This document shows, one piece after another, positions 1 through 64,000 of a stretch of DNA of 64,000 nucleotides (positions are counted from its first letter, which is position 1; each line of letters opens with the position of its first letter). This DNA is from a bacterium (GTDB lineage: Bacteria; Electryoneota; Electryoneia; Electryoneales; Electryoneaceae): positions 3,744,001 through 3,808,000 of the forward strand of contig OY769902.1 of the NCBI GenBank assembly GCA_963669175.1, given 5' to 3'. A model generated the notes under the pieces. The model was not told where the DNA came from and searched no databases. It worked only from the letters and a program-made list of their open reading frames with translations. The position numbers and the translations under genes are program-made.

Positions 1-248
1 ACCAGCAGGGTATGACCGGCAATCAGTACGAAGCTTAGCAGTTCCACGAAGACGAGCAGCATCCGACCGAGTATTTCAGCGTCTTTAGTGTAGGCCAACA
101 AGCTCATCATGCTGAAAAAGGCCCAGATCATCGAGCAGATAAGTGCCATCAAGGGAAAGGTAATCACGTAAACGCCCGGGCTGAGCAAAATGAGAAGCAG
201 CCAGCGTTTCTTGTCCGGCAGATTTGAAAACGAAATCTGTTTCACCAT
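1..248 (-). CDS. membrane protein, 3'-partial; paralog of 292..774
   Basis: Hand translation from ATG at 248 gives MVKQISFSNLPDKKRWLLLILL...EILG...AGHTLL, open to the window edge and colinear with the neighbouring ORF. Confidence 0.7.
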   Translation of the reverse strand, partial: MVKQISFSNLPDKKRWLLLILLSPGVYVITFPLMALICSMIWAFFSMMSLLAYTKDAEILGRMLLVFVELLSFVLIAGHTLL

Positions 249-291
249 TTACAGCACCAAATCTTGATGTTTTGGCTATTTACATGAAGGG

Positions 292-774
292 TCATCCTCT
301 ACGCTCATTTTTCCGTTTTTCTGCACGTTTCGGCAACCACACGGCAGCCACAGCGCCTGCGACAACACCGATAAGCAAATAGTACTTGGCCGGACTGAAT
401 CCGAACGCACCGAGGAAGACAGGTTCGACATAGGGACGGGTCAGGATCGGAAAAGCGATCAGAAACAAAGCGGAGAACAGGGAAAACAGGACGCAGAACA
501 GAAGTTTATGACGTGGCGCCAGCATGAGGGTATAGTAAAGCAGCAGCAGCGTCTGACCGGCAACCATCCCGATGACGAGTATCATCATGGCGATTAGCGC
601 AAAAACACCCAGGATCTCCACATTAAAATTATACGTCAACAGGGAGAACATGATGCTTGCCGCCATCAACGCATCGCTGACAACAATCATTGCGAGGAAG
701 GTAATCGCAAACGATCCAACGAAAAACGGGACCAGGAGCAGCCAGCGTACATTATCAGACAACCTGTTGAACAA
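292..774 (-). CDS. hypothetical multi-pass membrane protein
   Basis: 160 aa, about four hydrophobic segments, basic tail, G-rich SD upstream. Confidence 0.75.
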   Translation of the reverse strand: MFNRLSDNVRWLLLVPFFVGSFAITFLAMIVVSDALMAASIMFSLLTYNFNVEILGVFALIAMMILVIGMVAGQTLLLLYYTLMLAPRHKLLFCVLFSLFSALFLIAFPILTRPYVEPVFLGAFGFSPAKYYLLIGVVAGAVAAVWLPKRAEKRKNERRG

Positions 775-967
775 GTGTGATCCCCCCCCTGTTATTCTCG
801 TTTTCGGTCTGTTAATATACGCAAGGAAGCGTATCTGACGATATGAGGTCCGTTCCGGTTTCGTAACATTCTTCCCCTACTATATTGCTCGACAATATTA
901 CCGGGCCTATCTTAGCAGACCTATCTTTTACACGGCAAACCTGTCAACAAACTGGGGGTGGACAGTA

Positions 968-1605
968 TGCGTACCGGGCAACGCCTTTGCATGGCCTTTC
1001 TCTGCCTGTTTCTCGTTTCTCTTTCCGCAGTAGCACAAACTGATGCAAAGAAGGAGTACTACGAAGGACGGCTGATCGAACGTGTGGACGATCTTGAAGC
1101 CAAGCTGAACCGTTTCAGCGAAGCAATGGGCAGCAGTGACATCAAGATGATGAATGAGAAGCGTCTGGACCTGTTCGTCGCCTATGCGTTTGTGTATGAA
1201 CATGCCAGCTACTTCGAGATGTTCAATACGCCCGAAGCGCTAATCCCGACTCTGGCGGAACGTGTGCCGCCATTAATGGAAAAAGCGGATGAAGTGATGC
1301 CGACCTGGATCCTGGGCCTGCCCAAGGAACTGTCCACCTTTACGTTCTTCCTGGCAGAGGCTGAAAAGCTCGAGGCGCCTGCCGAGAAGGCTATTGAAGG
1401 CTACCGGGACGGGACGACAGATCATGCGGGCCTGTTCGCCGCGCAGTATCGTTTCCTGGGCAACACCATCGTGATGAACCTGCTGTGGCGTTCCGGTGAA
1501 CAGTTCGGCATCACCAGCAGCAACAGTAGCCAGTATGAGTCCCGCGTGAATGCCGTAAACAAGAAAATGGAAGAACTGGACGCGGAGATGGATACGCTGG
1601 AATAG
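968..1605 (+). CDS. secreted hypothetical protein
   Basis: Signal peptide MRTGQRLCMAFLCLFLVSLSAVAQ. Start placed at ATG 968. Confidence 0.75.
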
Positions 1606-1624
1606 CGGTAGTCCCTGCGGCAGT

Positions 1625-1800
1625 TTTACTCCGAAGGAGTTCGATACGTGAGCCCCGGGTTGGTATCGTCAGTGTGATGCCTGCCCGGGGTTCATCTATC
1701 CAGGCCCCTCGGGATAGGTTCCGTCTTCAATGTGATAATAATAATCGCATGTGATAATAGTAACCGCTGAATACGAGGCACCTCGAAGAGGTGAAACTTG
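1625..1800. repeat. REP-like palindromic intergenic sequence
   Basis: Short hairpins ACTCCGAAGGAGT and CACCTCGAAGAGGTG, CCCCGGG/CCCGGGG motifs, and a duplicated ATGTGATAAT(A/G)-type unit at about 1730-1767. Confidence 0.45.
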
Positions 1801-1817
1801 AATAGCACCGTAAATTC

Positions 1818-2507
1818 CTAATTCCTAATTGCCTTTTCCGCTCTATCCCGAATTCCACGCATCATTTTCTGTTCCATAATGAAGTGTCCGAATTCGGAAA
1901 ACGCGTAGTCCAGGATTTTCATGAACCAGGATTGTGGCAGCGAGATCATGGACCTGACAATCAGTCTGCATTCCTCAGCTTGATCTCCCCCATCTCCGAC
2001 TGGTTCCAGGTGCATCTGCCAGATGAAATCGTTGAGGCCCATCAGGGGCTGGCGTCCTCCAGTGGCTTTCAGGGTGGCGCTACTATCGTGGGTCAGCACG
2101 AAGGTCCGTCCCTCCACCATCCGCGACAGACGGATCACCGGGATACCGTTCGCAGCAAACTTCACCTGATCGCCTTCCTGGATAGCATCCCAGTCCGGGA
2201 TCAGTTCGTTTATCGTCTTCCCCCTGTATCCGAACAGGTTCTCCAGCCAGGTGTAGGAATAGAACCCGCCGCGACCGTGCCCAATCTGCTTGATCCACGG
2301 CCAGGTTTGGGACGGTGAGGCTTTGATAGTCAGCGCACGTGTGCTGGTCGAGATCTTCCCGGAAGCAAGATCATCCCCGGGCAACGGCATGGCCACTTCT
2401 GCATCCGTAGCTCCCCATCGCATGAACCAGCGTCGGAACCGCCATGCGATGATTCCGGCAAGCAAGGTACAACCGGAAATAAAGAGCCATGTGGTGCGTT
2501 TCGTAAT
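1818..2507 (-). CDS. SRPBCC-like hypothetical protein with N-terminal membrane anchor
   Basis: Motifs RWGAT.AE...LPGD, WPW..Q.G.GRGGFYSY.WLEN and FIMEQKM..GI. The start is uncertain (ATT at 2507 behind AGGAGG, or TTG at 2465). Confidence 0.75.
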   Translation of the reverse strand: MTKRTTWLFISGCTLLAGIIAWRFRRWFMRWGATDAEVAMPLPGDDLASGKISTSTRALTIKASPSQTWPWIKQIGHGRGGFYSYTWLENLFGYRGKTINELIPDWDAIQEGDQVKFAANGIPVIRLSRMVEGRTFVLTHDSSATLKATGGRQPLMGLNDFIWQMHLEPVGDGGDQAEECRLIVRSMISLPQSWFMKILDYAFSEFGHFIMEQKMMRGIRDRAEKAIRN

Positions 2508-2603
2508 CCTGTCCTCCTATAAAGCTACTTGCACAGATAGCACTGCTACCATCGAAACATCGTGTTGAATGATGTATCGCGCTGAGTACTATTCCAGTTA
2601 TGT

Positions 2604-2780
2604 TTCACATTCATCAGTCTTCTTCACATTCATTTAGCTTGCTTCACATTCATTTAGCTTGCATCATATTCATTCAGCCTGCTTCACATTCATTCAGCCT
2701 GCTTCATATTTATTCAGCCTTCTTCACATTCATCAGCTTGCTTCACATTCATCAGCTTGCTTCACATTCATTTAGCCTTC
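2604..2780. repeat. tandem repeat, nine units of 19-20 bp
   Basis: Consensus TTCACATTCAT(T)YAGCYTGC with contiguous units and no spacers. Confidence 0.9.
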
Positions 2781-2788
2781 TTCAGCAG

Positions 2789-3385
2789 GCTCTTCTTAGC
2801 ACCCGGCTTTAGCCCTGTCTCTTACCCACATCTTCTGAAAGCTGTATCAGTAAAAGAGTTGTGGACATAGCATTTTTAGAATCCCGGCGGGATTCCCTAT
2901 TTTAGCATAGTGTACAGGCCGTCTGTTTGGCCTGTACACTATGTCAGGTATTCTAACGAATAATCAACCCTGGAAGGGTTGCATAATACGCGATTCATAT
3001 TAGTACGTTCAATAAATACAGGAAATAACGCATTTTATATTCTATACAAACCAATTGGGTGTAAATTATACGTTATGCAACCCTTCCAGGGTTGAGATAA
3101 GGTTTGATCTTTTTCGTAGGGTAGACGCTAAACAGACAGCGTCAACCCTACGCTAAAATATACCACCCCCTCTGGGGTGGCAGAAACACGAAGATGTGAG
3201 CAAGAGACAGGGCTTTAGCCGGGGTGAGAAGAACCTACTTCATAGCAGAGCGCGCTTTAGCGTGCTTTCATGAAACAAGTTATTGCGCCGGAAAGCACCC
3301 TGAAGGGCGCTCACCATGTTGCTTCCATCCAATACACCCCGGCTGAAGCCGGGTGCTAAAAAGAGCAGGCTAAAGCCTGCTAAGA
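2789..3385. repeat. nested REP/REPIN-like composite palindromic element
   Basis: Outer 26-bp inverted repeat (24/26) GCTCTTCTTAGCACCCGGCTTTAGCC, plus inner inverted arms and several hairpins. Confidence 0.75.
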
Positions 3386-3640
3386 TCAACCTGGAAGTAT
3401 TGGTTATACAACACTTATACTGTTTCTTGAAAGTATTGTTGTGTGCGAGAAGCAACCATACAAAGCTGTAAATGCGGCTTCAACACATCCATTTCGCAGA
3501 TATGCGACATTACTTTCGAGCATTACTATAATCAAGAGCATTGCAATAGCTGGCATCTCAACCTGAATAGTATAGTGAACAGGCTGACACGAGATATCAT
3601 TCCTAATTTCTAATTCCCAATTCCATATTCCGAATGGTTG

Positions 3641-4717
3641 TCATTTCACCAGGATCAACTGTTGTATCGCACTGATCTCCCCAGCCTGGAGCCGCAGGAA
3701 ATACATCCCCGTCGCGAGATTAGCGCCGTCAAACTGAACCCGGTGAAGTCCGGCTGACTGAGAAGCGTTTGCCAGCACGGCAACCTGACGTCCCAGCGCA
3801 TCGAACACCACTACATTCACCCTGCCTGCCTGTTCAAGGGTATAAGCGACCGTTGTTGTCGGGTTGAACGGGTTCGGGTATGCGGACAAGTCGAATTCTA
3901 CGGGCATTGTATTGCCAGTACGTACCGCCTGTTCCGGACGATAGATGCGAATGGCGAAGCTGTCGTTATCGATGAAAGGATTCCGGTTGCCCTGGATGGC
4001 GTAAACCGCTTCGTTTCGTTCGATTTCCTTTTCGCTGACCGGATCGGCGGCATGCCATTCCAGCAACATTTCTTCGGCCCAATCCTCCAGTACCGCACCG
4101 TCGCACATGTCGCTGCCCGGCCAGGCGCCGTCTTCGCCGTAATAACGAACCGTCATGTAGAGGTAGGCGCGGGCAAAATCACCCTTGTATTCATCGATGG
4201 GCTCGAATACGGTCCCGGAATAGCCAGTGTAAACGCATGGCCCGATCTTACAACCATTCTCCGAAGTCCAGGTCGGGTTGGACACTTCGCCATAAGGATA
4301 ATTGCCACGCCGGTTATTTACATAAATATCGGACGGATAAATCATGTTGATATCGGTGTTCATGGGAAGAATTTCACCGCCGAACCAGCTACGTGGCCAG
4401 GAATGCTCACGATTGTAGCCTTCTCCTTCCCCGCCTGCCGATCCTCCCTGGTCATCACCGGGGGTGTATTCGTAGGGTGGTGTACCGCCGGGAATGTCCG
4501 AATACATATCCCAGATCATCCCGTTAGATTTGACATCTGTGGTAAAGAACGCGCCCCAGATGTCGCTGTAACTGATGACAGTATGGTTATCGATTATATC
4601 ATGCAACTCAGCACGTAATTCTTCGCCCAGCAAACCGTCCGCAGCATCGTAATAGCCGTCGGGCTGTGCCATCCCACATGATGCAATCAGGAGAACAGCC
4701 ACACTTGAATACAACAT
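3641..4717 (-). CDS. secreted endonuclease I family nuclease with T9SS-type C-terminal domain
   Basis: NREHSWPRSW, KGDFARAYLYM..RY and QGNRNPFID motifs; C-terminal YPNPFNP...GMYF. Start placed at MLYSSV. Confidence 0.9.
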   Translation of the reverse strand: MLYSSVAVLLIASCGMAQPDGYYDAADGLLGEELRAELHDIIDNHTVISYSDIWGAFFTTDVKSNGMIWDMYSDIPGGTPPYEYTPGDDQGGSAGGEGEGYNREHSWPRSWFGGEILPMNTDINMIYPSDIYVNNRRGNYPYGEVSNPTWTSENGCKIGPCVYTGYSGTVFEPIDEYKGDFARAYLYMTVRYYGEDGAWPGSDMCDGAVLEDWAEEMLLEWHAADPVSEKEIERNEAVYAIQGNRNPFIDNDSFAIRIYRPEQAVRTGNTMPVEFDLSAYPNPFNPTTTVAYTLEQAGRVNVVVFDALGRQVAVLANASQSAGLHRVQFDGANLATGMYFLRLQAGEISAIQQLILVK

Positions 4718-4930
4718 CGTATCTAAAAAACGCACAAGAACCTCACTTTTGAACCGTATTGAGAAATCGTATGGGAAGGTAGTCAAGATGGTTTGATGCA
4801 GCAAGGGCAGATTATCCTCCGAAATCGACATTACTTCTTATTCTGCAACTAGATACTCCGCTCACGAGATGTTTTATTACGTTCCAACCGCGCCTATATT
4901 GACTCATCCATGAAGTATTGAGGGGTGAAC

Positions 4931-5620
4931 ATGAAACAATATTTAAGCTTGGGACTATGGACGGGATGCCTGCTGATTGTTACTGTTGCTACGTTTGCTG
5001 AAGAGAAGATCACTGCTGAAATGCTGGAGAAGCTCATCGCGAACTTCGAGATAACCGCGGAAGAATTTCAAACCTCTGTTGCCGATTACGAACAGGGGCT
5101 GGCAACTGTAAATGAGATGTTCGACAAGTATAAAGCTTTCATGGATGGCCTTGATCAGATCAACGCCAGTCTGCTCCCCTATGCAAATGGCGATGTAATT
5201 ATTGACCAGACGACTGATTCTCTATACATGGTTCGTATTGAGCAAATCAGCGAAAGCGCTACCGAAGCCTTGGATAATATGGAAGCCTTGACTTCGCCCG
5301 GTTATGAAAATTTCCTGCGGGTGATGAACTATACGATGGAAGGCGCGGGCCGTCTGGACCCCATGCTCGATTCCGTGATGGCCGGGCAACTATCGCTTCA
5401 GGAATTAACTCGGAAAATGGATTTGACATCAGACCAGGCCCGAATTACAGCTCACGGGTTAAAATCTCCTGTGGAATGGGGCATTCCTGGTGATAGCCTT
5501 TCCGTTTACGGCGAGAGACTGATCGTGACCAGTCACCAGATGCAGACTTTCCACGAACGCTACACCAGGTATATCGAAGAGCAGGATACACCTGAGGACA
5601 ACAGGCAAAAAGACCAGTAA
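4931..5620 (+). CDS. secreted hypothetical protein
   Basis: Signal peptide ending ATFA, acidic helical body, GAGGGG SD. Confidence 0.7.
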   Translation: MKQYLSLGLWTGCLLIVTVATFAEEKITAEMLEKLIANFEITAEEFQTSVADYEQGLATVNEMFDKYKAFMDGLDQINASLLPYANGDVIIDQTTDSLYMVRIEQISESATEALDNMEALTSPGYENFLRVMNYTMEGAGRLDPMLDSVMAGQLSLQELTRKMDLTSDQARITAHGLKSPVEWGIPGDSLSVYGERLIVTSHQMQTFHERYTRYIEEQDTPEDNRQKDQ

Positions 5621-5658
5621 CAACAGTCATACAGCTTGACCTTGAGCACGGAGCCAAG

Positions 5659-6228
5659 ATGCGCACGCTTACTTTGATGATCAGTATTCTTCTTCTGTTT
5701 GCTTTTACGATTCCTGCATCCGGGGAAAACTTTGGAGCGCCCGTCTGTGAAACTCCTGAAGCGCTGGCGCAGTCCTGCATCAATTCTCTGCAAACCGGAG
5801 ATTTTGTAGCTTTCGCAACATTGCTGCACCCGGAAGAGATCGAGTTATTCACCGATATCATTGACATTGCATCCAGCATGGACAGCACCGGCTCAGTGAC
5901 CATGATGCTGTTTCATGTCGATTCGCCTGATGATTTTGCCACCATGGACAAAGAAGAGCTGATCGGCAACTTCCTGCGTGTCATGATGGATCAACAGCAG
6001 GGTATCCTCGAATCTTTCAGGACGGCCACATTCACCCTGCTCGGCAGCGTTCCGGAAAAAGATATGGTTCATGTCCTCTACCGAATGTCCTTTGTCATCC
6101 AGGGAATACCATTTGAAACAGTAGATATTATTACTGCCCGTCAGTACGAAAACACCTGGCGCATGGAACTGGATGCGGAAATCAAGGGGGCGTTGGAAGT
6201 ACTCAAGACAAAGCTGTCCAATAATTAG
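5659..6228 (+). CDS. secreted hypothetical protein
   Basis: Signal peptide, GGAG SD, 189 aa. Confidence 0.75.
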   Translation: MRTLTLMISILLLFAFTIPASGENFGAPVCETPEALAQSCINSLQTGDFVAFATLLHPEEIELFTDIIDIASSMDSTGSVTMMLFHVDSPDDFATMDKEELIGNFLRVMMDQQQGILESFRTATFTLLGSVPEKDMVHVLYRMSFVIQGIPFETVDIITARQYENTWRMELDAEIKGALEVLKTKLSNN

Positions 6229-6400
6229 TCTATTGATTTCTGTTCTATTGAATACTGTTATGACTAGCCTTGTTCCGTATCGGTAAAACTCGTACAATTA
6301 CTGATACTGCTGCACATATCCCGTTGACTGCCTGCCAGTACGCCTGATCAGGGATTGGATGGAACGCCCTCATTTTTTGCTCTCTACCGGGAGAACTGTT

Positions 6401-7423
6401 ATGGATACGCTGAAGCCATCGTTTCGGTTTACTGGTTACATGATCTCGCTAATCATATTCTGGACAATTGTTGTTGGCGCCTCCCTGGTTTGGAACCTAT
6501 ATACCCAATATCGTGAGAGTGAGGAAGCTGCGCGTGTTGAAGCACGAACGTCGATCCGAAAGGACATTCTTTACCGTTACTGGAATGCTAATCACGGTGG
6601 CGTTTACGCCCCTGTAACTGACTGCTCCCCCCCCAATCCCTACCTGAGTTTTATTGAAGATCGTGATATCGTTTCCGAATCAGGGAATCAATATACCATG
6701 ATCAACCCGGCCTATATGACTCGCCAGGTCTTCGAGCTTGGACATGAGAAATTCGGGATTCATGGTCACATAACCAGCTTGAATCCTCTTCGACTGGAGA
6801 ACAAAGCTGATTCATGGGAAACGAAAGCGCTTGAAGCGTTTGAAAGTGGCGCCCCGGAGTATAGTGAAACGATTGATATCGAGGGAATTCCTTATATGCG
6901 TTTGATGATTCCCCTTGAAACCCAGGATCAATGTCTAGGGTGTCATGCATCTCAAGGGTATCAACTGGGCGACATTCGTGGCGGTATCAGCGTTGCTATT
7001 CCGTTGCTCCCCCTGCGAAGAGTGGCAAGAGAACACATCCAGGCGATGGCAATAGGTCATTCCCTGGTATGGCTTGTAGGAATGGTTGGATTGGGATTGG
7101 GCGGAAGAAACCTGCGAAAGAGGTTTGATGAACAGGAACGTGCGGATCGAGAAGCCCAGCGTTCCCAGACAATCACCATGCTGGCAGGCACAATCGCTCA
7201 CGAGTTCAACAATCCCCTGGCCATCATCAAGGGATCTTCGGACCTGCTGACGATGAGTGAAAAACGCACCAATGAATGCGACGCGGCGCTCAAGAAAATC
7301 AGTCGACAGGTGATACGAATGAGTGAGCTGGTTGATAAACTCGGCAAGCTTCACACGTTGAAGGAGATTGATTACGCCCAGGGAGTTAAAATCCTTGATT
7401 TAAATGGCGATGCGAAGTCATAG
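6401..7423 (+). CDS. heme-c (DUF3365-like) sensor with HisKA domain and no HATPase domain
   Basis: TM, periplasmic domain (NPAYMTR, SLNPL, CLGCH, GDIRGGIS), TM, then AHEFNNPL H-box. The protein ends shortly afterwards. Confidence 0.85.
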   Translation: MDTLKPSFRFTGYMISLIIFWTIVVGASLVWNLYTQYRESEEAARVEARTSIRKDILYRYWNANHGGVYAPVTDCSPPNPYLSFIEDRDIVSESGNQYTMINPAYMTRQVFELGHEKFGIHGHITSLNPLRLENKADSWETKALEAFESGAPEYSETIDIEGIPYMRLMIPLETQDQCLGCHASQGYQLGDIRGGISVAIPLLPLRRVAREHIQAMAIGHSLVWLVGMVGLGLGGRNLRKRFDEQERADREAQRSQTITMLAGTIAHEFNNPLAIIKGSSDLLTMSEKRTNECDAALKKISRQVIRMSELVDKLGKLHTLKEIDYAQGVKILDLNGDAKS

Positions 7424-7470
7424 CGGCCCCTGTTATTTAGCTATGGAACAAACTTCAGCCGGTTGTTTTG

Positions 7471-7500
7471 AAAACCTCCCACGCCATCGTGGGAGGTTTT
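7471..7500. terminator. bidirectional intrinsic terminator
   Basis: AAAACCTCCCACG-CCAT-CGTGGGAGGTTTT. Confidence 0.85.
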
Positions 7501-7569
7501 CTTTTGAAGAACACACTGAACCTACTTACGTTTCGGCAAATATTCCGGTAGGTTCCTTTTGTGACTACG

Positions 7570-8400
7570 TCAGTGTTTTCCCGTTTCTGAGACTTCAGTC
7601 TCTTGTTTTTGTTTACTTTCCAGTTCTGGATGATGATGACGCACGATTTTTTGGTATTGGACCACTGTGGCGCGGCCCAGTGACAACGTCCGCATAATCT
7701 CGATTTGTGTCAACCCCTTCTCCATTAATGTCTTGATGTTTTTGTAAGTTCGTAAATAGCGACCCACCGCTTCAAGACTATGTTCCGTCTGCTTTGAGAT
7801 CGCAGGTTCATCCAGGCCCTGTTCATATAACGCAATAATAATTGCCTTGTGTGTCGGTCGACTGCCCTGGTCCAGCATGATCCCTTTTGTAGGCAGGATG
7901 TCATCATGTGTCGCATGGTAGCGTTGCAGGTATTTACCTACCGTGCTTAAGCTGCGATTCATCAGCGTACTCAGCTCTGCATGGCTCAACAGACCGCCCT
8001 GTTCGTACGCGCTTTTCACTAACCGAGCCATTACCTCCACATCACGGTCAACCTGCTTCAGCACATTTTTCTTGCCGTAGTGTCGTTGCACACGTACTTC
8101 GATGTCCTCTTCCGTCACCAGCGGCAGAAAGACGGTCTTCACCGGCACATCCTCCACACGGGTGCCGTAGCTCGGCTTCCCGCAACGGGCATCCGTGGTC
8201 CGCCAGACAACCGTACCCGGAGCACGTTGGGCGATGTCGGGATAGAACTCACGATGCAGCTCCAGGATGTCGTTCGCAAGCATCCCCAACACCTTCCGGC
8301 TGCCCAGGATCTTGTACTCTGTCTCCAGAAGACGGATGATCGCAGCCCGAAACTCCCGTTTCTGCAACGATTCGTAGTGGTTACGATATTCAGGTCGCAT
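7570..8400 (-). CDS. DUF1670-like HTH protein (second gene)
   Basis: AYEQGGLLS..EL..L, PTKG..LDQG...THK and HS.EAV.RY motifs. ATG at 8400 follows GGAGGAGG. Confidence 0.8.
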   Translation of the reverse strand: MRPEYRNHYESLQKREFRAAIIRLLETEYKILGSRKVLGMLANDILELHREFYPDIAQRAPGTVVWRTTDARCGKPSYGTRVEDVPVKTVFLPLVTEEDIEVRVQRHYGKKNVLKQVDRDVEVMARLVKSAYEQGGLLSHAELSTLMNRSLSTVGKYLQRYHATHDDILPTKGIMLDQGSRPTHKAIIIALYEQGLDEPAISKQTEHSLEAVGRYLRTYKNIKTLMEKGLTQIEIMRTLSLGRATVVQYQKIVRHHHPELESKQKQETEVSETGKH

Positions 8401-9226
8401 CGACGCCTCCTCCAGCGGACTCTTTTTTTTCTCCCGCCACCGGATACAACGCCCGTAACTGGTCCAACAGTTCCGAATAAATCGACGGCCATAGATCACC
8501 GTCACGATACTTCTCGAATAATGCAAGATACTCCTCGGCCAGGCGTGGACTAATCTGAAGCAAATGGCACAAGTCCAACGGCTTTGTAAACCCTTTCTCG
8601 ATCAGCAACAACATCCGGCCGAACATGGTCACATACCGACGGATCGCCGCCGCGCTGTGCCGTGTCCGACGCATGATCGTATCGTACGTAAAACCGTTCA
8701 GGTATAACTCCACGATCCGAGACTTGTGCGAGCCCCCCCGTCCGATGTCATGGTCATACCCGCGTGTATGAACGGTCTGACCATCACGAATCAGCGCCTT
8801 TACATCGTTACGGATCGTTCGCACCGACACATGAAGCAGATACGCCAGATCCTCCTGGGTCAGCAACCCGCCCTGTTGGTACGCTTCTTCCGTGACACGC
8901 AATACACGCAGTTGACGCAGAGCCGACGAACCCTGATCCTGAAGAACAGCCATATCGTCGCTGCCGTCCACCAGGGTCAGCACCACACGCTTCTTCTCCT
9001 GCTCCGACAAAGGAAGCCCGTGGCGAGCACGCCGCGAAGCACACCAAAAAAGAAGCTTGCCCGGGGTCTGCGGAATCTCTCCAAACAGACACTCACGGGC
9101 AAGCTCTAAAATCCCTTTGCCAAGCGCCGGTGACAGTTCAAACTCGTCACGCAGACGACTGCGAAACACCCCCTCTGGCGTCTTCGACAAAACACCTTCA
9201 GGTACTGCTTGGACCAATTGGACCAT
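8390..9226 (-). CDS. DUF1670-like HTH protein (first gene)
   Basis: EEAYQQGGLLTQEDLAYLLHVSVRTIR.D, TRG..HDIG.G.SHK and HS..AI.RY motifs. ATG at 9226 follows GGAGG. Confidence 0.8.
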   Translation of the reverse strand: MVQLVQAVPEGVLSKTPEGVFRSRLRDEFELSPALGKGILELARECLFGEIPQTPGKLLFWCASRRARHGLPLSEQEKKRVVLTLVDGSDDMAVLQDQGSSALRQLRVLRVTEEAYQQGGLLTQEDLAYLLHVSVRTIRNDVKALIRDGQTVHTRGYDHDIGRGGSHKSRIVELYLNGFTYDTIMRRTRHSAAAIRRYVTMFGRMLLLIEKGFTKPLDLCHLLQISPRLAEEYLALFEKYRDGDLWPSIYSELLDQLRALYPVAGEKKESAGGGVDAT

Positions 9227-9324
9227 CGCATCCTCCGATAGATGATGACCCGTATCCCTTTGCGATAACATAACCTGAAAACCGCACCAGAAGACAGATC
9301 TAACCACCTACCGGAATATTTTCC

Positions 9325-12300
9325 TTATTTCACCAGGATCATCTTCTGAACCAGTTGTTTCCCGTCTCCTTCCAGCCTGTAGAAGTACGTTCCGGAAGCA
9401 ACTGCGCGTCCATGTGTATCCATCCCGTTCCAGGTTACCACATGGCGTCCGGCATCCTTCACGCCATCAACCAGTTTAACCACCTGGCGCCCCAGCACAT
9501 CATACACGGTCAAGGTCACCGGCATGCGCTGATCCAGTGAGAAACCGATCTGTGTGGACGGGTTGAACGGGTTCGGATATGCTGGCGACAGGGACCATTC
9601 GGTTGGGTGAAGTTGCCTTAAATCGTTCACACCAATCCCAGTGATCTCAATGTGCTGTGCATAGATATTTCTTAAGAATTCAGTATCAGTTGACCGATAG
9701 TCTTCCCATACACAGATAGCCCCATTCGCAGTAGTCGGAGTAATCATAGCATTTACTTGCATTTGGTAAGCCTGCGTTAAAGGCACACCATCGTATTCCG
9801 GTATTCCTTCGACCGGTACTCCTTCCGCATCCAGTTCTGTGCAGTAAAGATCAATAAAGTTGCTTCCAAACACTGATTCCCAAACAAGATAGACACCACC
9901 ATTGCAATCAGCGCTCAGCCTGGATTTTCTGCTATCTGAAAGATCCCGGGTAATCTGAATTCCTGTTTCAGGAACAAGTACAGGAGTTCCATCAAGATCG
10001 TACTTCTGAATGTAGATATCGGCGGAGTTATCCCTGTTTTCGTGCAGCCAGGAAACCCAGAATGATGATCCATCATTCGTCGTAATGCTGTTTATTCGTT
10101 GTCTGTCTTCAACATCTACCAGGGGTATGCCGTTTTCCTCCCAAGCGATTGTACCATCAGAATGAATCAATTGACCGTAAATATCACTATTGCTGTTACC
10201 ATTGCGATTATCAAGCCATGCGATGACTATACCATTTTCCACCTTCACCATAAACGGATATCTACGTCCTTGCTCACCGGAACAGATTGGAGTTTGCCAG
10301 CGAATGGTCCCGTCCTGCGACACACCACTCATATAGATATCACTTGTCCCCGGACCTGAATCTCTACTATATAGAATACCAATTGTTGCGTCAGTGGGTT
10401 CCTGATCTCCGTCTTCAAAGAAGACAATATCATCAAGAGTCTCATCCTCCTCAATTCCTTCGTTCAGGATGATACCTCGTCCGTCTTCACCTTCGAATTG
10501 CATCGAGCCATCAGTGTCTATTTTTTGAAGAAATACATGCTGATAATAGTTTGCTTCGTATTCACCTGTGAACGCGACAAAGATACCACCGTCCGGGGCG
10601 AGTAGCATTGTTGGCGTATAGGTCCCGAAGAAGTCAACTGTTGGGATAACAAGACCTTCGTCACCCCAATCCAGGGTCCCATCGGATAGAATATGTTGAA
10701 AACCAGTTGTTTGGCTATATAGAGGACGCGAATCTTTCCAACCGAGATAAATCCCTCCTTCACCATCGGGAATCATTGTCAATGAGTCGGTTAAGACACT
10801 TTCTTCTGGTGGTCCTTCCGGCAACGGGAAATGCGGTAGGGCACTGATTCCGTTTGCCTCAAACGCAGGCTGCCCGGTTGAGATATCCAGCTTTTGGACA
10901 AAGGGCAGACGGCCATAATGGCGGTACCTGTTATCAATCCACGCAAACCATACTTCTTCAGGATTACTGTGATTAACAGCAATGGCAGAACTAGTTGCAT
11001 TCCCACTTAAACCGGAATAGACTACTACTCCTTCGTCTTCCATCTGAATAGCGCCTGTTTCGAGGTCATGCCTTTGGAGAAATGCTCCCATACTACCTTG
11101 CCGCCATTCTTGCCAAAGAACAATAACGTCTTCGCCAACCTGATGCACTCTGTTCATTTCATAATAGTTGTATGCAGTGTATGCACTGGTTTCTATTCCT
11201 CCTTCAGCACCCCAGTCAGATGTTCCATCCTCGTTGATACGTTGTGTATAGACGTTATACTCATGACTTCTTCCTTCACGACCATCCAGCCAGGTGAAGA
11301 TTGCGCCGCCATTCCCATCAGCTATCCCCTTGATATTATTCTGACTTCCTATTTCATCACATATGGCAATGCCATATTGCTCTTCACCTTCCTCCCCCCA
11401 TTCAAGGACGGGTTGATTTTCTTCATCCATGGTAATTCTCTGCATGTACAAATCCGTGCCGCTTGGCCACTCATAGGTATGGCAGTGCTCCCATGCTAGA
11501 ATGAGTTCACCTTCACCAGCCTGAACCATTGCCTGTCTAGCAACAGAATAGTATTCAAAGCCAGGTTCATGCGGGAATAACTGGAGCCCATTATCATCCC
11601 AATCACTATTTCCATCTGCAGTTACGTGTGCAATCCTGAGCACTGCAGCAACTGAAAGCTGTTCATCATCAATCGCAACTTCTCCATTCCAACTGAAATA
11701 CGCTCCCCCGGCCCCATCAGGTACTGCTCTGATCCATCGTGCATAGTCAACGTCAGTGTCAAGCGCAACCCCGGATGAAGCCCCCCATGCCAGCTCACCT
11801 TCGGTTGAAATCCTGTTCATGTAGATATCATATTCATTTATATCTCTTGTATCGACCCACCCAGCAATTATTCCGCCGTTCCCATCAGGAACAGCACTAT
11901 AACTCTGCGTCCAGATTTCGCCCTGATCCTGATCGCCATCAGCAAAAGGATTACCATTGAGCGTCCAGTTGCCATCCGGAGTGCCATCAGCAAGAATATG
12001 CATCGCATACAGATCGCTATCCAGATTTCTGTCGGTGACCCAAATGACCATTGCCCCACCATCACCGTCATCAAACGCGCATGGATACATTTCCGTTGCA
12101 TTTTCAGTTACTGTAACAGCGACACCGCCATAGTCCGGACTGTTCTCCGGCCATTGGATATCACCTGCACTTGTCACTTTCTGCGCGAAAATATCACTTC
12201 GCTCCAGGATTTGAGAATCATTCCTGAAATCAACCCAGGTAATGATCCAGGTACCATCACTGGCTGCCATGACATAGGGTGACTCCTGGCGACTTCCGGC

Positions 12301-12588
12301 ACCCCGGGCAATTAACAACCCGTTTTCAGCCCATTGTGGTTGCCCCTCTTCATTATAAAGCTGGGCATAAATGTCGTTGTCACCTGTTCTGCAGTCACTC
12401 CAGGCATAGAGAATAAAGTCGCCGTTTACGGCTGAGCAGGACGATGTCCTGCCGTTAGTTGCCATTTCATCGCCCTGACGAATGGGCACACCGTCTTCCG
12501 GCTCCCACAACCGATAGGCAAACGCTGACTGGGAAAGGATTGCGATGGAAATCGCGAGGAAAAGGATGCGAGCAGTTCTGGTAATCAT
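9325..12588 (-). CDS. large secreted repeat protein (probable beta-propeller) with T9SS/FlgD-type C-terminal domain
   Basis: Signal peptide, many DG.GG...W.D.R...DIY.Q repeats, C-terminal YPNPFNP...WNG.D..G..VASGTYF. Confidence 0.85.
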   Translation of the reverse strand: MITRTARILFLAISIAILSQSAFAYRLWEPEDGVPIRQGDEMATNGRTSSCSAVNGDFILYAWSDCRTGDNDIYAQLYNEEGQPQWAENGLLIARGAGSRQESPYVMAASDGTWIITWVDFRNDSQILERSDIFAQKVTSAGDIQWPENSPDYGGVAVTVTENATEMYPCAFDDGDGGAMVIWVTDRNLDSDLYAMHILADGTPDGNWTLNGNPFADGDQDQGEIWTQSYSAVPDGNGGIIAGWVDTRDINEYDIYMNRISTEGELAWGASSGVALDTDVDYARWIRAVPDGAGGAYFSWNGEVAIDDEQLSVAAVLRIAHVTADGNSDWDDNGLQLFPHEPGFEYYSVARQAMVQAGEGELILAWEHCHTYEWPSGTDLYMQRITMDEENQPVLEWGEEGEEQYGIAICDEIGSQNNIKGIADGNGGAIFTWLDGREGRSHEYNVYTQRINEDGTSDWGAEGGIETSAYTAYNYYEMNRVHQVGEDVIVLWQEWRQGSMGAFLQRHDLETGAIQMEDEGVVVYSGLSGNATSSAIAVNHSNPEEVWFAWIDNRYRHYGRLPFVQKLDISTGQPAFEANGISALPHFPLPEGPPEESVLTDSLTMIPDGEGGIYLGWKDSRPLYSQTTGFQHILSDGTLDWGDEGLVIPTVDFFGTYTPTMLLAPDGGIFVAFTGEYEANYYQHVFLQKIDTDGSMQFEGEDGRGIILNEGIEEDETLDDIVFFEDGDQEPTDATIGILYSRDSGPGTSDIYMSGVSQDGTIRWQTPICSGEQGRRYPFMVKVENGIVIAWLDNRNGNSNSDIYGQLIHSDGTIAWEENGIPLVDVEDRQRINSITTNDGSSFWVSWLHENRDNSADIYIQKYDLDGTPVLVPETGIQITRDLSDSRKSRLSADCNGGVYLVWESVFGSNFIDLYCTELDAEGVPVEGIPEYDGVPLTQAYQMQVNAMITPTTANGAICVWEDYRSTDTEFLRNIYAQHIEITGIGVNDLRQLHPTEWSLSPAYPNPFNPSTQIGFSLDQRMPVTLTVYDVLGRQVVKLVDGVKDAGRHVVTWNGMDTHGRAVASGTYFYRLEGDGKQLVQKMILVK

Positions 12589-12723
12589 AACACCTCCCCC
12601 GGTAAAGAATCATCCGGAAGGAAAAGCGCCTTTGGATCATGTTACAAGGGGCTTTTCCCTTCGCATATAAAGCGGAATTAGCATACTTTCAATTATAAAA
12701 GTAGATAGACATCACGAAATTCC

Positions 12724-12739
12724 TGTGACAAATCTCACA
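12724..12739. promoter_or_regulatory. TGTGA-N6-TCACA palindrome (CRP/FNR- or Rex-like operator)
   Basis: TGTGACAAATCTCACA about 135 bp upstream of the 1087-aa gene. Confidence 0.45.
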
Positions 12740-12745
12740 CGACAT

Positions 12746-12813
12746 AAAAAACTGAAAGGCAATGATGAATCGGAGCCGCCGTTGAGCTCTCGACTCTTCA
12801 CTGCCTTTTTTCA
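12746..12813 (-). terminator. long imperfect hairpin with T-tract
   Basis: GAAAGGCAATGA...TCACTGCCTTT stem downstream of 12898..13650, followed by a T run on the minus strand. Confidence 0.5.
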
Positions 12814-12897
12814 GAATAAAAAACCAGCTTTGCAGCTTGAATCAACTTCTTGAAGCTTCAGTACTTCTATATCTGAATCACTTCACAATAGCCCAAA

Positions 12898-13650
12898 TCA
12901 ATAATGTTTACCGAAACCAATAACCAATCCCATTGTGGCATGGTAATCTTCACTGTATATCCCGCCATTGGCCTGAAACCCCAGGCTGATAGCACGCAGC
13001 TTGATAAAGCTGAGCGACATTTCCACGGCCAGCTCAGGGCTCTGTGTGTTCTCGACTTCATCATAGGATCTTCCGTGATAAATTTGCTCTTCATACTTAT
13101 ACCACCCAACCCCGATCGCCATTCCTACCCTGACCAAGTGATAAGGATCAGTGACCTGCTTCCCGATCAAAAAGGCAAATTCATCGCTACGTTTTTTGAT
13201 ATCTCCTTCTTTTATCTCACCCCACAAAGGCATATTGCCATACCTGTAGCGCACCAGGTACTGGGTTTTGTTTCTGAAATACGTGAGGCCACCACCGACC
13301 TCAAGACCAACAGTTCCACCGCCCACATGCGCATCCAACGTCAACCCTTTTACACCGAGGTCAACGCCGCCTGGATCCTTAACCGGGAATAGTCTTTCCA
13401 TGAAACGAAAAAATGCGGGTGGATGAGATGCGTGATCCTGTGGTAAGGATGTGTTAATCTCTGACTGCGCATCGTTTGGAGGAGAGATACTGTCATCACC
13501 AGGTGAATCGGGACTAGCTTCCGGATCGGCTGCATATGCCAGCGTCGAATCAGGTACCAATTCTTCTTCCCCTGCAAACGCTATCAAAACACTTCCATAG
13601 AGCAGGATCAGAAGTACGAGAAAACCGTGCAGCGCTATCTTCATATTCAT
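12898..13650 (-). CDS. hypothetical protein, probable small outer-membrane beta-barrel
   Basis: Signal peptide, disordered linker, then Gly/aromatic alternating strands. Confidence 0.65.
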   Translation of the reverse strand: MNMKIALHGFLVLLILLYGSVLIAFAGEEELVPDSTLAYAADPEASPDSPGDDSISPPNDAQSEINTSLPQDHASHPPAFFRFMERLFPVKDPGGVDLGVKGLTLDAHVGGGTVGLEVGGGLTYFRNKTQYLVRYRYGNMPLWGEIKEGDIKKRSDEFAFLIGKQVTDPYHLVRVGMAIGVGWYKYEEQIYHGRSYDEVENTQSPELAVEMSLSFIKLRAISLGFQANGGIYSEDYHATMGLVIGFGKHY

Positions 13651-13780
13651 TGTGGTATCTCCGGCTGTGTTCGTATAAAGCTAAACACGTTTTTACGATT
13701 GCACAAATCATTGATTGCTGAAAGAGAAAAAAAACTCACACGTCAAGCAAACGGGTATGCTCCATCTTCACCTTGTAACG

Positions 13781-14118
13781 AAAAGAAGTGGTTCCTCAGA
13801 AGAATTTGTGCATCCGGGCAATGTTGTGGCAGGTCTTGACGCGACATTCTGTTTTCGGCTTTCGCTATTTTTTTCTAAATGCACGGTGATACCGAAACCA
13901 CCTCTTCACCTTTCATTGTCGCGTTGTGACCTGCCACCGGTATCAGCACTCTTGCTGTCGTCAGGTCACAACGTGATGCCTGATGACGATCTTTCATGCG
14001 ATGTGGCAGGTGTGAAGTAAGACAGATGTCTGCAATTGGAAAGTAGAACATCACGTCAAGACCTGACGAAACGTGCTCGTCGATAATAGTCATAAATTCT
14101 TGTGAGCAGCCAAAAAAG
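13781..14118. repeat. four-site palindromic MITE/REPIN-like element, copy 1
   Basis: Terminal inverted repeat AGAATTT...AAATTCT and four CAGGTC-NNN-ACGYG sites in alternating orientation. Homologous to 20705..21029. Confidence 0.8.
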
Positions 14119-14955
14119 TTATGGTTTCGCCACCGCAGCGAGTTCAATGGAAGTCGGGTCATAATCAGCGCCACCCAGGTCACCTTGTATACCCAGTACT
14201 TTAAACCCCGCCTCTTCCAGTTCAGCGGTCAACGACTGCGGATTGAAGTATTTTAACCAATTATAGATCACACGTGTTCTATCCGGTTCAATAATGGTGT
14301 ACTTATCAAGGGTAACTCGCTCATCTTTGTAAAGGAAACCATTCAGGAACAGGTAGTGCGCTCCACCAGCCCAGAAGCCATTGCCGGGAATAAACTCGTA
14401 GGTCCGCTTCTCCTCCGCAGCGTCAAACATGGCATCAGAGAAAACATCCAGGATAAAATGACCTTCAGGTTTAAGCAGATCATGAATCTTTTTCAGCATC
14501 AGCTTGCGCTGTTCAGATGTCAACGCGCACAAATCATAGTAGATCAACGATGCCAGGTCATATTTCTGCTCCGCTTCCCAAGTAAGGTAATCACGGTGCA
14601 GGTAGTGGATCGAAAGGCCTTCCGCTTCTGCCTGAGCACGTGCGTAACGAATGGAATTTTCCGAGAAATCGATACCGGTTACTTTTGCGCCTGCCCTGGC
14701 CAGATACGTACTGTACAACCCCGGACCACATCCCAGGTCGAGAACATCACTTTCAGCCCCAATCGAAAACCGTTGGATAATAGTCGAGCAAATCGCTTCT
14801 ATCTTTGCTTTGCTGCGTGATGCGATATCTCCATCGGGATCGACATGATACTCCAGCATTCGCTGTGCGATGTACTCATCGGTCCACAGTCCATCAGCGG
14901 TATAGACCTCGTAAAGCTCTGGTCGACGGTTGATTTCGGTCAGTTCTGCGAACAT
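14119..14955 (-). CDS. class I SAM-dependent methyltransferase
   Basis: VLDLGCGPG motif I, VTGIDFS, LKPEGHFILD. Confidence 0.9.
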   Translation of the reverse strand: MFAELTEINRRPELYEVYTADGLWTDEYIAQRMLEYHVDPDGDIASRSKAKIEAICSTIIQRFSIGAESDVLDLGCGPGLYSTYLARAGAKVTGIDFSENSIRYARAQAEAEGLSIHYLHRDYLTWEAEQKYDLASLIYYDLCALTSEQRKLMLKKIHDLLKPEGHFILDVFSDAMFDAAEEKRTYEFIPGNGFWAGGAHYLFLNGFLYKDERVTLDKYTIIEPDRTRVIYNWLKYFNPQSLTAELEEAGFKVLGIQGDLGGADYDPTSIELAAVAKP

Positions 14956-14970
14956 ATTTGCTCCCTGTTT

Positions 14971-15057
14971 TCAGCGTTTGGAAAAAGCAATTGATCTTTT
15001 TACAACACATGTTTTCTGGTGACGGGAAATATAGGCCGTAACAAATTTGTATGCCAT
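14971..15057 (-). CDS. putative 28-aa leader peptide or small ORF
   Basis: AGGAGG SD 9 nt before ATG; MAYKFVTAYISRHQKTCVVKRSIAFSKR. Confidence 0.35.
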   Translation of the reverse strand: MAYKFVTAYISRHQKTCVVKRSIAFSKR

Positions 15058-15246
15058 TAGCTCTTGCCTCCTGGTAAATATCCGGCCACCCTGGGCTATT
15101 TCACGAATTGGCCGCACAACTGGCAGTGTCTCCATCCGAGTCAAAATTTGAACTTCTATTTGTTTTCTTTCAGAACGGTACTATATTTACAACTTAATCG
15201 AGCCTGAGAGTTGGTTCGTACTATCTTTTTTTTTAGGAGCAGTTTG

Positions 15247-15447
15247 ATGCACGGCAAAGTGAAGTGGTTTGACAGCGGTAAGGGTTTCGGATTTATCGAG
15301 CCCGATGAAGGTTCCGACGTGTTTGTACATTACAGTGCAATCCAGGGCGACGGCTTCAAAACTTTGAACGACGACGATGAAGTAGAGTTTGAAGTCATGC
15401 AAGGTCCGAAGGGCCCGTCCGCTTCAAACGTGAGGCGCGTGAACTAG
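15247..15447 (+). CDS. cspA: cold-shock protein
   Basis: GKVKWF...KGFGFI...DVFVHYSAI; 66 aa; AGGAG SD. Confidence 0.95.
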
Positions 15448-15475
15448 TAGAGTTTTCTATACTAGAAGTGACCTT

Positions 15476-15504
15476 AAACGCCCGGACTTCCAGCCGGGCG
15501 TTTT
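15476..15504 (+). terminator. intrinsic terminator
   Basis: AAACGCCCGG...CCGGGCGTTTT. Confidence 0.8.
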
Positions 15505-15518
15505 CATGTTTGGTGACG

Positions 15519-15554
15519 AAAACCGGGACTGAATAATAGAGTTCAGTCCCGGTT
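15519..15554 (-). terminator. intrinsic terminator of the 1679-aa gene
   Basis: AAAACCGGGACTGAA...TTCAGTCCCGGTT. Confidence 0.75.
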
Positions 15555-15582
15555 AGTATTTCTGGTGGATTATCTTCCCGAA

Positions 15583-18500
15583 TCACTTCAACAGGATGAT
15601 TCGCTGAGTCGAAACCTGGTTTTGATAGTTGACCTGCATGAAGTACACTCCACTGGCCAGCATACCACCTGCCTGGTTGGCATTCAGCATGTACCTGTGC
15701 TTCCCTGCCGATAGGTGTAGTGATTCATTGTGAACAGCCTGTCCCAGGACATTGTACACCTTGATAGAAACGTCACCGGTTACGGGAATAGCCAGGTCTA
15801 CAGCAGTCACCGGGTTGAACGGATTCGGATAGGCCCGGGAAACACTGAACTCATGTGGCAGGTTCACCGGCGCCTTTTCATCTTCAACACCTGCGAACAT
15901 GTCGTAGACATAATCCGCTGTTGCCTGGAGGCTTTCCAACCCATCATTTACCATAACAGCGATTTCTACAAACAGGGTATCCTGTGGTCGCAACGTATAT
16001 GGCCCGACAGACAGGAACATCCGGTAGTCGAAAGGCTCTTCACCCAATTCCGCCGGTGTTGGCATATGCTGCCTGCCCTGGAAAGTCCGATGGCTGCCGT
16101 TCATGAAAGAGTATTTCGCCTCGTCTGTTTGCGGATCATCGGACCAGTTCCACCAGGCCATGTGTGCCAGTGGTTGCCAGTTTGACGCATTAATCACACG
16201 AGCGCCGATGTATCCCGGTATTGTCCCCCCTTCACCTGTGTCATCATCGTAACTGCCCGGGGAATCAGCATCGTACATGTATGGCATCAGACGTTCTTCA
16301 TCGAAATCCAGGTAATCATCATAATTGGCATTATTGACCTGACCATGCGGCCCCATGGCAATATCAGGATCAAGGTACCAGCCGAGATAAACCTTCTTGA
16401 GAACGTCCGAACTGATGTTTTTCATGGCAATCCTGATCAGCATAACATCAGCCAGCGCCTGATCCGTTGCTTCCGGCCACATCTCTGTTGTTTGGGTTAC
16501 TTGCAGGCCAAGGGGAAAATCGGCGTTCAGATCATTATAAACACAGGAATGGAAAAATCGATCTGCGCCAAGGATACTGGTCCGGTAAACATCTTCATTA
16601 TCCGGCTGCCACTCATGGTTCGCGTACTCGCTGAACGAGATTACCGGTTGATTGCCAAACATCACTCCAGCCCAGAATCCACCATGCCACAGGTAGTATT
16701 TCCCGCTTCCAATCGGCCATTCCATGGATGGGTTGGACTCGAAAGGATCGCCCAGGATACCGTAATTGCTGACCTGGCAGGCGATATGCGCTTGCGAATA
16801 CTGATCCGAGGTCTGAACATAGGCTTCTGTATAGCTGCTTTCACCGACAGGATTACTGTAGTTGGCTGTCACTCGGTAATAATATGTGTTGTTTTCGGCA
16901 AGATCTTCATCATTCCAGATCAGGTCAGTCACATCAGCCGCAACCTGCTCGAAGCCATGATCAGGATACTCGGACCGGTATATGGTAAATCCCGTCAAGC
17001 CCCCTTCGTTGTCCAGCTCGTTGGCAGACAATTGGCTTAGAACTTCTGCTTTATGATTCCGAATACTTTGCTTGTGCTCGAGATAAGTCATTTGGTTGGG
17101 ATCACTTTCCCAGTAGGGTAATCCAATTCGCAGTTCAATAGATGTTGCCGAAGTTGGCGCTGCATATACTGTTGGCGGGATGAAATAGTCCGGTTCGTCA
17201 TTCAGCACGACAGTAGGACAGCCGTAGAGGTTCACGTCTGTATCCGTCCGAGAAAAAACGGTTACCAGCTTATGATAATCTCCTTCATTTTCAGGGCCCA
17301 AAGCCCAACCGGGAATTGTAAGATCGACGCTGCCACGGTTTGCTTCGTTCAATGTTGTGTTTTCAACGAGAAAATCACCATCCTGAATGTGTTCAGTGGA
17401 GAGTGTAGTAGAACGAATGCAGCCTACAGCCATCGTTACGTCGTCATTTCCATCAAAGAAAAACTGTCCTTCAGGATCCAGGGTGGGATTGGGCGAATAC
17501 GCCCCATAGGCAGTGTACGCTACACTGAACGACCAGGGCGAAATGGACAGTGCATAGGGACGCACATCGGTTTCACGCCATTTGGTTTGAGGCATGTAGT
17601 AATATGCAGAAGAAAAATCAACATTGTTGAAGAGGAACAGATCATCATGAGTATCGCTGGCCCTGTCCAGGATGCAAGCCAGATTATAGTCCAGATATAT
17701 TTCCTGTAACGATTTTGACCGGTAAGGTTCCGGAAGGGTTGGCTGAATATCATTGAGCACAGAGTGAACACTGGCCATGCCATTATCTGCATTAGATGCG
17801 ACGCTCTGGATTAGTTCATCCCCTCCATACCGTTCATACAGATATTCGAAGAAGAGGAAAGCATTTACCAAGTCTTGCCGGGTTGCTACCAGCTCTTCAT
17901 AGGGCATGGTAATCAGTGTATTGTTCAATGGGGGAAGCAGATTCAAACCTTCATTGACATAAAAGACTGTCTCGCCCACAACAAACTGTTCGCACAATGA
18001 GGAGATTCCTTCAACTACCCAGGCTTCTTCATCCGGATCCACCTGTTGCATCATCCAATGCGCCAACAGATTTGTAATCGCATTGTACCCGGTAAATGAA
18101 TGCCAGACTTCCCATTCATCTTCAAAGCTGGAATGCTGCAATACATAAGCCGAATCCTGCTGCATAAACACTTGTGGATGTGAGTCCAGCAGGAGCATTT
18201 CAGGTTGATTCTGCTCTGCCGCCACGTATTTGGAGCCGAAATAGTATTGCGAACGTGCGTTGTTGCGTCCCTTTCCAGCCTCATCAAGAATATCTGTAAT
18301 CAGGATATCAACCGGATACTCGAGTTCATCCTGGTTATCCAGCGCCAGGTATCCCTCCAATTGTGTTATAGCCCCACTATTCGGATCAGTTGGCGTACTA
18401 TCCTCTATAAAACCAACAATACTGTCCAGTTCGGCCTCGATAACGGGGATCAGGCCATTATTCTCTTCATAAGCCCTGAGTTGATTCAGGGCAACGTACA

Positions 18501-20622
18501 GGTTGACATGTTCAGACATTCTGCGCAGGCGAAAAACCTGTTCGGTTGGTTCCGGTGCGAACTTTTCGAAGGATGGTACAGAATAGACCTGTCCCCATCC
18601 TGCAAGAAGGTTGCCCTCACCACCGAATTGTTCCAGGTTCATCCCGTCTGTCAGGTTTATCAAATCAGCATTGGAAGTGCCGTTGTAGGTTGTAAATGTA
18701 TTCGCTGCGATTGAGATGATGGGAATGACTCGTGGCAGATACTCCAGCTCCTGCATCGCGGCAGCGCTGGCATCATCCAGCAATACCCGTATTTCAGTGG
18801 CAGAAACAGCTTCCACTTCATACCAACTTAGCTCCACATTGGAATACGTGATACCTGACGAAGCCGACAAAGCGGTATTCACCAATTGTCCATCAAAGCA
18901 CAATCGAAGCGCTTCTTCGTTTTCCACGTATATGATACTGATCGGCACTAACGAACGATTATCTGAACTATACTGAACATGGACCAGTTGATCCCAGTTG
19001 CCGTTCAATTTCGATTGCTGAAGCACAGTAAACGGGAACAAATGCAATGCTGTTGTGTTTGTATTGAACTCTGTTTCCAGGGAATAAGCACATTCATCTG
19101 TCAGGATGAATACCAGTGCCCGGTTACCATCCACACGTTCCATGCTAGTATATCGCAACCAGAGGTACTCAGCGCCATCCGTGAGTAACAGGCCGTTTGT
19201 ATTGTACAGGTAATCTTCAATACGAATGTCAAAATGCACATAAAGCCGGTTTGCTTCAGCGTCGAAAACACACTCATCTGCAACAGGCGCTTTCACACTA
19301 CCGGTTTCGGGTATGATCCCCAACTCGACTTCCGCTTCTGCATTTTTTTCCCCAACAATCCCCAGCGCCATGTAGGGCAGCACATGCACAAAAACAATCT
19401 GATCATCGTTGATAGCTTCTTCAAGCTGCCTTTGATTGTCGATGACAAGCGAAATTGTTATCTGTTGCTGTTGAATAATGACATCACTGTGACCACTGAG
19501 AAGAAATGATCCGCTATCCTGGGTAACGATTTCAATCCTTCCGGGATTAAAATCTGTCGTATAGTCAGGCGATACAGGCCCATCAGTCACCAGCGTCAGT
19601 TTATTCCACCCCATATCATATTGAGCGATCTCCACAATAAGGGGATTAACCACAGAATAGCTTATCAGGGACATGCTGGTTTCCTGAGTTCCGTGGTACT
19701 CCTGATCGGTAAAGGCCCAGGGATCAAAGGTGACGGTTGTATTCGCCAGGTCCAGCGCTTCGAGACCGATGCGGTCATGCAAGGTCAGATGCAGGCGTAA
19801 CTGTGTATTATCTGCCGGATCAATAACCTCCAGCAATTGGTTTTGAACCATGTAATGCAAACGATACTGAAGCCCGTTATTGTCCTCGAACAGGATACTT
19901 TCAGGGAAAATGTCTCTTTCAAACTCCAGGACACCATTCCCATTACGATCTTCATGCTGAATGATCGTATTGTCCAGTCTTCCATTTCCCGGCCCATTGT
20001 CCTCAGATACATCTTCCGGGATCAGATCAAACTGCACAGAATCCGAGAAGGTCAGCACCAGGTGCCCCATGGTAGTATCGTATGAAGCTGATTCAATCAC
20101 CGGACCGGCCACAGGTTCACCAGTTCTTGTGAGTGTTACTCCATCTTCAACCGTGATGCCATAATTCCCTTCCCCTTCACCATTGATAACACAGTTTTCA
20201 CCGATGACTATTTCCCATGAAGCTACGTCCTGATGACAAACGAGTAGCCTGGCTGTATCAAATATCTTTCCCCAGGTCTTGAAATGATAAGGTGTATACT
20301 CAATTTCCCTGTCATATTCATCATTAAAACCGCATACTGACAACGGGATCTGTAACCTGGCGCCGGAAATTGTCGCAGAATCAGGATTAGTGGCAACCCT
20401 GCGGATGGTTGTTTCGTAGTCCGGCCCGAATGCAATCCATACCTGGTCAGCGTGGTATTGCTCCGATGAGAGTTCCTGATCAAATGTCAGGGTAAGTATC
20501 GTTGTAGAGTAGTCGTACTCTGCTTCAATCAAAACAGGAGGTATCGCAAATGCTGCAAAAGGAAGGAGAAGAAAAAACAGAACAATTACTCTGGTGCAGA
20601 GTGCTTCCATTTCCCGGCTCAT
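15583..20622 (-). CDS. very large secreted multidomain protein (Ig-like repeats, peptidase-like region, FN3, T9SS-type C-terminal domain)
   Basis: Signal peptide, FN3 motif (GFTIYRS...YYYRVTA), WVVEG region, C-terminal YPNPFNP. Confidence 0.85.
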   Translation of the reverse strand: MSREMEALCTRVIVLFFLLLPFAAFAIPPVLIEAEYDYSTTILTLTFDQELSSEQYHADQVWIAFGPDYETTIRRVATNPDSATISGARLQIPLSVCGFNDEYDREIEYTPYHFKTWGKIFDTARLLVCHQDVASWEIVIGENCVINGEGEGNYGITVEDGVTLTRTGEPVAGPVIESASYDTTMGHLVLTFSDSVQFDLIPEDVSEDNGPGNGRLDNTIIQHEDRNGNGVLEFERDIFPESILFEDNNGLQYRLHYMVQNQLLEVIDPADNTQLRLHLTLHDRIGLEALDLANTTVTFDPWAFTDQEYHGTQETSMSLISYSVVNPLIVEIAQYDMGWNKLTLVTDGPVSPDYTTDFNPGRIEIVTQDSGSFLLSGHSDVIIQQQQITISLVIDNQRQLEEAINDDQIVFVHVLPYMALGIVGEKNAEAEVELGIIPETGSVKAPVADECVFDAEANRLYVHFDIRIEDYLYNTNGLLLTDGAEYLWLRYTSMERVDGNRALVFILTDECAYSLETEFNTNTTALHLFPFTVLQQSKLNGNWDQLVHVQYSSDNRSLVPISIIYVENEEALRLCFDGQLVNTALSASSGITYSNVELSWYEVEAVSATEIRVLLDDASAAAMQELEYLPRVIPIISIAANTFTTYNGTSNADLINLTDGMNLEQFGGEGNLLAGWGQVYSVPSFEKFAPEPTEQVFRLRRMSEHVNLYVALNQLRAYEENNGLIPVIEAELDSIVGFIEDSTPTDPNSGAITQLEGYLALDNQDELEYPVDILITDILDEAGKGRNNARSQYYFGSKYVAAEQNQPEMLLLDSHPQVFMQQDSAYVLQHSSFEDEWEVWHSFTGYNAITNLLAHWMMQQVDPDEEAWVVEGISSLCEQFVVGETVFYVNEGLNLLPPLNNTLITMPYEELVATRQDLVNAFLFFEYLYERYGGDELIQSVASNADNGMASVHSVLNDIQPTLPEPYRSKSLQEIYLDYNLACILDRASDTHDDLFLFNNVDFSSAYYYMPQTKWRETDVRPYALSISPWSFSVAYTAYGAYSPNPTLDPEGQFFFDGNDDVTMAVGCIRSTTLSTEHIQDGDFLVENTTLNEANRGSVDLTIPGWALGPENEGDYHKLVTVFSRTDTDVNLYGCPTVVLNDEPDYFIPPTVYAAPTSATSIELRIGLPYWESDPNQMTYLEHKQSIRNHKAEVLSQLSANELDNEGGLTGFTIYRSEYPDHGFEQVAADVTDLIWNDEDLAENNTYYYRVTANYSNPVGESSYTEAYVQTSDQYSQAHIACQVSNYGILGDPFESNPSMEWPIGSGKYYLWHGGFWAGVMFGNQPVISFSEYANHEWQPDNEDVYRTSILGADRFFHSCVYNDLNADFPLGLQVTQTTEMWPEATDQALADVMLIRIAMKNISSDVLKKVYLGWYLDPDIAMGPHGQVNNANYDDYLDFDEERLMPYMYDADSPGSYDDDTGEGGTIPGYIGARVINASNWQPLAHMAWWNWSDDPQTDEAKYSFMNGSHRTFQGRQHMPTPAELGEEPFDYRMFLSVGPYTLRPQDTLFVEIAVMVNDGLESLQATADYVYDMFAGVEDEKAPVNLPHEFSVSRAYPNPFNPVTAVDLAIPVTGDVSIKVYNVLGQAVHNESLHLSAGKHRYMLNANQAGGMLASGVYFMQVNYQNQVSTQRIILLK

Positions 20623-20704
20623 GGGAACCTCCGTTTGTCATCGCCCACTGCATCAACTTATCGACAATTCCCAATTTCTGCAAGCAGATATACACTCAAA
20701 TTGT

Positions 20705-21029
20705 AAAAAAAAGTGGTTCCTTACAAGAATTTGTACACTGCGGCAGTGTTGTGGCAGGTCTTGGCGCGAAATGATTTTACGCTACTTTTTACATGTGCTG
20801 GACGATGCGATTGCTCTAAATACTATAGATATCGCGTTGTGACCTGCCACTTGTTTCAGAGCTGACGTCAGGTCGCAATGTGATGCACGTGACTTCTCGC
20901 AAACGGCAAACTACAATCATCGATAGCCCTTCGGACTGATTCAGAACGGGAAGCCGGCATCACATCAAGACCTGACGCAACGTGACTGTTGACACGCTGC
21001 ACAAATACTTGTGAGCACCCCCAAAAAAA
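20705..21029. repeat. four-site palindromic MITE/REPIN-like element, copy 2
   Basis: Same ends and four inner sites as 13781..14118, with divergent spacers. Confidence 0.8.
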
Positions 21030-21056
21030 CGGCCATCTCCACTTGGAGATGGCCGA
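21030..21056 (-). terminator. purA terminator
   Basis: CGGCCATCTCCA-CT-TGGAGATGGCCG with an adjacent A7 tract (T run on the minus strand). Confidence 0.8.
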
Positions 21057-21098
21057 CAATAGACAAAAGATAACTCAAAATATCAGCAGATTAATCTA

Positions 21099-22382
21099 TT
21101 AAAACTCTCGCAACATGATTGTAGCATCTCGATCAGCGCCAACGCTTACGGTACCAATCTTCACCTTTGTCAGATCCTGGATCGCATCCAGGTAATCACG
21201 GCAGGCCATGGGCAATTCTCCATAGCTGCGAGCGCCGCTGATGTCTTTCTTCCACCCGGGCATGGTCGTGTAAACGGGTTCAACCTCGTCCAACAGCCAT
21301 GGCTCCATGGGGAAATCCTTGATCAGCTTTCCATCATACTCATAACCATCGCAAATCAGGATTTCATCCAGGTTGGACAGCACATCCAGTTTGGTTACCA
21401 TCCAGTAATTTATTCCATTTACCCTGGCTGCGTACCTTGCGATGACTGTATCCAACCAGCCACAACGACGTGCGCGCCCGGTCGTAGCGCCAAATTCTCC
21501 ACCCCAGGTACGGAACTGAGTCTGCAACGGTTCTGCAACTTCAGTCGGAAATGGCCCATTACCGACACGTGTTGTGTAAGCTTTCAAAACACCAAGTACG
21601 TTGGTAATCCGGTTCGGACCGATACCAGAACCAGTAATTGCTCCACCGGAAGTCGGGTTGGAACTGGTTACAAAAGGATAGGTTCCGTGGTCGATATCCA
21701 GCAATGTCCCCTGGGCGCCTTCCATGATAACCGATTTCCCTTCCCGAACAGATTGATCCAGGAACAGGGACATGTCACGAACATAGGGTTCGATCCGTTT
21801 GCGGCAGTGCATGAATTCAGAGATAACAAGTTCCGGGTCCAGAGGCTTGGCATTATACAGCTTGACAAGCTGTTCGTTCTTGGTTTTGATATTGGCAGCC
21901 AGTTTGTCTCTCAGATAATCCTGATTGAGAAGATCTACTGCACGGATGCCGCTACGGTTGTACTTGTCCGTATAACATGGACCAATACCTTTTCCAGTCG
22001 TGCCGATTTTGCCTTTTCCGGCAGCTTTCTCCATCGCTTCATCCAGGGCGCGATGATACGGCATGATCATATGCGCCTGGGGACTGATATAAAAACGGCC
22101 TTCTGCCTTGATCCCACGCGCTTCAAGGTCTTCAATCTCCTGAAGCATGACCTTGGGATCAATGACGCAACCGTTGCCGAGACAGCAAATCACGTTATGG
22201 TGTAACAGACCGGAGGGAACATTGTGAAGAATCACCTGTTCCCCGCCAAAGACGATGGTATGACCTGCGTTAGGTCCGCCCTGGTAACGAACAACAATGT
22301 CCGCCTCACGGCTTAACCTGTCTACAATCTTACCTTTACCTTCATCGCCCCACTGGCTGCCCAGGATTACGGTTACCGGCAT
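21099..22382 (-). CDS. purA: adenylosuccinate synthetase
   Basis: QWGDEGKGK, NAGHT, GIGP, EGAQG and TTGR.RRCGW motifs. Confidence 0.98.
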   Translation of the reverse strand: MPVTVILGSQWGDEGKGKIVDRLSREADIVVRYQGGPNAGHTIVFGGEQVILHNVPSGLLHHNVICCLGNGCVIDPKVMLQEIEDLEARGIKAEGRFYISPQAHMIMPYHRALDEAMEKAAGKGKIGTTGKGIGPCYTDKYNRSGIRAVDLLNQDYLRDKLAANIKTKNEQLVKLYNAKPLDPELVISEFMHCRKRIEPYVRDMSLFLDQSVREGKSVIMEGAQGTLLDIDHGTYPFVTSSNPTSGGAITGSGIGPNRITNVLGVLKAYTTRVGNGPFPTEVAEPLQTQFRTWGGEFGATTGRARRCGWLDTVIARYAARVNGINYWMVTKLDVLSNLDEILICDGYEYDGKLIKDFPMEPWLLDEVEPVYTTMPGWKKDISGARSYGELPMACRDYLDAIQDLTKVKIGTVSVGADRDATIMLREF

Positions 22383-22674
22383 GCTGGTCGCCTCCCGTTG
22401 ATGTCAGGGTGAAACCCTCTCCAAAATCCGACAATGAATATAAGGAAACGATTAGCCGGAGTCGCCCTCATTTCCTCGGAGATAAACAAAATATCCTATT
22501 CAATGCTCCTTCTATCCAAATTATTATATTACAACAATATAAAAAATCTATCTCAATTTCTCAAAGCTATTGCGGATCAAGCTTCCACTGTGCTAGCTTG
22601 TGTCACGCTGATTGATACCAGTGTATCAACCTGCTAGTGGACCGGAGCCGGATACTTGCTATGTGAGGTGCATC

Positions 22675-25017
22675 ATGTTCAGGATTCCAGCCCGCTGTAG
22701 ACTCGCCCTTTGTTGTATGCTCCTGCTTTTTCTGCTTGTTCCCAGCGCTTTCAGCCAGGACAGTCTCTTCGTAGAACTGCTCTATGAGCGTCATGATGCA
22801 ATTGACCAGGTGTGGGACTTCCAGTTGGATATGTTTTATGCTCACCTGGCTTGCGGAAAAGACGGGTATCGTGTATACGACTTCTTTGATCCAACTTCGC
22901 CCAATGAATTGAGCACAACCTACTTTTCTGCTCCAGACCATATTGATTGTAATTTCGCCGATAAGGTCCGTGTTGACCAGATGACCGGACGTGCCTTTGT
23001 GCTCTGGTACGATGGTTCCATGGAATACGACCTCTATACGATGGCAGTGTATGATGTTTCCAATCCGTCCGCGCCTTCCCTTTTGGGCGTGATGGATCTG
23101 CCCGACAGTGTCAATCAGATCATCGTTGAGGGGAACTACGCGTATGTTGCCGCGGCTTCTCCACCGCCGGGTGAGGATGATTATGGCCTCCAGGTAATTG
23201 ATGTGTCAGATCCGGCCAACATGAGCACGGTCGCATTTTTCCCGACAGGATCACCACTGCTGGATCTCCACATAGCCGGCGCTTCCTTGTGTCTGACCAC
23301 GTATACCGTTACAGATTCTCTTTACCTGCTCAGCCTGGCCGACCCCACAGCGCCAACCCTCCAGGGAAGTTGGGCTCCACAGGCGGAAGCAAGACGATTG
23401 CAGCAAATGAAGGATGACGGTTCCGGTCATCTTTTCCTGCTTGACTGGTTCTATGGATTGCGTGTGCTGGATATTTCAAACCCGGCTTCCATTTCCGAGG
23501 TCGGTTCACTTGAGATGAATGCCGGTGGTTTGTACACCCCCTACTACGCCATGCATTATGGTATGAACCAGCTTCGTTTCACCTGCTGGGTATTCGGCGA
23601 CATTACCCAGGCAGGGCTGATTTCAGTTGCGGATCCAACATCTCCCGAACTTGTCGGCACATGGGAAGGCCAGGGATTGGGAAGTGTTTACGCTTCCTGC
23701 ATTGATTACAGCAGTGTTTATATCTGGAATTCGTACATCGGCAGCGGTTGTACGATGCGCATGGTCGATCTCACCGATCCGGACAATGCCGATGTAGTGA
23801 CAACCTGGCAACCGGAAAGCTCACCTGAAAAGTTTGCCAAATCGGGCAACTTTGGGTATGGAATGCTTCGGGACGGCAGGATTCGTATTGACGACATGAG
23901 CGATCCTGCAAATCCACAGTTTGAAAGCTACCTCGTCCCGGCAACGGATGATTATTTGCAGGCAATTTGTACAACAGATGATTACCTCATCACATCAAGG
24001 TTCTCCGGCGGAAGCATTGATAGTGTGGGAATCGTCATCTATTCCTTGATAAATGATCCAACCGTTCCGGAATATGGCTGGTTTTTCCAGACTGCCTACT
24101 TGAACGAACCGCCGTTGGATTTTGCTGTCGATGGGACCAGTTTTGCCGCGGTGGAAGGGACATCCGGCGTCAGTGTATATTCACTGCCGAACAATGAATA
24201 CCCACCTTTACGTATCGCCAACTGGAATGTGCCGGATGAAAACCGAAACCTTTCCCAGGTTGCCCTGGATTGGCCCACTCTTTACGCTGTTGACGTCAAC
24301 CACTCGGAGGTGGTGATCTTTGGCGGCACGTGGGAAGGATTGGAGATCATTACAACCATCGCCACCGATGGCGTCCCCTGGGATGTTGCTCTGTCCGAAG
24401 ATAGAACTCGCCTGTTTATTGCCGACGGCGCATCCGGGTTAAGTATTTACGATGTCTCAGACCCGTCATCTCCGACATGGTTATCCTCGTGCAGTGATGA
24501 CCTTGATTTTGCTGTCAATGTCCAGGTGCAAGGTAATCTGGCAGCAGTGCTGAATATTGGTGATACGGGATTGCATGTTTTCTGGTGCTCTGACCCGACC
24601 CAACCGGAACATATCGCATACCACAGCACACAGGGCATGTATCCGCTGGATTTGCTGCTTGAGAACAATACCATCTATGTGGTTGAGGAGAACCAGTTTG
24701 AGATATACGAGCTGGATGAGAATGATGTTCACGATGCGACTTCAGTCCAACCTTGTTCCTTCACCCTGGATGCTCCCTGGCCCAATCCCTTTAATGCACA
24801 GGTAAAAATCGGTTATACACTGGAACAGGCTGGCCAGGTATCACTGAAGCTGTATGATGTACTGGGCCGTCAGGTCAGAACACTGGTTCAGGGGAATGTC
24901 AGCCAGGGACATCATGAGTTGTTCCTGTCATGCGACCATCTCGCAGCCGGAACTTACTTTCTGGCCATTGAGAAGGGATCGCAACGTATCGTAAAACAGG
25001 TCACCCTGTTGAAGTAA
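22675..25017 (+). CDS. LVIVD-repeat secreted protein with T9SS-type C-terminal domain
   Basis: Repeated GL.V.DVS.P..P units, signal peptide, WPNPFN tail. Confidence 0.85.
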   Translation: MFRIPARCRLALCCMLLLFLLVPSAFSQDSLFVELLYERHDAIDQVWDFQLDMFYAHLACGKDGYRVYDFFDPTSPNELSTTYFSAPDHIDCNFADKVRVDQMTGRAFVLWYDGSMEYDLYTMAVYDVSNPSAPSLLGVMDLPDSVNQIIVEGNYAYVAAASPPPGEDDYGLQVIDVSDPANMSTVAFFPTGSPLLDLHIAGASLCLTTYTVTDSLYLLSLADPTAPTLQGSWAPQAEARRLQQMKDDGSGHLFLLDWFYGLRVLDISNPASISEVGSLEMNAGGLYTPYYAMHYGMNQLRFTCWVFGDITQAGLISVADPTSPELVGTWEGQGLGSVYASCIDYSSVYIWNSYIGSGCTMRMVDLTDPDNADVVTTWQPESSPEKFAKSGNFGYGMLRDGRIRIDDMSDPANPQFESYLVPATDDYLQAICTTDDYLITSRFSGGSIDSVGIVIYSLINDPTVPEYGWFFQTAYLNEPPLDFAVDGTSFAAVEGTSGVSVYSLPNNEYPPLRIANWNVPDENRNLSQVALDWPTLYAVDVNHSEVVIFGGTWEGLEIITTIATDGVPWDVALSEDRTRLFIADGASGLSIYDVSDPSSPTWLSSCSDDLDFAVNVQVQGNLAAVLNIGDTGLHVFWCSDPTQPEHIAYHSTQGMYPLDLLLENNTIYVVEENQFEIYELDENDVHDATSVQPCSFTLDAPWPNPFNAQVKIGYTLEQAGQVSLKLYDVLGRQVRTLVQGNVSQGHHELFLSCDHLAAGTYFLAIEKGSQRIVKQVTLLK

Positions 25018-25097
25018 CCCTACATCATCATGTTCAACTTTATAGCAGCATGGCTAAATGCTCTTTCTTCTCGGCCATGCTGCTTTTATTTCGACAC

Positions 25098-25113
25098 TGT
25101 CCATTATCGGACA
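25098..25113. promoter_or_regulatory. putative enhancer (UAS) palindrome
   Basis: TGTCC-ATTATC-GGACA about 300 bp upstream of a sigma-54 motif. Confidence 0.5.
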
Positions 25114-25404
25114 CTCAACCGTCCAGTAATACTACATGAGAACTTGATATTCTCATCAATATCCTTTTATATCGGTTTGTCTCAGAGTTTCCGACACTCT
25201 CATTCCTTCGAAAGAAGGAATTCAGTTATATTGCGATACTACAACGATTTATGCATTATTGAGCAAGGAGGTTCATTGCATCTGTGTAGGAGTGTAAATC
25301 TATATTTAATTGTCACTTGCCTGCCCCCCATCTTCATGGGGATGAAAACCCGGCCTATTCTATTTCGCCTGTTATCTGTATAAGCCTTGATATGAATCAA
25401 TCAA

Positions 25405-25420
25405 TGGCACATGCTTTGCT
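25405..25420 (+). promoter_or_regulatory. sigma-54 -24/-12 promoter
   Basis: TGGCAC-ATGCT-TTGCT, an exact match to the consensus, 35 bp before the permease ATG. Confidence 0.75.
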
Positions 25421-25454
25421 TTTTCAGCCATGAAACAATGGAGGTGGACCAACG

Positions 25455-27884
25455 ATGTTGACCAATATGCTGAAAATAGCCTGGCGGCATTTGCTCCGGA
25501 ACCGGGTACATTCGCTCATTAATATTCTCGGCTTTGCCATTGGCCTGGCCGCTTGTATTGTGATCGTATTGTCTGTGGTGAATGACCTGCAGTATGACCG
25601 TCATTACCCCGGCCCCGGTCATGTATATCGTATTTATATGCAATGGTTCAACGAGGACTACACTGAATCAACGGAATTTGCCCCTACATGCGGCGCCATG
25701 ATGTCACGCATCGCGGACAAATTCCCTGAAGTGATGTCCGCTGTTCGTATGCAGTATTGGGGCCCGCGTGACGTACATCGTGGGGATATTGCCAGTGAGA
25801 ATGTCAGCCTTGAAGTGATTCATTCCGATTCTTCATTCCTGGATGTATTTGGTTATAAAATGGTAAAGGGCAGCCGTGCGGATGTCCTGCGAACACCTCA
25901 AGCGGTATTAATCACGACCACCGCCGCAGAAAAGCTGTTTGGTGTTGAAGACCCCATTGGTAAACCAGTCGTCCTTCCGGGAAACGAAAATGCGTATGTA
26001 GCCGCTGTTGTTGAGGCTCCTCCTGCCGCATCTCATCTTCAATTCGATGTTGTGACTGCATTTGAACTGAACGAAGTAACGCAACAATGGCTGGATAACT
26101 GGCACAGTTTCTGGGTGCTGGGATATCTGCGGCTTCCGGACGATGTCGATCTGGATGCCCTTGAAACCAAAATGGTGTACTGGTTCTATGAGCAGGTTCC
26201 TGAATGGGGACCGGACGAAGACGAGCAGGAACTGATGGAGAAATTGCGTCCATTCCAGTTGATGCCTGTCGAAGATATTCATTTGAACACCGCGCATTTC
26301 CGTTATAATTGGGTCAATTTCAACGGTCAATCAGTGGAGCAGATACAGTTACTTGCAGCTATTGCCGCTGCAATCCTGCTATTGGCCTCGATTAACTTCA
26401 TCAACCTGTCCAGCGCCACAGCGGCCCGACGGGCTCGTGAAGTCGGCTACAGAAAAACGATCGGCGCCGATCCGCTGATACTGAAATTGCAATTCCTGGT
26501 TGAATCCGTTCTGACAACTTTCTTCGCGACTCTTGTTTCGTTCGCGATTGTGGAAATCAGTTCCCCCTGGATGGAATCCCTGATTGGTAAAAATGTCGGC
26601 GGGATGCTGCTGCACAATCCTCTCCTGGCTGCTGCGTTTGTCCTGGCCGCTTTCATTGTTGGAATTCTTGCCGGCCTTTACCCGGCTGCTGTGTTGACTT
26701 CGTTCAAGCCAGTTGATGTCCTTCGTGGTGATTTCAGAACAAGTAAAGCCGGGCGATACTTCCGTCAGGCGCTGGTTGTTTTCCAGTTTACGATTTCCAT
26801 CGTGTTGCTGGTTTCCATGGTGGTCATGATCAATCAACTCAAATATGTTGAGAATCGGGACTGGGGTTATGACCGTGAACAAGTGATGTTCTTCCAGGCA
26901 GGCGAAGGTGATCAGGCCTGGACACGTGATGACATGCTGACTCGTATGAATTCGTCTACCCTCATCGTATCAGCAGGCAGCTCCAACATGGCGCCTGGCG
27001 AACCTCCCCCGTACAACCCGGTTCACATGGGCACGCCGGAACATCCTGACAGCTCTTTCGGCTTCATTCATTATGATGTCCGTGGCGAATGGTTCAAGAC
27101 TCTGGATATTCCTATCCTCCAAGGCAGGAGTTTTAACCCGGAATCCTCGGGTGATATGGAACACTCAGTTCTGATCAATGAGACCGCGGTAGAGATGCTT
27201 GGGCTGGAACATCCCGTAGGCGAACAACTGCTTTGGGGACCGGAAGAGGATATACAAACGAAAACGATAATCGGTGTCGTCCCAGATTTCCATATGGGCA
27301 GCGCACGCGAAGGTCAGGCGCCAGCCATGTTCCACACCTACAATTCCTTCGCCCGGCAGGTAGTTGTACGGTTGCAGGCCGGTCATATTAAAGAGGGGAT
27401 AGCGGAAGTAGAGAAAATCTACCAGGATTATTTCAGCGGAAAACCAAGCTGGTCTTTTCTTGATGAACGCTTTGAGCAAATGTATCGCAGCGACCACCGT
27501 CTGGCCAACAGCATACAGGTGTTCGCGGGATTGGCCATGCTGATCTCCTGCCTGGGTATCCTCGGATTGTCCAGCTATGCGATTGAACAACGCAAGCGTG
27601 AGATCGCAATTCGCAAAGTGCTTGGCGCTGAAGAAGCCGGACTGCTGGTTCTCTTGAACAAAGCCTTCCTTCGCTGGGTTCTATTTGCAAACCTTGTTGC
27701 GCTTCCTCTTGCCGGGTGGCTGATGCACATCTGGCTGGAACAATACGTTTACCGTACTGCTTTGTCGGCGACTCCGTTCCTTATTGCGGCTATCGTAGCA
27801 ATCGGATTGGCCATGATCACAGTTACAGCGCTGACAATTCGAGTTGCGCGCATGCATCCGGCAGATGCGCTTCGTCAGGGCTGA
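25455..27884 (+). CDS. MacB/FtsX-family ABC transporter permease (duplicated architecture)
   Basis: INILGFAIGLA, INFINLS.A....RAREVG.RK..GA and REIAIRKVLGA motifs. Confidence 0.92.
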   Translation: MLTNMLKIAWRHLLRNRVHSLINILGFAIGLAACIVIVLSVVNDLQYDRHYPGPGHVYRIYMQWFNEDYTESTEFAPTCGAMMSRIADKFPEVMSAVRMQYWGPRDVHRGDIASENVSLEVIHSDSSFLDVFGYKMVKGSRADVLRTPQAVLITTTAAEKLFGVEDPIGKPVVLPGNENAYVAAVVEAPPAASHLQFDVVTAFELNEVTQQWLDNWHSFWVLGYLRLPDDVDLDALETKMVYWFYEQVPEWGPDEDEQELMEKLRPFQLMPVEDIHLNTAHFRYNWVNFNGQSVEQIQLLAAIAAAILLLASINFINLSSATAARRAREVGYRKTIGADPLILKLQFLVESVLTTFFATLVSFAIVEISSPWMESLIGKNVGGMLLHNPLLAAAFVLAAFIVGILAGLYPAAVLTSFKPVDVLRGDFRTSKAGRYFRQALVVFQFTISIVLLVSMVVMINQLKYVENRDWGYDREQVMFFQAGEGDQAWTRDDMLTRMNSSTLIVSAGSSNMAPGEPPPYNPVHMGTPEHPDSSFGFIHYDVRGEWFKTLDIPILQGRSFNPESSGDMEHSVLINETAVEMLGLEHPVGEQLLWGPEEDIQTKTIIGVVPDFHMGSAREGQAPAMFHTYNSFARQVVVRLQAGHIKEGIAEVEKIYQDYFSGKPSWSFLDERFEQMYRSDHRLANSIQVFAGLAMLISCLGILGLSSYAIEQRKREIAIRKVLGAEEAGLLVLLNKAFLRWVLFANLVALPLAGWLMHIWLEQYVYRTALSATPFLIAAIVAIGLAMITVTALTIRVARMHPADALRQG

Positions 27885-28041
27885 TAAAATCTGAACGAAC
27901 GTCTCTCCAACTCAGAGAAATACAGGAATTTATTTACACCACTGTGCACACCGATGCGGATTGCCTATATTGTGCACGCGTTGAAGAAAATCGCGAAAAA
28001 TAGCGAACTCTCAGGTTCGTTTTGCACATGGGGGCTAACCT

Positions 28042-29118
28042 ATGCGTATAGGGATTACAACTGGCGGCGGCGACGCTCCCGGTCTGAATGCGGTCATTCG
28101 TGCAGTAGTAAAAACAGCTCGTAAACGCTTCAACTGGGATGTGATTGGAATCGTAGACGGCTTCTCCGGCCTGATTGATACACGAAGAATTATCAACCTT
28201 ACCGAAGCCAGTGTCCGTGGCATTCTGCCCAAGGGCGGCACCATGCTGGGCACCACCAACCGTGGCAACCCGTTCGAATACGAATACAAGAATCTGGACG
28301 AAAGCGTTACCGTTCTCGACCTGTCTGACAAGTGCATGGAGAACTTTGAAGCGCTTGGTCTGGACGCGCTGGTTGTGATCGGCGGCGACGGTACCCAGGG
28401 AATCGCCCAGCGTTTCTTTGAGAAGGGCATGCCGGTTGTTGGCGTACCCAAGACCATTGACAACGACTTGATGGCTACGGACGTAACATTTGGTTACAAC
28501 ACCGCTGTTACCACAGCCACCGAAGCTATCGACAAGCTGCATACCACCGCCGAAGCCCATCACAGGACGATGGTACTGGAAGTCATGGGACGTGATGCGG
28601 GCTGGATTGCCCTCGAAGCCGGTATCGCCGGTGGCGCTGACCTGATCCTGATCCCGGAAATCCAGTACGATGTAAACGCAGCGCTTAAATATATCAAGCA
28701 GCGTTATGCCCGTGGGAGCACGTTCAGTATTGCCGTCGTCGCTGAAGCGGCCGAACCTCGCTACACCAACGGTGAGGAAAAAGTACACCGCCGTGGCAAT
28801 GATTCGCCCGGCCTGGTGTTCGGCGATTTGATCCGCAAACATTTAAAAGTTGACGTTCGTGTGACCGTATTGGGCCATTTGCAGCGTGGCGGTTCACCCA
28901 CCTGTTATGACCGTATGCTCGGTACACGTTTTGGTGTGAAAGCTGCTGAATTGATCGCGGAAGGCAAGTTCGGCCAGATGGTAACCCTGGACGGCCGCTA
29001 TATCAAGGATGTTTCCATCGCGGAAGCATCCGGACAGCAAAAACTGGTTGAACCGGACGGCGAACTTGTCCGGACTGCGGAATCACTGGGCATTTTCTGC
29101 GGCAGGCCACTGAAGTAA
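28042..29118 (+). CDS. pfkA: 6-phosphofructokinase (probably ATP-dependent)
   Basis: GGGDAPGLN, GGDGT, PKTIDND, EVMGR and LGHLQRGG motifs. Confidence 0.95.
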   Translation: MRIGITTGGGDAPGLNAVIRAVVKTARKRFNWDVIGIVDGFSGLIDTRRIINLTEASVRGILPKGGTMLGTTNRGNPFEYEYKNLDESVTVLDLSDKCMENFEALGLDALVVIGGDGTQGIAQRFFEKGMPVVGVPKTIDNDLMATDVTFGYNTAVTTATEAIDKLHTTAEAHHRTMVLEVMGRDAGWIALEAGIAGGADLILIPEIQYDVNAALKYIKQRYARGSTFSIAVVAEAAEPRYTNGEEKVHRRGNDSPGLVFGDLIRKHLKVDVRVTVLGHLQRGGSPTCYDRMLGTRFGVKAAELIAEGKFGQMVTLDGRYIKDVSIAEASGQQKLVEPDGELVRTAESLGIFCGRPLK

Positions 29119-29149
29119 CGATTTTCGTATGTGAGACTCACAAACACTA

Positions 29150-29177
29150 CAGCCAGGGAATTCCCTGGCTGTTTTTT
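29150..29177 (+). terminator. intrinsic terminator
   Basis: CAGCCAGGGAATTCCCTGGCTG followed by a T run. Confidence 0.8.
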
Positions 29178-29211
29178 CTATAACGAAAAATGAATCGCAC
29201 GATTATGGTTC

Positions 29212-30417
29212 TCAGCGCACCAGTTTGTCAATCCGCTCTGCGATCTTGTTCAACGGCAGGATTTCATCAGCCGCGCCTTTTAACGCCACCGCTCCCGGCA
29301 TACCCCAGACGACACACGTCGCTTCATCCTGCACCAGCGAGTAGGCGCCGGCATCGTGCAGGGTTTCCGACCAGTCCGCACCGTCATTCCCCATCCCGGT
29401 TAGCATGACCATCAGCACATTGCTTCCATAAAGCTTGTGTATGGATTCGTACAGAACTTCAACAGATGGTTTACAGCTCTTGACCGGGGCTGTATCCAGT
29501 ATTTCAAGACGGGGCAATCCTTTTGGTCCCCTGACTACCATATGCTTGCCACCCGGCGCGATATACATCGTTCCGGGTTTTACGTGCATCCCGGCTTCAC
29601 CTTCAACCACAGCAATCTTCGAGTCACGGTTCAGTTTTTCTGCAAGTGTCGCCGTAAAAAGGGGTGGCATATGCTGCACAGCAAGAATCGGCAACGGGAA
29701 ATTGGGCTGGAGCAAGGGAACCAGGTTTTGAAGCGCTTGTGGCCCACCAGTTGAGACACCTAATGCAACAACATCAAACTTCAATCCCACAGATGATCTT
29801 CTGGGGGTGGTCGGAACGACGGATGGCTTGGTAATTGGCGCAATTGGCTGACGGCTTGGTATAACAGGTCGTTCTACCGTTCTCGGCGAAAGACCGGTTC
29901 GGGGAGCCGTTTGACGCGCCCCCCCCGCAGGTGGCGCTGATGCAGACAGTGTTGGCTTTGCCCTTGACGCGGCATCTTCTTCACGTACCATTCGCAAGCG
30001 TTTATTCTTGCGTGCAATTATAAAGAGAGGCGTAAGTTCACGGGTAAGCGTGGTAAGGCTGTCTTTAGATGATGTGCTATCCGGTTTGGTGACAAAATCC
30101 AACGCTCCCAGCGAAAGCGCTTCCATCGTTGTACGCGCCTGGTCAGAACTTATGCCACTGACCATTACCGCATCAATCTTCGGGTGCTTGCGTTTGATCT
30201 TTCGCAGGGTTTCAAGGCCGTCCATACCGGGCATGGTCACATCCAGCAACACCAGGTCCGGTGACAGTTCATCAATTTTCTTCAGCGCATCATGTCCATC
30301 CGTCGCCTGCCCTATCACCTTAGCCCCGGGAATATCCCCGACAACTCGCGATAGAATCTGGCGGTATGTAAAAGAATCATCCACAACAAGGACATTCAAT
30401 TCAACTGTCTGCGGCAT
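29212..30417 (-). CDS. cheB: chemotaxis response regulator methylesterase
   Basis: REC domain plus STGG, QHM and GMGNDG motifs. Confidence 0.95.
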   Translation of the reverse strand: MPQTVELNVLVVDDSFTYRQILSRVVGDIPGAKVIGQATDGHDALKKIDELSPDLVLLDVTMPGMDGLETLRKIKRKHPKIDAVMVSGISSDQARTTMEALSLGALDFVTKPDSTSSKDSLTTLTRELTPLFIIARKNKRLRMVREEDAASRAKPTLSASAPPAGGARQTAPRTGLSPRTVERPVIPSRQPIAPITKPSVVPTTPRRSSVGLKFDVVALGVSTGGPQALQNLVPLLQPNFPLPILAVQHMPPLFTATLAEKLNRDSKIAVVEGEAGMHVKPGTMYIAPGGKHMVVRGPKGLPRLEILDTAPVKSCKPSVEVLYESIHKLYGSNVLMVMLTGMGNDGADWSETLHDAGAYSLVQDEATCVVWGMPGAVALKGAADEILPLNKIAERIDKLVR

Positions 30418-30499
30418 CCAGATTCGCCCTCTTTATGGCCTTTGCTGTTTTGTCCCGACGAGATTATATATAGAATACAACCTGTTTTTTTGACGGCGG

Positions 30500-31006
30500 C
30501 TACTCCGCTGCAGTCAATGCACGATTAAGAACTGCCGGATGATCCAGGATGAGAACCAGTCGATCCTCCAGTTTCACCACACCTTCAATGATTCCACTCT
30601 CAACTTCGCTCATGTTGCTCGGTGGTGACAGGATCTCATCCGAATCAATTGTGATTACTTCATCCATCCGTTTTATCAGGAGTCCAACAATGTCATCTCC
30701 CACCCTGGCATTGGCAATCTCCTCATCATCCTGGTGCAGCGCCTGCAACTCAGCGCCGGTTTTCATAATGAGAAGACGTGTATTCTCAAGCGATTCCCTT
30801 GATTTTCCTGTCAGATAATACTCCAGATCGATAATAGTGACGATCTTACCCCGCAGGTTTACCAGTCCGGTAATCTCCCTGGGCGCTCCCGGGACCGGGC
30901 TGGTTCTGAGTTGACGGTGAACTTCCTTGATGAACAGAATGTCAATCCCAAGAATTGTGTCACCTACCAGGAATGTAGCTATCTGCTGATTCATTGTCAG
31001 CTCCAC
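30500..31006 (-). CDS. cheW: chemotaxis coupling protein
   Basis: PVPGAP..ITGLVNLRGKIVTIIDL. Confidence 0.9.
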   Translation of the reverse strand: MELTMNQQIATFLVGDTILGIDILFIKEVHRQLRTSPVPGAPREITGLVNLRGKIVTIIDLEYYLTGKSRESLENTRLLIMKTGAELQALHQDDEEIANARVGDDIVGLLIKRMDEVITIDSDEILSPPSNMSEVESGIIEGVVKLEDRLVLILDHPAVLNRALTAAE

Positions 31007-34000
31007 TAACTCTGTACTGTTTGTGAAATCATCCGATCAATCTTTTGTAGAATCCTGTCCTTGTTCAATTTGGATTCCCAATCGGTGAAACCAAGCTGCT
31101 TCCCTTTTTCCAGGCTGGCCTCATCACCCAGCGAGGTTACCGCCAGGACCGGGATGTTTTTCCACCGCTGATCCTTACGCATCTCCTCGATGACCCCCCA
31201 ACCGTCCAACCGTGGCATCAGGATATCCAGAATAACAGCATCGTATTCATGCTCCGCCAGTTTTTCCAATGCCTTCTCACCATCTTCGGCCGTATGCACT
31301 TCATAGGAAGCGGACTCCAGGTAATCACGTTCGACCATGCGGAAAAACGGTGTATCGTCAACAACAAGAATACGCGGTTTCCTGTCCAGTTTCTCTTTTT
31401 TGAATTCCTCCTGCCCGAACCAGGAAGGTTCAGCCATTTCAAACAGACGGTACAGGTCAGGCATCAGGGTGATTCGTTCTTTGATAATCGCGCTACCGAA
31501 CAACCCAGGGGCAATGATCGTCTTTGTGTCAAGTTCAACCGTGGTTTCCACAGTATCAATAATACGGTTGATCACAACGCCGATCGGCTTTCCACCAATC
31601 TTGGGAATAATGATGCCGATTTCGGTACTATCATCACGATGCGGCGCCTGAACAGGCAGGTAATCCTCCAGCATTAACAACCGTAATTTTTGCTTTCTGT
31701 ACTGGTAATAAGGTTTGTTTTCCAGCCATTCGATATCTGAATAGCTGATTTTTTCAATCCGTGTGATAAGATTCAGCGGCAGCGCAAACCGTTCACTGGC
31801 GCCATTATCAAACACCAACAGGTTTAGAATCTCCCCCGTCTGCTCCTGTTCTTCTGCACTATGATCATCAACGTGCGATTTCATTTTATCGCCGAGGTTT
31901 TCCAGCTTGACCAGGCCGGCAATGCCTGGAGGATCAAGAATCATAGCCACACTGCCATCGCCCATAATTGTTGTTCCACTGAAGCTCTTCATCCGTTGCA
32001 GGAATCGAGGCAACGGTTTCACGACAATCTCCTCCATGCTTTCAACCGCATCGACTTTCGCCGCGAAAGTCTTTTCACCTGCACGAATGATCAGAATATT
32101 CAGTGGCTTATGGCCATTCGTTTTTTCAATCGGATTGATATCACCATGAAACAGAACATCTTCCAGATAGACCAGGGGAATCAGAGTATCTCGCAGGCGC
32201 AGCAGGCTGACACCTTGCACTTTGTTGATTCGTTCGTTGATCTCATGGGGGCGTATACGAACCAGCTCTTCAAGGTTGGCTTGTGGAAGAATGAATCGTT
32301 GATCTCCGACACGTACCACAAGACCGGTAATGATAGCCAGCGTAAGGGGCAACATCAGTCCCATCCTGGTACCTTCACCAACCTGTGATTGAATATCTAC
32401 CGTTCCACCAATCTGCTCGATATTGGTGATGACGACATCCATACCAACACCACGACCGCTGACGCTGGTGATTTTTTCGGCCGTTGAGAAACCCGGACGG
32501 AAAATCAGACGAACCTTGTCAAGGTCGCTCATATTTCCCGCTTCATCTTCATCAATCAGACCTTTCTTGATTGCTGAAGCAGCGATTTTTTCCGGATCGA
32601 TACCTTTCCCATCATCCACGATATCAATATGAACCTGTCCGCCTTCGTGGTAAGCTTCCAGCCTGATATGGCCTTGTCTTGGCTTGCCAAGCTTTTCGCG
32701 TTCATCCGGTGATTCTATCGCATGATCGACAGAATTGCGGATCAGGTGGGTAAGCGGGTCAACCAGCGCTTCAATAATGGATTTATCCAGTTCAACTTCC
32801 TCGCCGCTGGATGCCAGTACGATTTCCTTCTTGAATTGTTTGCTCAGGTCACGGACTACACGGGGGAATTTTCCGAACAGCAGGGAAACAGGCTGCATGC
32901 GAAGATGCATAATCCGTTCCTGCATTTCACTGGTTACCCATGATATGCTCTGCAGGATTGGATTCAGCCCCTGAACTTCCTTTGCCAGGGGAAGCGTTGT
33001 CTGCAATAGCTGGTTTCGACTCAGCACCAGCTCACCGGCCAGATCGACCAGATCGTTCAGCAAACGAACACTGACACGCAGCTTTTCATCGGTCTGAACC
33101 TGTGCAATCTTTGCTGCTGGTTTCTTATCCTTTGTTTTTTCAGGCTTTTCTTTTTCATCGTCCTCTGCTTTCGCTGCCTGTGCCTGCTCTTCTGGTTTTT
33201 GTGTTTCCTGTTTCACTTTAGCCGACGCCGAAGTTGAAGCTGACTTCGCGTGTTTTTCCTGCTCTTTCTTAATCGCTTCCTTTAGTTTCCTGGAGTATTC
33301 TGAGATATCAACCCTGCTGATTGTTTCCTCTGGAAGTTCAAGCCCGACATTGGCCAAATCCGGATCAAGCACTGTGGCGAAAAGGAAAATCAGGACAGGG
33401 TCACTGCCAAAACAGGCTTCCAGACCAACCAGTGATGATTCGTCTATCCTGGATCCAATGATACGTCCAAGCTTGCCAATTTCAGCAAAGTAGTCTTCCA
33501 GGTTGTCGCCTTTTCCAGCCAATACCGACTGAATTCCAACCGTAACCTTATATAAATACTCCCCTGATCGTGCTACCTTTTTCAGCAACTCCTCATCAAG
33601 CTCAAATTCCTCTATCAATTCGGCAGCATTATCATCAGGCGCCGGTTCCTGTTCGGTTTTGGTAGCAGGTGTTTTCTCTTCCTGCTTCTTCCCGGACTTT
33701 TCGTCTTCGCCACCGTTACGAACTTTCTTTATTGCTTCAACTGCCTCCTCGATTTCAACCTCTTCTGATGAAGCCACGTCATTCACCATGGTATTCATCA
33801 GGTCAACACCATCAAGCAGTACGTCAATAACATCCTCAGTAATCTGCATTTTGCCTTCACGCATCAGCGAAAGCAAACTCTCCATTTCGTGACTGAGTGT
33901 ACTGATATTCTGGAAACCAAAAAAACCGGCAGCGCCTTTAATACTGTGAATCGCCCGAAAGATCCTGTTTACTACTTCCTTTTCAACCTCACCAAGGTGC

Positions 34001-34092
34001 TGTTCCATTTCGAGCAGGTCCGGCTCAACATTGGAAAGGTGCTGTTGCGCTTCCTCAATAAAACCGGCAATCAGTTCTTTATCGTCAATCAT
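31006..34092 (-). CDS. cheA: hybrid CheA kinase (Hpt, HATPase, two CheW domains, REC)
   Basis: FRAIHSIKG, RNSVDH and SGRGVGMDVV motifs; C-terminal receiver domain. Confidence 0.95.
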   Translation of the reverse strand: MIDDKELIAGFIEEAQQHLSNVEPDLLEMEQHLGEVEKEVVNRIFRAIHSIKGAAGFFGFQNISTLSHEMESLLSLMREGKMQITEDVIDVLLDGVDLMNTMVNDVASSEEVEIEEAVEAIKKVRNGGEDEKSGKKQEEKTPATKTEQEPAPDDNAAELIEEFELDEELLKKVARSGEYLYKVTVGIQSVLAGKGDNLEDYFAEIGKLGRIIGSRIDESSLVGLEACFGSDPVLIFLFATVLDPDLANVGLELPEETISRVDISEYSRKLKEAIKKEQEKHAKSASTSASAKVKQETQKPEEQAQAAKAEDDEKEKPEKTKDKKPAAKIAQVQTDEKLRVSVRLLNDLVDLAGELVLSRNQLLQTTLPLAKEVQGLNPILQSISWVTSEMQERIMHLRMQPVSLLFGKFPRVVRDLSKQFKKEIVLASSGEEVELDKSIIEALVDPLTHLIRNSVDHAIESPDEREKLGKPRQGHIRLEAYHEGGQVHIDIVDDGKGIDPEKIAASAIKKGLIDEDEAGNMSDLDKVRLIFRPGFSTAEKITSVSGRGVGMDVVITNIEQIGGTVDIQSQVGEGTRMGLMLPLTLAIITGLVVRVGDQRFILPQANLEELVRIRPHEINERINKVQGVSLLRLRDTLIPLVYLEDVLFHGDINPIEKTNGHKPLNILIIRAGEKTFAAKVDAVESMEEIVVKPLPRFLQRMKSFSGTTIMGDGSVAMILDPPGIAGLVKLENLGDKMKSHVDDHSAEEQEQTGEILNLLVFDNGASERFALPLNLITRIEKISYSDIEWLENKPYYQYRKQKLRLLMLEDYLPVQAPHRDDSTEIGIIIPKIGGKPIGVVINRIIDTVETTVELDTKTIIAPGLFGSAIIKERITLMPDLYRLFEMAEPSWFGQEEFKKEKLDRKPRILVVDDTPFFRMVERDYLESASYEVHTAEDGEKALEKLAEHEYDAVILDILMPRLDGWGVIEEMRKDQRWKNIPVLAVTSLGDEASLEKGKQLGFTDWESKLNKDRILQKIDRMISQTVQS

Positions 34093-34408
34093 TGGAATTC
34101 CCCTCCCCATTGATCAGAAAAAGCTTATGCATGCCCAGATTTTCGGTTAGTGAAACCATACTCTCACTCGAATTTACAATACTCGCAACACGTTCTTTTT
34201 CAAGTAGTTCCCTGGAAATACCCAGCAGGAGTATAGCGCCTTTTGCATCAATAGCATTCACTCCAGTGAAATCAATTTCAAGTGAATCCCATTTCCCAGG
34301 TTCTTCTTGCGCTTGTAAAAGAATATCATATACTTCATCTACAATAACCCCGGCCAGATCAGCTTCCGGACATACTGTCAATATTCCGTTTTCGATGTTG
34401 CTTTTCAT
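34085..34408 (-). CDS. STAS-domain (anti-anti-sigma-like) protein
   Basis: 107 aa, IDFTGVNAIDAKG, GGAGG SD, overlaps the cheA start. Confidence 0.75.
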   Translation of the reverse strand: MKSNIENGILTVCPEADLAGVIVDEVYDILLQAQEEPGKWDSLEIDFTGVNAIDAKGAILLLGISRELLEKERVASIVNSSESMVSLTENLGMHKLFLINGEGNSND

Positions 34409-34833
34409 GGTATTGACGCCTCCAATTCCTGCAGTCGGAATCCGTTGGGATTGTCCTTTAGACAAAATGATTTGTCTATTGTTGAGAACTCCGAATTATT
34501 AACCTTTTTTTCAACGTCACTTTGCAGTATTTGGTCAAGATAACCTCCTGTATAAAATGCTCCTACTGTGTTTTCCCCAAAAGTGTTGCTCATGGAAACA
34601 AATGCCTGCCCCCCTTTATCGTGCTTGCAGATCAGTCCATGAAAAGGGTATTTTGATGTTATACTGTTTCTTGAGAAATCATGACTGAAGACAAGCGTGA
34701 AGATTGTAGACAATTCATGATTATATCGTCCGAAAAACTATTGCTGAAACCGATTTTTAACTCAGCAAGATTACATGCATAGACCTGTCATCGAAGATTC
34801 TTGAACCGTTCATTCAACGTAAAGGGGGAATTG

Positions 34834-37800
34834 ATGAATCGACGGATACCAGTGTTTTTCTTCATATTGTTACTGCTTGCTACGTCAGCAGTAGCCGATT
34901 CTGAAATTCTCGGCACCTCCCGAGTACAGGAAACGGTAAACGGCATTCTGCAACAACGCATTCAAACCCTTGATCCCAGTGTCCCTGTTCAACCGATTCC
35001 TGACTTCTTCAACAACTTCGAACTGGATGAATACGGCGAAGAGTTGTGGTCTGATTCGGATCCCACCGGCATCATGAACTATATGGATATCAGTGATGAC
35101 GGTTCCATTATTGTGGTGGGGGTTTCTCTGAATAACGATCGTATGATCGTTTACGATGGCGAAACAGGCGATACTCTGTATCAGTTCACCAGTGATAACG
35201 AAGGCTTCGATGTTTGCATCTCAGGTAACGGGAACTATATCGGATGCACCAATTCCCGTTACTTTAACCTGCTCACTTCGGAATCCAACACTCCTGTCTG
35301 GACCTACGATGCAGGCGATGGCTATCGTTCCTATACAGCCGATATCAACTATGACGGCAGCCTGGTTGTTGTAGCCGGTTTGTCGCCTACAGGCGAAGAT
35401 TACTGGGTATCGGCGTTCAACAGCGAAAGCAACACACCGCTCTGGACCCAGACTTTTGATCCGTCCCTCACATCAGGCTGGTATGGCGTAACCATCTCCG
35501 GCGACGGTAGTATCGTTGCGGTGAACGGGAAGTACCATGCTTACCTGCTGGATACGGACGATGGTTCTGTCTTGTGGGATTTCGACACCAACAACACCGA
35601 ATCGCCTGTCCGGCTTTCGGATGATGGCAGTGTTGTGACAACCGGTTCACTCAGTGGCGGCCGGTTCCGTGTATTCAACTATGATCCCGGCCAGGAAACC
35701 TGGGTACTGCTTTGGGATTATGTTTTCACGGGCGGTACATCAAACTGGGTCAGCGCCACAGCCGTTTCAGCTGATGGCTCGACAGTCGCGGCGGGAAGCC
35801 TGACTTTCATGACCGGTGGCTATGGTGGACAGGTTGTTGTCTTTGACACCTATTCCGGCCCCACTCCACTGTGGACTCCGGTTGATATAGGCGACATGGT
35901 CGAAGGTCTCGCCATCAGCGAAGATGGCTATACCATCGCAGCCGCTTCCTGGGGGGATCTCAACAACGCTGAAAATGACGTTTGCGTGTTTGAGAAATAC
36001 AGCGGGGAAGCCTTCTTCGGGATGAATCATCCCGGTTCGGCCAATGGGCTTGCCATGACTCCCGATGGAACCCGCCTCATTACTGGCGGCAAAGCCGTTC
36101 ATAACCGGCAGATGGGCAACGGGGGCACATGCTACGCTATCCTCGCTGACCTGGAAGGTGGAACGATTAACGGAACCGTGACACTTTCTGGCGAAGTGGA
36201 TCATTCCGGTGTCATTGTTGAAACCGCGGATGGGCACCGTTCGACTCTGACAGATGAAGATGGAATGTTTACCCTGCACAATGTTCCGGCAGGCACGACT
36301 GAAGTCGTAGCCCGTAAACTGGGCTGGACAACCGCAACACAAACCATTGTAGTCAGCGATGGTCAGGTTGTAAACGGTGTGACATTCCAGTTATCCGGGG
36401 TTGATGATGCGCCGGAGAACCTGTCGGCAACCCAGGGCGACCTTACCAGCATCACCCTGACCTGGGATGCTGTAACTCTCATGGCGCAATGGCGTTCCGA
36501 ACAGGACAGGCTTTATGCAACTGGTGATGTAGAATTCATGGACATGAATCCTCTGACTTCACGCAGTATGCTGAATCCCGTACATGAGAACACGCCCCCC
36601 GAACTGGACGAGCTGGACGAAGCTGACTCCATCCGTGTCTGGCGCAGCGCTGTATCCGGCGGCCCCTATGTTCCGGTTACAACCATAGATGGTGATCTGA
36701 CTACGTATACCGATGAAACGGACCTCTTCCCCACACGTACCTACTACTACGTGGTCACAGCGGTTTTCGAAAACGGGGAGAGTGAATATTCAAATGAAGC
36801 GACCGGTTTTCTTGACGACAGCTATCTCATTTACAACGCCACCATCCCGGAAATGACTGCCGAGGTTACTTTTGATGGTGTCATCAGCAACGGTGAATGG
36901 GATGATGCGTTTCGTGTGGATATCTCGGATGTATTCGGCTACGATATTCCCAATGCACCGGAAACAGCCTACCTGATGATGAAATACGATGAAGAGAATG
37001 ATCTTCTTGTTATTGCCACAGAAGACTACTCGGCAAGCGAACTGGTGAATGGAGTCGGAGTAGGGTTCTATGTGGATGATGATGGCAATGGCGCATGGAC
37101 ACGAACCCGATCAGGTTCAGAGGGTAACTATTGGGCCTATTACTATACCACCGGCCCTTCACTTCGCTATCGTTCTTTGTCCGGTGCGCCATACAATTCA
37201 AGTCCATATTACACGTTTGAAGATCCGGACATCGGCTTCTCTGATGCTTCCGGGCATGTAACCTGCGAGTTTGCCATTCCCATGGGCTTCCGTGGAGAAT
37301 ACGAATTGGCGCTTTATGGTCCGGACCGGACTCCGGGAATTGGCGTATTCACCCTGAATGTGGAAGCAAATACTACCTTATTTACAGGTTGGTGGCCACA
37401 GAATATCGCGTCTATCGTTTCCAATCCTGAACAGTTTGCACCTTGCGTCATTGAAGCGGACTTGCTGGTGCCGCCCGCTGCACCAGCCGAAGTAGAGGTC
37501 AGCAGGATAAACGAGGGCGAGGCCGGAGTTGAGATCACATGGACCGATCCCATATACGGAATTGACGACCTCCCGCTTGATAACCTTGCAGGGATCGAAA
37601 TCTACCGCAACAATGAACACATGGCGACAGTGGACCCCGAGGTTCAATCTTATCAGGATCTGACCGGAAAATACGGCGGTTGGTTTGAGTACAGCGTTGC
37701 CGGATATGTTCTGGATGAAGAAAATGACCCATTTGAAGGCCCGACCTCGGCGGCAGTCGGAGCTTATAATGGTGAAGACCCGACAATTGAGGAGCTGGTT

Positions 37801-38589
37801 TACGACGATGGTTCTTACGAAACGTTTTATATCGTTGGCGGAACCGACCTGGACAACCAGTTTACTATACTCTATGACAGGCCAGCAGACGTGATAGATG
37901 AATACCTGGACCAGCAGGAATTGTATACGGTAACCCTGATGGTAAACAGCTCAAACCCGATTGGGATAGGGTTTGAAAACAACTATTTTGGTTACCCTAC
38001 TGAACTTGAGGCCGGTCCTTACTGGGTCACTCCGCCTGTGGCTCTTGAATGGTTCACGTTCCACTTCGCCGGTTCTGACAGGCCGATACTTGAATCCGAA
38101 CAGTTCTGGATCAGGCTGGAATGGGATTCCGATTCTCCAAGTTCCCCCGGAATCGCGACAGATACCAACGGTGAGATATACAACCGCTGCTATTGGTACA
38201 ACACAGACAATGGCTGGGTTGCTTTCACCGGCGGGAACTATATGGTGCGAGCTGGAGCCGGATGGTCAATTTTCCTTGAAGATGGAATCGAGGAAGAAAG
38301 CGCGGTAGTACATGAGTTCAACCTTGGCGCAAACTATCCCAATCCATTCAATCCGGAAACAGTAATTCCTTTCGAACTGGCAAACGCAGGTGATGCCAGG
38401 CTTGAAGTATTCAACACATTAGGCCAGAAAGTGGCGACACTGGTCCAAGGCGCCCAGCGAGCCGGACATCATGTTGCAATCTGGAAGGGGCACGATGATT
38501 TTGGTACGCAAGTCGCCAGCGGGATGTACCTTGTTCGCCTCTCATCCGGCAGTAAAACGGCAACAGAACGTATCCTGTTATTGAGGTAG
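34834..38589 (+). CDS. secreted beta-propeller / carboxypeptidase-regulatory-like / FN3 / CBM9-like protein with T9SS-type C-terminal domain
   Basis: IS.DG repeats, FN3 (TYYYVVTA), FDGVISNGEWDDA, NYPNPFNP tail. Confidence 0.88.
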   Translation: MNRRIPVFFFILLLLATSAVADSEILGTSRVQETVNGILQQRIQTLDPSVPVQPIPDFFNNFELDEYGEELWSDSDPTGIMNYMDISDDGSIIVVGVSLNNDRMIVYDGETGDTLYQFTSDNEGFDVCISGNGNYIGCTNSRYFNLLTSESNTPVWTYDAGDGYRSYTADINYDGSLVVVAGLSPTGEDYWVSAFNSESNTPLWTQTFDPSLTSGWYGVTISGDGSIVAVNGKYHAYLLDTDDGSVLWDFDTNNTESPVRLSDDGSVVTTGSLSGGRFRVFNYDPGQETWVLLWDYVFTGGTSNWVSATAVSADGSTVAAGSLTFMTGGYGGQVVVFDTYSGPTPLWTPVDIGDMVEGLAISEDGYTIAAASWGDLNNAENDVCVFEKYSGEAFFGMNHPGSANGLAMTPDGTRLITGGKAVHNRQMGNGGTCYAILADLEGGTINGTVTLSGEVDHSGVIVETADGHRSTLTDEDGMFTLHNVPAGTTEVVARKLGWTTATQTIVVSDGQVVNGVTFQLSGVDDAPENLSATQGDLTSITLTWDAVTLMAQWRSEQDRLYATGDVEFMDMNPLTSRSMLNPVHENTPPELDELDEADSIRVWRSAVSGGPYVPVTTIDGDLTTYTDETDLFPTRTYYYVVTAVFENGESEYSNEATGFLDDSYLIYNATIPEMTAEVTFDGVISNGEWDDAFRVDISDVFGYDIPNAPETAYLMMKYDEENDLLVIATEDYSASELVNGVGVGFYVDDDGNGAWTRTRSGSEGNYWAYYYTTGPSLRYRSLSGAPYNSSPYYTFEDPDIGFSDASGHVTCEFAIPMGFRGEYELALYGPDRTPGIGVFTLNVEANTTLFTGWWPQNIASIVSNPEQFAPCVIEADLLVPPAAPAEVEVSRINEGEAGVEITWTDPIYGIDDLPLDNLAGIEIYRNNEHMATVDPEVQSYQDLTGKYGGWFEYSVAGYVLDEENDPFEGPTSAAVGAYNGEDPTIEELVYDDGSYETFYIVGGTDLDNQFTILYDRPADVIDEYLDQQELYTVTLMVNSSNPIGIGFENNYFGYPTELEAGPYWVTPPVALEWFTFHFAGSDRPILESEQFWIRLEWDSDSPSSPGIATDTNGEIYNRCYWYNTDNGWVAFTGGNYMVRAGAGWSIFLEDGIEEESAVVHEFNLGANYPNPFNPETVIPFELANAGDARLEVFNTLGQKVATLVQGAQRAGHHVAIWKGHDDFGTQVASGMYLVRLSSGSKTATERILLLR

Positions 38590-38668
38590 AGCAACTTGCC
38601 TCATTAGAGGCTAACAACCTATATTGGGGCTTGGAGCGGTTGGTACTTGCATGAAGGAAGAGGCCGAG

Positions 38669-39544
38669 ATGAACAGAGCACGTTGGTCACTGCTGAGTTT
38701 GTTGGTAATCGTTGCTGCTGCTGCACTTTTCAGCGCAGGCTGCAATGAGCCAAACGAGTTCAACGCTGATGAGCTGTGGAAGTTGGAAGACTTCGCACAG
38801 AACTTTAATTACGCTGACAAAACCATCCAGATGATGAACACCTGGCGTACGGACATGGATTATGCCAAGAGCACGCTCGGCGCTGCCAATGGTGCGATTC
38901 CGTTTGATCAGGTTCTCCCCATCGGGTGGTCCGAGAACAGCGATCTGGCAGGTTGGTACCAGAGGAATTCCGCGGAAGCATATACGGAATACATTCGTTT
39001 CGACGAGAACCTCACTCCTCCGACTGACCTGTATCCGGTGAAAGTTGAGTACTACCGGTTTTCAGAATACACGCAGGAGTATTCGACGGGGACACTCGAC
39101 TATTCAACTGGCGATTCTGTCTCCCTGGCATACACCTACGACGGTGCAAATGTCAGCGCCCTTGAAGGTACCGCCTATTTCATGGATGTTGATGTCCTGT
39201 ACCAGACCAGCGGGACCAGTAGCGTAACCGGCGCTGGTATGTTCAATGCCTGGCAGGCCACTCTAAGCAACCTGTCTGCACAGGTTGGCAACCCGGCTGG
39301 TACGTATTCCATTGCGTACAACAGTTCTACCCAGCGTTCCGTAACCCGCATTGACATTATTTCTGATGCCGTGATTCTCCCGGTCAGAATTGATATCACC
39401 ATGCGTGCCAATTCTACCGGTGAAGCCAGCATTTACGTCAAGGGTGAACATCGCGCTGACATCAACTTCAGTGGTTACGACACAGAATATCACGGAACCG
39501 CCACATGGCGCGAAGGACACAGCACGGTTACCTATACCTTCTAA
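38669..39544 (+). CDS. hypothetical lipoprotein
   Basis: Lipobox FSAGC after a hydrophobic stretch. Confidence 0.8.
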   Translation: MNRARWSLLSLLVIVAAAALFSAGCNEPNEFNADELWKLEDFAQNFNYADKTIQMMNTWRTDMDYAKSTLGAANGAIPFDQVLPIGWSENSDLAGWYQRNSAEAYTEYIRFDENLTPPTDLYPVKVEYYRFSEYTQEYSTGTLDYSTGDSVSLAYTYDGANVSALEGTAYFMDVDVLYQTSGTSSVTGAGMFNAWQATLSNLSAQVGNPAGTYSIAYNSSTQRSVTRIDIISDAVILPVRIDITMRANSTGEASIYVKGEHRADINFSGYDTEYHGTATWREGHSTVTYTF

Positions 39545-39564
39545 ACACTTCTTGGAACGATATT

Positions 39565-39594
39565 ACCGGGACTGATATTCAGTCCCGGTTTTTT
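39565..39594 (+). terminator. intrinsic terminator
   Basis: ACCGGGACTGA-TAT-TCAGTCCCGGT followed by a T run. Confidence 0.85.
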
Positions 39595-40041
39595 ATTCTA
39601 CAACGTACCATATAGATTCAAGTTAGAAACATCAGAGCAATATTTATTGTTAGACTCTGCTAACCAAAATCAGGGGTTCCCGGAGTACCAAGTTTTGATT
39701 CTGTAGGTATTTGTTCTTAACTTACCGTTCACAAAGTGGGGCGAAAACTGCGAAGGCAGGCCCGTGATACTAAGCCATACAAACGAAGTGCTAAGACTTT
39801 CAAGCCGTTGACAAGGGATTCAATTCCTGCCCTGTTTCAACGGGCTTTTTTCGTTTTAGGGAGAACAAACTTACCGTTTTCACTTCGTTTGCATGGCCTT
39901 TTAAGTATTGAAATGCGGCATTTGTGATCCTGTTTTGTAGTATAGTCCGGAAATCCCTGATACCAGGTATCAGGATATGGGTAATGTTGTGGCCCAAAAG
40001 AGTAATTCTGTCACATACATCCCGAAGCAATGGGGAGTTGC

Positions 40042-40320
40042 ATGAGTGATCAGTATCCCCTGAAGGGGACAAGCAAGCGAAAAGGCATCACCATTGAGAT
40101 TGATGAGGTGATGTGCAAGGGATGCAATGTTTGCGTAGAAGTGTGTCCCGTTGACGCATTGGATATGGAAGGCATCGGCTCACGCTGGCAGGGATACCTT
40201 GCTGTCATCAAGGATATCGAAGCCTGCACCGGTTGCCTCCTGTGTGAACTGCAATGCCCGGATTTTGCGATTTCGGTCACAGTTCCGGACAAAAAGAAAA
40301 AAGCCGCGGCGGCAAAATAG
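40042..40320 (+). CDS. korD: 2x[4Fe-4S] ferredoxin, delta subunit of 2-oxoacid oxidoreductase
   Basis: Two CxxCxxCxxxCP motifs; operon context. Confidence 0.88.
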   Translation: MSDQYPLKGTSKRKGITIEIDEVMCKGCNVCVEVCPVDALDMEGIGSRWQGYLAVIKDIEACTGCLLCELQCPDFAISVTVPDKKKKAAAAK

Positions 40321-40329
40321 GGAGGTTAT

Positions 40330-41481
40330 GTGTATACCCACGACAAAGACGCAGACGTAAAGTTCTGGGCCGGGAACATCGTGGTGGCCGAGGCGGCTGT
40401 AGCAGCAGGATGTAACTTCTTCGGTGGTTACCCTATTACACCATCGTCAGAAGTTGCAGCTCATATGGCATACCTGCTGCCAAAGCACGGCGGTCACTTT
40501 ATCCAGATGGAAGATGAAATTGGTGCGATGGGATCTGTCATCGGCGCGTCGCTTGCCGGCGCCAAGGCAATGACAGCGACATCCGGTCCCGGTTTCAGCC
40601 TGAAACTCGAGAACATGGGTTTCGGGTATATGGTCGAAGCTCCATGCGTGATTGTCAATGTCATGCGTGGCGGCCCTTCCACGGGTTTGCCAACCCACCC
40701 TGCTCAAGCTGATGTGATGCAGGCGCGATGGGGAACCCATGGCGATCACTCCACCATCGCGATTGCACCTGCCTTTCACCAGGAAACGTACATGGAAACC
40801 ATCCGTGCGTTTAACCTGGCTGAACGGTTGCGTATGCCGGTGATCCTGCTGTTGGATGAAGTCCTCGGACACCTCAGTGAAGGTGTAGTGCCACCCAAGC
40901 CAGGCTCATTTGAGATCTGGGATCGTCCCAGGCCAAACCTGAAGAAGGGTGAAACGTATTATCCCTACGACACCACCAATGGTGACATTCCACCCTTCAT
41001 CCCCTATTTCGAGGGGCACAACTGGCACACGACCGGTTTGAATCATGATAAAACCGGATTCCCGACCACCGATCCAGCCACCGTTGATGCAGATGAGAGA
41101 CGGATGATCCGTAAGGTTCTGGATAACCGTGACATCATTGACAAGGTTGAATGGTTCATGGCGGATGATGCTGAGATAGGTGTTTTCAGTTTCGGCAGCA
41201 CCGCACGTGCGGCCATGGTTGCAGTAAAGCAAGCCCGTGAAAAAGGCATCAAAGCCGGTCTGATGCGACCGGTCACCATCTGGCCGTTCCCGAAAGACCA
41301 GGTTTACAAGTTTGCCAAGCAGGTCAAATCCATGGTTGTCGCAGAATTCAACCTTGGACAATTGGTCTACGAGGTCGAGCGTTCCGCGAAGTATGAATTG
41401 CCGGTAAAGCGTGTATTGAAGACCGGCGGCGTTCCGATCACACCGGCAGAAATCCTTCAAGGCATTGAGGAGGTGGCCTGA
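40330..41481 (+). CDS. korA: 2-oxoacid:ferredoxin oxidoreductase alpha subunit
   Basis: GYPITP, QMEDEI, TATSGPG and RGGPSTG motifs. Confidence 0.93.
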   Translation: MYTHDKDADVKFWAGNIVVAEAAVAAGCNFFGGYPITPSSEVAAHMAYLLPKHGGHFIQMEDEIGAMGSVIGASLAGAKAMTATSGPGFSLKLENMGFGYMVEAPCVIVNVMRGGPSTGLPTHPAQADVMQARWGTHGDHSTIAIAPAFHQETYMETIRAFNLAERLRMPVILLLDEVLGHLSEGVVPPKPGSFEIWDRPRPNLKKGETYYPYDTTNGDIPPFIPYFEGHNWHTTGLNHDKTGFPTTDPATVDADERRMIRKVLDNRDIIDKVEWFMADDAEIGVFSFGSTARAAMVAVKQAREKGIKAGLMRPVTIWPFPKDQVYKFAKQVKSMVVAEFNLGQLVYEVERSAKYELPVKRVLKTGGVPITPAEILQGIEEVA

Positions 41482-42302
41482 TGGCATTCGATTACTTTAA
41501 ATACTTGCGTAAAGAGAAGCTCCCGCACATGTGGTGCCCCGGATGCGGAATCGGAATCGTGTTGAAAGCGATGATCCGTGCATTTGATGACTTGCAGTGG
41601 GAGCCGGCCGATATCGCAGTCGTGTCAGGTATTGGATGTACCAGCCGCTCGCCGGGGTACCTCAACGCCAATACGCTTCACACTACACATGGTCGCGCTG
41701 CATCGTTTGCCACGGGCATCAAGATGCACCGCCCCGACAAGCATGTTGTCGTGATTTCCGGTGACGGCGATGCGTCGGCCATTGGCGGCAACCACTTGAT
41801 CCATGCCGCCAGGCGGAATATTGACCTGACCTACATCGTAAACAACAACAATATTTACGGTATGACTGGCGGTCAGTATTCCCCCACCACTCCCCTCGGC
41901 GCTAAAGCAGCGACAGCGCCTTACGGGAACCTGGAACCATCCTTCAACCTGGCAAGCCTTCTGATCGGTGCAGGTGCGACGTATGTGGCACGCGCTCATG
42001 TTGGCAACGGTCGCCAGATGTCCAAGCTGTTCCGTGATGGTTTCAACCATAAAGGCTTCTCTTTCATCGAGGTCGTCAGCAACTGCCACACCCAGTTCGG
42101 ACGTCGCAACCGGATGGCAGATCCCATGAACATGATCAAGTGGATCGGCGACCGTGCTACTCCACTAAAGAAGTGGGAATCGATGAACGAGGACGACAAG
42201 GCGATGAATTTCCCTGTCGGCGTGTTGCACCATGACAAGAATCAGCCGGAGTACACCGACACCTATGACGCCTTGATCGCCAAGCTCAAGCAAAGCGCAT
42301 AA
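41481..42302 (+). CDS. korB: 2-oxoacid:ferredoxin oxidoreductase beta subunit
   Basis: WCPGCG, GDGD and YGMTGGQ.SPT motifs. Confidence 0.93.
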   Translation: MAFDYFKYLRKEKLPHMWCPGCGIGIVLKAMIRAFDDLQWEPADIAVVSGIGCTSRSPGYLNANTLHTTHGRAASFATGIKMHRPDKHVVVISGDGDASAIGGNHLIHAARRNIDLTYIVNNNNIYGMTGGQYSPTTPLGAKAATAPYGNLEPSFNLASLLIGAGATYVARAHVGNGRQMSKLFRDGFNHKGFSFIEVVSNCHTQFGRRNRMADPMNMIKWIGDRATPLKKWESMNEDDKAMNFPVGVLHHDKNQPEYTDTYDALIAKLKQSA

Positions 42303-42317
42303 GGGGGAGTTAAGGAT

Positions 42318-42881
42318 ATGCATTACGAAACCCGCTTTTCCGCCGTGGGAGGCCAGGGAATCATCCTGGCGGGAACGATCATCGCGGATGCATCACACCT
42401 GCAAGGGCTTTATGCGGCCGGATCTCCGACCTACACTGCACAAGTGCGTGGTGGGCCTACAAAGGTAGACGTCGTCCTGGATAACGAGCCGATTCTATTT
42501 CCACGCGCTGCGAACATCAATTTCTTCCTGTCACTCGCGACAAGAAGCTACAACATGTTTGCCAAGGATCTGGAACCGGATGTGACAATCGTGATTGATC
42601 CGAACCTGACCACTGTCCCGGATGAACATCGCAAAAAGTATACTATCTATGATGTGCCGATCATTCAGCTTACCGCTGACAAGATGGGACGCATGGTGTA
42701 TACTTCTGCTGTGGCGCTGGGAACCTGGGTCGCTCTGGCGAACGTGATCGATGAAGAATTGATCCGTGCAGCGTTGAAACGTCGCGCGCCAAAAGGCACC
42801 GAGACGTATAACATGAAAGCGCTGTCTATCGGGATCGATTACATCAAAGAATTGCAGGATGCCGGAAAGGTGAAAGCCTGA
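42318..42881 (+). CDS. korC: 2-oxoacid:ferredoxin oxidoreductase gamma subunit
   Basis: GGQG and RGG motifs; operon context. Confidence 0.88.
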   Translation: MHYETRFSAVGGQGIILAGTIIADASHLQGLYAAGSPTYTAQVRGGPTKVDVVLDNEPILFPRAANINFFLSLATRSYNMFAKDLEPDVTIVIDPNLTTVPDEHRKKYTIYDVPIIQLTADKMGRMVYTSAVALGTWVALANVIDEELIRAALKRRAPKGTETYNMKALSIGIDYIKELQDAGKVKA

Positions 42882-42908
42882 CCAGATTGATTTTCGACGA
42901 GATTTCCT

Positions 42909-42942
42909 GGAGCTGGCTCAAAAGATGGGTCAGCTCCTTTTT
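42909..42942 (+). terminator. intrinsic terminator
   Basis: GGAGCTGGCTC...GGGTCAGCTCC followed by a T run. Confidence 0.75.
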
Positions 42943-43009
42943 CTTATTGACAGTCATGGCGCTTCTGTCAGGATATCACAATGTCAAACGTATTATCAAA
43001 GCCGAGTTC

Positions 43010-44098
43010 TTATTCTTCAGCATTCACTTCCATTGCATCATCATTGGTAGTATTCAAACTATCCACAAAAGCGCAGATCGCATGCCCGATAACTCGATAC
43101 GCTTGCGTGTTCCAGTGTGGATCGCCTTCAACATAGAATGAGGTTCCGTGTAACTCGTATTCCTTCTTGAAAACCTGCGACACATTGAGGAAATCGCAAT
43201 TATAACGCTCGCATGCATCCTTGAGAATTCTGTTCTCCAGTTCCAATTTCTCGGGATAATTATCACTATATGGCGTCCCTCCCGCCATGATTATAGTAGC
43301 GTCAGGATTCTCTTCACGCAGGGTTCTGACAAGGTAATCGCCTATCTTTTCCCTTAACTCGATATCCGATTGATTAATCGTTCCCGGATTAATGAAAGCA
43401 GCGTTTTCTTCTGCCTCTTTCTTTTCATTCGGATTGTTCAGAATGTTCAGACGGAATCGAGCATTCAGGTATAAATACCGCAGCATTGCAGAGTATTTGA
43501 CTGTTCTCTTCAATCTAGAATAGACAAAATCGCCGACAGTGCCTTCAACGACCTCACCATCATTGATACTGAATCTTTTGCGAAATGGGACTTTCTTGGT
43601 GCTCAGTTTCAAATGCCATGGCGCAGAGAAGAAAATAAAGATATCAGGCTCATACTTATCCCGGGCAAAACGTGAAACGGCAAGGTGTTCCGACGGGACA
43701 GAATTGGAAAAGGCAAAGTTGTACACTTCATACTGATCGCCAATGCACTCTTCCACAAAATAAGCAATCTGTTCATCGATATTGGAATAAAAGCCTTCTA
43801 TGAAGGAAGATCCAAAATAAGCGATGACCGGCTTCTCGCGTTGATCAGGTGTTTTATAGTCATGATGACTCAAGAAACCTTCGTTGTTGATTTCCCAGTA
43901 ATATCTTTCATGTGGAAGTCTGCCTGTGGTAAAATAGCCACTTACAATTTCAGACGTATCATAATGCAGGAAACCATAGTCCTTGTTCTGTTCTGTAATT
44001 GGAACCTCTGTTCCGGGTACCACAAAACGGAAGAACAACTCCCCTACGATGGCAAATCCAACCCAGAACAATACCGATCTGGCGATGAAAGTTTTCAT
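43010..44098 (-). CDS. SGNH-like protein, probable O-acyltransfer partner
   Basis: FGSSF and D.HWN motifs, N-terminal TM, downstream of the MBOAT gene. Confidence 0.75.
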   Translation of the reverse strand: MKTFIARSVLFWVGFAIVGELFFRFVVPGTEVPITEQNKDYGFLHYDTSEIVSGYFTTGRLPHERYYWEINNEGFLSHHDYKTPDQREKPVIAYFGSSFIEGFYSNIDEQIAYFVEECIGDQYEVYNFAFSNSVPSEHLAVSRFARDKYEPDIFIFFSAPWHLKLSTKKVPFRKRFSINDGEVVEGTVGDFVYSRLKRTVKYSAMLRYLYLNARFRLNILNNPNEKKEAEENAAFINPGTINQSDIELREKIGDYLVRTLREENPDATIIMAGGTPYSDNYPEKLELENRILKDACERYNCDFLNVSQVFKKEYELHGTSFYVEGDPHWNTQAYRVIGHAICAFVDSLNTTNDDAMEVNAEE

Positions 44099-44107
44099 GG
44101 CATCCTC

Positions 44108-45541
44108 CTAGAATTGGAAATAGATGAATTGTTGCGACCCGAAATTACCGAACAGAAGGATGACCAGGATAATGCCGTAATAAATCCCCCATCGTAAAAA
44201 TACTGGTAGTTCCTCTATCTGTAATCCATGTTGTTTTTTCCGTTGGAACCATTCCGCGACCAGCAACAATACGCTGAAAAGGATATTTTGGTAATAGGGG
44301 GAATAATCAAGCCCCTGATAGGGAACCTGGAACATATGCCCGATATAGTTGAAGGCATGGGTTAGCGAGCTAGCCCTGAAGAATACCCACGCCAGCAAGG
44401 CCAGATGGAATGTCAGAATCAGGCTGAAGAAGTCACTGAGAGAGGGAAAAAAGCTGTTCTCCGCAATAGTCTTCGAGAATCGTTTCTGCTTGTCACGCAA
44501 CATGATCGGTATGTAATACAGGCCGTTCACCAATCCCCAGATCACAAAAGTCCAATTGGCGCCATGCCATAAACCGCTAACCGTGAAGGTGACAATGATA
44601 TTAAACGTCCTGCGCCAGCGTCCGACATAGCTGCCACCGAGCGGGATGTAGACATAGTCACGGAACCAGCTCGACAACGAGATGTGCCATCTTCGCCAAA
44701 ATTCAGCAATATCACGTGAGAAATAGGGATAGGCGAAGTTGCGCATCAGGGAGAAACCGAACAGTCTGGCGGTACCGATAGCAATATCCGAATACCCTGA
44801 GAAGTCGCAGTAAATCTGCAGCGCAAAGAAAAACACACCTATGTAGAGAGTTATACCATCAAGAGTTTGATAGTTGGTAAAAATTACATCAATATGAGAA
44901 GCCAGGTTATCCGCAATGACAATCTTCTTCAGATATCCCCAGAGCATCTGGCGCAGACCATCACGAGCTTTATCAATCTCAAATTTGCGTTTTACCAGAA
45001 ACTGCGGCAGCAGTGCAGAAGCACGTTCGATCGGTCCAGCGACAAGCTGGGGGAAAAAGCTGACAAAAGCGAAAAAGGCAACCACATCCTTTGTTGGCTC
45101 TATCTTCTTACGGTAGATGTCAATGGTGTAGCTGAGGGTCTGGAATGTATAAAAGCTGATACCTACGGGAAGAATAATATGTAATGCCGGTATGTTGGGA
45201 TTCATGCCGAGCATACGGATTACATCCGCAAAAGAATCAATGAAAAAGTTGAAATACTTGAAGAAACCAAGGATTCCAAGATTTGTAATCAAGCTTATGA
45301 TTAGTAGAATTTTACGTGAGTTTTGTTTTTCGGTTTGCGATAAACGTAAACCAACAACATAGTCAACAACTGAACTGAAGAAGATCAGGCCAAGAAATCG
45401 CCAATCCCACCAGCCATAGAAGATGTAACTGGCAACCAGCAGGAAAGCGTTCTGCAAACGGAGATTCCGGTTCACCAGGAACCAGTAAATCCCGAATGAC
45501 AGAATCAGGAAAATTGGAAATATCAGCGAGTTGAATAACAT
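44108..45541 (-). CDS. MBOAT O-acyltransferase (AlgI/DltB/PatA-like)
   Basis: LPVGISFYTFQ, FPQLVAGPI, FWRRWHISLS and SGLWHGA motifs. Confidence 0.95.
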   Translation of the reverse strand: MLFNSLIFPIFLILSFGIYWFLVNRNLRLQNAFLLVASYIFYGWWDWRFLGLIFFSSVVDYVVGLRLSQTEKQNSRKILLIISLITNLGILGFFKYFNFFIDSFADVIRMLGMNPNIPALHIILPVGISFYTFQTLSYTIDIYRKKIEPTKDVVAFFAFVSFFPQLVAGPIERASALLPQFLVKRKFEIDKARDGLRQMLWGYLKKIVIADNLASHIDVIFTNYQTLDGITLYIGVFFFALQIYCDFSGYSDIAIGTARLFGFSLMRNFAYPYFSRDIAEFWRRWHISLSSWFRDYVYIPLGGSYVGRWRRTFNIIVTFTVSGLWHGANWTFVIWGLVNGLYYIPIMLRDKQKRFSKTIAENSFFPSLSDFFSLILTFHLALLAWVFFRASSLTHAFNYIGHMFQVPYQGLDYSPYYQNILFSVLLLVAEWFQRKKQHGLQIEELPVFLRWGIYYGIILVILLFGNFGSQQFIYFQF

Positions 45542-45739
45542 GCTTTATCCTTATGACAGGATCAAAAACATCAAAGACCTACCGCTGTTCAGGAATAACG
45601 TAGCGTTTGAAAAACATCCGAGAGTATACACAATAATACCCGAAAATGATAATGTTACACGGGATTCTACAACATGAACCGGAGCAGGAAAGTGACAGGG
45701 CTTACATGAATACCGGTGAGATGCGTAAAAACCATCAAA

Positions 45740-46123
45740 TCAGGATGAAAACCCACGAAGCATAACGAAGCCGATACCGAACGCTGCAAGGCCACCAAGG
45801 TTCTGAATCGTCAGGTTCCCAAAGGCACGTAAATATTGACCTGATTGCATAAGCTGGCCGGTTTCCAGGATATACGTGGAGAATGTCGTGAATGCCCCCA
45901 TAAATCCGATCAGGATCATCATACGGGCGGTTCCATTGAGGACGGTGGATTTGTCAATAATCGCCAGCATCAGGCCCGCCAGGAAACAACCGGCCAGGTT
46001 CACCGCAAGAGTTCCCCAAGGAAAGGTGAGCCCCTCTATCCTGCCCACCAGCACTGTCAACCCATACCGTGCCAGTGTGCCCAGTCCGCCAGCCAGTACC
46101 AGCAAGAATAGCTTCTGCAACAT
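45740..46123 (-). CDS. crcB: fluoride channel
   Basis: GG.GTLARY, FPWGTL.VN and GFMGAFTTFST motifs. Confidence 0.93.
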   Translation of the reverse strand: MLQKLFLLVLAGGLGTLARYGLTVLVGRIEGLTFPWGTLAVNLAGCFLAGLMLAIIDKSTVLNGTARMMILIGFMGAFTTFSTYILETGQLMQSGQYLRAFGNLTIQNLGGLAAFGIGFVMLRGFSS

Positions 46124-46242
46124 CCGTCTGTATCCCGTGTTCGAAAATATTCGGCAAAGATAGACTATATTGCTGCCTGTGAGCAACCTGAAAAAGGAAT
46201 TTCGACTCCGTGAAAGAAAACCACTGAAGAAGCTTCCACCGG

Positions 46243-47691
46243 TCAGGACACTACTCTCCTGAGCCTCTTCACCGGAATGTTAAGCTGTTCGCGGTATTTC
46301 TGCACGGTGCGGCGTGCGATGGGGAAGCCGGCCTCGGCCATAAGGTCAGCAATTTTCTGGTCGGAAAGGGGTTTGGACTTGTTTTCCTGCTCGATGATTT
46401 CTTTCAGCTTGGCTTTGATTGTACGGGTAGCGACCTCTTCCCCGTCCGCTGTCTCCATACGGTCGTTGAAATAGTACTTGAGCTCAAACACGCCATAGGG
46501 TGTCTGTACATACTTGTCACGAGTAACACGGCTGATGGTCGAGATATCCATCTCAATCATGTCCGCGATATCCTGCAGAATCATCGGTTTCAGATCGATT
46601 TCCTTGCCGCTCCTGAACCAGTCATACTGGCGTTCCACGATCGCACGCATGGTACGGACCATTGTGGTGCGGCGCTGCATGATCGCATTGACAAACCAGC
46701 GAGCGCTTTCCGCTTTCTGGATCGCAAATTCACGCGCTTTCTTATCGCCGTCACTCTTGGACAGGATGAGCTTCTTCAGTTCGTCATTTATATAGAAACT
46801 GGGGATATTTCCGTCATTCAGGGTTACGATGAACTCATCCCCCACTTCTTCGACCACCAGGTCTGGGATGACATAGTTCATCTTTTCATCGATCACGCCT
46901 TCACCCGGCTTGGGATTCAGCTTGACAATACGGTCAAACGCTTCCTGAACCTCGATCAGTTCTATTCCCAACCCTGAAGCGATCGTTTCGTACCTGCGAT
47001 TGACAAATTCATCGTAATAATTTTCCAGAATTCTATAGGCGTTGGTGTCGGTCTCGTACAGGACTTCCAGTTGGATCATCAGGCATTCGCGCAGATCTCG
47101 TGCTGCGATTCCTGGCGGATCATACCGCTGGATGCGATAGAGAACTTCTTCAACCTCTTCTTCATCCACATGCGCAAGTTCTGCGATCAGTTCAACAGGC
47201 GCATCGAGGTAGCCACGCGTATCCAGGCTGCCAATGATGTACTCACCAATATGCACCTGCTGATCAGTCATACGATCAAGGCGAAGTTGTTCGGTTAAGC
47301 TGTCGGTAAGAGTTGTAACGTCTGCCTGCGGGATCTCTACGGGCTCAGTAATCTGGCGATTCGCCCGGTACTCCATTTGGTCGTCTTCATCATTGAGAAT
47401 AGTTTCCCAGTCGACATCTTCATCTTCCTTCTGGGATTCCTTGGCCTCAGCGTCCTCACCGTTCTTTTCAGCGTCAACGACTTCCTGGCTTGCAAGACGA
47501 TCGTCCGGGGCCTCCGTATCGAGGTGTTGTTCTTCCTCTTCCAACTCCTCCAGCAGTGGATTCTGTTCAAACTCCTGCTGGAATCGTTGTTCGAGCATGA
47601 TCAGGGGTAGCTGGATCAGTTCACTCCGCAGGATCTGCTGCGGCTGAAGTACCTGTTCCTGCTTTAAACGAATTTCCTGACGTAACAACAT
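46243..47691 (-). CDS. rpoN: RNA polymerase sigma-54 factor
   Basis: Q/L-rich region I, STISR, RpoN box ARRTV.KYRE. Confidence 0.97.
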   Translation of the reverse strand: MLLRQEIRLKQEQVLQPQQILRSELIQLPLIMLEQRFQQEFEQNPLLEELEEEEQHLDTEAPDDRLASQEVVDAEKNGEDAEAKESQKEDEDVDWETILNDEDDQMEYRANRQITEPVEIPQADVTTLTDSLTEQLRLDRMTDQQVHIGEYIIGSLDTRGYLDAPVELIAELAHVDEEEVEEVLYRIQRYDPPGIAARDLRECLMIQLEVLYETDTNAYRILENYYDEFVNRRYETIASGLGIELIEVQEAFDRIVKLNPKPGEGVIDEKMNYVIPDLVVEEVGDEFIVTLNDGNIPSFYINDELKKLILSKSDGDKKAREFAIQKAESARWFVNAIMQRRTTMVRTMRAIVERQYDWFRSGKEIDLKPMILQDIADMIEMDISTISRVTRDKYVQTPYGVFELKYYFNDRMETADGEEVATRTIKAKLKEIIEQENKSKPLSDQKIADLMAEAGFPIARRTVQKYREQLNIPVKRLRRVVS

Positions 47692-47915
47692 TGTCGAGTA
47701 CCAACTCCCGTTTCTATCGACCTCCTCGAGCCCCTCCCTGCGCCACCCCTAAACGTAGTGATCTGAAAGCGATTTTCCAATCCCCTCGAGTGCTTCAGAG
47801 CCTTCGCAGTGGGGTTTTAGAGACCGGACGACTCAACTTGAGATCAAGAAGAATCAACAACTTAGTCGAAAGTCGCAAAAATGGTGAATGCGAACGGGGC
47901 AATCATTATGCCAGC

Positions 47916-48659
47916 CTAACGATTTAACTTGAATTTTTCGCCAAGATATAAGCGCCGCGCTTCCGGGTCGGATGCGAGGTGTTCGCTGGTTCCCGATTTC
48001 AGGATTCGGCCCTCATACAGGAGGTAGGCACGGTCTGTAATTTCCAGTGTTTCATGCACATTATGGTCTGTGATCAGTACACCGATACCGCGATCCTTCA
48101 ACCTCCTGACAATTTCCTGGATATCTGCAACGGCAATCGGGTCAACCCCGGCGAAGGGTTCGTCGAGGAGAATGAACTTGGGATCGGTGACCAGGGAACG
48201 CGCAATCTCCGTACGACGCCTTTCCCCACCGGACAAGTTATAGGCCTTGCTTTTTCGAATATGCGTGATCGACAATTCTTCCAGCAGACGCTCACACTTT
48301 TCCCGTCGCTGTGACCGGTTCAACGGCAGGGTTTCCAGAATCGCCATGAGGTTCTGCTCAACCGTCATCTTCCTGAAAATGGAAGCTTCCTGCGCCAGGT
48401 AGGCAATGCCCCTGCGGGCACGCTGATACATCCGTTTGCGGGTGATATCCTCCTCGTCCAGTTCAATTTTCCCTGAATTCGGCTGAATCAGGCCAACGAT
48501 CATATAAAAGGTGGTGGTTTTACCCGCGCCATTCGGCCCCAGCAATCCTACGATTTCTCCCTGGCTGACGCCGAGGGAAACATTGTTCACCACGGTACGC
48601 TTGCCATAGATTTTGATAAGGCTATTGCCCGACAATGTTGAAGAGATTGCTGGTTCCAC
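47916..48659 (-). CDS. lptB: LPS export ABC ATPase
   Basis: [26 protein letters not shown] and ITDHNV motifs. Confidence 0.96.
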
Positions 48660-48661
48660 GT

Positions 48662-49879
48662 TTACTTTTCCTTCCGTACTTTTTCCGCCAGTCTTGGAGG
48701 ATAGAATGTTCCTTCCGTACCACCGGAAACGTGTATCTCGTCCAGCGCGTTATTCTTAAAATACAGCACGATTCTGTCACCGCTGGTCTGGTTGGAGCCT
48801 TTATCCAACCCTGATTCGAAGATATGATAGGTAGCTCGCGCCTGTTCATCCGCTTGCATACGCGCCACCACACCATCTTCGAAATCCATGACAATACGCT
48901 GCCCGGTCATCAGGCTCCTGGGCGCGCCTTCGATGGTATCGGCGGCAGTGTAGGCTCGTGCATTCAGGATCACCACGACAGAATCCGGTTTGTCGCCATC
49001 CAGGTAAATCCAGATAGAATCCCCACGCGCTTCATCTCGTTCCCGCCAGACGACCGGCTCCTTGAACAACAAGGCCTTGCCCTCATCCGGGTAATAGAAC
49101 ATACGTCCACAATGACCACGCAGGTTGTCCCAGTTCAAATAGACAGAATCTCGCGCTTCTGCGATCCCGGCTTCTCCATTATACGCCATGAAACGGCTTT
49201 CTATCCGGGCGATCTCTTCACCGGTTGAATCAAGCTGGATCAGGACAGGTTCAACAGGCACTTCAGCCCTCTCCTGGGCGATCTCATAGATGCCTTCATC
49301 GCCAGTGAGAACAATATCGCGTCGCCAGTCTTCGATTCGCATGTCCTGGTAGACATGGGCAATATCATATTCCTGCAGGTATACGCCACGTTGTGTGGTC
49401 AGTTTGACAGAATCACGGTACATGACCACATTGCCGGTTGCTTCAGTACGCTGCTCGTTGATCTGGTAAATAACTTCATCCGCATCCAGGCGACGAAGCG
49501 GATCAATCATGATCACCTGGCCAATCAACCGCAATTTGTCAATCCGCTGCCAGTGAAACGCCTTGTCGCACCAGACTGTCATGGAATCCTGGATCAGCTT
49601 CACATCCCAGTCAAAGATGGTTACCAGCCCACTGCCACGATCTTCCTGTTTTACTTCACGCGCCCGCAGCAGTTTCACCGCGCCCAGGGTGCTGCGGCCA
49701 TAGCCTTTATAGATACCACGATCAGGATTGCGTGTTGTATCCGTATTCTGGGGATTCAGTACATTTTCGCTTCTGAATTTCTTTGTTCTCGTACCAACAT
49801 CAAATGGCCCCTGCGAAAGGGCAATACCGGCAAGCAGGAAGGAAGTAAGGATAGCGAATATGTTCAGACACCGTTTCAT
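48662..49879 (-). CDS. LptA/OstA-like beta-jellyroll protein
   Basis: Repeated jellyroll-like strands; lies between lptC and lptB. Confidence 0.8.
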
Positions 49880-50652
49880 TCCAGTGTATCCTTTTTCGTT
49901 GAATCCGGAACGGAATTGAAAGGATTCACCGGTACTCTGCCGGTTCTGATCGTATCCACATGTGTAGAATCCACCGCCAAGGCATCAATCTGTTCAGTTT
50001 GTGAACTGTCCGGTTGCTGTGGGGCTTGTGTTGCCGGCTTACGATCAGTTTCGAAGAATGGTGTAATCGATGCTCGTGGCGCCCCGTTCGACATATCACG
50101 TTCCACGCTTCGCCAGGTGACACCGGACGCATTGGTCAGCCTTCGCTGTTTCAAATCTTCCGTAGCAACCAGACCGTCCCCGTACAGCGTGTCTTCCTCA
50201 GTAATCAGTGTTACTGTCGTATCACTCCGAATCAGGTGATCGGCATCGGCCCATTGCAGACGTTCGGTGTAAAGTGTAAGCCCGGAGTCTGTTTCCACGA
50301 TCACATTGCTGAACGCTTCCATCTCTTTCCCGTTGCGGAGCACGGAGCCGGAATCGGCTGTAAGAACTGTGCCCGGGTATCCATCACGGTAAAAAGTGAT
50401 CTTGATTCCGCCGAAAAGGTCCGCACGGCTAACAACTTCATATCGATAAATAACCGGTGCAAACAGGACAAAGGTCGTGTCTGCATTCTTGGTATGGACA
50501 AGGGTTGCCTCCGTGAACTCCTGTGAGGGCAAGGAGTTACGCACATCCTGATCCGCCAGTTGCGGACCGGTATCAATGTCCGCGCATCCTGTCAGGCTCA
50601 GAATAGCCAACGGAAGCAGCAATAAAATGATATGTCTGGTATATCGAAGCAT
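49876..50652 (-). CDS. lptC: LPS export periplasmic protein
   Basis: LTADSG, L.TE.L.W and LYG.GL motifs; gene order. Confidence 0.85.
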   Translation of the reverse strand: MLRYTRHIILLLLPLAILSLTGCADIDTGPQLADQDVRNSLPSQEFTEATLVHTKNADTTFVLFAPVIYRYEVVSRADLFGGIKITFYRDGYPGTVLTADSGSVLRNGKEMEAFSNVIVETDSGLTLYTERLQWADADHLIRSDTTVTLITEEDTLYGDGLVATEDLKQRRLTNASGVTWRSVERDMSNGAPRASITPFFETDRKPATQAPQQPDSSQTEQIDALAVDSTHVDTIRTGRVPVNPFNSVPDSTKKDTLE

Positions 50653-50735
50653 AGTACCTGTCAAAATACAAAAGCCGAACCCCCATGTACACCCATGGAG
50701 GTCCGGCAAAAAAATCGCTTATCGCGAGGCGATGT

Positions 50736-51311
50736 CTAGAAGTGGAAAACCTTCAGACCGACCATCAGACCCATCTGGTTGCCATCAACGGCGTCGCCAC
50801 CATCAGGTGTGAAGCTATCCATGTCATAATGGATCAAACCGTAGATGCCAACGTGCTCGTTCAGCGGTACATCATAGCCAACACCAAGCATCAGTCTTGT
50901 GAAGCTGTCGCTGCCATCGGTTGTACCATTGTCGAAGCTCATGGAATTGTAGAGATAGGACAGGTGGCCATAAGGATGGCCCGGGCCGAGTTCCAGCGGG
51001 AAATAGTAGTTCACGAACGGGCCAAGACCGAAAGTACCGTTCGAGACATCACCCTGGGAATGGGAAGAGAATTCCAACGAGGCACCTACAACCAAGCCGT
51101 CCATGATGAAGTAACCAAGATCAGGATGGATGGAGAAATCGGTTGAACCATCGCCATCGGTGTTTTCGTAATAATCACCACTGGTGGTCTTAAAACTGAA
51201 GCCACCGCCCAATTCCCACGAGCCCTTCATCAATGCATCCGGCATATCGCCGGCCATGGCGAAACCTGCCGCCATCATCACGCCGAGTACAACTGCTACG
51301 ATCTTCTTCAT
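50736..51311 (-). CDS. outer-membrane beta-barrel protein
   Basis: Signal peptide, KGSW.LGG, C-terminal Phe, AGGAGG SD. Confidence 0.85.
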   Translation of the reverse strand: MKKIVAVVLGVMMAAGFAMAGDMPDALMKGSWELGGGFSFKTTSGDYYENTDGDGSTDFSIHPDLGYFIMDGLVVGASLEFSSHSQGDVSNGTFGLGPFVNYYFPLELGPGHPYGHLSYLYNSMSFDNGTTDGSDSFTRLMLGVGYDVPLNEHVGIYGLIHYDMDSFTPDGGDAVDGNQMGLMVGLKVFHF

Positions 51312-51620
51312 GTTTCCTCCTTGTGTTAACTCTGGGATTGTCCCAGTAACGCCCACATGTTCTTTACTGTTGTTACCTTCTGCTTTTCCGACTTGCCGCA
51401 AAGTGTACTATCTTCACTGCAGCAGTAAAGTGATCCAGATCAACAGTACACCACACCAAAAGTCTAAAAACACCAAACAACCACTATCTTCCACTACTCA
51501 ACTATAGAACTACATCCTACATTATTATAGACTATCAATCACTTTAACACCTTATCCTTATCAAACACCGCCAACAGTATTTCATAATTCTTAATTCCTA
51601 ATTCCTAATTCCTAATTATC

Positions 51621-52181
51621 TTAAAGTCCTCCCCTTTCATCATGTTCAATCTTATACAATACATTCTCCCATTGTCCCTTGGCCTTCACGACAGCCTCAA
51701 CCACCTCCCGTACGACACCTTTCCCGCCCGTCACTTCGGTAATCGCATCCACCTCGGCAACCACATCCGTGTGACCATCGGCCGGAGCTACAGAGACACC
51801 CACCCGTCGCAACACAGGGAGGTCAAAAAGATCATCACCAATGTAGAGGGTTTTGTCTTCGGGGAGGCCGGTTTCTGCAAGTATCTCTTCATAGAACCCG
51901 ACTTTTTGAAAGTGGCCGCCTTTGATCAGGGTGATATTGAACTTCTCCAAGCGACGTTTGACCATATCCGCCACGTTCCCGGTCAGGCACCCCAGCTCGA
52001 TTCCGGCAACTCGAGCAAGCACAAAGCCAAATCCGTCCCGCATGGAAAATGCCTTGAACGCCATCCCTTCGCTATCGAAGTAGGCCGACCCATCTGTCAA
52101 GACACCATCCACATCGAAAATAAGAAGTTCTATGTTCGCCAGTCGATCCACTAAAGATGGATCGCTCACCCTCACTGGCAT
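51621..52181 (-). CDS. kdsC: KDO 8-phosphate phosphatase (HAD family)
   Basis: DVDGVLTDG, IGDD..D and GG.G.VRE motifs. Confidence 0.9.
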   Translation of the reverse strand: MPVRVSDPSLVDRLANIELLIFDVDGVLTDGSAYFDSEGMAFKAFSMRDGFGFVLARVAGIELGCLTGNVADMVKRRLEKFNITLIKGGHFQKVGFYEEILAETGLPEDKTLYIGDDLFDLPVLRRVGVSVAPADGHTDVVAEVDAITEVTGGKGVVREVVEAVVKAKGQWENVLYKIEHDERGGL

Positions 52182-52460
52182 CCTATCCCCTCCTTGGTCT
52201 GACAATTGCACAAAAGGTAAACACCCCGGTTCTATTCGTCAAGAGGGAAAGTGAAATTTTCAAAAGAATACTTCGCGTTGAAACGCACTAAACTATTGAG
52301 AGCATAGAAGTAAAATATCCAACGACTCGTAATGCGAAGTTATTTCTCCATCAAAACCTCTTAATTTCAAGAAAAAGAGGAACCTGCAAAATACTTGGCG
52401 ACTGCCAGATGAGCGGGGAAAGCTGTTATATTGACAGAGGAAAACGAGGACAGAAAGCAC

Positions 52461-53999
52461 ATGTCAGAACACGATACACACGACAACAAGACTCCCGGGA
52501 TGCCAAGGGTCGATCAACTGCAGAAAGATGTCGAACAGTTTTTGAAGGAAAAATATGGGGATGGTGTGGTGATGGCCCAGGTCGATTCACTCGGTAGTAA
52601 GGAGACCAGCGCTGACGCCAAAGAGGATGACGATCTGGGCATTAAATTCGACATGACGCCGGAACAGCTTGAACGCTATCTGCGTCAATATGTTATTCGC
52701 CAACATGATGCTCTTGAAGTACTTGCGACCAAAATCGCTACTCATTTTAACCGGATGCGCTGGGAACGTGAAGAGGGGAAAGACCTGCCACGTATCCCCG
52801 GTCAGATCAAACCTAATATCCTGATGATCGGCCCAACCGGTGTCGGGAAGACCTATATCGTGAAGCTGATTGCGGAGCGTCTCGGTGTTCCCTTTGTCAA
52901 AGGGGATGCAACCAAATTCAGTGAGACCGGGTATGTCGGCGGTGATGTGGAAGATCTGGTTCGTGACCTGGTGAAAGCCGCCAAGGGGAACCTGAAGGCT
53001 GCCGAGTATGGTATTGTATACATCGACGAGATTGACAAGATCGCAGCCAGCCATGGCCTGGCCGGACCGGATGTCAGCCGCACAGGAGTACAGCGTAATC
53101 TGCTGAAACTCATGGAAGAAACGGATGTCGATCTGCGTGTTCCCCACGATCTCGCCAGCCAGATGGAAGCCGTCATCGAAACCCAGCGAACAGGAAAAGC
53201 GCCAAGCAAAAAGGTCAATACACGCAATATCCTCTTTATTGTATCCGGCGCTTTCAGTGGGCTGGACAAGATCGTCGAAAAACGGCTTAACCGGAAAGCC
53301 ATCGGGTTCCGTGATGATGAGGATGCGACAAAACAGAACCCTGATGATATCCTAAAAGATGTCACAACGGAAGACTTGATCAAGTATGGGTTTGAATCCG
53401 AGTTTATCGGACGTCTGCCGGTTATTGCGCGCCTTGAAGAATTGGACGTGAACGGTCTTTTCGAGATCCTGACCAATCCTTACAACGCAGTGGTACAGGG
53501 TAAAATCAGGGACTTCGCCGCCTATTCCATCGGTTTGAGTTTCAGCGAAGAGGCATTGCGCCTAATCGCGGAGAAAGCCCATGCAGAAAAGACCGGGGCA
53601 AGAGGATTGACACGCGTGGTAGAACGTGCGTTAATCCCCTTTGAAAAACGTCTGCCCTCGACCTCGATCCGGAAACTGCATGTAACCGTAGACATGATCG
53701 GCAATCCTCGCCAGGTTTGTGAAGACATGATCTTCGGGCAGTCCATGGAAAATGCGGTGGAGACCTTCGAGGAAAAAACCGGGATCAAGCTGAACATCTC
53801 CCCCGCTGCCAAACGCTGGCTGCAGGAACATATGGAAGATGGGAAAACAGCCGGGGATGTGCTGCTGGAGAAGCTGGACGGGTACGAACACGGCTTCAAC
53901 CTGTTGAAGAAAAACAGCTTGCAGGTTACCGCGAAATTGCTGGAAAATCCGAAAGATTACCTGGAAGACCTGATTAAAAAGAGTTTTCAGAAGAAGTGA
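52461..53999 (+). CDS. clpX: ClpX-like AAA+ ATPase lacking the N-terminal zinc finger
   Basis: GPTGVGKT, GYVG, YIDEIDK, EFIGRLP and TGARGL motifs. Confidence 0.85.
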   Translation: MSEHDTHDNKTPGMPRVDQLQKDVEQFLKEKYGDGVVMAQVDSLGSKETSADAKEDDDLGIKFDMTPEQLERYLRQYVIRQHDALEVLATKIATHFNRMRWEREEGKDLPRIPGQIKPNILMIGPTGVGKTYIVKLIAERLGVPFVKGDATKFSETGYVGGDVEDLVRDLVKAAKGNLKAAEYGIVYIDEIDKIAASHGLAGPDVSRTGVQRNLLKLMEETDVDLRVPHDLASQMEAVIETQRTGKAPSKKVNTRNILFIVSGAFSGLDKIVEKRLNRKAIGFRDDEDATKQNPDDILKDVTTEDLIKYGFESEFIGRLPVIARLEELDVNGLFEILTNPYNAVVQGKIRDFAAYSIGLSFSEEALRLIAEKAHAEKTGARGLTRVVERALIPFEKRLPSTSIRKLHVTVDMIGNPRQVCEDMIFGQSMENAVETFEEKTGIKLNISPAAKRWLQEHMEDGKTAGDVLLEKLDGYEHGFNLLKKNSLQVTAKLLENPKDYLEDLIKKSFQKK

Positions 54000-54255
54000 T
54001 TTTTACACCGAAGGTGTTGGCTATACCCAGTTTCAATAAGCAGGCGAAAATGGGAAACGACACAGCAGAATGGTCCCAGGCAGGAAAATGTCGGGACAGC
54101 CACCTTTTCGCAACAGGCTTTCCAGAAATCAATAACTATAAACTTAAATAATAGATACTTGGCATACTTCAATATATTCGTAGGCGAAAAGTGTGGCAGT
54201 CCCCATTTTCTCTGGATGCGCACTCAGAAGAAGTGATCTCTACACCGAAGGTGTT
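53987..54255. repeat. 32-bp direct repeats flanking an inverted-repeat mini element
   Basis: TCAGAAGAAGTGATyTyTACACCGAAGGTGTT at 53987 and 54224 (30/32); inner inverted repeat at 54084-54111 and 54184-54210. Confidence 0.8.
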
Positions 54256-54412
54256 ATAGAAAGATCTTCACCCCGGGTGCGCGCCAGAAAGACGGCACGT
54301 ACACGGTTGTGCTTCGCACACCACAAGCTTCGCTACGGTTCAAGCCTGGGATGACATGATGGAACATTTATTTTTGATCAACACTTTATTTTCAAAATGA
54401 GTTCCAATATCA

Positions 54413-54613
54413 TCATTTCCCATCCCCATCTTCCAACCTGCTTCCCAGGGATTCTTTTTTCTGCTTGATCTGTAAACGTCCCTTCAGACGGCAGGTACAA
54501 CACCTTTTCCCGTCAGGCTGTTGTCCGTCCGGCGCACACGTACATGTTTCCGGGTTGTGAGGACACCGGATGCATACCGGGTCCAAACTACCATCACTTC
54601 GCCTTTGCGGCAT
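54413..54613 (-). CDS. putative small Cys-rich protein
   Basis: 66 aa, seven Cys (CxxC, CxC, CCxC), purine-rich SD region. Confidence 0.35.
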   Translation of the reverse strand: MPQRRSDGSLDPVCIRCPHNPETCTCAPDGQQPDGKRCCTCRLKGRLQIKQKKESLGSRLEDGDGK

Positions 54614-54808
54614 CTCTCATCCTTCTATCTATGTGGGAAACTGTTGGTAAAACTGTGATTTCCTGCTGCACATTACAACACAGCCATGTAGCATCCTGAG
54701 ACATTTTACCACCACATTAGATGCAATACAATTAAATCACAACATGTTAGTTACGGAATAGTTTTTGCGTTTTATTCGAAAACACACCAGTGTTCCAGGG
54801 AGTCGGAC

Positions 54809-57232
54809 ATGCTGAAAAACTTCTTCGTTGTAGCGTGGCGTCAGTTCTATCGTAACCTGTTCTATTCCAGCATCAACCTGCTGGGTTTCGCGATTGGCCT
54901 GGCTGTCTGTCTCATCATCTCGTTTTACGTGTATGATGAACTCAGCTTTGACCATCATTTCCAAGATAAACACCAGATTTACCGTCTACTCACGGTGGAT
55001 AATACCGCTTCCGCCAGTGGGAGAGTCTATGCCATTACCTCCGGGCTACTCTCTGAAGCTGCGGTAAATGAAATCCCGGAAGTTCTTTACGCTACCCGAC
55101 TCGGCGGCGGCGGTCAATTCCCGCTTCGACTGGCTGATATCGATTCCACAGCCGACCCGGAAGCGGTGGTACAATTACGGATTCTTACAGCCGACTCCTT
55201 CTTCTTTGATGTTTTTACCATGAATTGGATCTATGGAGATCCGACCACGGCTCTCCGTCGTCCGGGTAGTTATATCATCACCGAATCCAAATCACGTGAG
55301 ATATTCGGCGATATCAACCCGGTTGGAAAACCTGCCGTCACTCCGGGTAATCCGGACGGTCACATTGCGGGTGTGATTAAGGATCAGCCGGTAAACTCGC
55401 ATCTCCAGTTCGATGTCATCACACCATTGATCATCAATGAACAATTGGAAGTCTGGTGGCGTTCCTGGGATAACATCGCAGGATCAGCTTATTTCAAGCT
55501 GGTTGAAGGCGCTGATCCAAGGGAAGTTGAAGAGAAGCTCGAAAAAATCGGACACAGCAACGGCTTTGCGAAGGTGTTCATGCCACGCCTGCAAGCCCTC
55601 CTCGACATTCATCTTGGCTCGGCTGACTTCAAGTATGACTTTACCAATTTCAGCAAGAATGATCGTGTACGGATCTATGCGTTGGCGCTGGTTGCCATCC
55701 TGGTGCTGCTGATTGCCACGGTGAACTTTATCAACCTGTCAACAGCACGCGCCGCCAAGCGTGCGCGTGAAGTAGGTATGCGTAAAGTTGTCGGCGCGGA
55801 TCGTGTGCAGGTTGCGTGGCAGTTCCTTGGCGAATCGATCCTTATCACCCTGGTCGCCATGTTTATTGCCATGATCGCCGCAGAAATCGCACTGCCTGCA
55901 CTGAGTCCGCATGTGGGCAAGAATCTTTCTGTCGGTTTCCTGCATCGTCCCCTGCTATCCCTGGCCCTGTTTGGTGGTGCGGCTCTGGTCGGGCTTTTAT
56001 CAGGCGCTTATCCCGCACTTGTGCTTTCGGGTTTCCGCCCAATTGTAGTCCTGAAAGGCGATTTCAGGTTTGGCAGGCAAGGCGTTCTCCTTCGTCAATT
56101 CCTTGTTGTAGGTCAGTTTGCGATCACCATCGGTCTGATCCTGGTCGTGTTGTCTGTAATGGCGCAAATCCGTTATCTGCGTAATGTTGATATGGGCTAT
56201 ACCCGTGCGCAAGTATATGCTATCCCGACGTTTAACCAGGTAGTCGGTCCACATCGTGATGCCTTTGCGGACAAGCTTCTGACCTTGCCGGGTGTTGAAT
56301 CGCTGGGTAGTTCCTTCCAGTTACCGACATTTGGCGGTGATATGCTCCGCATTGAGTGCGTTCCTGAAGGGATGGACCGTGAAACCCAGGCGATCATGTT
56401 CAAGCAGGCGGTGATTGATCAGGACTTCTTCCCCACTTTACAGGGCGAAATCAGTGCTGGACGAAATTTCAGCAATGATTTTTCAGCCGATACAACAGAC
56501 GGCATCCTGATCAACGAGACCGCGGCGCGCACGATGGGTTGGGATGATCCGATAGGAAAACGACTGGACCTGATCCAGGTGGATACCAGTGTTGATCCAA
56601 AACGTGTTATCGGCGTTTTCAAGGACATCCATTTCGGCAACGCCCGTCAGGCAGAAGAACCGATGCTCATGCTTTACAACACTGAGCGCTGCGGTTGGCT
56701 GGTTGTTCGCATTCGTGGCGGAATGATTCCGGAAACAGTGCAACAGATCGAAGAATCCTTCCATGAGATGTTCCCGGATCTTGAGCAATTCAACGGTAAC
56801 TTCCTGGATGATTACTTCAATTTCCAGTTCCAGGGCGACCGTCAATTCGCGACCGCGATGTCGGTGTTTACCGGATTGGCAATCCTGATCGCCTGTCTTG
56901 GTTTGTTCGGACTGGCAGCCTATGCCGTGCAGCAACGCAGACGTGAAATCGCCATACGCAAAACCCTTGGCGCCGGTGAAAGCCGTCTCGTCTCCATGCT
57001 GGCGTTCGACTTTGTCAAATGGGTATTGCTGGCGAACCTGATCGCATGGCCTGTCGGGTATTATGCCGTCCAGAAATGGCTGGAGGCATTTATCTACCGG
57101 ATGCCGTTTTCTCCGTGGCCGTATCTGCTTTCAGGTGTCGGCGCCATGGTCATTGCCATGCTGACAGTATTGATTCAGTCCATACGTGCCAGTCGTACCA
57201 GTCCGGCAATGGTATTGCGCAGGGATTCCTGA
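54809..57232 (+). CDS. MacB/FtsX-family ABC transporter permease
   Basis: Same motifs as, and paralogous to, 25455..27884. Confidence 0.92.
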   Translation: MLKNFFVVAWRQFYRNLFYSSINLLGFAIGLAVCLIISFYVYDELSFDHHFQDKHQIYRLLTVDNTASASGRVYAITSGLLSEAAVNEIPEVLYATRLGGGGQFPLRLADIDSTADPEAVVQLRILTADSFFFDVFTMNWIYGDPTTALRRPGSYIITESKSREIFGDINPVGKPAVTPGNPDGHIAGVIKDQPVNSHLQFDVITPLIINEQLEVWWRSWDNIAGSAYFKLVEGADPREVEEKLEKIGHSNGFAKVFMPRLQALLDIHLGSADFKYDFTNFSKNDRVRIYALALVAILVLLIATVNFINLSTARAAKRAREVGMRKVVGADRVQVAWQFLGESILITLVAMFIAMIAAEIALPALSPHVGKNLSVGFLHRPLLSLALFGGAALVGLLSGAYPALVLSGFRPIVVLKGDFRFGRQGVLLRQFLVVGQFAITIGLILVVLSVMAQIRYLRNVDMGYTRAQVYAIPTFNQVVGPHRDAFADKLLTLPGVESLGSSFQLPTFGGDMLRIECVPEGMDRETQAIMFKQAVIDQDFFPTLQGEISAGRNFSNDFSADTTDGILINETAARTMGWDDPIGKRLDLIQVDTSVDPKRVIGVFKDIHFGNARQAEEPMLMLYNTERCGWLVVRIRGGMIPETVQQIEESFHEMFPDLEQFNGNFLDDYFNFQFQGDRQFATAMSVFTGLAILIACLGLFGLAAYAVQQRRREIAIRKTLGAGESRLVSMLAFDFVKWVLLANLIAWPVGYYAVQKWLEAFIYRMPFSPWPYLLSGVGAMVIAMLTVLIQSIRASRTSPAMVLRRDS

Positions 57233-57250
57233 CAATATTTTGATTTTCGG

Positions 57251-57285
57251 AAAGGGGACTGACGCAATGCTGTCTGTCCCCTTTT
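57251..57285. repeat. AAAGGGGAC...GTCCCCTTT hairpin (REP-like or terminator)
   Basis: Palindrome; the related GGGGAC(A/T)G motif also occurs at about 54093, 54200 and 63973. Confidence 0.55.
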
Positions 57286-57404
57286 GCATACTTCCCGGCC
57301 AGGCATGGCCGGGCTACAATGTCGAACCAAACGATCTCCTCCAATTTGAATTCTTCCCGATTCTTCAGTACACTCCACTGTTCTACCAACCCAGTGGAGG
57401 AGCC

Positions 57405-59012
57405 ATGCGTTCGTTAATCCTGTCAGGAATCCTGATTCTATCCCTCATATTCGGAATACTGCCCGCCTTTGCTACGCCCGGCGATATATTACAGGCTTTT
57501 CCGCTGCCAACCGAACACGCAACCGGTCTGACCTATGACGGGAAACACTTCTGGGTAGCCGACCGTCTGACCGATTCCTTGTACGCCCTGAATCCGAAAA
57601 ACGGAGCGGTTGTCCGTCAACTTCCGTCGCCGGGGTTTATCCCACGCGGGCTGGCATGGGACGGCAAATACCTGTGGTGTGTGGATCAGAACGAACAACG
57701 CATCCTCCAGCTCGATACGAAAACCGGCGAGACCATTCACAGCGTGGAATCCCCAACATCCTCAATTCAGGGGATTACCTGGGATGACGGTACCCTGTGG
57801 ATCGTAGATGACCGTGCTGATGTCCTCTGCCAGATTTCACCCACTGATGGCACCACAATTGAAGAATTCCGCGCTCCGAACGGCCATTCCACGGGTTTGA
57901 CCATGTGGCGTGACTATCTGCTCTGTGGCGACCGTACCGAAAACCGTATCTACCTGATCGACCCAAAACATGATGGCGAAGTTATTTACAGCCTTCCCGC
58001 ACCGGGAGAATATGTTCGTGGTCTGACAACAATCAAGGAAACGCTCTGGGCGGTTGATTTCCAGACGGACAGCCTTTACGCCATCGAAGTGGAAGGCAAT
58101 GACTGGATACGTACATCGGATCGTCACCCCCTGGAACTCACCCTGATTCACGAGTTTATCAACTATGGTCCCGGTGACGTGACCAGCGCGGATATTCACA
58201 TCGCAGTACCTCGTACCCTGCCATCGCAAAATATCCTGGAAGGGCCGACATTTACCCCTGAACCCGACGAGATCATTGAGGACAACTGGCATCAGAAAGT
58301 CGCTGTTTTCCATCCCTCTTCTACGGACTTGTCGGAACGTACCCGCATACAAATGAGAGTCGCGGTGGAGTTAAGCGCCGTGGAATGGTATGTCCTGCCG
58401 GATAAGGTTGGCACATTGGACGAAATTCCCGGTGACATTGCAGACATGTACCTTGCTGATGGAGATAAATTCAGGATTCACGATCCCCGCATCCAAAACG
58501 CGGTACGTGAAGCGATTGGTGATGAGACCAATCCCTACTGGATGATGCGTGGGATTCACAAGTTTATCCGTGAACGCTTGCATTATGAGCTTTCCGGCGG
58601 TTGGAATGTGGCGCCACGCGTGCTGGAACGTGGCAACGGTTCCTGTAGCGAATACACCTTCGCGTTTATAGCGATGTGTCGTGCGGCGGGAATCCCGGCG
58701 AGGTATGTAGGGGCCGTAAGCAACCGTGGCGATGAAGCCTCCACAGATGATGTCTTCCATCGATGGAGCCAGGTTTATTTCCCCGGTTATGGCTGGATTC
58801 ATGTGGACCCGCAGGGCGGCGACAAGAGTAAGCCCGCGGATATCGCCGGCTTCATCGGCCACATCGCCAACCGGTACCTGATCACCACTGAAGGCGGTGG
58901 CGGTTCGAACCTGCTGGGCTGGAGTTATAACTACAATTCCAACTGGAAGGCCAAAGGTCCGGTGAAAGTGTATACGGAAGTCTTCGGTGAATGGCAACCT
59001 GTGGTTAAATAG
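57405..59012 (+). CDS. secreted beta-propeller plus transglutaminase-like protein
   Basis: GL.WDG..LW repeats; catalytic C (GSCSEY), H (HRW) and D (VDP); GGAGGAG SD. Confidence 0.88.
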   Translation: MRSLILSGILILSLIFGILPAFATPGDILQAFPLPTEHATGLTYDGKHFWVADRLTDSLYALNPKNGAVVRQLPSPGFIPRGLAWDGKYLWCVDQNEQRILQLDTKTGETIHSVESPTSSIQGITWDDGTLWIVDDRADVLCQISPTDGTTIEEFRAPNGHSTGLTMWRDYLLCGDRTENRIYLIDPKHDGEVIYSLPAPGEYVRGLTTIKETLWAVDFQTDSLYAIEVEGNDWIRTSDRHPLELTLIHEFINYGPGDVTSADIHIAVPRTLPSQNILEGPTFTPEPDEIIEDNWHQKVAVFHPSSTDLSERTRIQMRVAVELSAVEWYVLPDKVGTLDEIPGDIADMYLADGDKFRIHDPRIQNAVREAIGDETNPYWMMRGIHKFIRERLHYELSGGWNVAPRVLERGNGSCSEYTFAFIAMCRAAGIPARYVGAVSNRGDEASTDDVFHRWSQVYFPGYGWIHVDPQGGDKSKPADIAGFIGHIANRYLITTEGGGGSNLLGWSYNYNSNWKAKGPVKVYTEVFGEWQPVVK

Positions 59013-59130
59013 TCCTGCTATATGGGAGAATTTACAGGATGAGAAGGATGGAAAGGATGAACAGGATGAACTGCTAAATGCTTAATTCTATTAAAGATTT
59101 TGTATTGCTTTAGATAGAAGTTTCAACACT

Positions 59131-59499
59131 ATTGGCCCCGACGGCTTGAAGCAAGCTGTAGCGAAGCGGAAGCTGCTGCCCGGCGGGGTTTATTTTAAAT
59201 GAATTAAAGGAGTTAGTCCGCTTTCTGTGTTTACTATTAGCAAGCTGGGTTTCTCTACTAATAAGTACAGATCGCCGCAAGAAGACACGTGCTTACCTGC
59301 ATGGCCCGATGCGCGTTATGCACGTTTTCCATTTAATAGACTGCGGGCTAGTTATCCGTTTCTGGGAAGCAGGAAAGACTTCCAAGCGCGTCGGGATTAG
59401 CTCCTTTACTACTGGTGGTATAACTCTCACGTTAGAATAAACCCCGCCGGGCAACGGCCTTCTCTTCGTTCCGGCACGTTTCAAGCCGGCGGGGCCAAT
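59131..59499. repeat. REPIN-like element with about 64-bp inverted arms
   Basis: ATTGGCCCCG.CGGCTTGAA...TGCCCGGCGGGGTTTATT at 59131-59194, inverted at 59436-59499. Confidence 0.8.
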
Positions 59500-59616
59500 T
59501 GATTCCCGACAGCAAGCAGTCGGGCCAAACGTCCGATTTATTTCAGGGGCCAATTGGTGTATTCATCCCTGATAGTATGGTCACAGTAGAAGGCTATACA
59601 GTACCTCTATCATCGA

Positions 59617-62130
59617 TCAGAATTCATACCGCACACCCAGAATCCAGAACTGTTCCATCTGGTGGTTTGTTTCCTTTTCGCCATTTTCCTTGTAGGAATA
59701 GCTGGCGACATTCTTCCAATCCAGCACATTCTGCATTTCCAGGTACAGGATCAGTGCGCTGCTGCCGAAATAATGCTTGTCATCGATACGGATATCCCAG
59801 CGTGAATAATCCGGGAAACGAGAACCGTTGTGTTCGCCGTTTTCCCAGTGCGCCTCGTAGATCGGGTCCGGCGAGTCCTGTCCTTCAGCGTACCATACCA
59901 TATCGGTATAGGGACGTCCGCTCATGTACCGGTAGCGTGTTGAAAAGGTGATCTCATCTCCATTCAACGGCAGCGCCCACAACCACCAGCCCCACGGTTT
60001 GTGCAGGAAGTTTCTGTACCCGGAATGCGTGATAAGCGCGGTCTTGTAGCCCAGCGTGCTGGACAGGACATGACGGTAATCGTAATCGGGTGAATAGGTT
60101 CCGTAAGCCGGGTCTTTCGCCTCCGATTCGCCGTAAGAATAACTCAGGGTGCCGTACCAGTTGGTGAACAGCTTTTGCTGGGCGAAGAACTCCACACCCC
60201 AGGCCTGCTTGGTCTTTTCGGTCAGCCAACGGTCACTTTGGAAACGATCATCCCCGGTCTGCACACGCACCACTTCCTCTTCTTCCACCAGCAGGTCGGT
60301 GTAATCCTTGAGATATCCTTCCAGGGAGAAAAACGAGGATTCACGTGGCTGGTAATTCACGCCAAAGATGTATTGATCCGCACGGCTGTAGGGCAATTCA
60401 CGATTCCATCTCCGTCCCGCTTCGTTCATATACACCGACTCGTCCTGCGACTGGAAATACACGCCATAAGCTGCGCTGACTGTCCAACGTGGCACAACTT
60501 CCCATACGACCGAAGCACGTGGTCCGATAGCGTTTTGATGAGCATAGTCGATGCCGTCATGACGCAGCCCGAGCGTCAACGCCACATGATGCATCGGTTT
60601 CCAGGTGTATTGCAGATAGCTGGCATATTTCAGTGCGTGTTCGGTAAGGTCTTCGCTATGATCATCGTAGTAGAAAGTGTCCGGATCAGTTCCAGCGTCA
60701 ACACCTAAATAATCATCGTTGTAAATGATGCTGTCGCCTTCAGCGAAATAAGTGTATTCATAAGTAACCGGTTTCAGGCTGAAGCCCGCAGCCCAGGTGT
60801 CCTGCCCAAAGGCTTTGCCGTTCCAGCGAAAATGAAACTGGTCGGCGATATCAGTACGTTGATGCTCCAGTTCACGATGGTGGTAAAAACCTCCGGCAGA
60901 TCGATCACGCATTTCATAGTATTCCCAGTGGGTATAGGCCACAGATCGAGCCAGAACGATATCCGTATACCCAGCACCCCACAGGCTGCGTAAACGAGCG
61001 CCATAAAAATGACGTTCTGTATTCAGTCGAAGGCCGTCATTATCCTCTTCATCCTCCATTTTCCGCAGGTCTTCATCGCTGGGGCTGTTCTCTACCACAT
61101 CATCGAGGTAGAGAGCGTTTACGGTCAACTTGTGACGTGGCGAAAGGTCATAGGTCACCTTGGCCTGGGTGCTCCAGTAATCCGGCCATGAACTGACTCC
61201 GGCGGCTTCTTCGGGCAACAGCTCGAGGTAGGCTTTTTTGATCGAAACCAGGAATGATCCCTGTTTCCCCGGCAACGGTCCCTCGGCGTACCCACCCGCG
61301 CCGGACATACCCAAGTCTACTTCTCCACCGAAGCGATCACGGTTGCCTTCTCGCATTTCCAAGTCAAGCACGCTGCTCATCCGGTCGCCATGTTTGGCTG
61401 AGAAACCGCCGGAAGCGAAGGTAACATCCTGTAGAAACTCCGTATTCAAGCCGTTGATCGGGCCACCACTCCCCTGCCCTTCGTTCCCGATGGTCAGGTG
61501 ATTGGTGTTATTCACTTCGATGCCGTCAATGATGGTCAGGTTTTCGTTGGGAGCGCCACCACGCACAATGATCGCGTTGTCATTATCATCCTGGGTTACC
61601 ACGCCCGGCAACCCCTGTAGCGTGCGTTGCACATCCTCCAACGCTCCCGGCGCACGTCGAACTTCTTCATAGCGCATGTTCCGCGAGGAAGTCGGCATAT
61701 CACTGGTAACAACTCGCTGCTTGTGTTTGGTGTAGGTAACTTCATCGCCCTGCAATACTGTGGGCTCGAGCAGGAAATCAACCGTTCGGATACGTCCCGG
61801 TGAAACTGCTACCTCTGTTATGAGATGTTCCCGATACCCCAACGCACCCGCTTTCAGATGGTACGTGCCAGCAGGTAAGAACTGGATAGTGAACAATCCG
61901 TCCAGGTCGGAAGCCGCGCCGCGTCCGGTTCCCACGACAATAATGTTCGCGGAGGGGATCGGTTCACGTGTTACCGCATTCAACACTCTTCCGGTTATTG
62001 TTCCTGTCTTTGCCTGCTCCTGGGCATGGGCGCCCTGCAACAGGGAAAACATCAGGATGAAGCCCCAAAATCGGTTCAGCTTTGTATAGACACGTTGGCT
62101 CGTGTTTTCAATCGTGCTCTGGCGAAACAT
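59617..62130 (-). CDS. TonB-dependent receptor with N-terminal carboxypeptidase-regulatory-like domain
   Basis: VRGG.P.EN...IDG plug, GGFSA.HGDRMSSV, C-terminal GVRYEF. Start placed at MFRQ. Confidence 0.9.
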   Translation of the reverse strand: MFRQSTIENTSQRVYTKLNRFWGFILMFSLLQGAHAQEQAKTGTITGRVLNAVTREPIPSANIIVVGTGRGAASDLDGLFTIQFLPAGTYHLKAGALGYREHLITEVAVSPGRIRTVDFLLEPTVLQGDEVTYTKHKQRVVTSDMPTSSRNMRYEEVRRAPGALEDVQRTLQGLPGVVTQDDNDNAIIVRGGAPNENLTIIDGIEVNNTNHLTIGNEGQGSGGPINGLNTEFLQDVTFASGGFSAKHGDRMSSVLDLEMREGNRDRFGGEVDLGMSGAGGYAEGPLPGKQGSFLVSIKKAYLELLPEEAAGVSSWPDYWSTQAKVTYDLSPRHKLTVNALYLDDVVENSPSDEDLRKMEDEEDNDGLRLNTERHFYGARLRSLWGAGYTDIVLARSVAYTHWEYYEMRDRSAGGFYHHRELEHQRTDIADQFHFRWNGKAFGQDTWAAGFSLKPVTYEYTYFAEGDSIIYNDDYLGVDAGTDPDTFYYDDHSEDLTEHALKYASYLQYTWKPMHHVALTLGLRHDGIDYAHQNAIGPRASVVWEVVPRWTVSAAYGVYFQSQDESVYMNEAGRRWNRELPYSRADQYIFGVNYQPRESSFFSLEGYLKDYTDLLVEEEEVVRVQTGDDRFQSDRWLTEKTKQAWGVEFFAQQKLFTNWYGTLSYSYGESEAKDPAYGTYSPDYDYRHVLSSTLGYKTALITHSGYRNFLHKPWGWWLWALPLNGDEITFSTRYRYMSGRPYTDMVWYAEGQDSPDPIYEAHWENGEHNGSRFPDYSRWDIRIDDKHYFGSSALILYLEMQNVLDWKNVASYSYKENGEKETNHQMEQFWILGVRYEF

Positions 62131-62478
62131 GGTTTTCTCCATCAATGATCTTCCAGAATTGAAAAAAGGTTCTCCGGTTGACTCCGGATGATGGAAGATC
62201 AGCGAAACGAAGATGTAAATCGCCCGGTCCCATCGGTCTGGACCTGTTCTTCGGGAGTCATGGACGTCCAAGAGGAAGGTCCGAATGCTCGGGAAGGTTG
62301 TTAATGAAGAGGTTAGGATATGCGTGAATTTACAGGATGTAAAGGATGTGAAGGATGAAAAGGATAACGGCGATACCTTGAGGAGCTGAATACACAAGAA
62401 TCCGTGGTTGGATAATGAATGACTCAGTCGCTGTTCAAGCTGTTTTGTTTCACGCAAAGGCGCAAAGAAAAGATATGT

Positions 62479-62548
62479 ATTGGCCCCGCCGGCTTGAAGC
62501 ACGCTGTAGCGCAGCGGAAGCGGCTGCCCGGCGGTGGTCTATTCTAAC
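62479..62548. repeat. solo copy of the 59131 repeat arm
   Basis: ATTGGCCCCGCCGGCTTGAAGC...TGCCCGGCGG. Confidence 0.75.
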
Positions 62549-62571
62549 TAGAGAAGAAAGTCCTTCAGTCT

Positions 62572-63780
62572 TCACCCAGCCATCCGTCGCTGATCCCTGT
62601 ACTGCGAGGGTGTCAGCCCGGTGAATTTCTTGAAGAGGGCGTTAAAAGAGGATTTGGAGTTAAAACCGGCATCGAACGCAATCGCCAACACCTTGAGATT
62701 CTGCTTCCCCTGATCGAGAAGATCCTGCTTGACCTGTTCGACACGATACCCATTGATAAAATCGAAGAAATTCAATCCAAGGCGCGTATTGATCACTTCG
62801 GACAGATTATGCGGGGTCACATCCAACTGCGATGCAAGTTGATCCAGCGTTAAAGCCGGATCACGATACGGACATTCCTGCTGCATGATGCGAAGCAAAT
62901 CCGCCTTGATTCCCTCGGCACGTTCCTCACTCAACCCTGATTTTTCATACTTGCGGCTTCTGGCATCCTCGGATTCAGTTTCCACATGGATTGACGGGAC
63001 TGCCGGTCTCGCTTCTTCAATCGCTCTTGCCAGTGAGAACGAGCTGCTTACCTCCGGTTTGCAAAAGACTTCCGATTTGTACAGGGCAAGGTATCCGATT
63101 GCGTAAACACTGCCCGCTGTCAGAAACGAGGTCAAGGCAAAGTTTGGTGAGATATGCAGGTCGAAAAGCAATAACGCATTTTCCGACGCAAAGAAACCCA
63201 GCGTGACTGCAATTGACAGCGTCATGTTCCTCAGCCACGCCATGCGGACTGACGCCGTATTCGAGAACACCCGCTTGATACGTTCCCTGTGACGTTTCAG
63301 CAATCTTAATGACGCAAATACATACACATAGACATACGAAATAATGAGCCAGTTGAAAGGAACAAATCCCTCCACCATGCCGCTGGTCCCTTTGGCACCC
63401 ACAAATCCGGACAGATCGCCGACACCGGTTAGTATGTGTACAAATAGCCCGATTTCGACGAGGACAAAAGGAGTGAGATGGACCAAGTCGCGGGAGGTCA
63501 CACGTTCCGGGAGAAATACCATGGCGCGGACATAGAAATACAGCAGTGGCCCTGTCAGAAAGGTACACCCCAGCAGCAGGATTCCCAGCACCGGGCTATG
63601 TTCATACCAGTTCAAATCCTCGGCAGTCATGTCCACCAGGATCAACGAAAACATCAGGATAAGTGTGGCGATGAAACGGTTGGCATAGAGATCACCGTGC
63701 TTATGGAGGATCAACACCCCCAGAAGTACTCCCTGCCCGGCAGCCACAAGCATGACTATTTGAAGAAAATGTATGGACAT
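62572..63780 (-). CDS. membrane-anchored AraC-family regulator
   Basis: About seven N-terminal TMs; F.DFINGYRV and IA..AGFNSKSSF..LFKK.TG.TPS motifs. Confidence 0.93.
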   Translation of the reverse strand: MSIHFLQIVMLVAAGQGVLLGVLILHKHGDLYANRFIATLILMFSLILVDMTAEDLNWYEHSPVLGILLLGCTFLTGPLLYFYVRAMVFLPERVTSRDLVHLTPFVLVEIGLFVHILTGVGDLSGFVGAKGTSGMVEGFVPFNWLIISYVYVYVFASLRLLKRHRERIKRVFSNTASVRMAWLRNMTLSIAVTLGFFASENALLLFDLHISPNFALTSFLTAGSVYAIGYLALYKSEVFCKPEVSSSFSLARAIEEARPAVPSIHVETESEDARSRKYEKSGLSEERAEGIKADLLRIMQQECPYRDPALTLDQLASQLDVTPHNLSEVINTRLGLNFFDFINGYRVEQVKQDLLDQGKQNLKVLAIAFDAGFNSKSSFNALFKKFTGLTPSQYRDQRRMAG

Positions 63781-64000
63781 GAATAGCGCTTCTATCTTGA
63801 TGAATATCTGGATTCAGTATAGGTGAATTTGGCTATACACTGCAATGGTTTCAGGAATTTCAAGGCGAGAATAAAGGAAAATATAGCGATTCCCATTATT
63901 AGTCCGTCATATGGCCATGTGCTATATCAGTGAAATGTCAACTGAATTGTTGGAATAAAGGATATGGAAAAAGGGGACTGCCTCCTTTCCCTGGGGTAAA

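Follow-up and report, generated by a model that had tools for sequence, protein, structure and literature searches.

To our knowledge, the established families of insertion sequences (IS) are all defined by transposases whose catalytic type is known. Tn7, a large element encoding TnsABCDE, is directed by TnsD to attTn7, where it reads the 3′-terminal coding sequence of a conserved gene and inserts downstream of that gene in a specific orientation, at one site per genome, so that the gene stays functional. Some elements exploit host Xer recombinases, and fold-back inhibition of transposase translation is known from IS10. Three reports deal with the seeker RNA of IS1111/IS110 elements (10.1101/2024.04.26.591405) and the control of transposase translation by mRNA structure in IS200 and ISPpu9 (PMC4513863, PMC8450116). 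Here, we analyze a stretch of 64,000 nucleotides from a bacterium of the Electryoneaceae (GenBank assembly GCA_963669175.1, contig OY769902.1, positions 3,744,001 to 3,808,000; hereafter, the window), in which positions 7528-9328 are a mobile element lodged in the last codon of a gene for a secreted protein. We consider it probable that this is an intact, autonomous and site-specific IS that carries no genes besides a translationally coupled pair of DUF1670 paralogues.

The element and its host gene are read on the minus strand. The left inverted repeat (IR-L, 9306-9324; GGAAAATATTCCGGTAGGT), composed of a palindrome-like 12-bp core and GGTAGGT, pairs with the right inverted repeat (IR-R, 7535-7553) at 18 of 19 nt, and the two form the longest inverted pair within 7000-10000, in agreement with the 19-bp repeats with one mismatch reported by the first-pass annotation of this DNA. 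That annotation had placed the ends of the element at these repeats; its true bounds, 7528-9328, lie 4 nt further out on the left (ATAA, 9325-9328) and 7 nt further out on the right (7528-7534), the latter being GAAACGT here and TAATAGT or TAAACGT in most relatives. In the source genome the full repeat occurs only at the 16 ends of eight element copies and flanks no other gene or element. Of the 118 related loci in which both ends are readable, 89 have terminal repeats that pair at no fewer than 13 of 16 positions. Thus, the inverted repeat is not a chance occurrence. Between the repeats lie a 79-nt leader (9227-9305), which contains the Shine-Dalgarno sequence (GGAGG) of ORF A, followed by ORF A (8390-9226; 278 amino acids from the ATG) and ORF B (7570-8400; 276 amino acids), which stops 16 bp from IR-R. 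These are the only two ORFs, as had been noted earlier; they overlap by 11 nt and are 31% identical over 196 amino acids, and the DUF1670 membership suggested for them is borne out by matches to the Pfam profile PF07900 of 165 bits for ORF A and 161.7 bits for ORF B (gathering cut-off 25).

The source genome (5.4 Mb) harbors eight copies of the element, namely the window copy and seven of a sister subfamily. The seven sister copies, with 0-5 differences per 1,799 nt, are found at seven other loci with unrelated flanks, and this near-identity at dispersed positions of the same genome establishes the mobility of the element. The 16 matches to PF07900 in this genome constitute eight pairs, all 16 ORFs are open, and the other pairs carry the same repeats as the pair in the window. 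A second genome contains seven full copies, and copies of about 93% identity with other flanks are present in contigs from another study, where the matches break at 9330/9331 and 7520. The same layout, with the two ORFs alone between repeats over 1.77-2.07 kb, recurs at about 100 related loci from several phyla, and the two-gene unit is present in metagenome-assembled genome (MAG) records labelled Bacteroidota, Ignavibacteria, Neomarinimicrobiota, KSB1, Caldithrix, Zixibacteria, Lentisphaeria and a Thermoplasmatota bin, among others. Solo or truncated ends of the element, which are decay products, are seen at other sorting-domain gene ends. Among the relatives searched, PF07900 is found in only one of 40, and with eight copies at different loci here, the pair is neither syntenic nor fixed. 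No match to the element was found in a plasmid collection. The downstream flank has no orthologous locus in 40 relatives and the host protein has none in 16 relatives, its best same-genus match being 44% identical and within a large paralogue family; these relatives are too distant for synteny. Logan contigs, among which X5 and X6 cover the whole stretch and may represent its source, include none that skips the element or joins its ends, as an empty site, an excision product or a circle would, and such contigs cannot show rare forms.

These observations bear on whether the locus could be a deletion derivative of a known IS that lost its transposase, or a regulatory cassette of secretion cargo genes that is fixed and no longer mobile. 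Helix-turn-helix (HTH) parts of the proteins do show weak, sub-threshold matches of the kind that such an origin would leave, viz., to the NCBIfam models of IS21 (20.9 bits, cut-off 160; 44 residues of the C-terminal HTH of ORF B) and IS630 (16.3 bits, cut-off 100; residues 180-239 only) and to a PHROG 'transposase' (E-value of 0.0012 over 50 residues). Yet the same two ORFs alone lie between the repeats at each of the ~100 loci, no other gene in this genome is flanked by these repeats, and both the near-identical copies at seven loci and the patchy distribution speak against it, so that we give hardly any credence to either origin. The three observations that the first-pass annotation had named as arguments against a mobile element thus do not refute it.

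The host gene (9329-12588) encodes a T9SS-secreted protein of 1087 amino acids, counting the rebuilt last codon, with Por_Secre_tail, FlgD_ig and CHU_C matches at residues 1004-1084; its sorting domain scores 27.5 bits for Por_Secre_tail (cut-off 27) and 33.9 bits for FlgD_ig. Including the ATAA supplied by the element, the reading frame spans 9325-12588, and IR-L begins directly past its TAA, as the first-pass annotation had pointed out. Host-derived sequence ends with AA at 9330-9329, and the outer left end of the element gives the third base of the last Lys codon and a new TAA stop; the host protein is thus unchanged. The original Lys-stop of the gene, AAGTAG, survives on the far side of the element at 7522-7527, displaced by the insertion, and opens with an AA (7527-7526) that matches the one at 9330-9329. 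This displaced Lys-stop, the true ends and the site-specific insertion in a last codon with repair of codon and stop were not part of the earlier description. A perfect 14-bp hairpin with T/A runs at its flanks (7470-7501, no strand assigned) presumably serves as terminator for both the host gene and the convergent gene at 6359-7423; its distance from the host stop is now 1.8 kb. It corresponds to the bidirectional terminator proposed earlier in that the hairpin and its T's are present, but it is not called as a terminator by a simple terminator scan. An Rfam search of 7000-9800 found no match in the element and a single sub-threshold ctRNA match at this hairpin, outside the element. Separately, the Logan contigs show one listed joint inside the host gene, from 9347 to 9559.

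The choice of site is the same for the other copies. All eight adjoin the terminal Lys-stop of a gene that encodes a T9SS C-terminal sorting domain, which exceeds the Pfam cut-off in seven of the eight host genes and scores 21.1 bits in the remaining one. Sorting-domain ends account for 252 of the 13,974 AAR+stop hexamers in the genome, and eight of eight would be expected by chance with a probability of about 1e-14; 322 sorting-domain gene ends are available as potential sites. The preference extends to other organisms, where the upstream tail, readable at 56 loci, matches Por_Secre_tail at 54 of them, with a mean column identity of 28% at the protein level over the 56 tails. At the left junction, a codon ending in A followed by a stop is found in 89 of 89 loci whatever the old stop (AAATAA in 81), and within the seven-copy family the outer ATAA is constant whereas the old stops vary. 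At the right junction, 101 of 105 loci have a 7-mer between IR-R and the old sense codon and stop. For the flanking 2 nt, the two sides agree at 82 of 83 loci, being AA/AA in 79 and informative in three (AG/AG twice and CG/CG once), and the sole exception (L057) lies at the first bases of its contig; these junction counts exclude L139 and L059, where the anchor motif fell on unrelated sequence. The element enters past base 2 of the final codon, in one orientation and apparently with a 2-bp duplication. A weight matrix of the target derived from 60 foreign sites contains 26 bits, nearly all of them upstream, with 1.5 bits over the 14 nt downstream of the site. Features of the target are periodic NTN codons, an ATG at -15 and the AAR-stop hexamer. 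When the source genome was scanned with this matrix, 90 of the 98 matches scoring above 20 were sorting-domain gene ends, but two of the eight own target sites score poorly (-8.4 and -1.0), so that the real determinants escape this matrix.

Insertion always in one orientation into a conserved, repeated coding motif, leaving the gene intact, is what could be expected if the pair were a site-specific endonuclease that cuts sorting-domain gene ends, with the element being copied in by repair from an occupied paralogue. Such homing is very improbable, as the upstream flanks of the copies share little DNA similarity and the downstream flanks essentially none, which leaves homologous repair without a template on that side, and as the terminal inverted repeats and the apparent 2-bp repeat point to transposition or site-specific recombination.

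In ORF A and ORF B, searches of Pfam, NCBIfam, PHROGs and the PDB by sequence and fold detect HTH modules only, including HTH_23/HTH_29 in Pfam, and no recognizable transposase. A profile search of the PDB by sequence returned no matches. The structure models of both proteins are helical with one β-hairpin each (pLDDT of 74 and 77, pTM of 0.46 and 0.48), and fold searches initiated with them against the PDB found nothing at an E-value of 0.001 or below, the best matches (0.055 and 0.054) all being winged-helix or HTH proteins. Matches in PADLOC and PHROGs are confined to HTH stretches, with none below an E-value of 6e-5, and the ESM Atlas gave HTH clusters only, with scores of 0.80 or lower. 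With regard to particular enzyme types, neither protein has a DEDD transposase match in Pfam or NCBIfam, an HUH (Y1/Y2) match or, in Pfam, an AAA+ domain; there is no Pfam match to the catalytic domains of serine or tyrosine recombinases and no recombinase in the fold searches, and of a resolvase some homologues have the HTH_7 (PF02796) alone. Nor is an enzyme domain fused to longer homologues, of which only two were found, both DUF1670 plus HTH, and the best 150 of 225 relatives retrieved by a profile of the N-terminal domain are all of 348 amino acids or fewer, without a fused enzyme domain. The element is thus without any known transposase, as the first-pass annotation had held. The annotation names among the sources examined are "hypothetical" or "DUF1670 domain-containing". 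One 447-residue homologue is named as a GIY-YIG endonuclease, but we rejected this naming, as the protein lacks a Pfam match of that kind and consists of ORF A fused to ORF B.

Both proteins of the element look like pure DNA-binding (HTH) arrays, and this absence of a catalytic fold, motif or fusion favors a non-autonomous mobile element, in which the DUF1670 pair recognizes the ends and the target and possibly regulates, while a host enzyme cuts and joins, as the Xer recombinases do for some elements. We regard this as unlikely for several reasons. The unit occurs in MAGs labelled with several phyla, so that a single host partner would need to be universal, and its ends are common to no other element in the genome. 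Moreover, purifying selection on both ORFs is strong, with a dN/dS between the subfamilies of 0.22 (ORF A) and 0.09 (ORF B), and many of their residues are invariant outside the HTH helices. Invariant positions include Tyr78, Glu83, Asp84 and Asp99 in ORF B and Cys62, Ser64 and His69 in ORF A, and the two proteins share a T-R/K-G...D.G...S/T-H-K loop. The idea that the pair acts by itself, put forward earlier as an IS-sized element mobilized by a heteromeric DUF1670 recombinase, holds as far as mobility and the DUF1670 pair as sole genes are concerned, whereas no catalytic fold or motif was found for a recombinase, and a heteromer is weakly supported by complex prediction. The median score for the A-B complex is 0.37 against 0.01 for the best of three controls. 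Of 80 solved complexes, 58 reach this mark, as do 2 of 110 mismatched pairs, but with a score of 0.60 or under it is reached by only 7 of the same 80 and by both mismatches; at least 65% of contacts are common to the runs, with a partner pLDDT of at least 66. We tentatively propose, as a possibility of some substance, that the DUF1670 A/B pair represents a new class of transposase or recombinase without known catalytic folds, which would read a degenerate motif of about 25-30 bp in coding sequence and join the element inside the last codon at hundreds of sites per genome, repairing codon and stop so that the insertion is neutral and the site reusable.

The leader, about 76-86 nt long in most loci, contains TAACCGGA sites and may have a regulatory role. 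In the consensus, 11 pairs join IR-L to the Shine-Dalgarno region, with compensatory changes in three. Of the cells, 93.7% are paired; shuffles give 87.7%, with none of 500 as high as the actual alignment, and sliding the partners gives 30-64%, figures that come from related sequences from which the structure itself was derived (leader alignment A3, excluding L083 and four duplicates). The leader RNA of the window copy is predicted to fold with -45.8 kcal/mol (z of -4.5). A sigma-70 promoter scan found one site against 1.8 expected, and none in the leader. The pairing of IR-L with the ribosome-binding site of ORF A suggests protection of the element from host read-through, though the covariation could equally reflect repeated protein-binding sites.

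We hypothesize that A and B, as arrays of HTH modules behind a small N-terminal domain, bind the terminal repeats (the GGAAnnnnTTCC palindrome and GGTAGGT) as well as the 3′ end of T9SS sorting-domain genes, where they would recognize a degenerate DNA motif of about 26 bits. The proteins would carry out the DNA chemistry themselves, joining the element in one orientation past base 2 of the last sense codon through a 2-bp stagger, which would leave 2 bp (AA, or AG/CG at Arg codons) on both sides. The first four bases of the element (A plus stop) rebuild the codon and stop, and the target would be regenerated. In transcripts entering from the host gene, IR-L would plausibly fold back on the ribosome-binding site of ORF A, rendering the element silent.

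A literature search on DUF1670/PF07900 and on insertion at last codons or T9SS gene ends had no paper on this element family among the matches listed. A clearly active and widespread element with two HTH-array proteins only implies either a new chemistry of DNA breaking and joining or the borrowing of a host enzyme across phyla. Its target is also unusual, as the last codon of genes that share a secretion signal, with the protein exactly restored, is a neutral and self-renewing landing site, and this exact restoration may explain why genome annotation overlooked the element. DUF1670 thereby gains a testable function, and for Bacteroidota and related bacteria the pair could provide a protein-guided tool for site-specific insertion. 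If A and B are indeed a new recombinase, Pfam DUF1670, including its founding archaeal members, marks a widespread and unrecognized family of mobile elements.

Among known systems, IS630/Tc1-mariner elements are likewise small and bounded by terminal inverted repeats, their 2-bp target repeat has an apparent counterpart here, and the HTH-linker-HTH of DUF1670 weakly resembles the paired-like DNA-binding region of their transposases; unlike them, the DUF1670 element has two ORFs, no DDE/D domain, a long gene-end-specific target and a repeated dinucleotide that is AA, AG or CG and not TA. IS21 (istA/istB) also has two consecutive genes between inverted repeats and is weakly matched by the C-terminal HTH of ORF B, but here the two genes are paralogues, with neither the DDE core of IstA nor the AAA+ IstB. 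IS200/IS605 and IS91 differ in their HUH enzymes, for which the DUF1670 element has no match, and in that it possesses inverted repeats. With IS110/IS1111, which have a long noncoding region with a guide or bridge RNA, it shares a strong specificity for a repeated genomic motif and a noncoding leader upstream of the gene; it differs in lacking a DEDD transposase and an Rfam match, in its clear terminal inverted repeats, and in a leader of only about 79 nt that is predicted to pair with its own ribosome-binding site and has no target-like loops. As in IS200, ISPpu9 and IS10, a 5′ sequence is predicted to mask the ribosome-binding site, but the predicted partner in the DUF1670 element is the terminal repeat itself, so that only transcripts starting outside the element would be silenced. 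The DUF1670 element resembles Tn7 in its insertion in one orientation at a conserved 3′ gene end, with a target that is read from coding sequence and the host gene kept functional, and departs from it in having 1.8 kb, two HTH proteins, a position inside the last codon and hundreds of potential sites.

The DUF1670 gene pair of the window belongs to a widespread and apparently undescribed insertion-sequence family. The hallmarks of the family are the gene pair, inverted repeats of 19 bp, and a precise insertion into T9SS cargo gene ends that restores the codon. A literature search, with ISfinder and paper supplements outside its reach, found no paper on this family. The element spans 1,801 bp (7528-9328), and the first-pass annotation of its repeats, ORF pair, adjoining host gene and hairpin is confirmed as a whole. 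The 19-nt inverted repeat proposed there is present as IR-R (7535-7553) and IR-L (9306-9324), which match at 18/19 positions, and the two ORFs described between the arms are indeed found on the minus strand as ORF A (8390-9226, 278 aa) and ORF B (7570-8400, 276 aa), with an overlap of 11 nt and 31% identity. Pfam supports their assignment to DUF1670 with 165 and 161.7 bits, respectively, against a cut-off of 25. The claim that no known transposase is encoded also holds: no NCBIfam match comes close to its cut-off, and those to IS21 (20.9, cut-off 160) and IS630 (16.3, cut-off 100) cover HTH stretches only. The host gene, ending at 9325, encodes a 1087-aa product with a T9SS C-terminal sorting domain (Pfam); its rebuilt Lys-stop lies at 9325-9330, its old Lys-stop at 7522-7527 and a perfect 14-bp hairpin at 7470-7501. 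The convergent neighbor (6359-7423, plus strand) combines a Tll0287-like domain with HisKA, the ATPase domain being absent from the ORF, and is a sensor-kinase fragment or short form.

The window's genome, a single 5.45-Mb contig, harbors seven further copies of the element that are 67-68% identical to the window copy and 99.5-99.9% identical among themselves (0-5 differences over 1,799 positions, with 6 variable sites overall). All 16 DUF1670 genes in this genome have open frames, and the full repeat occurs solely at the 16 ends of the eight copies. Comparison of the window copy with the sister subfamily formed by the other seven gives dN/dS values of 0.22 (ORF A) and 0.09 (ORF B), dS being saturated. 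The element is multi-copy and an active-looking member of its family. Two of the sister copies (L007 and L008) are located 8.9 kb apart inside a tandem array of about eight paralogues of the 1087-aa host gene (G000:C1:1.19-1.22 Mb, outside the window).

Identity among the seven sister copies ends at the same bases in each, and upstream of every copy, in the direction of the ORFs, is a gene end coding for ...YF...(hydrophobic x4)K. The Pfam family Por_Secre_tail is found in the window's host gene and in 7/7 sister-copy tails, six above the cut-off and one with 21.1 bits. On the left side of every copy, the host sequence ...NNN AA is followed by ATAA, IR-L (GGAAnnnnTTCCGGTAGGT), a leader of ~79 nt and ORF A; on the right side, ORF B is followed by 16 nt, IR-R, a 7-mer, AA-R-stop and the host downstream DNA. 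The left hexamer, comprising the last codon and stop, is AAATAA in 8/8 copies of this genome, whereas the right hexamer varies (AAATAG in four, AAGTAG in one and AAGTGA in two sister copies; AAGTAG in the window copy). It follows that the right hexamer represents the original Lys-stop of the gene and that the left ATAA is part of the element.

The same anatomy is seen at loci elsewhere. After two loci with wrong anchors were dropped, 89 left and 105 right junctions were readable, with both readable in 83 loci. All left hexamers consist of a codon ending in A and a stop (AAATAA 81, AAATGA 2, AGATAA 2, CGATAA 2, AAATAG 1, CGATAG 1). The right-end 7-mers are TAATAGT (47), TAAACGT (25), TAATAGA (14) and others (19), and in 101 of the 105 junctions a sense codon and a stop follow (Lys 92, Arg 6, Gln/Glu 3). 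At their first two bases, left and right hexamers match in 82/83 loci, of which 79 are AA/AA and hence uninformative; the informative agreements are AG/AG (L052, L061) and CG/CG (L144), and the exception, L057, has just 9 nt of left flank at a contig start. The simplest reading of these junction sequences is that the element enters the last sense codon behind its second base and is left flanked by a 2-bp repeat, which could stem from staggered cutting of the target or from a crossover core of 2 bp. On this reading the element-borne A restores Lys (AAA), Arg (AGA or CGA), Gln or Glu, with the element-borne stop next, so that the host protein is unchanged and the target re-created. Right flanks that open with another element's left end (L050, L047 and about eight others) are consistent with such re-creation. 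Neither an empty site nor an excision product or circle turned up in the assembled contigs and relatives searched.

The right flank of L050 begins with the left repeat of an L060-type element, and this arrangement suggests tandem insertions into a regenerated target. The L060-type element itself comes from a bin labelled Thermoplasmatota; its repeats differ (GGCCATATGACCTCCTAGT), and its layout is the same (AAATGA ... 7-mer ... AAATAA). In another genome, G041, a second, distant DUF1670 pair of 292 and 309 aa (L047:3960-5840) is present on the opposite strand directly after the old Lys-stop of the element; its end reads TATCATATGACC. The TATCAtATGA flank of L047 also follows the hexamer AAATAG in about 8-9 other loci, which suggests that a further family of DUF1670 elements uses these gene ends as well.

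Relatives of ORF B are numerous (1,177 at E <= 0.001 among the candidates scored), and most are on contigs of ~1-2 kb, as with collapsed repeats. PF07900 was found in one of 40 relatives searched, on a short contig directly after the AAATAA of a sorting-domain gene. A scan of species-representative genomes yielded 31 loci in MAGs labelled Bacteroidota, Ignavibacteriaceae, Melioribacteraceae, Neomarinimicrobiota, KSB1, Caldithrix, Zixibacteria, Fibrobacteres and Lentisphaeria, and in one Thermoplasmatota bin, and a metagenome scan added 143 relatives, 80 of them retained. ORF B is present in 118/120 loci examined, both ends pair at 13 or more of 16 positions in 89 of these 118, and Por_Secre_tail is found in 54 of the 56 upstream tails of at least 60 aa. 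Besides seven full copies, the complete 6.5-Mb chromosome of G041 carries two solo ends (L152:1501-1530 and L153:1495-1530): a right end (IR-R, 7-mer, AAATAA and terminator) within a sorting-domain gene that is truncated, and a left end that follows a Lys-stop. In contigs from another study, the match to a ~93% identical copy of the window subfamily breaks at 9330/9331 and 7520, and its flank reads as a different sorting-domain end. Two metagenome contigs (L037 and L087) have a common right flank and differing left flanks, which could result from chimeric assembly across the repeat or from recombination between copies. The right flank of L125 contains a palindrome of 17 nt (GGAAAATAAAATTTTCC) with the look of end cores fused together.

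An HMM built from the eight copy-adjoining tails identified 331 sorting-domain ORFs in the window's genome. The domain is C-terminal in 322, an unusually large cargo set, in which the last residue is Lys in 252 cases and Arg in 56. Lys-stop ends of sorting-domain genes make up 252 of the genome's 13,974 AAR+stop hexamers and 252 of its 1,204 Lys-ending ORFs of at least 80 aa, giving chance probabilities of ~1e-14 and ~4e-6, respectively, for 8/8 insertions at such ends. GGAA follows 13 of the 322 ends (~1.3 expected by our own arithmetic); eight are the full copies, and one of the other five retains 14 nt of IR-L and nothing further. At four other sorting-domain genes ending in AAATAA outside the window (G000:C1:800637, 2946991, 2345106 and minus-strand end 52104), 12-14 nt resembling IR-L follow the hexamer or a second Lys-stop lies 13-15 nt downstream; such ends may represent copies in decay or scars left by excision.

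A target matrix derived from 60 non-redundant foreign sites, rebuilt as empty sites, holds 26 bits of information (the 30 upstream nt contribute 16.7, the hexamer 7.8 and the 14 downstream nt 1.5), its consensus running from an A-rich stretch through ATG and three NTN triplets to AAR-stop. In a scan of the window's genome, sorting-domain gene ends account for 90/98 sites scoring >20 and 46/47 scoring >25; two of the eight own target sites score -8.4 and -1.0. DNA sequence alone could therefore guide a protein to such ends; the matrix indicates that sequence suffices, without revealing the real determinants. The element's noncoding parts leave too little room for a long guide RNA, and Rfam gave no match.

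AlphaFold models of both ORFs (pLDDT 76.7 and pTM 0.48 for ORF A; 74.1 and 0.46 for ORF B) are helical; the N-terminal domain (~110 aa) contains their single beta hairpin, and three HTH-like modules come after this domain. Foldseek searches of the PDB with either model found nothing at E <= 0.001, the best E-values (0.055 and 0.054) being to MntR/DtxR, sigma factors, TFIIIC and SelB, all winged-helix or HTH proteins, and a profile search of PDB sequences gave no matches. Alignments reveal many invariant residues outside the HTH helices, including KP-YG...ED...K.V.LPL...D in ORF B, CAS..A.HG in ORF A, and T-R/K-G...D.G...S/T-H-K and H-S/T....R-Y in both; none of the invariant motifs maps onto a known catalytic motif. 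By analogy with paired-like DNA-binding domains of transposases, the first of the two shared motifs may be a linker in the minor groove and the second a recognition helix. No fusion to an enzyme domain was found among the homologues, and just two longer proteins were found, both A-B fusions. A profile of the N-terminal domain matched 225 cluster representatives, of which the best 150 are all <=348 aa, with the domain N-terminal in nearly all of these. Rare single proteins of 447-507 aa (P0040, P0124 and P0125), in which the end of ORF A is joined to ORF B, could be frameshifted or fused copies; the source name of one, GIY-YIG endonuclease, was rejected for want of Pfam support. Predictions of an A-B complex have a median score of 0.37 (best control 0.01), agree in at least 65% of contacts and give partner pLDDT of at least 66. 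In a benchmark, 58/80 solved complexes and 2/110 mismatched pairs reached that mark; scores of <=0.60 took in just 7/80 solved complexes, yet both mismatches. The predictions thus lend weak support to an A-B complex.

In most loci, ~76-86 nt separate IR-L from the start of ORF A, and this leader contains TAACCGGAAG and, at the Shine-Dalgarno sequence, CTWACCGGAGG, both resembling the inner part of the repeat. RNAalifold predicts from 58 leaders that IR-L pairs with the Shine-Dalgarno region through 11 pairs. Three of these show compensatory changes, such as A-U in 29 sequences against U-A in 18. On this structure 93.7% of cells are paired, against 87.7 +/- 0.8% in shuffles (0/500 reaching the observed value) and 30-64% for slid partners. 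The window leader is predicted to fold at -45.8 kcal/mol (z -4.5), with the GGA of the Shine-Dalgarno sequence inside the IR-L helix. An alternative reading of the covariation between IR-L and the Shine-Dalgarno region is that it stems from co-evolving protein-binding sites. We read the predicted pairing as one that would silence transcripts entering from the host gene. Silencing of this kind is described for other insertion sequences, among them IS10; PMC4513863 and PMC8450116 concern mRNA-structure control of transposase translation in IS200 and ISPpu9.
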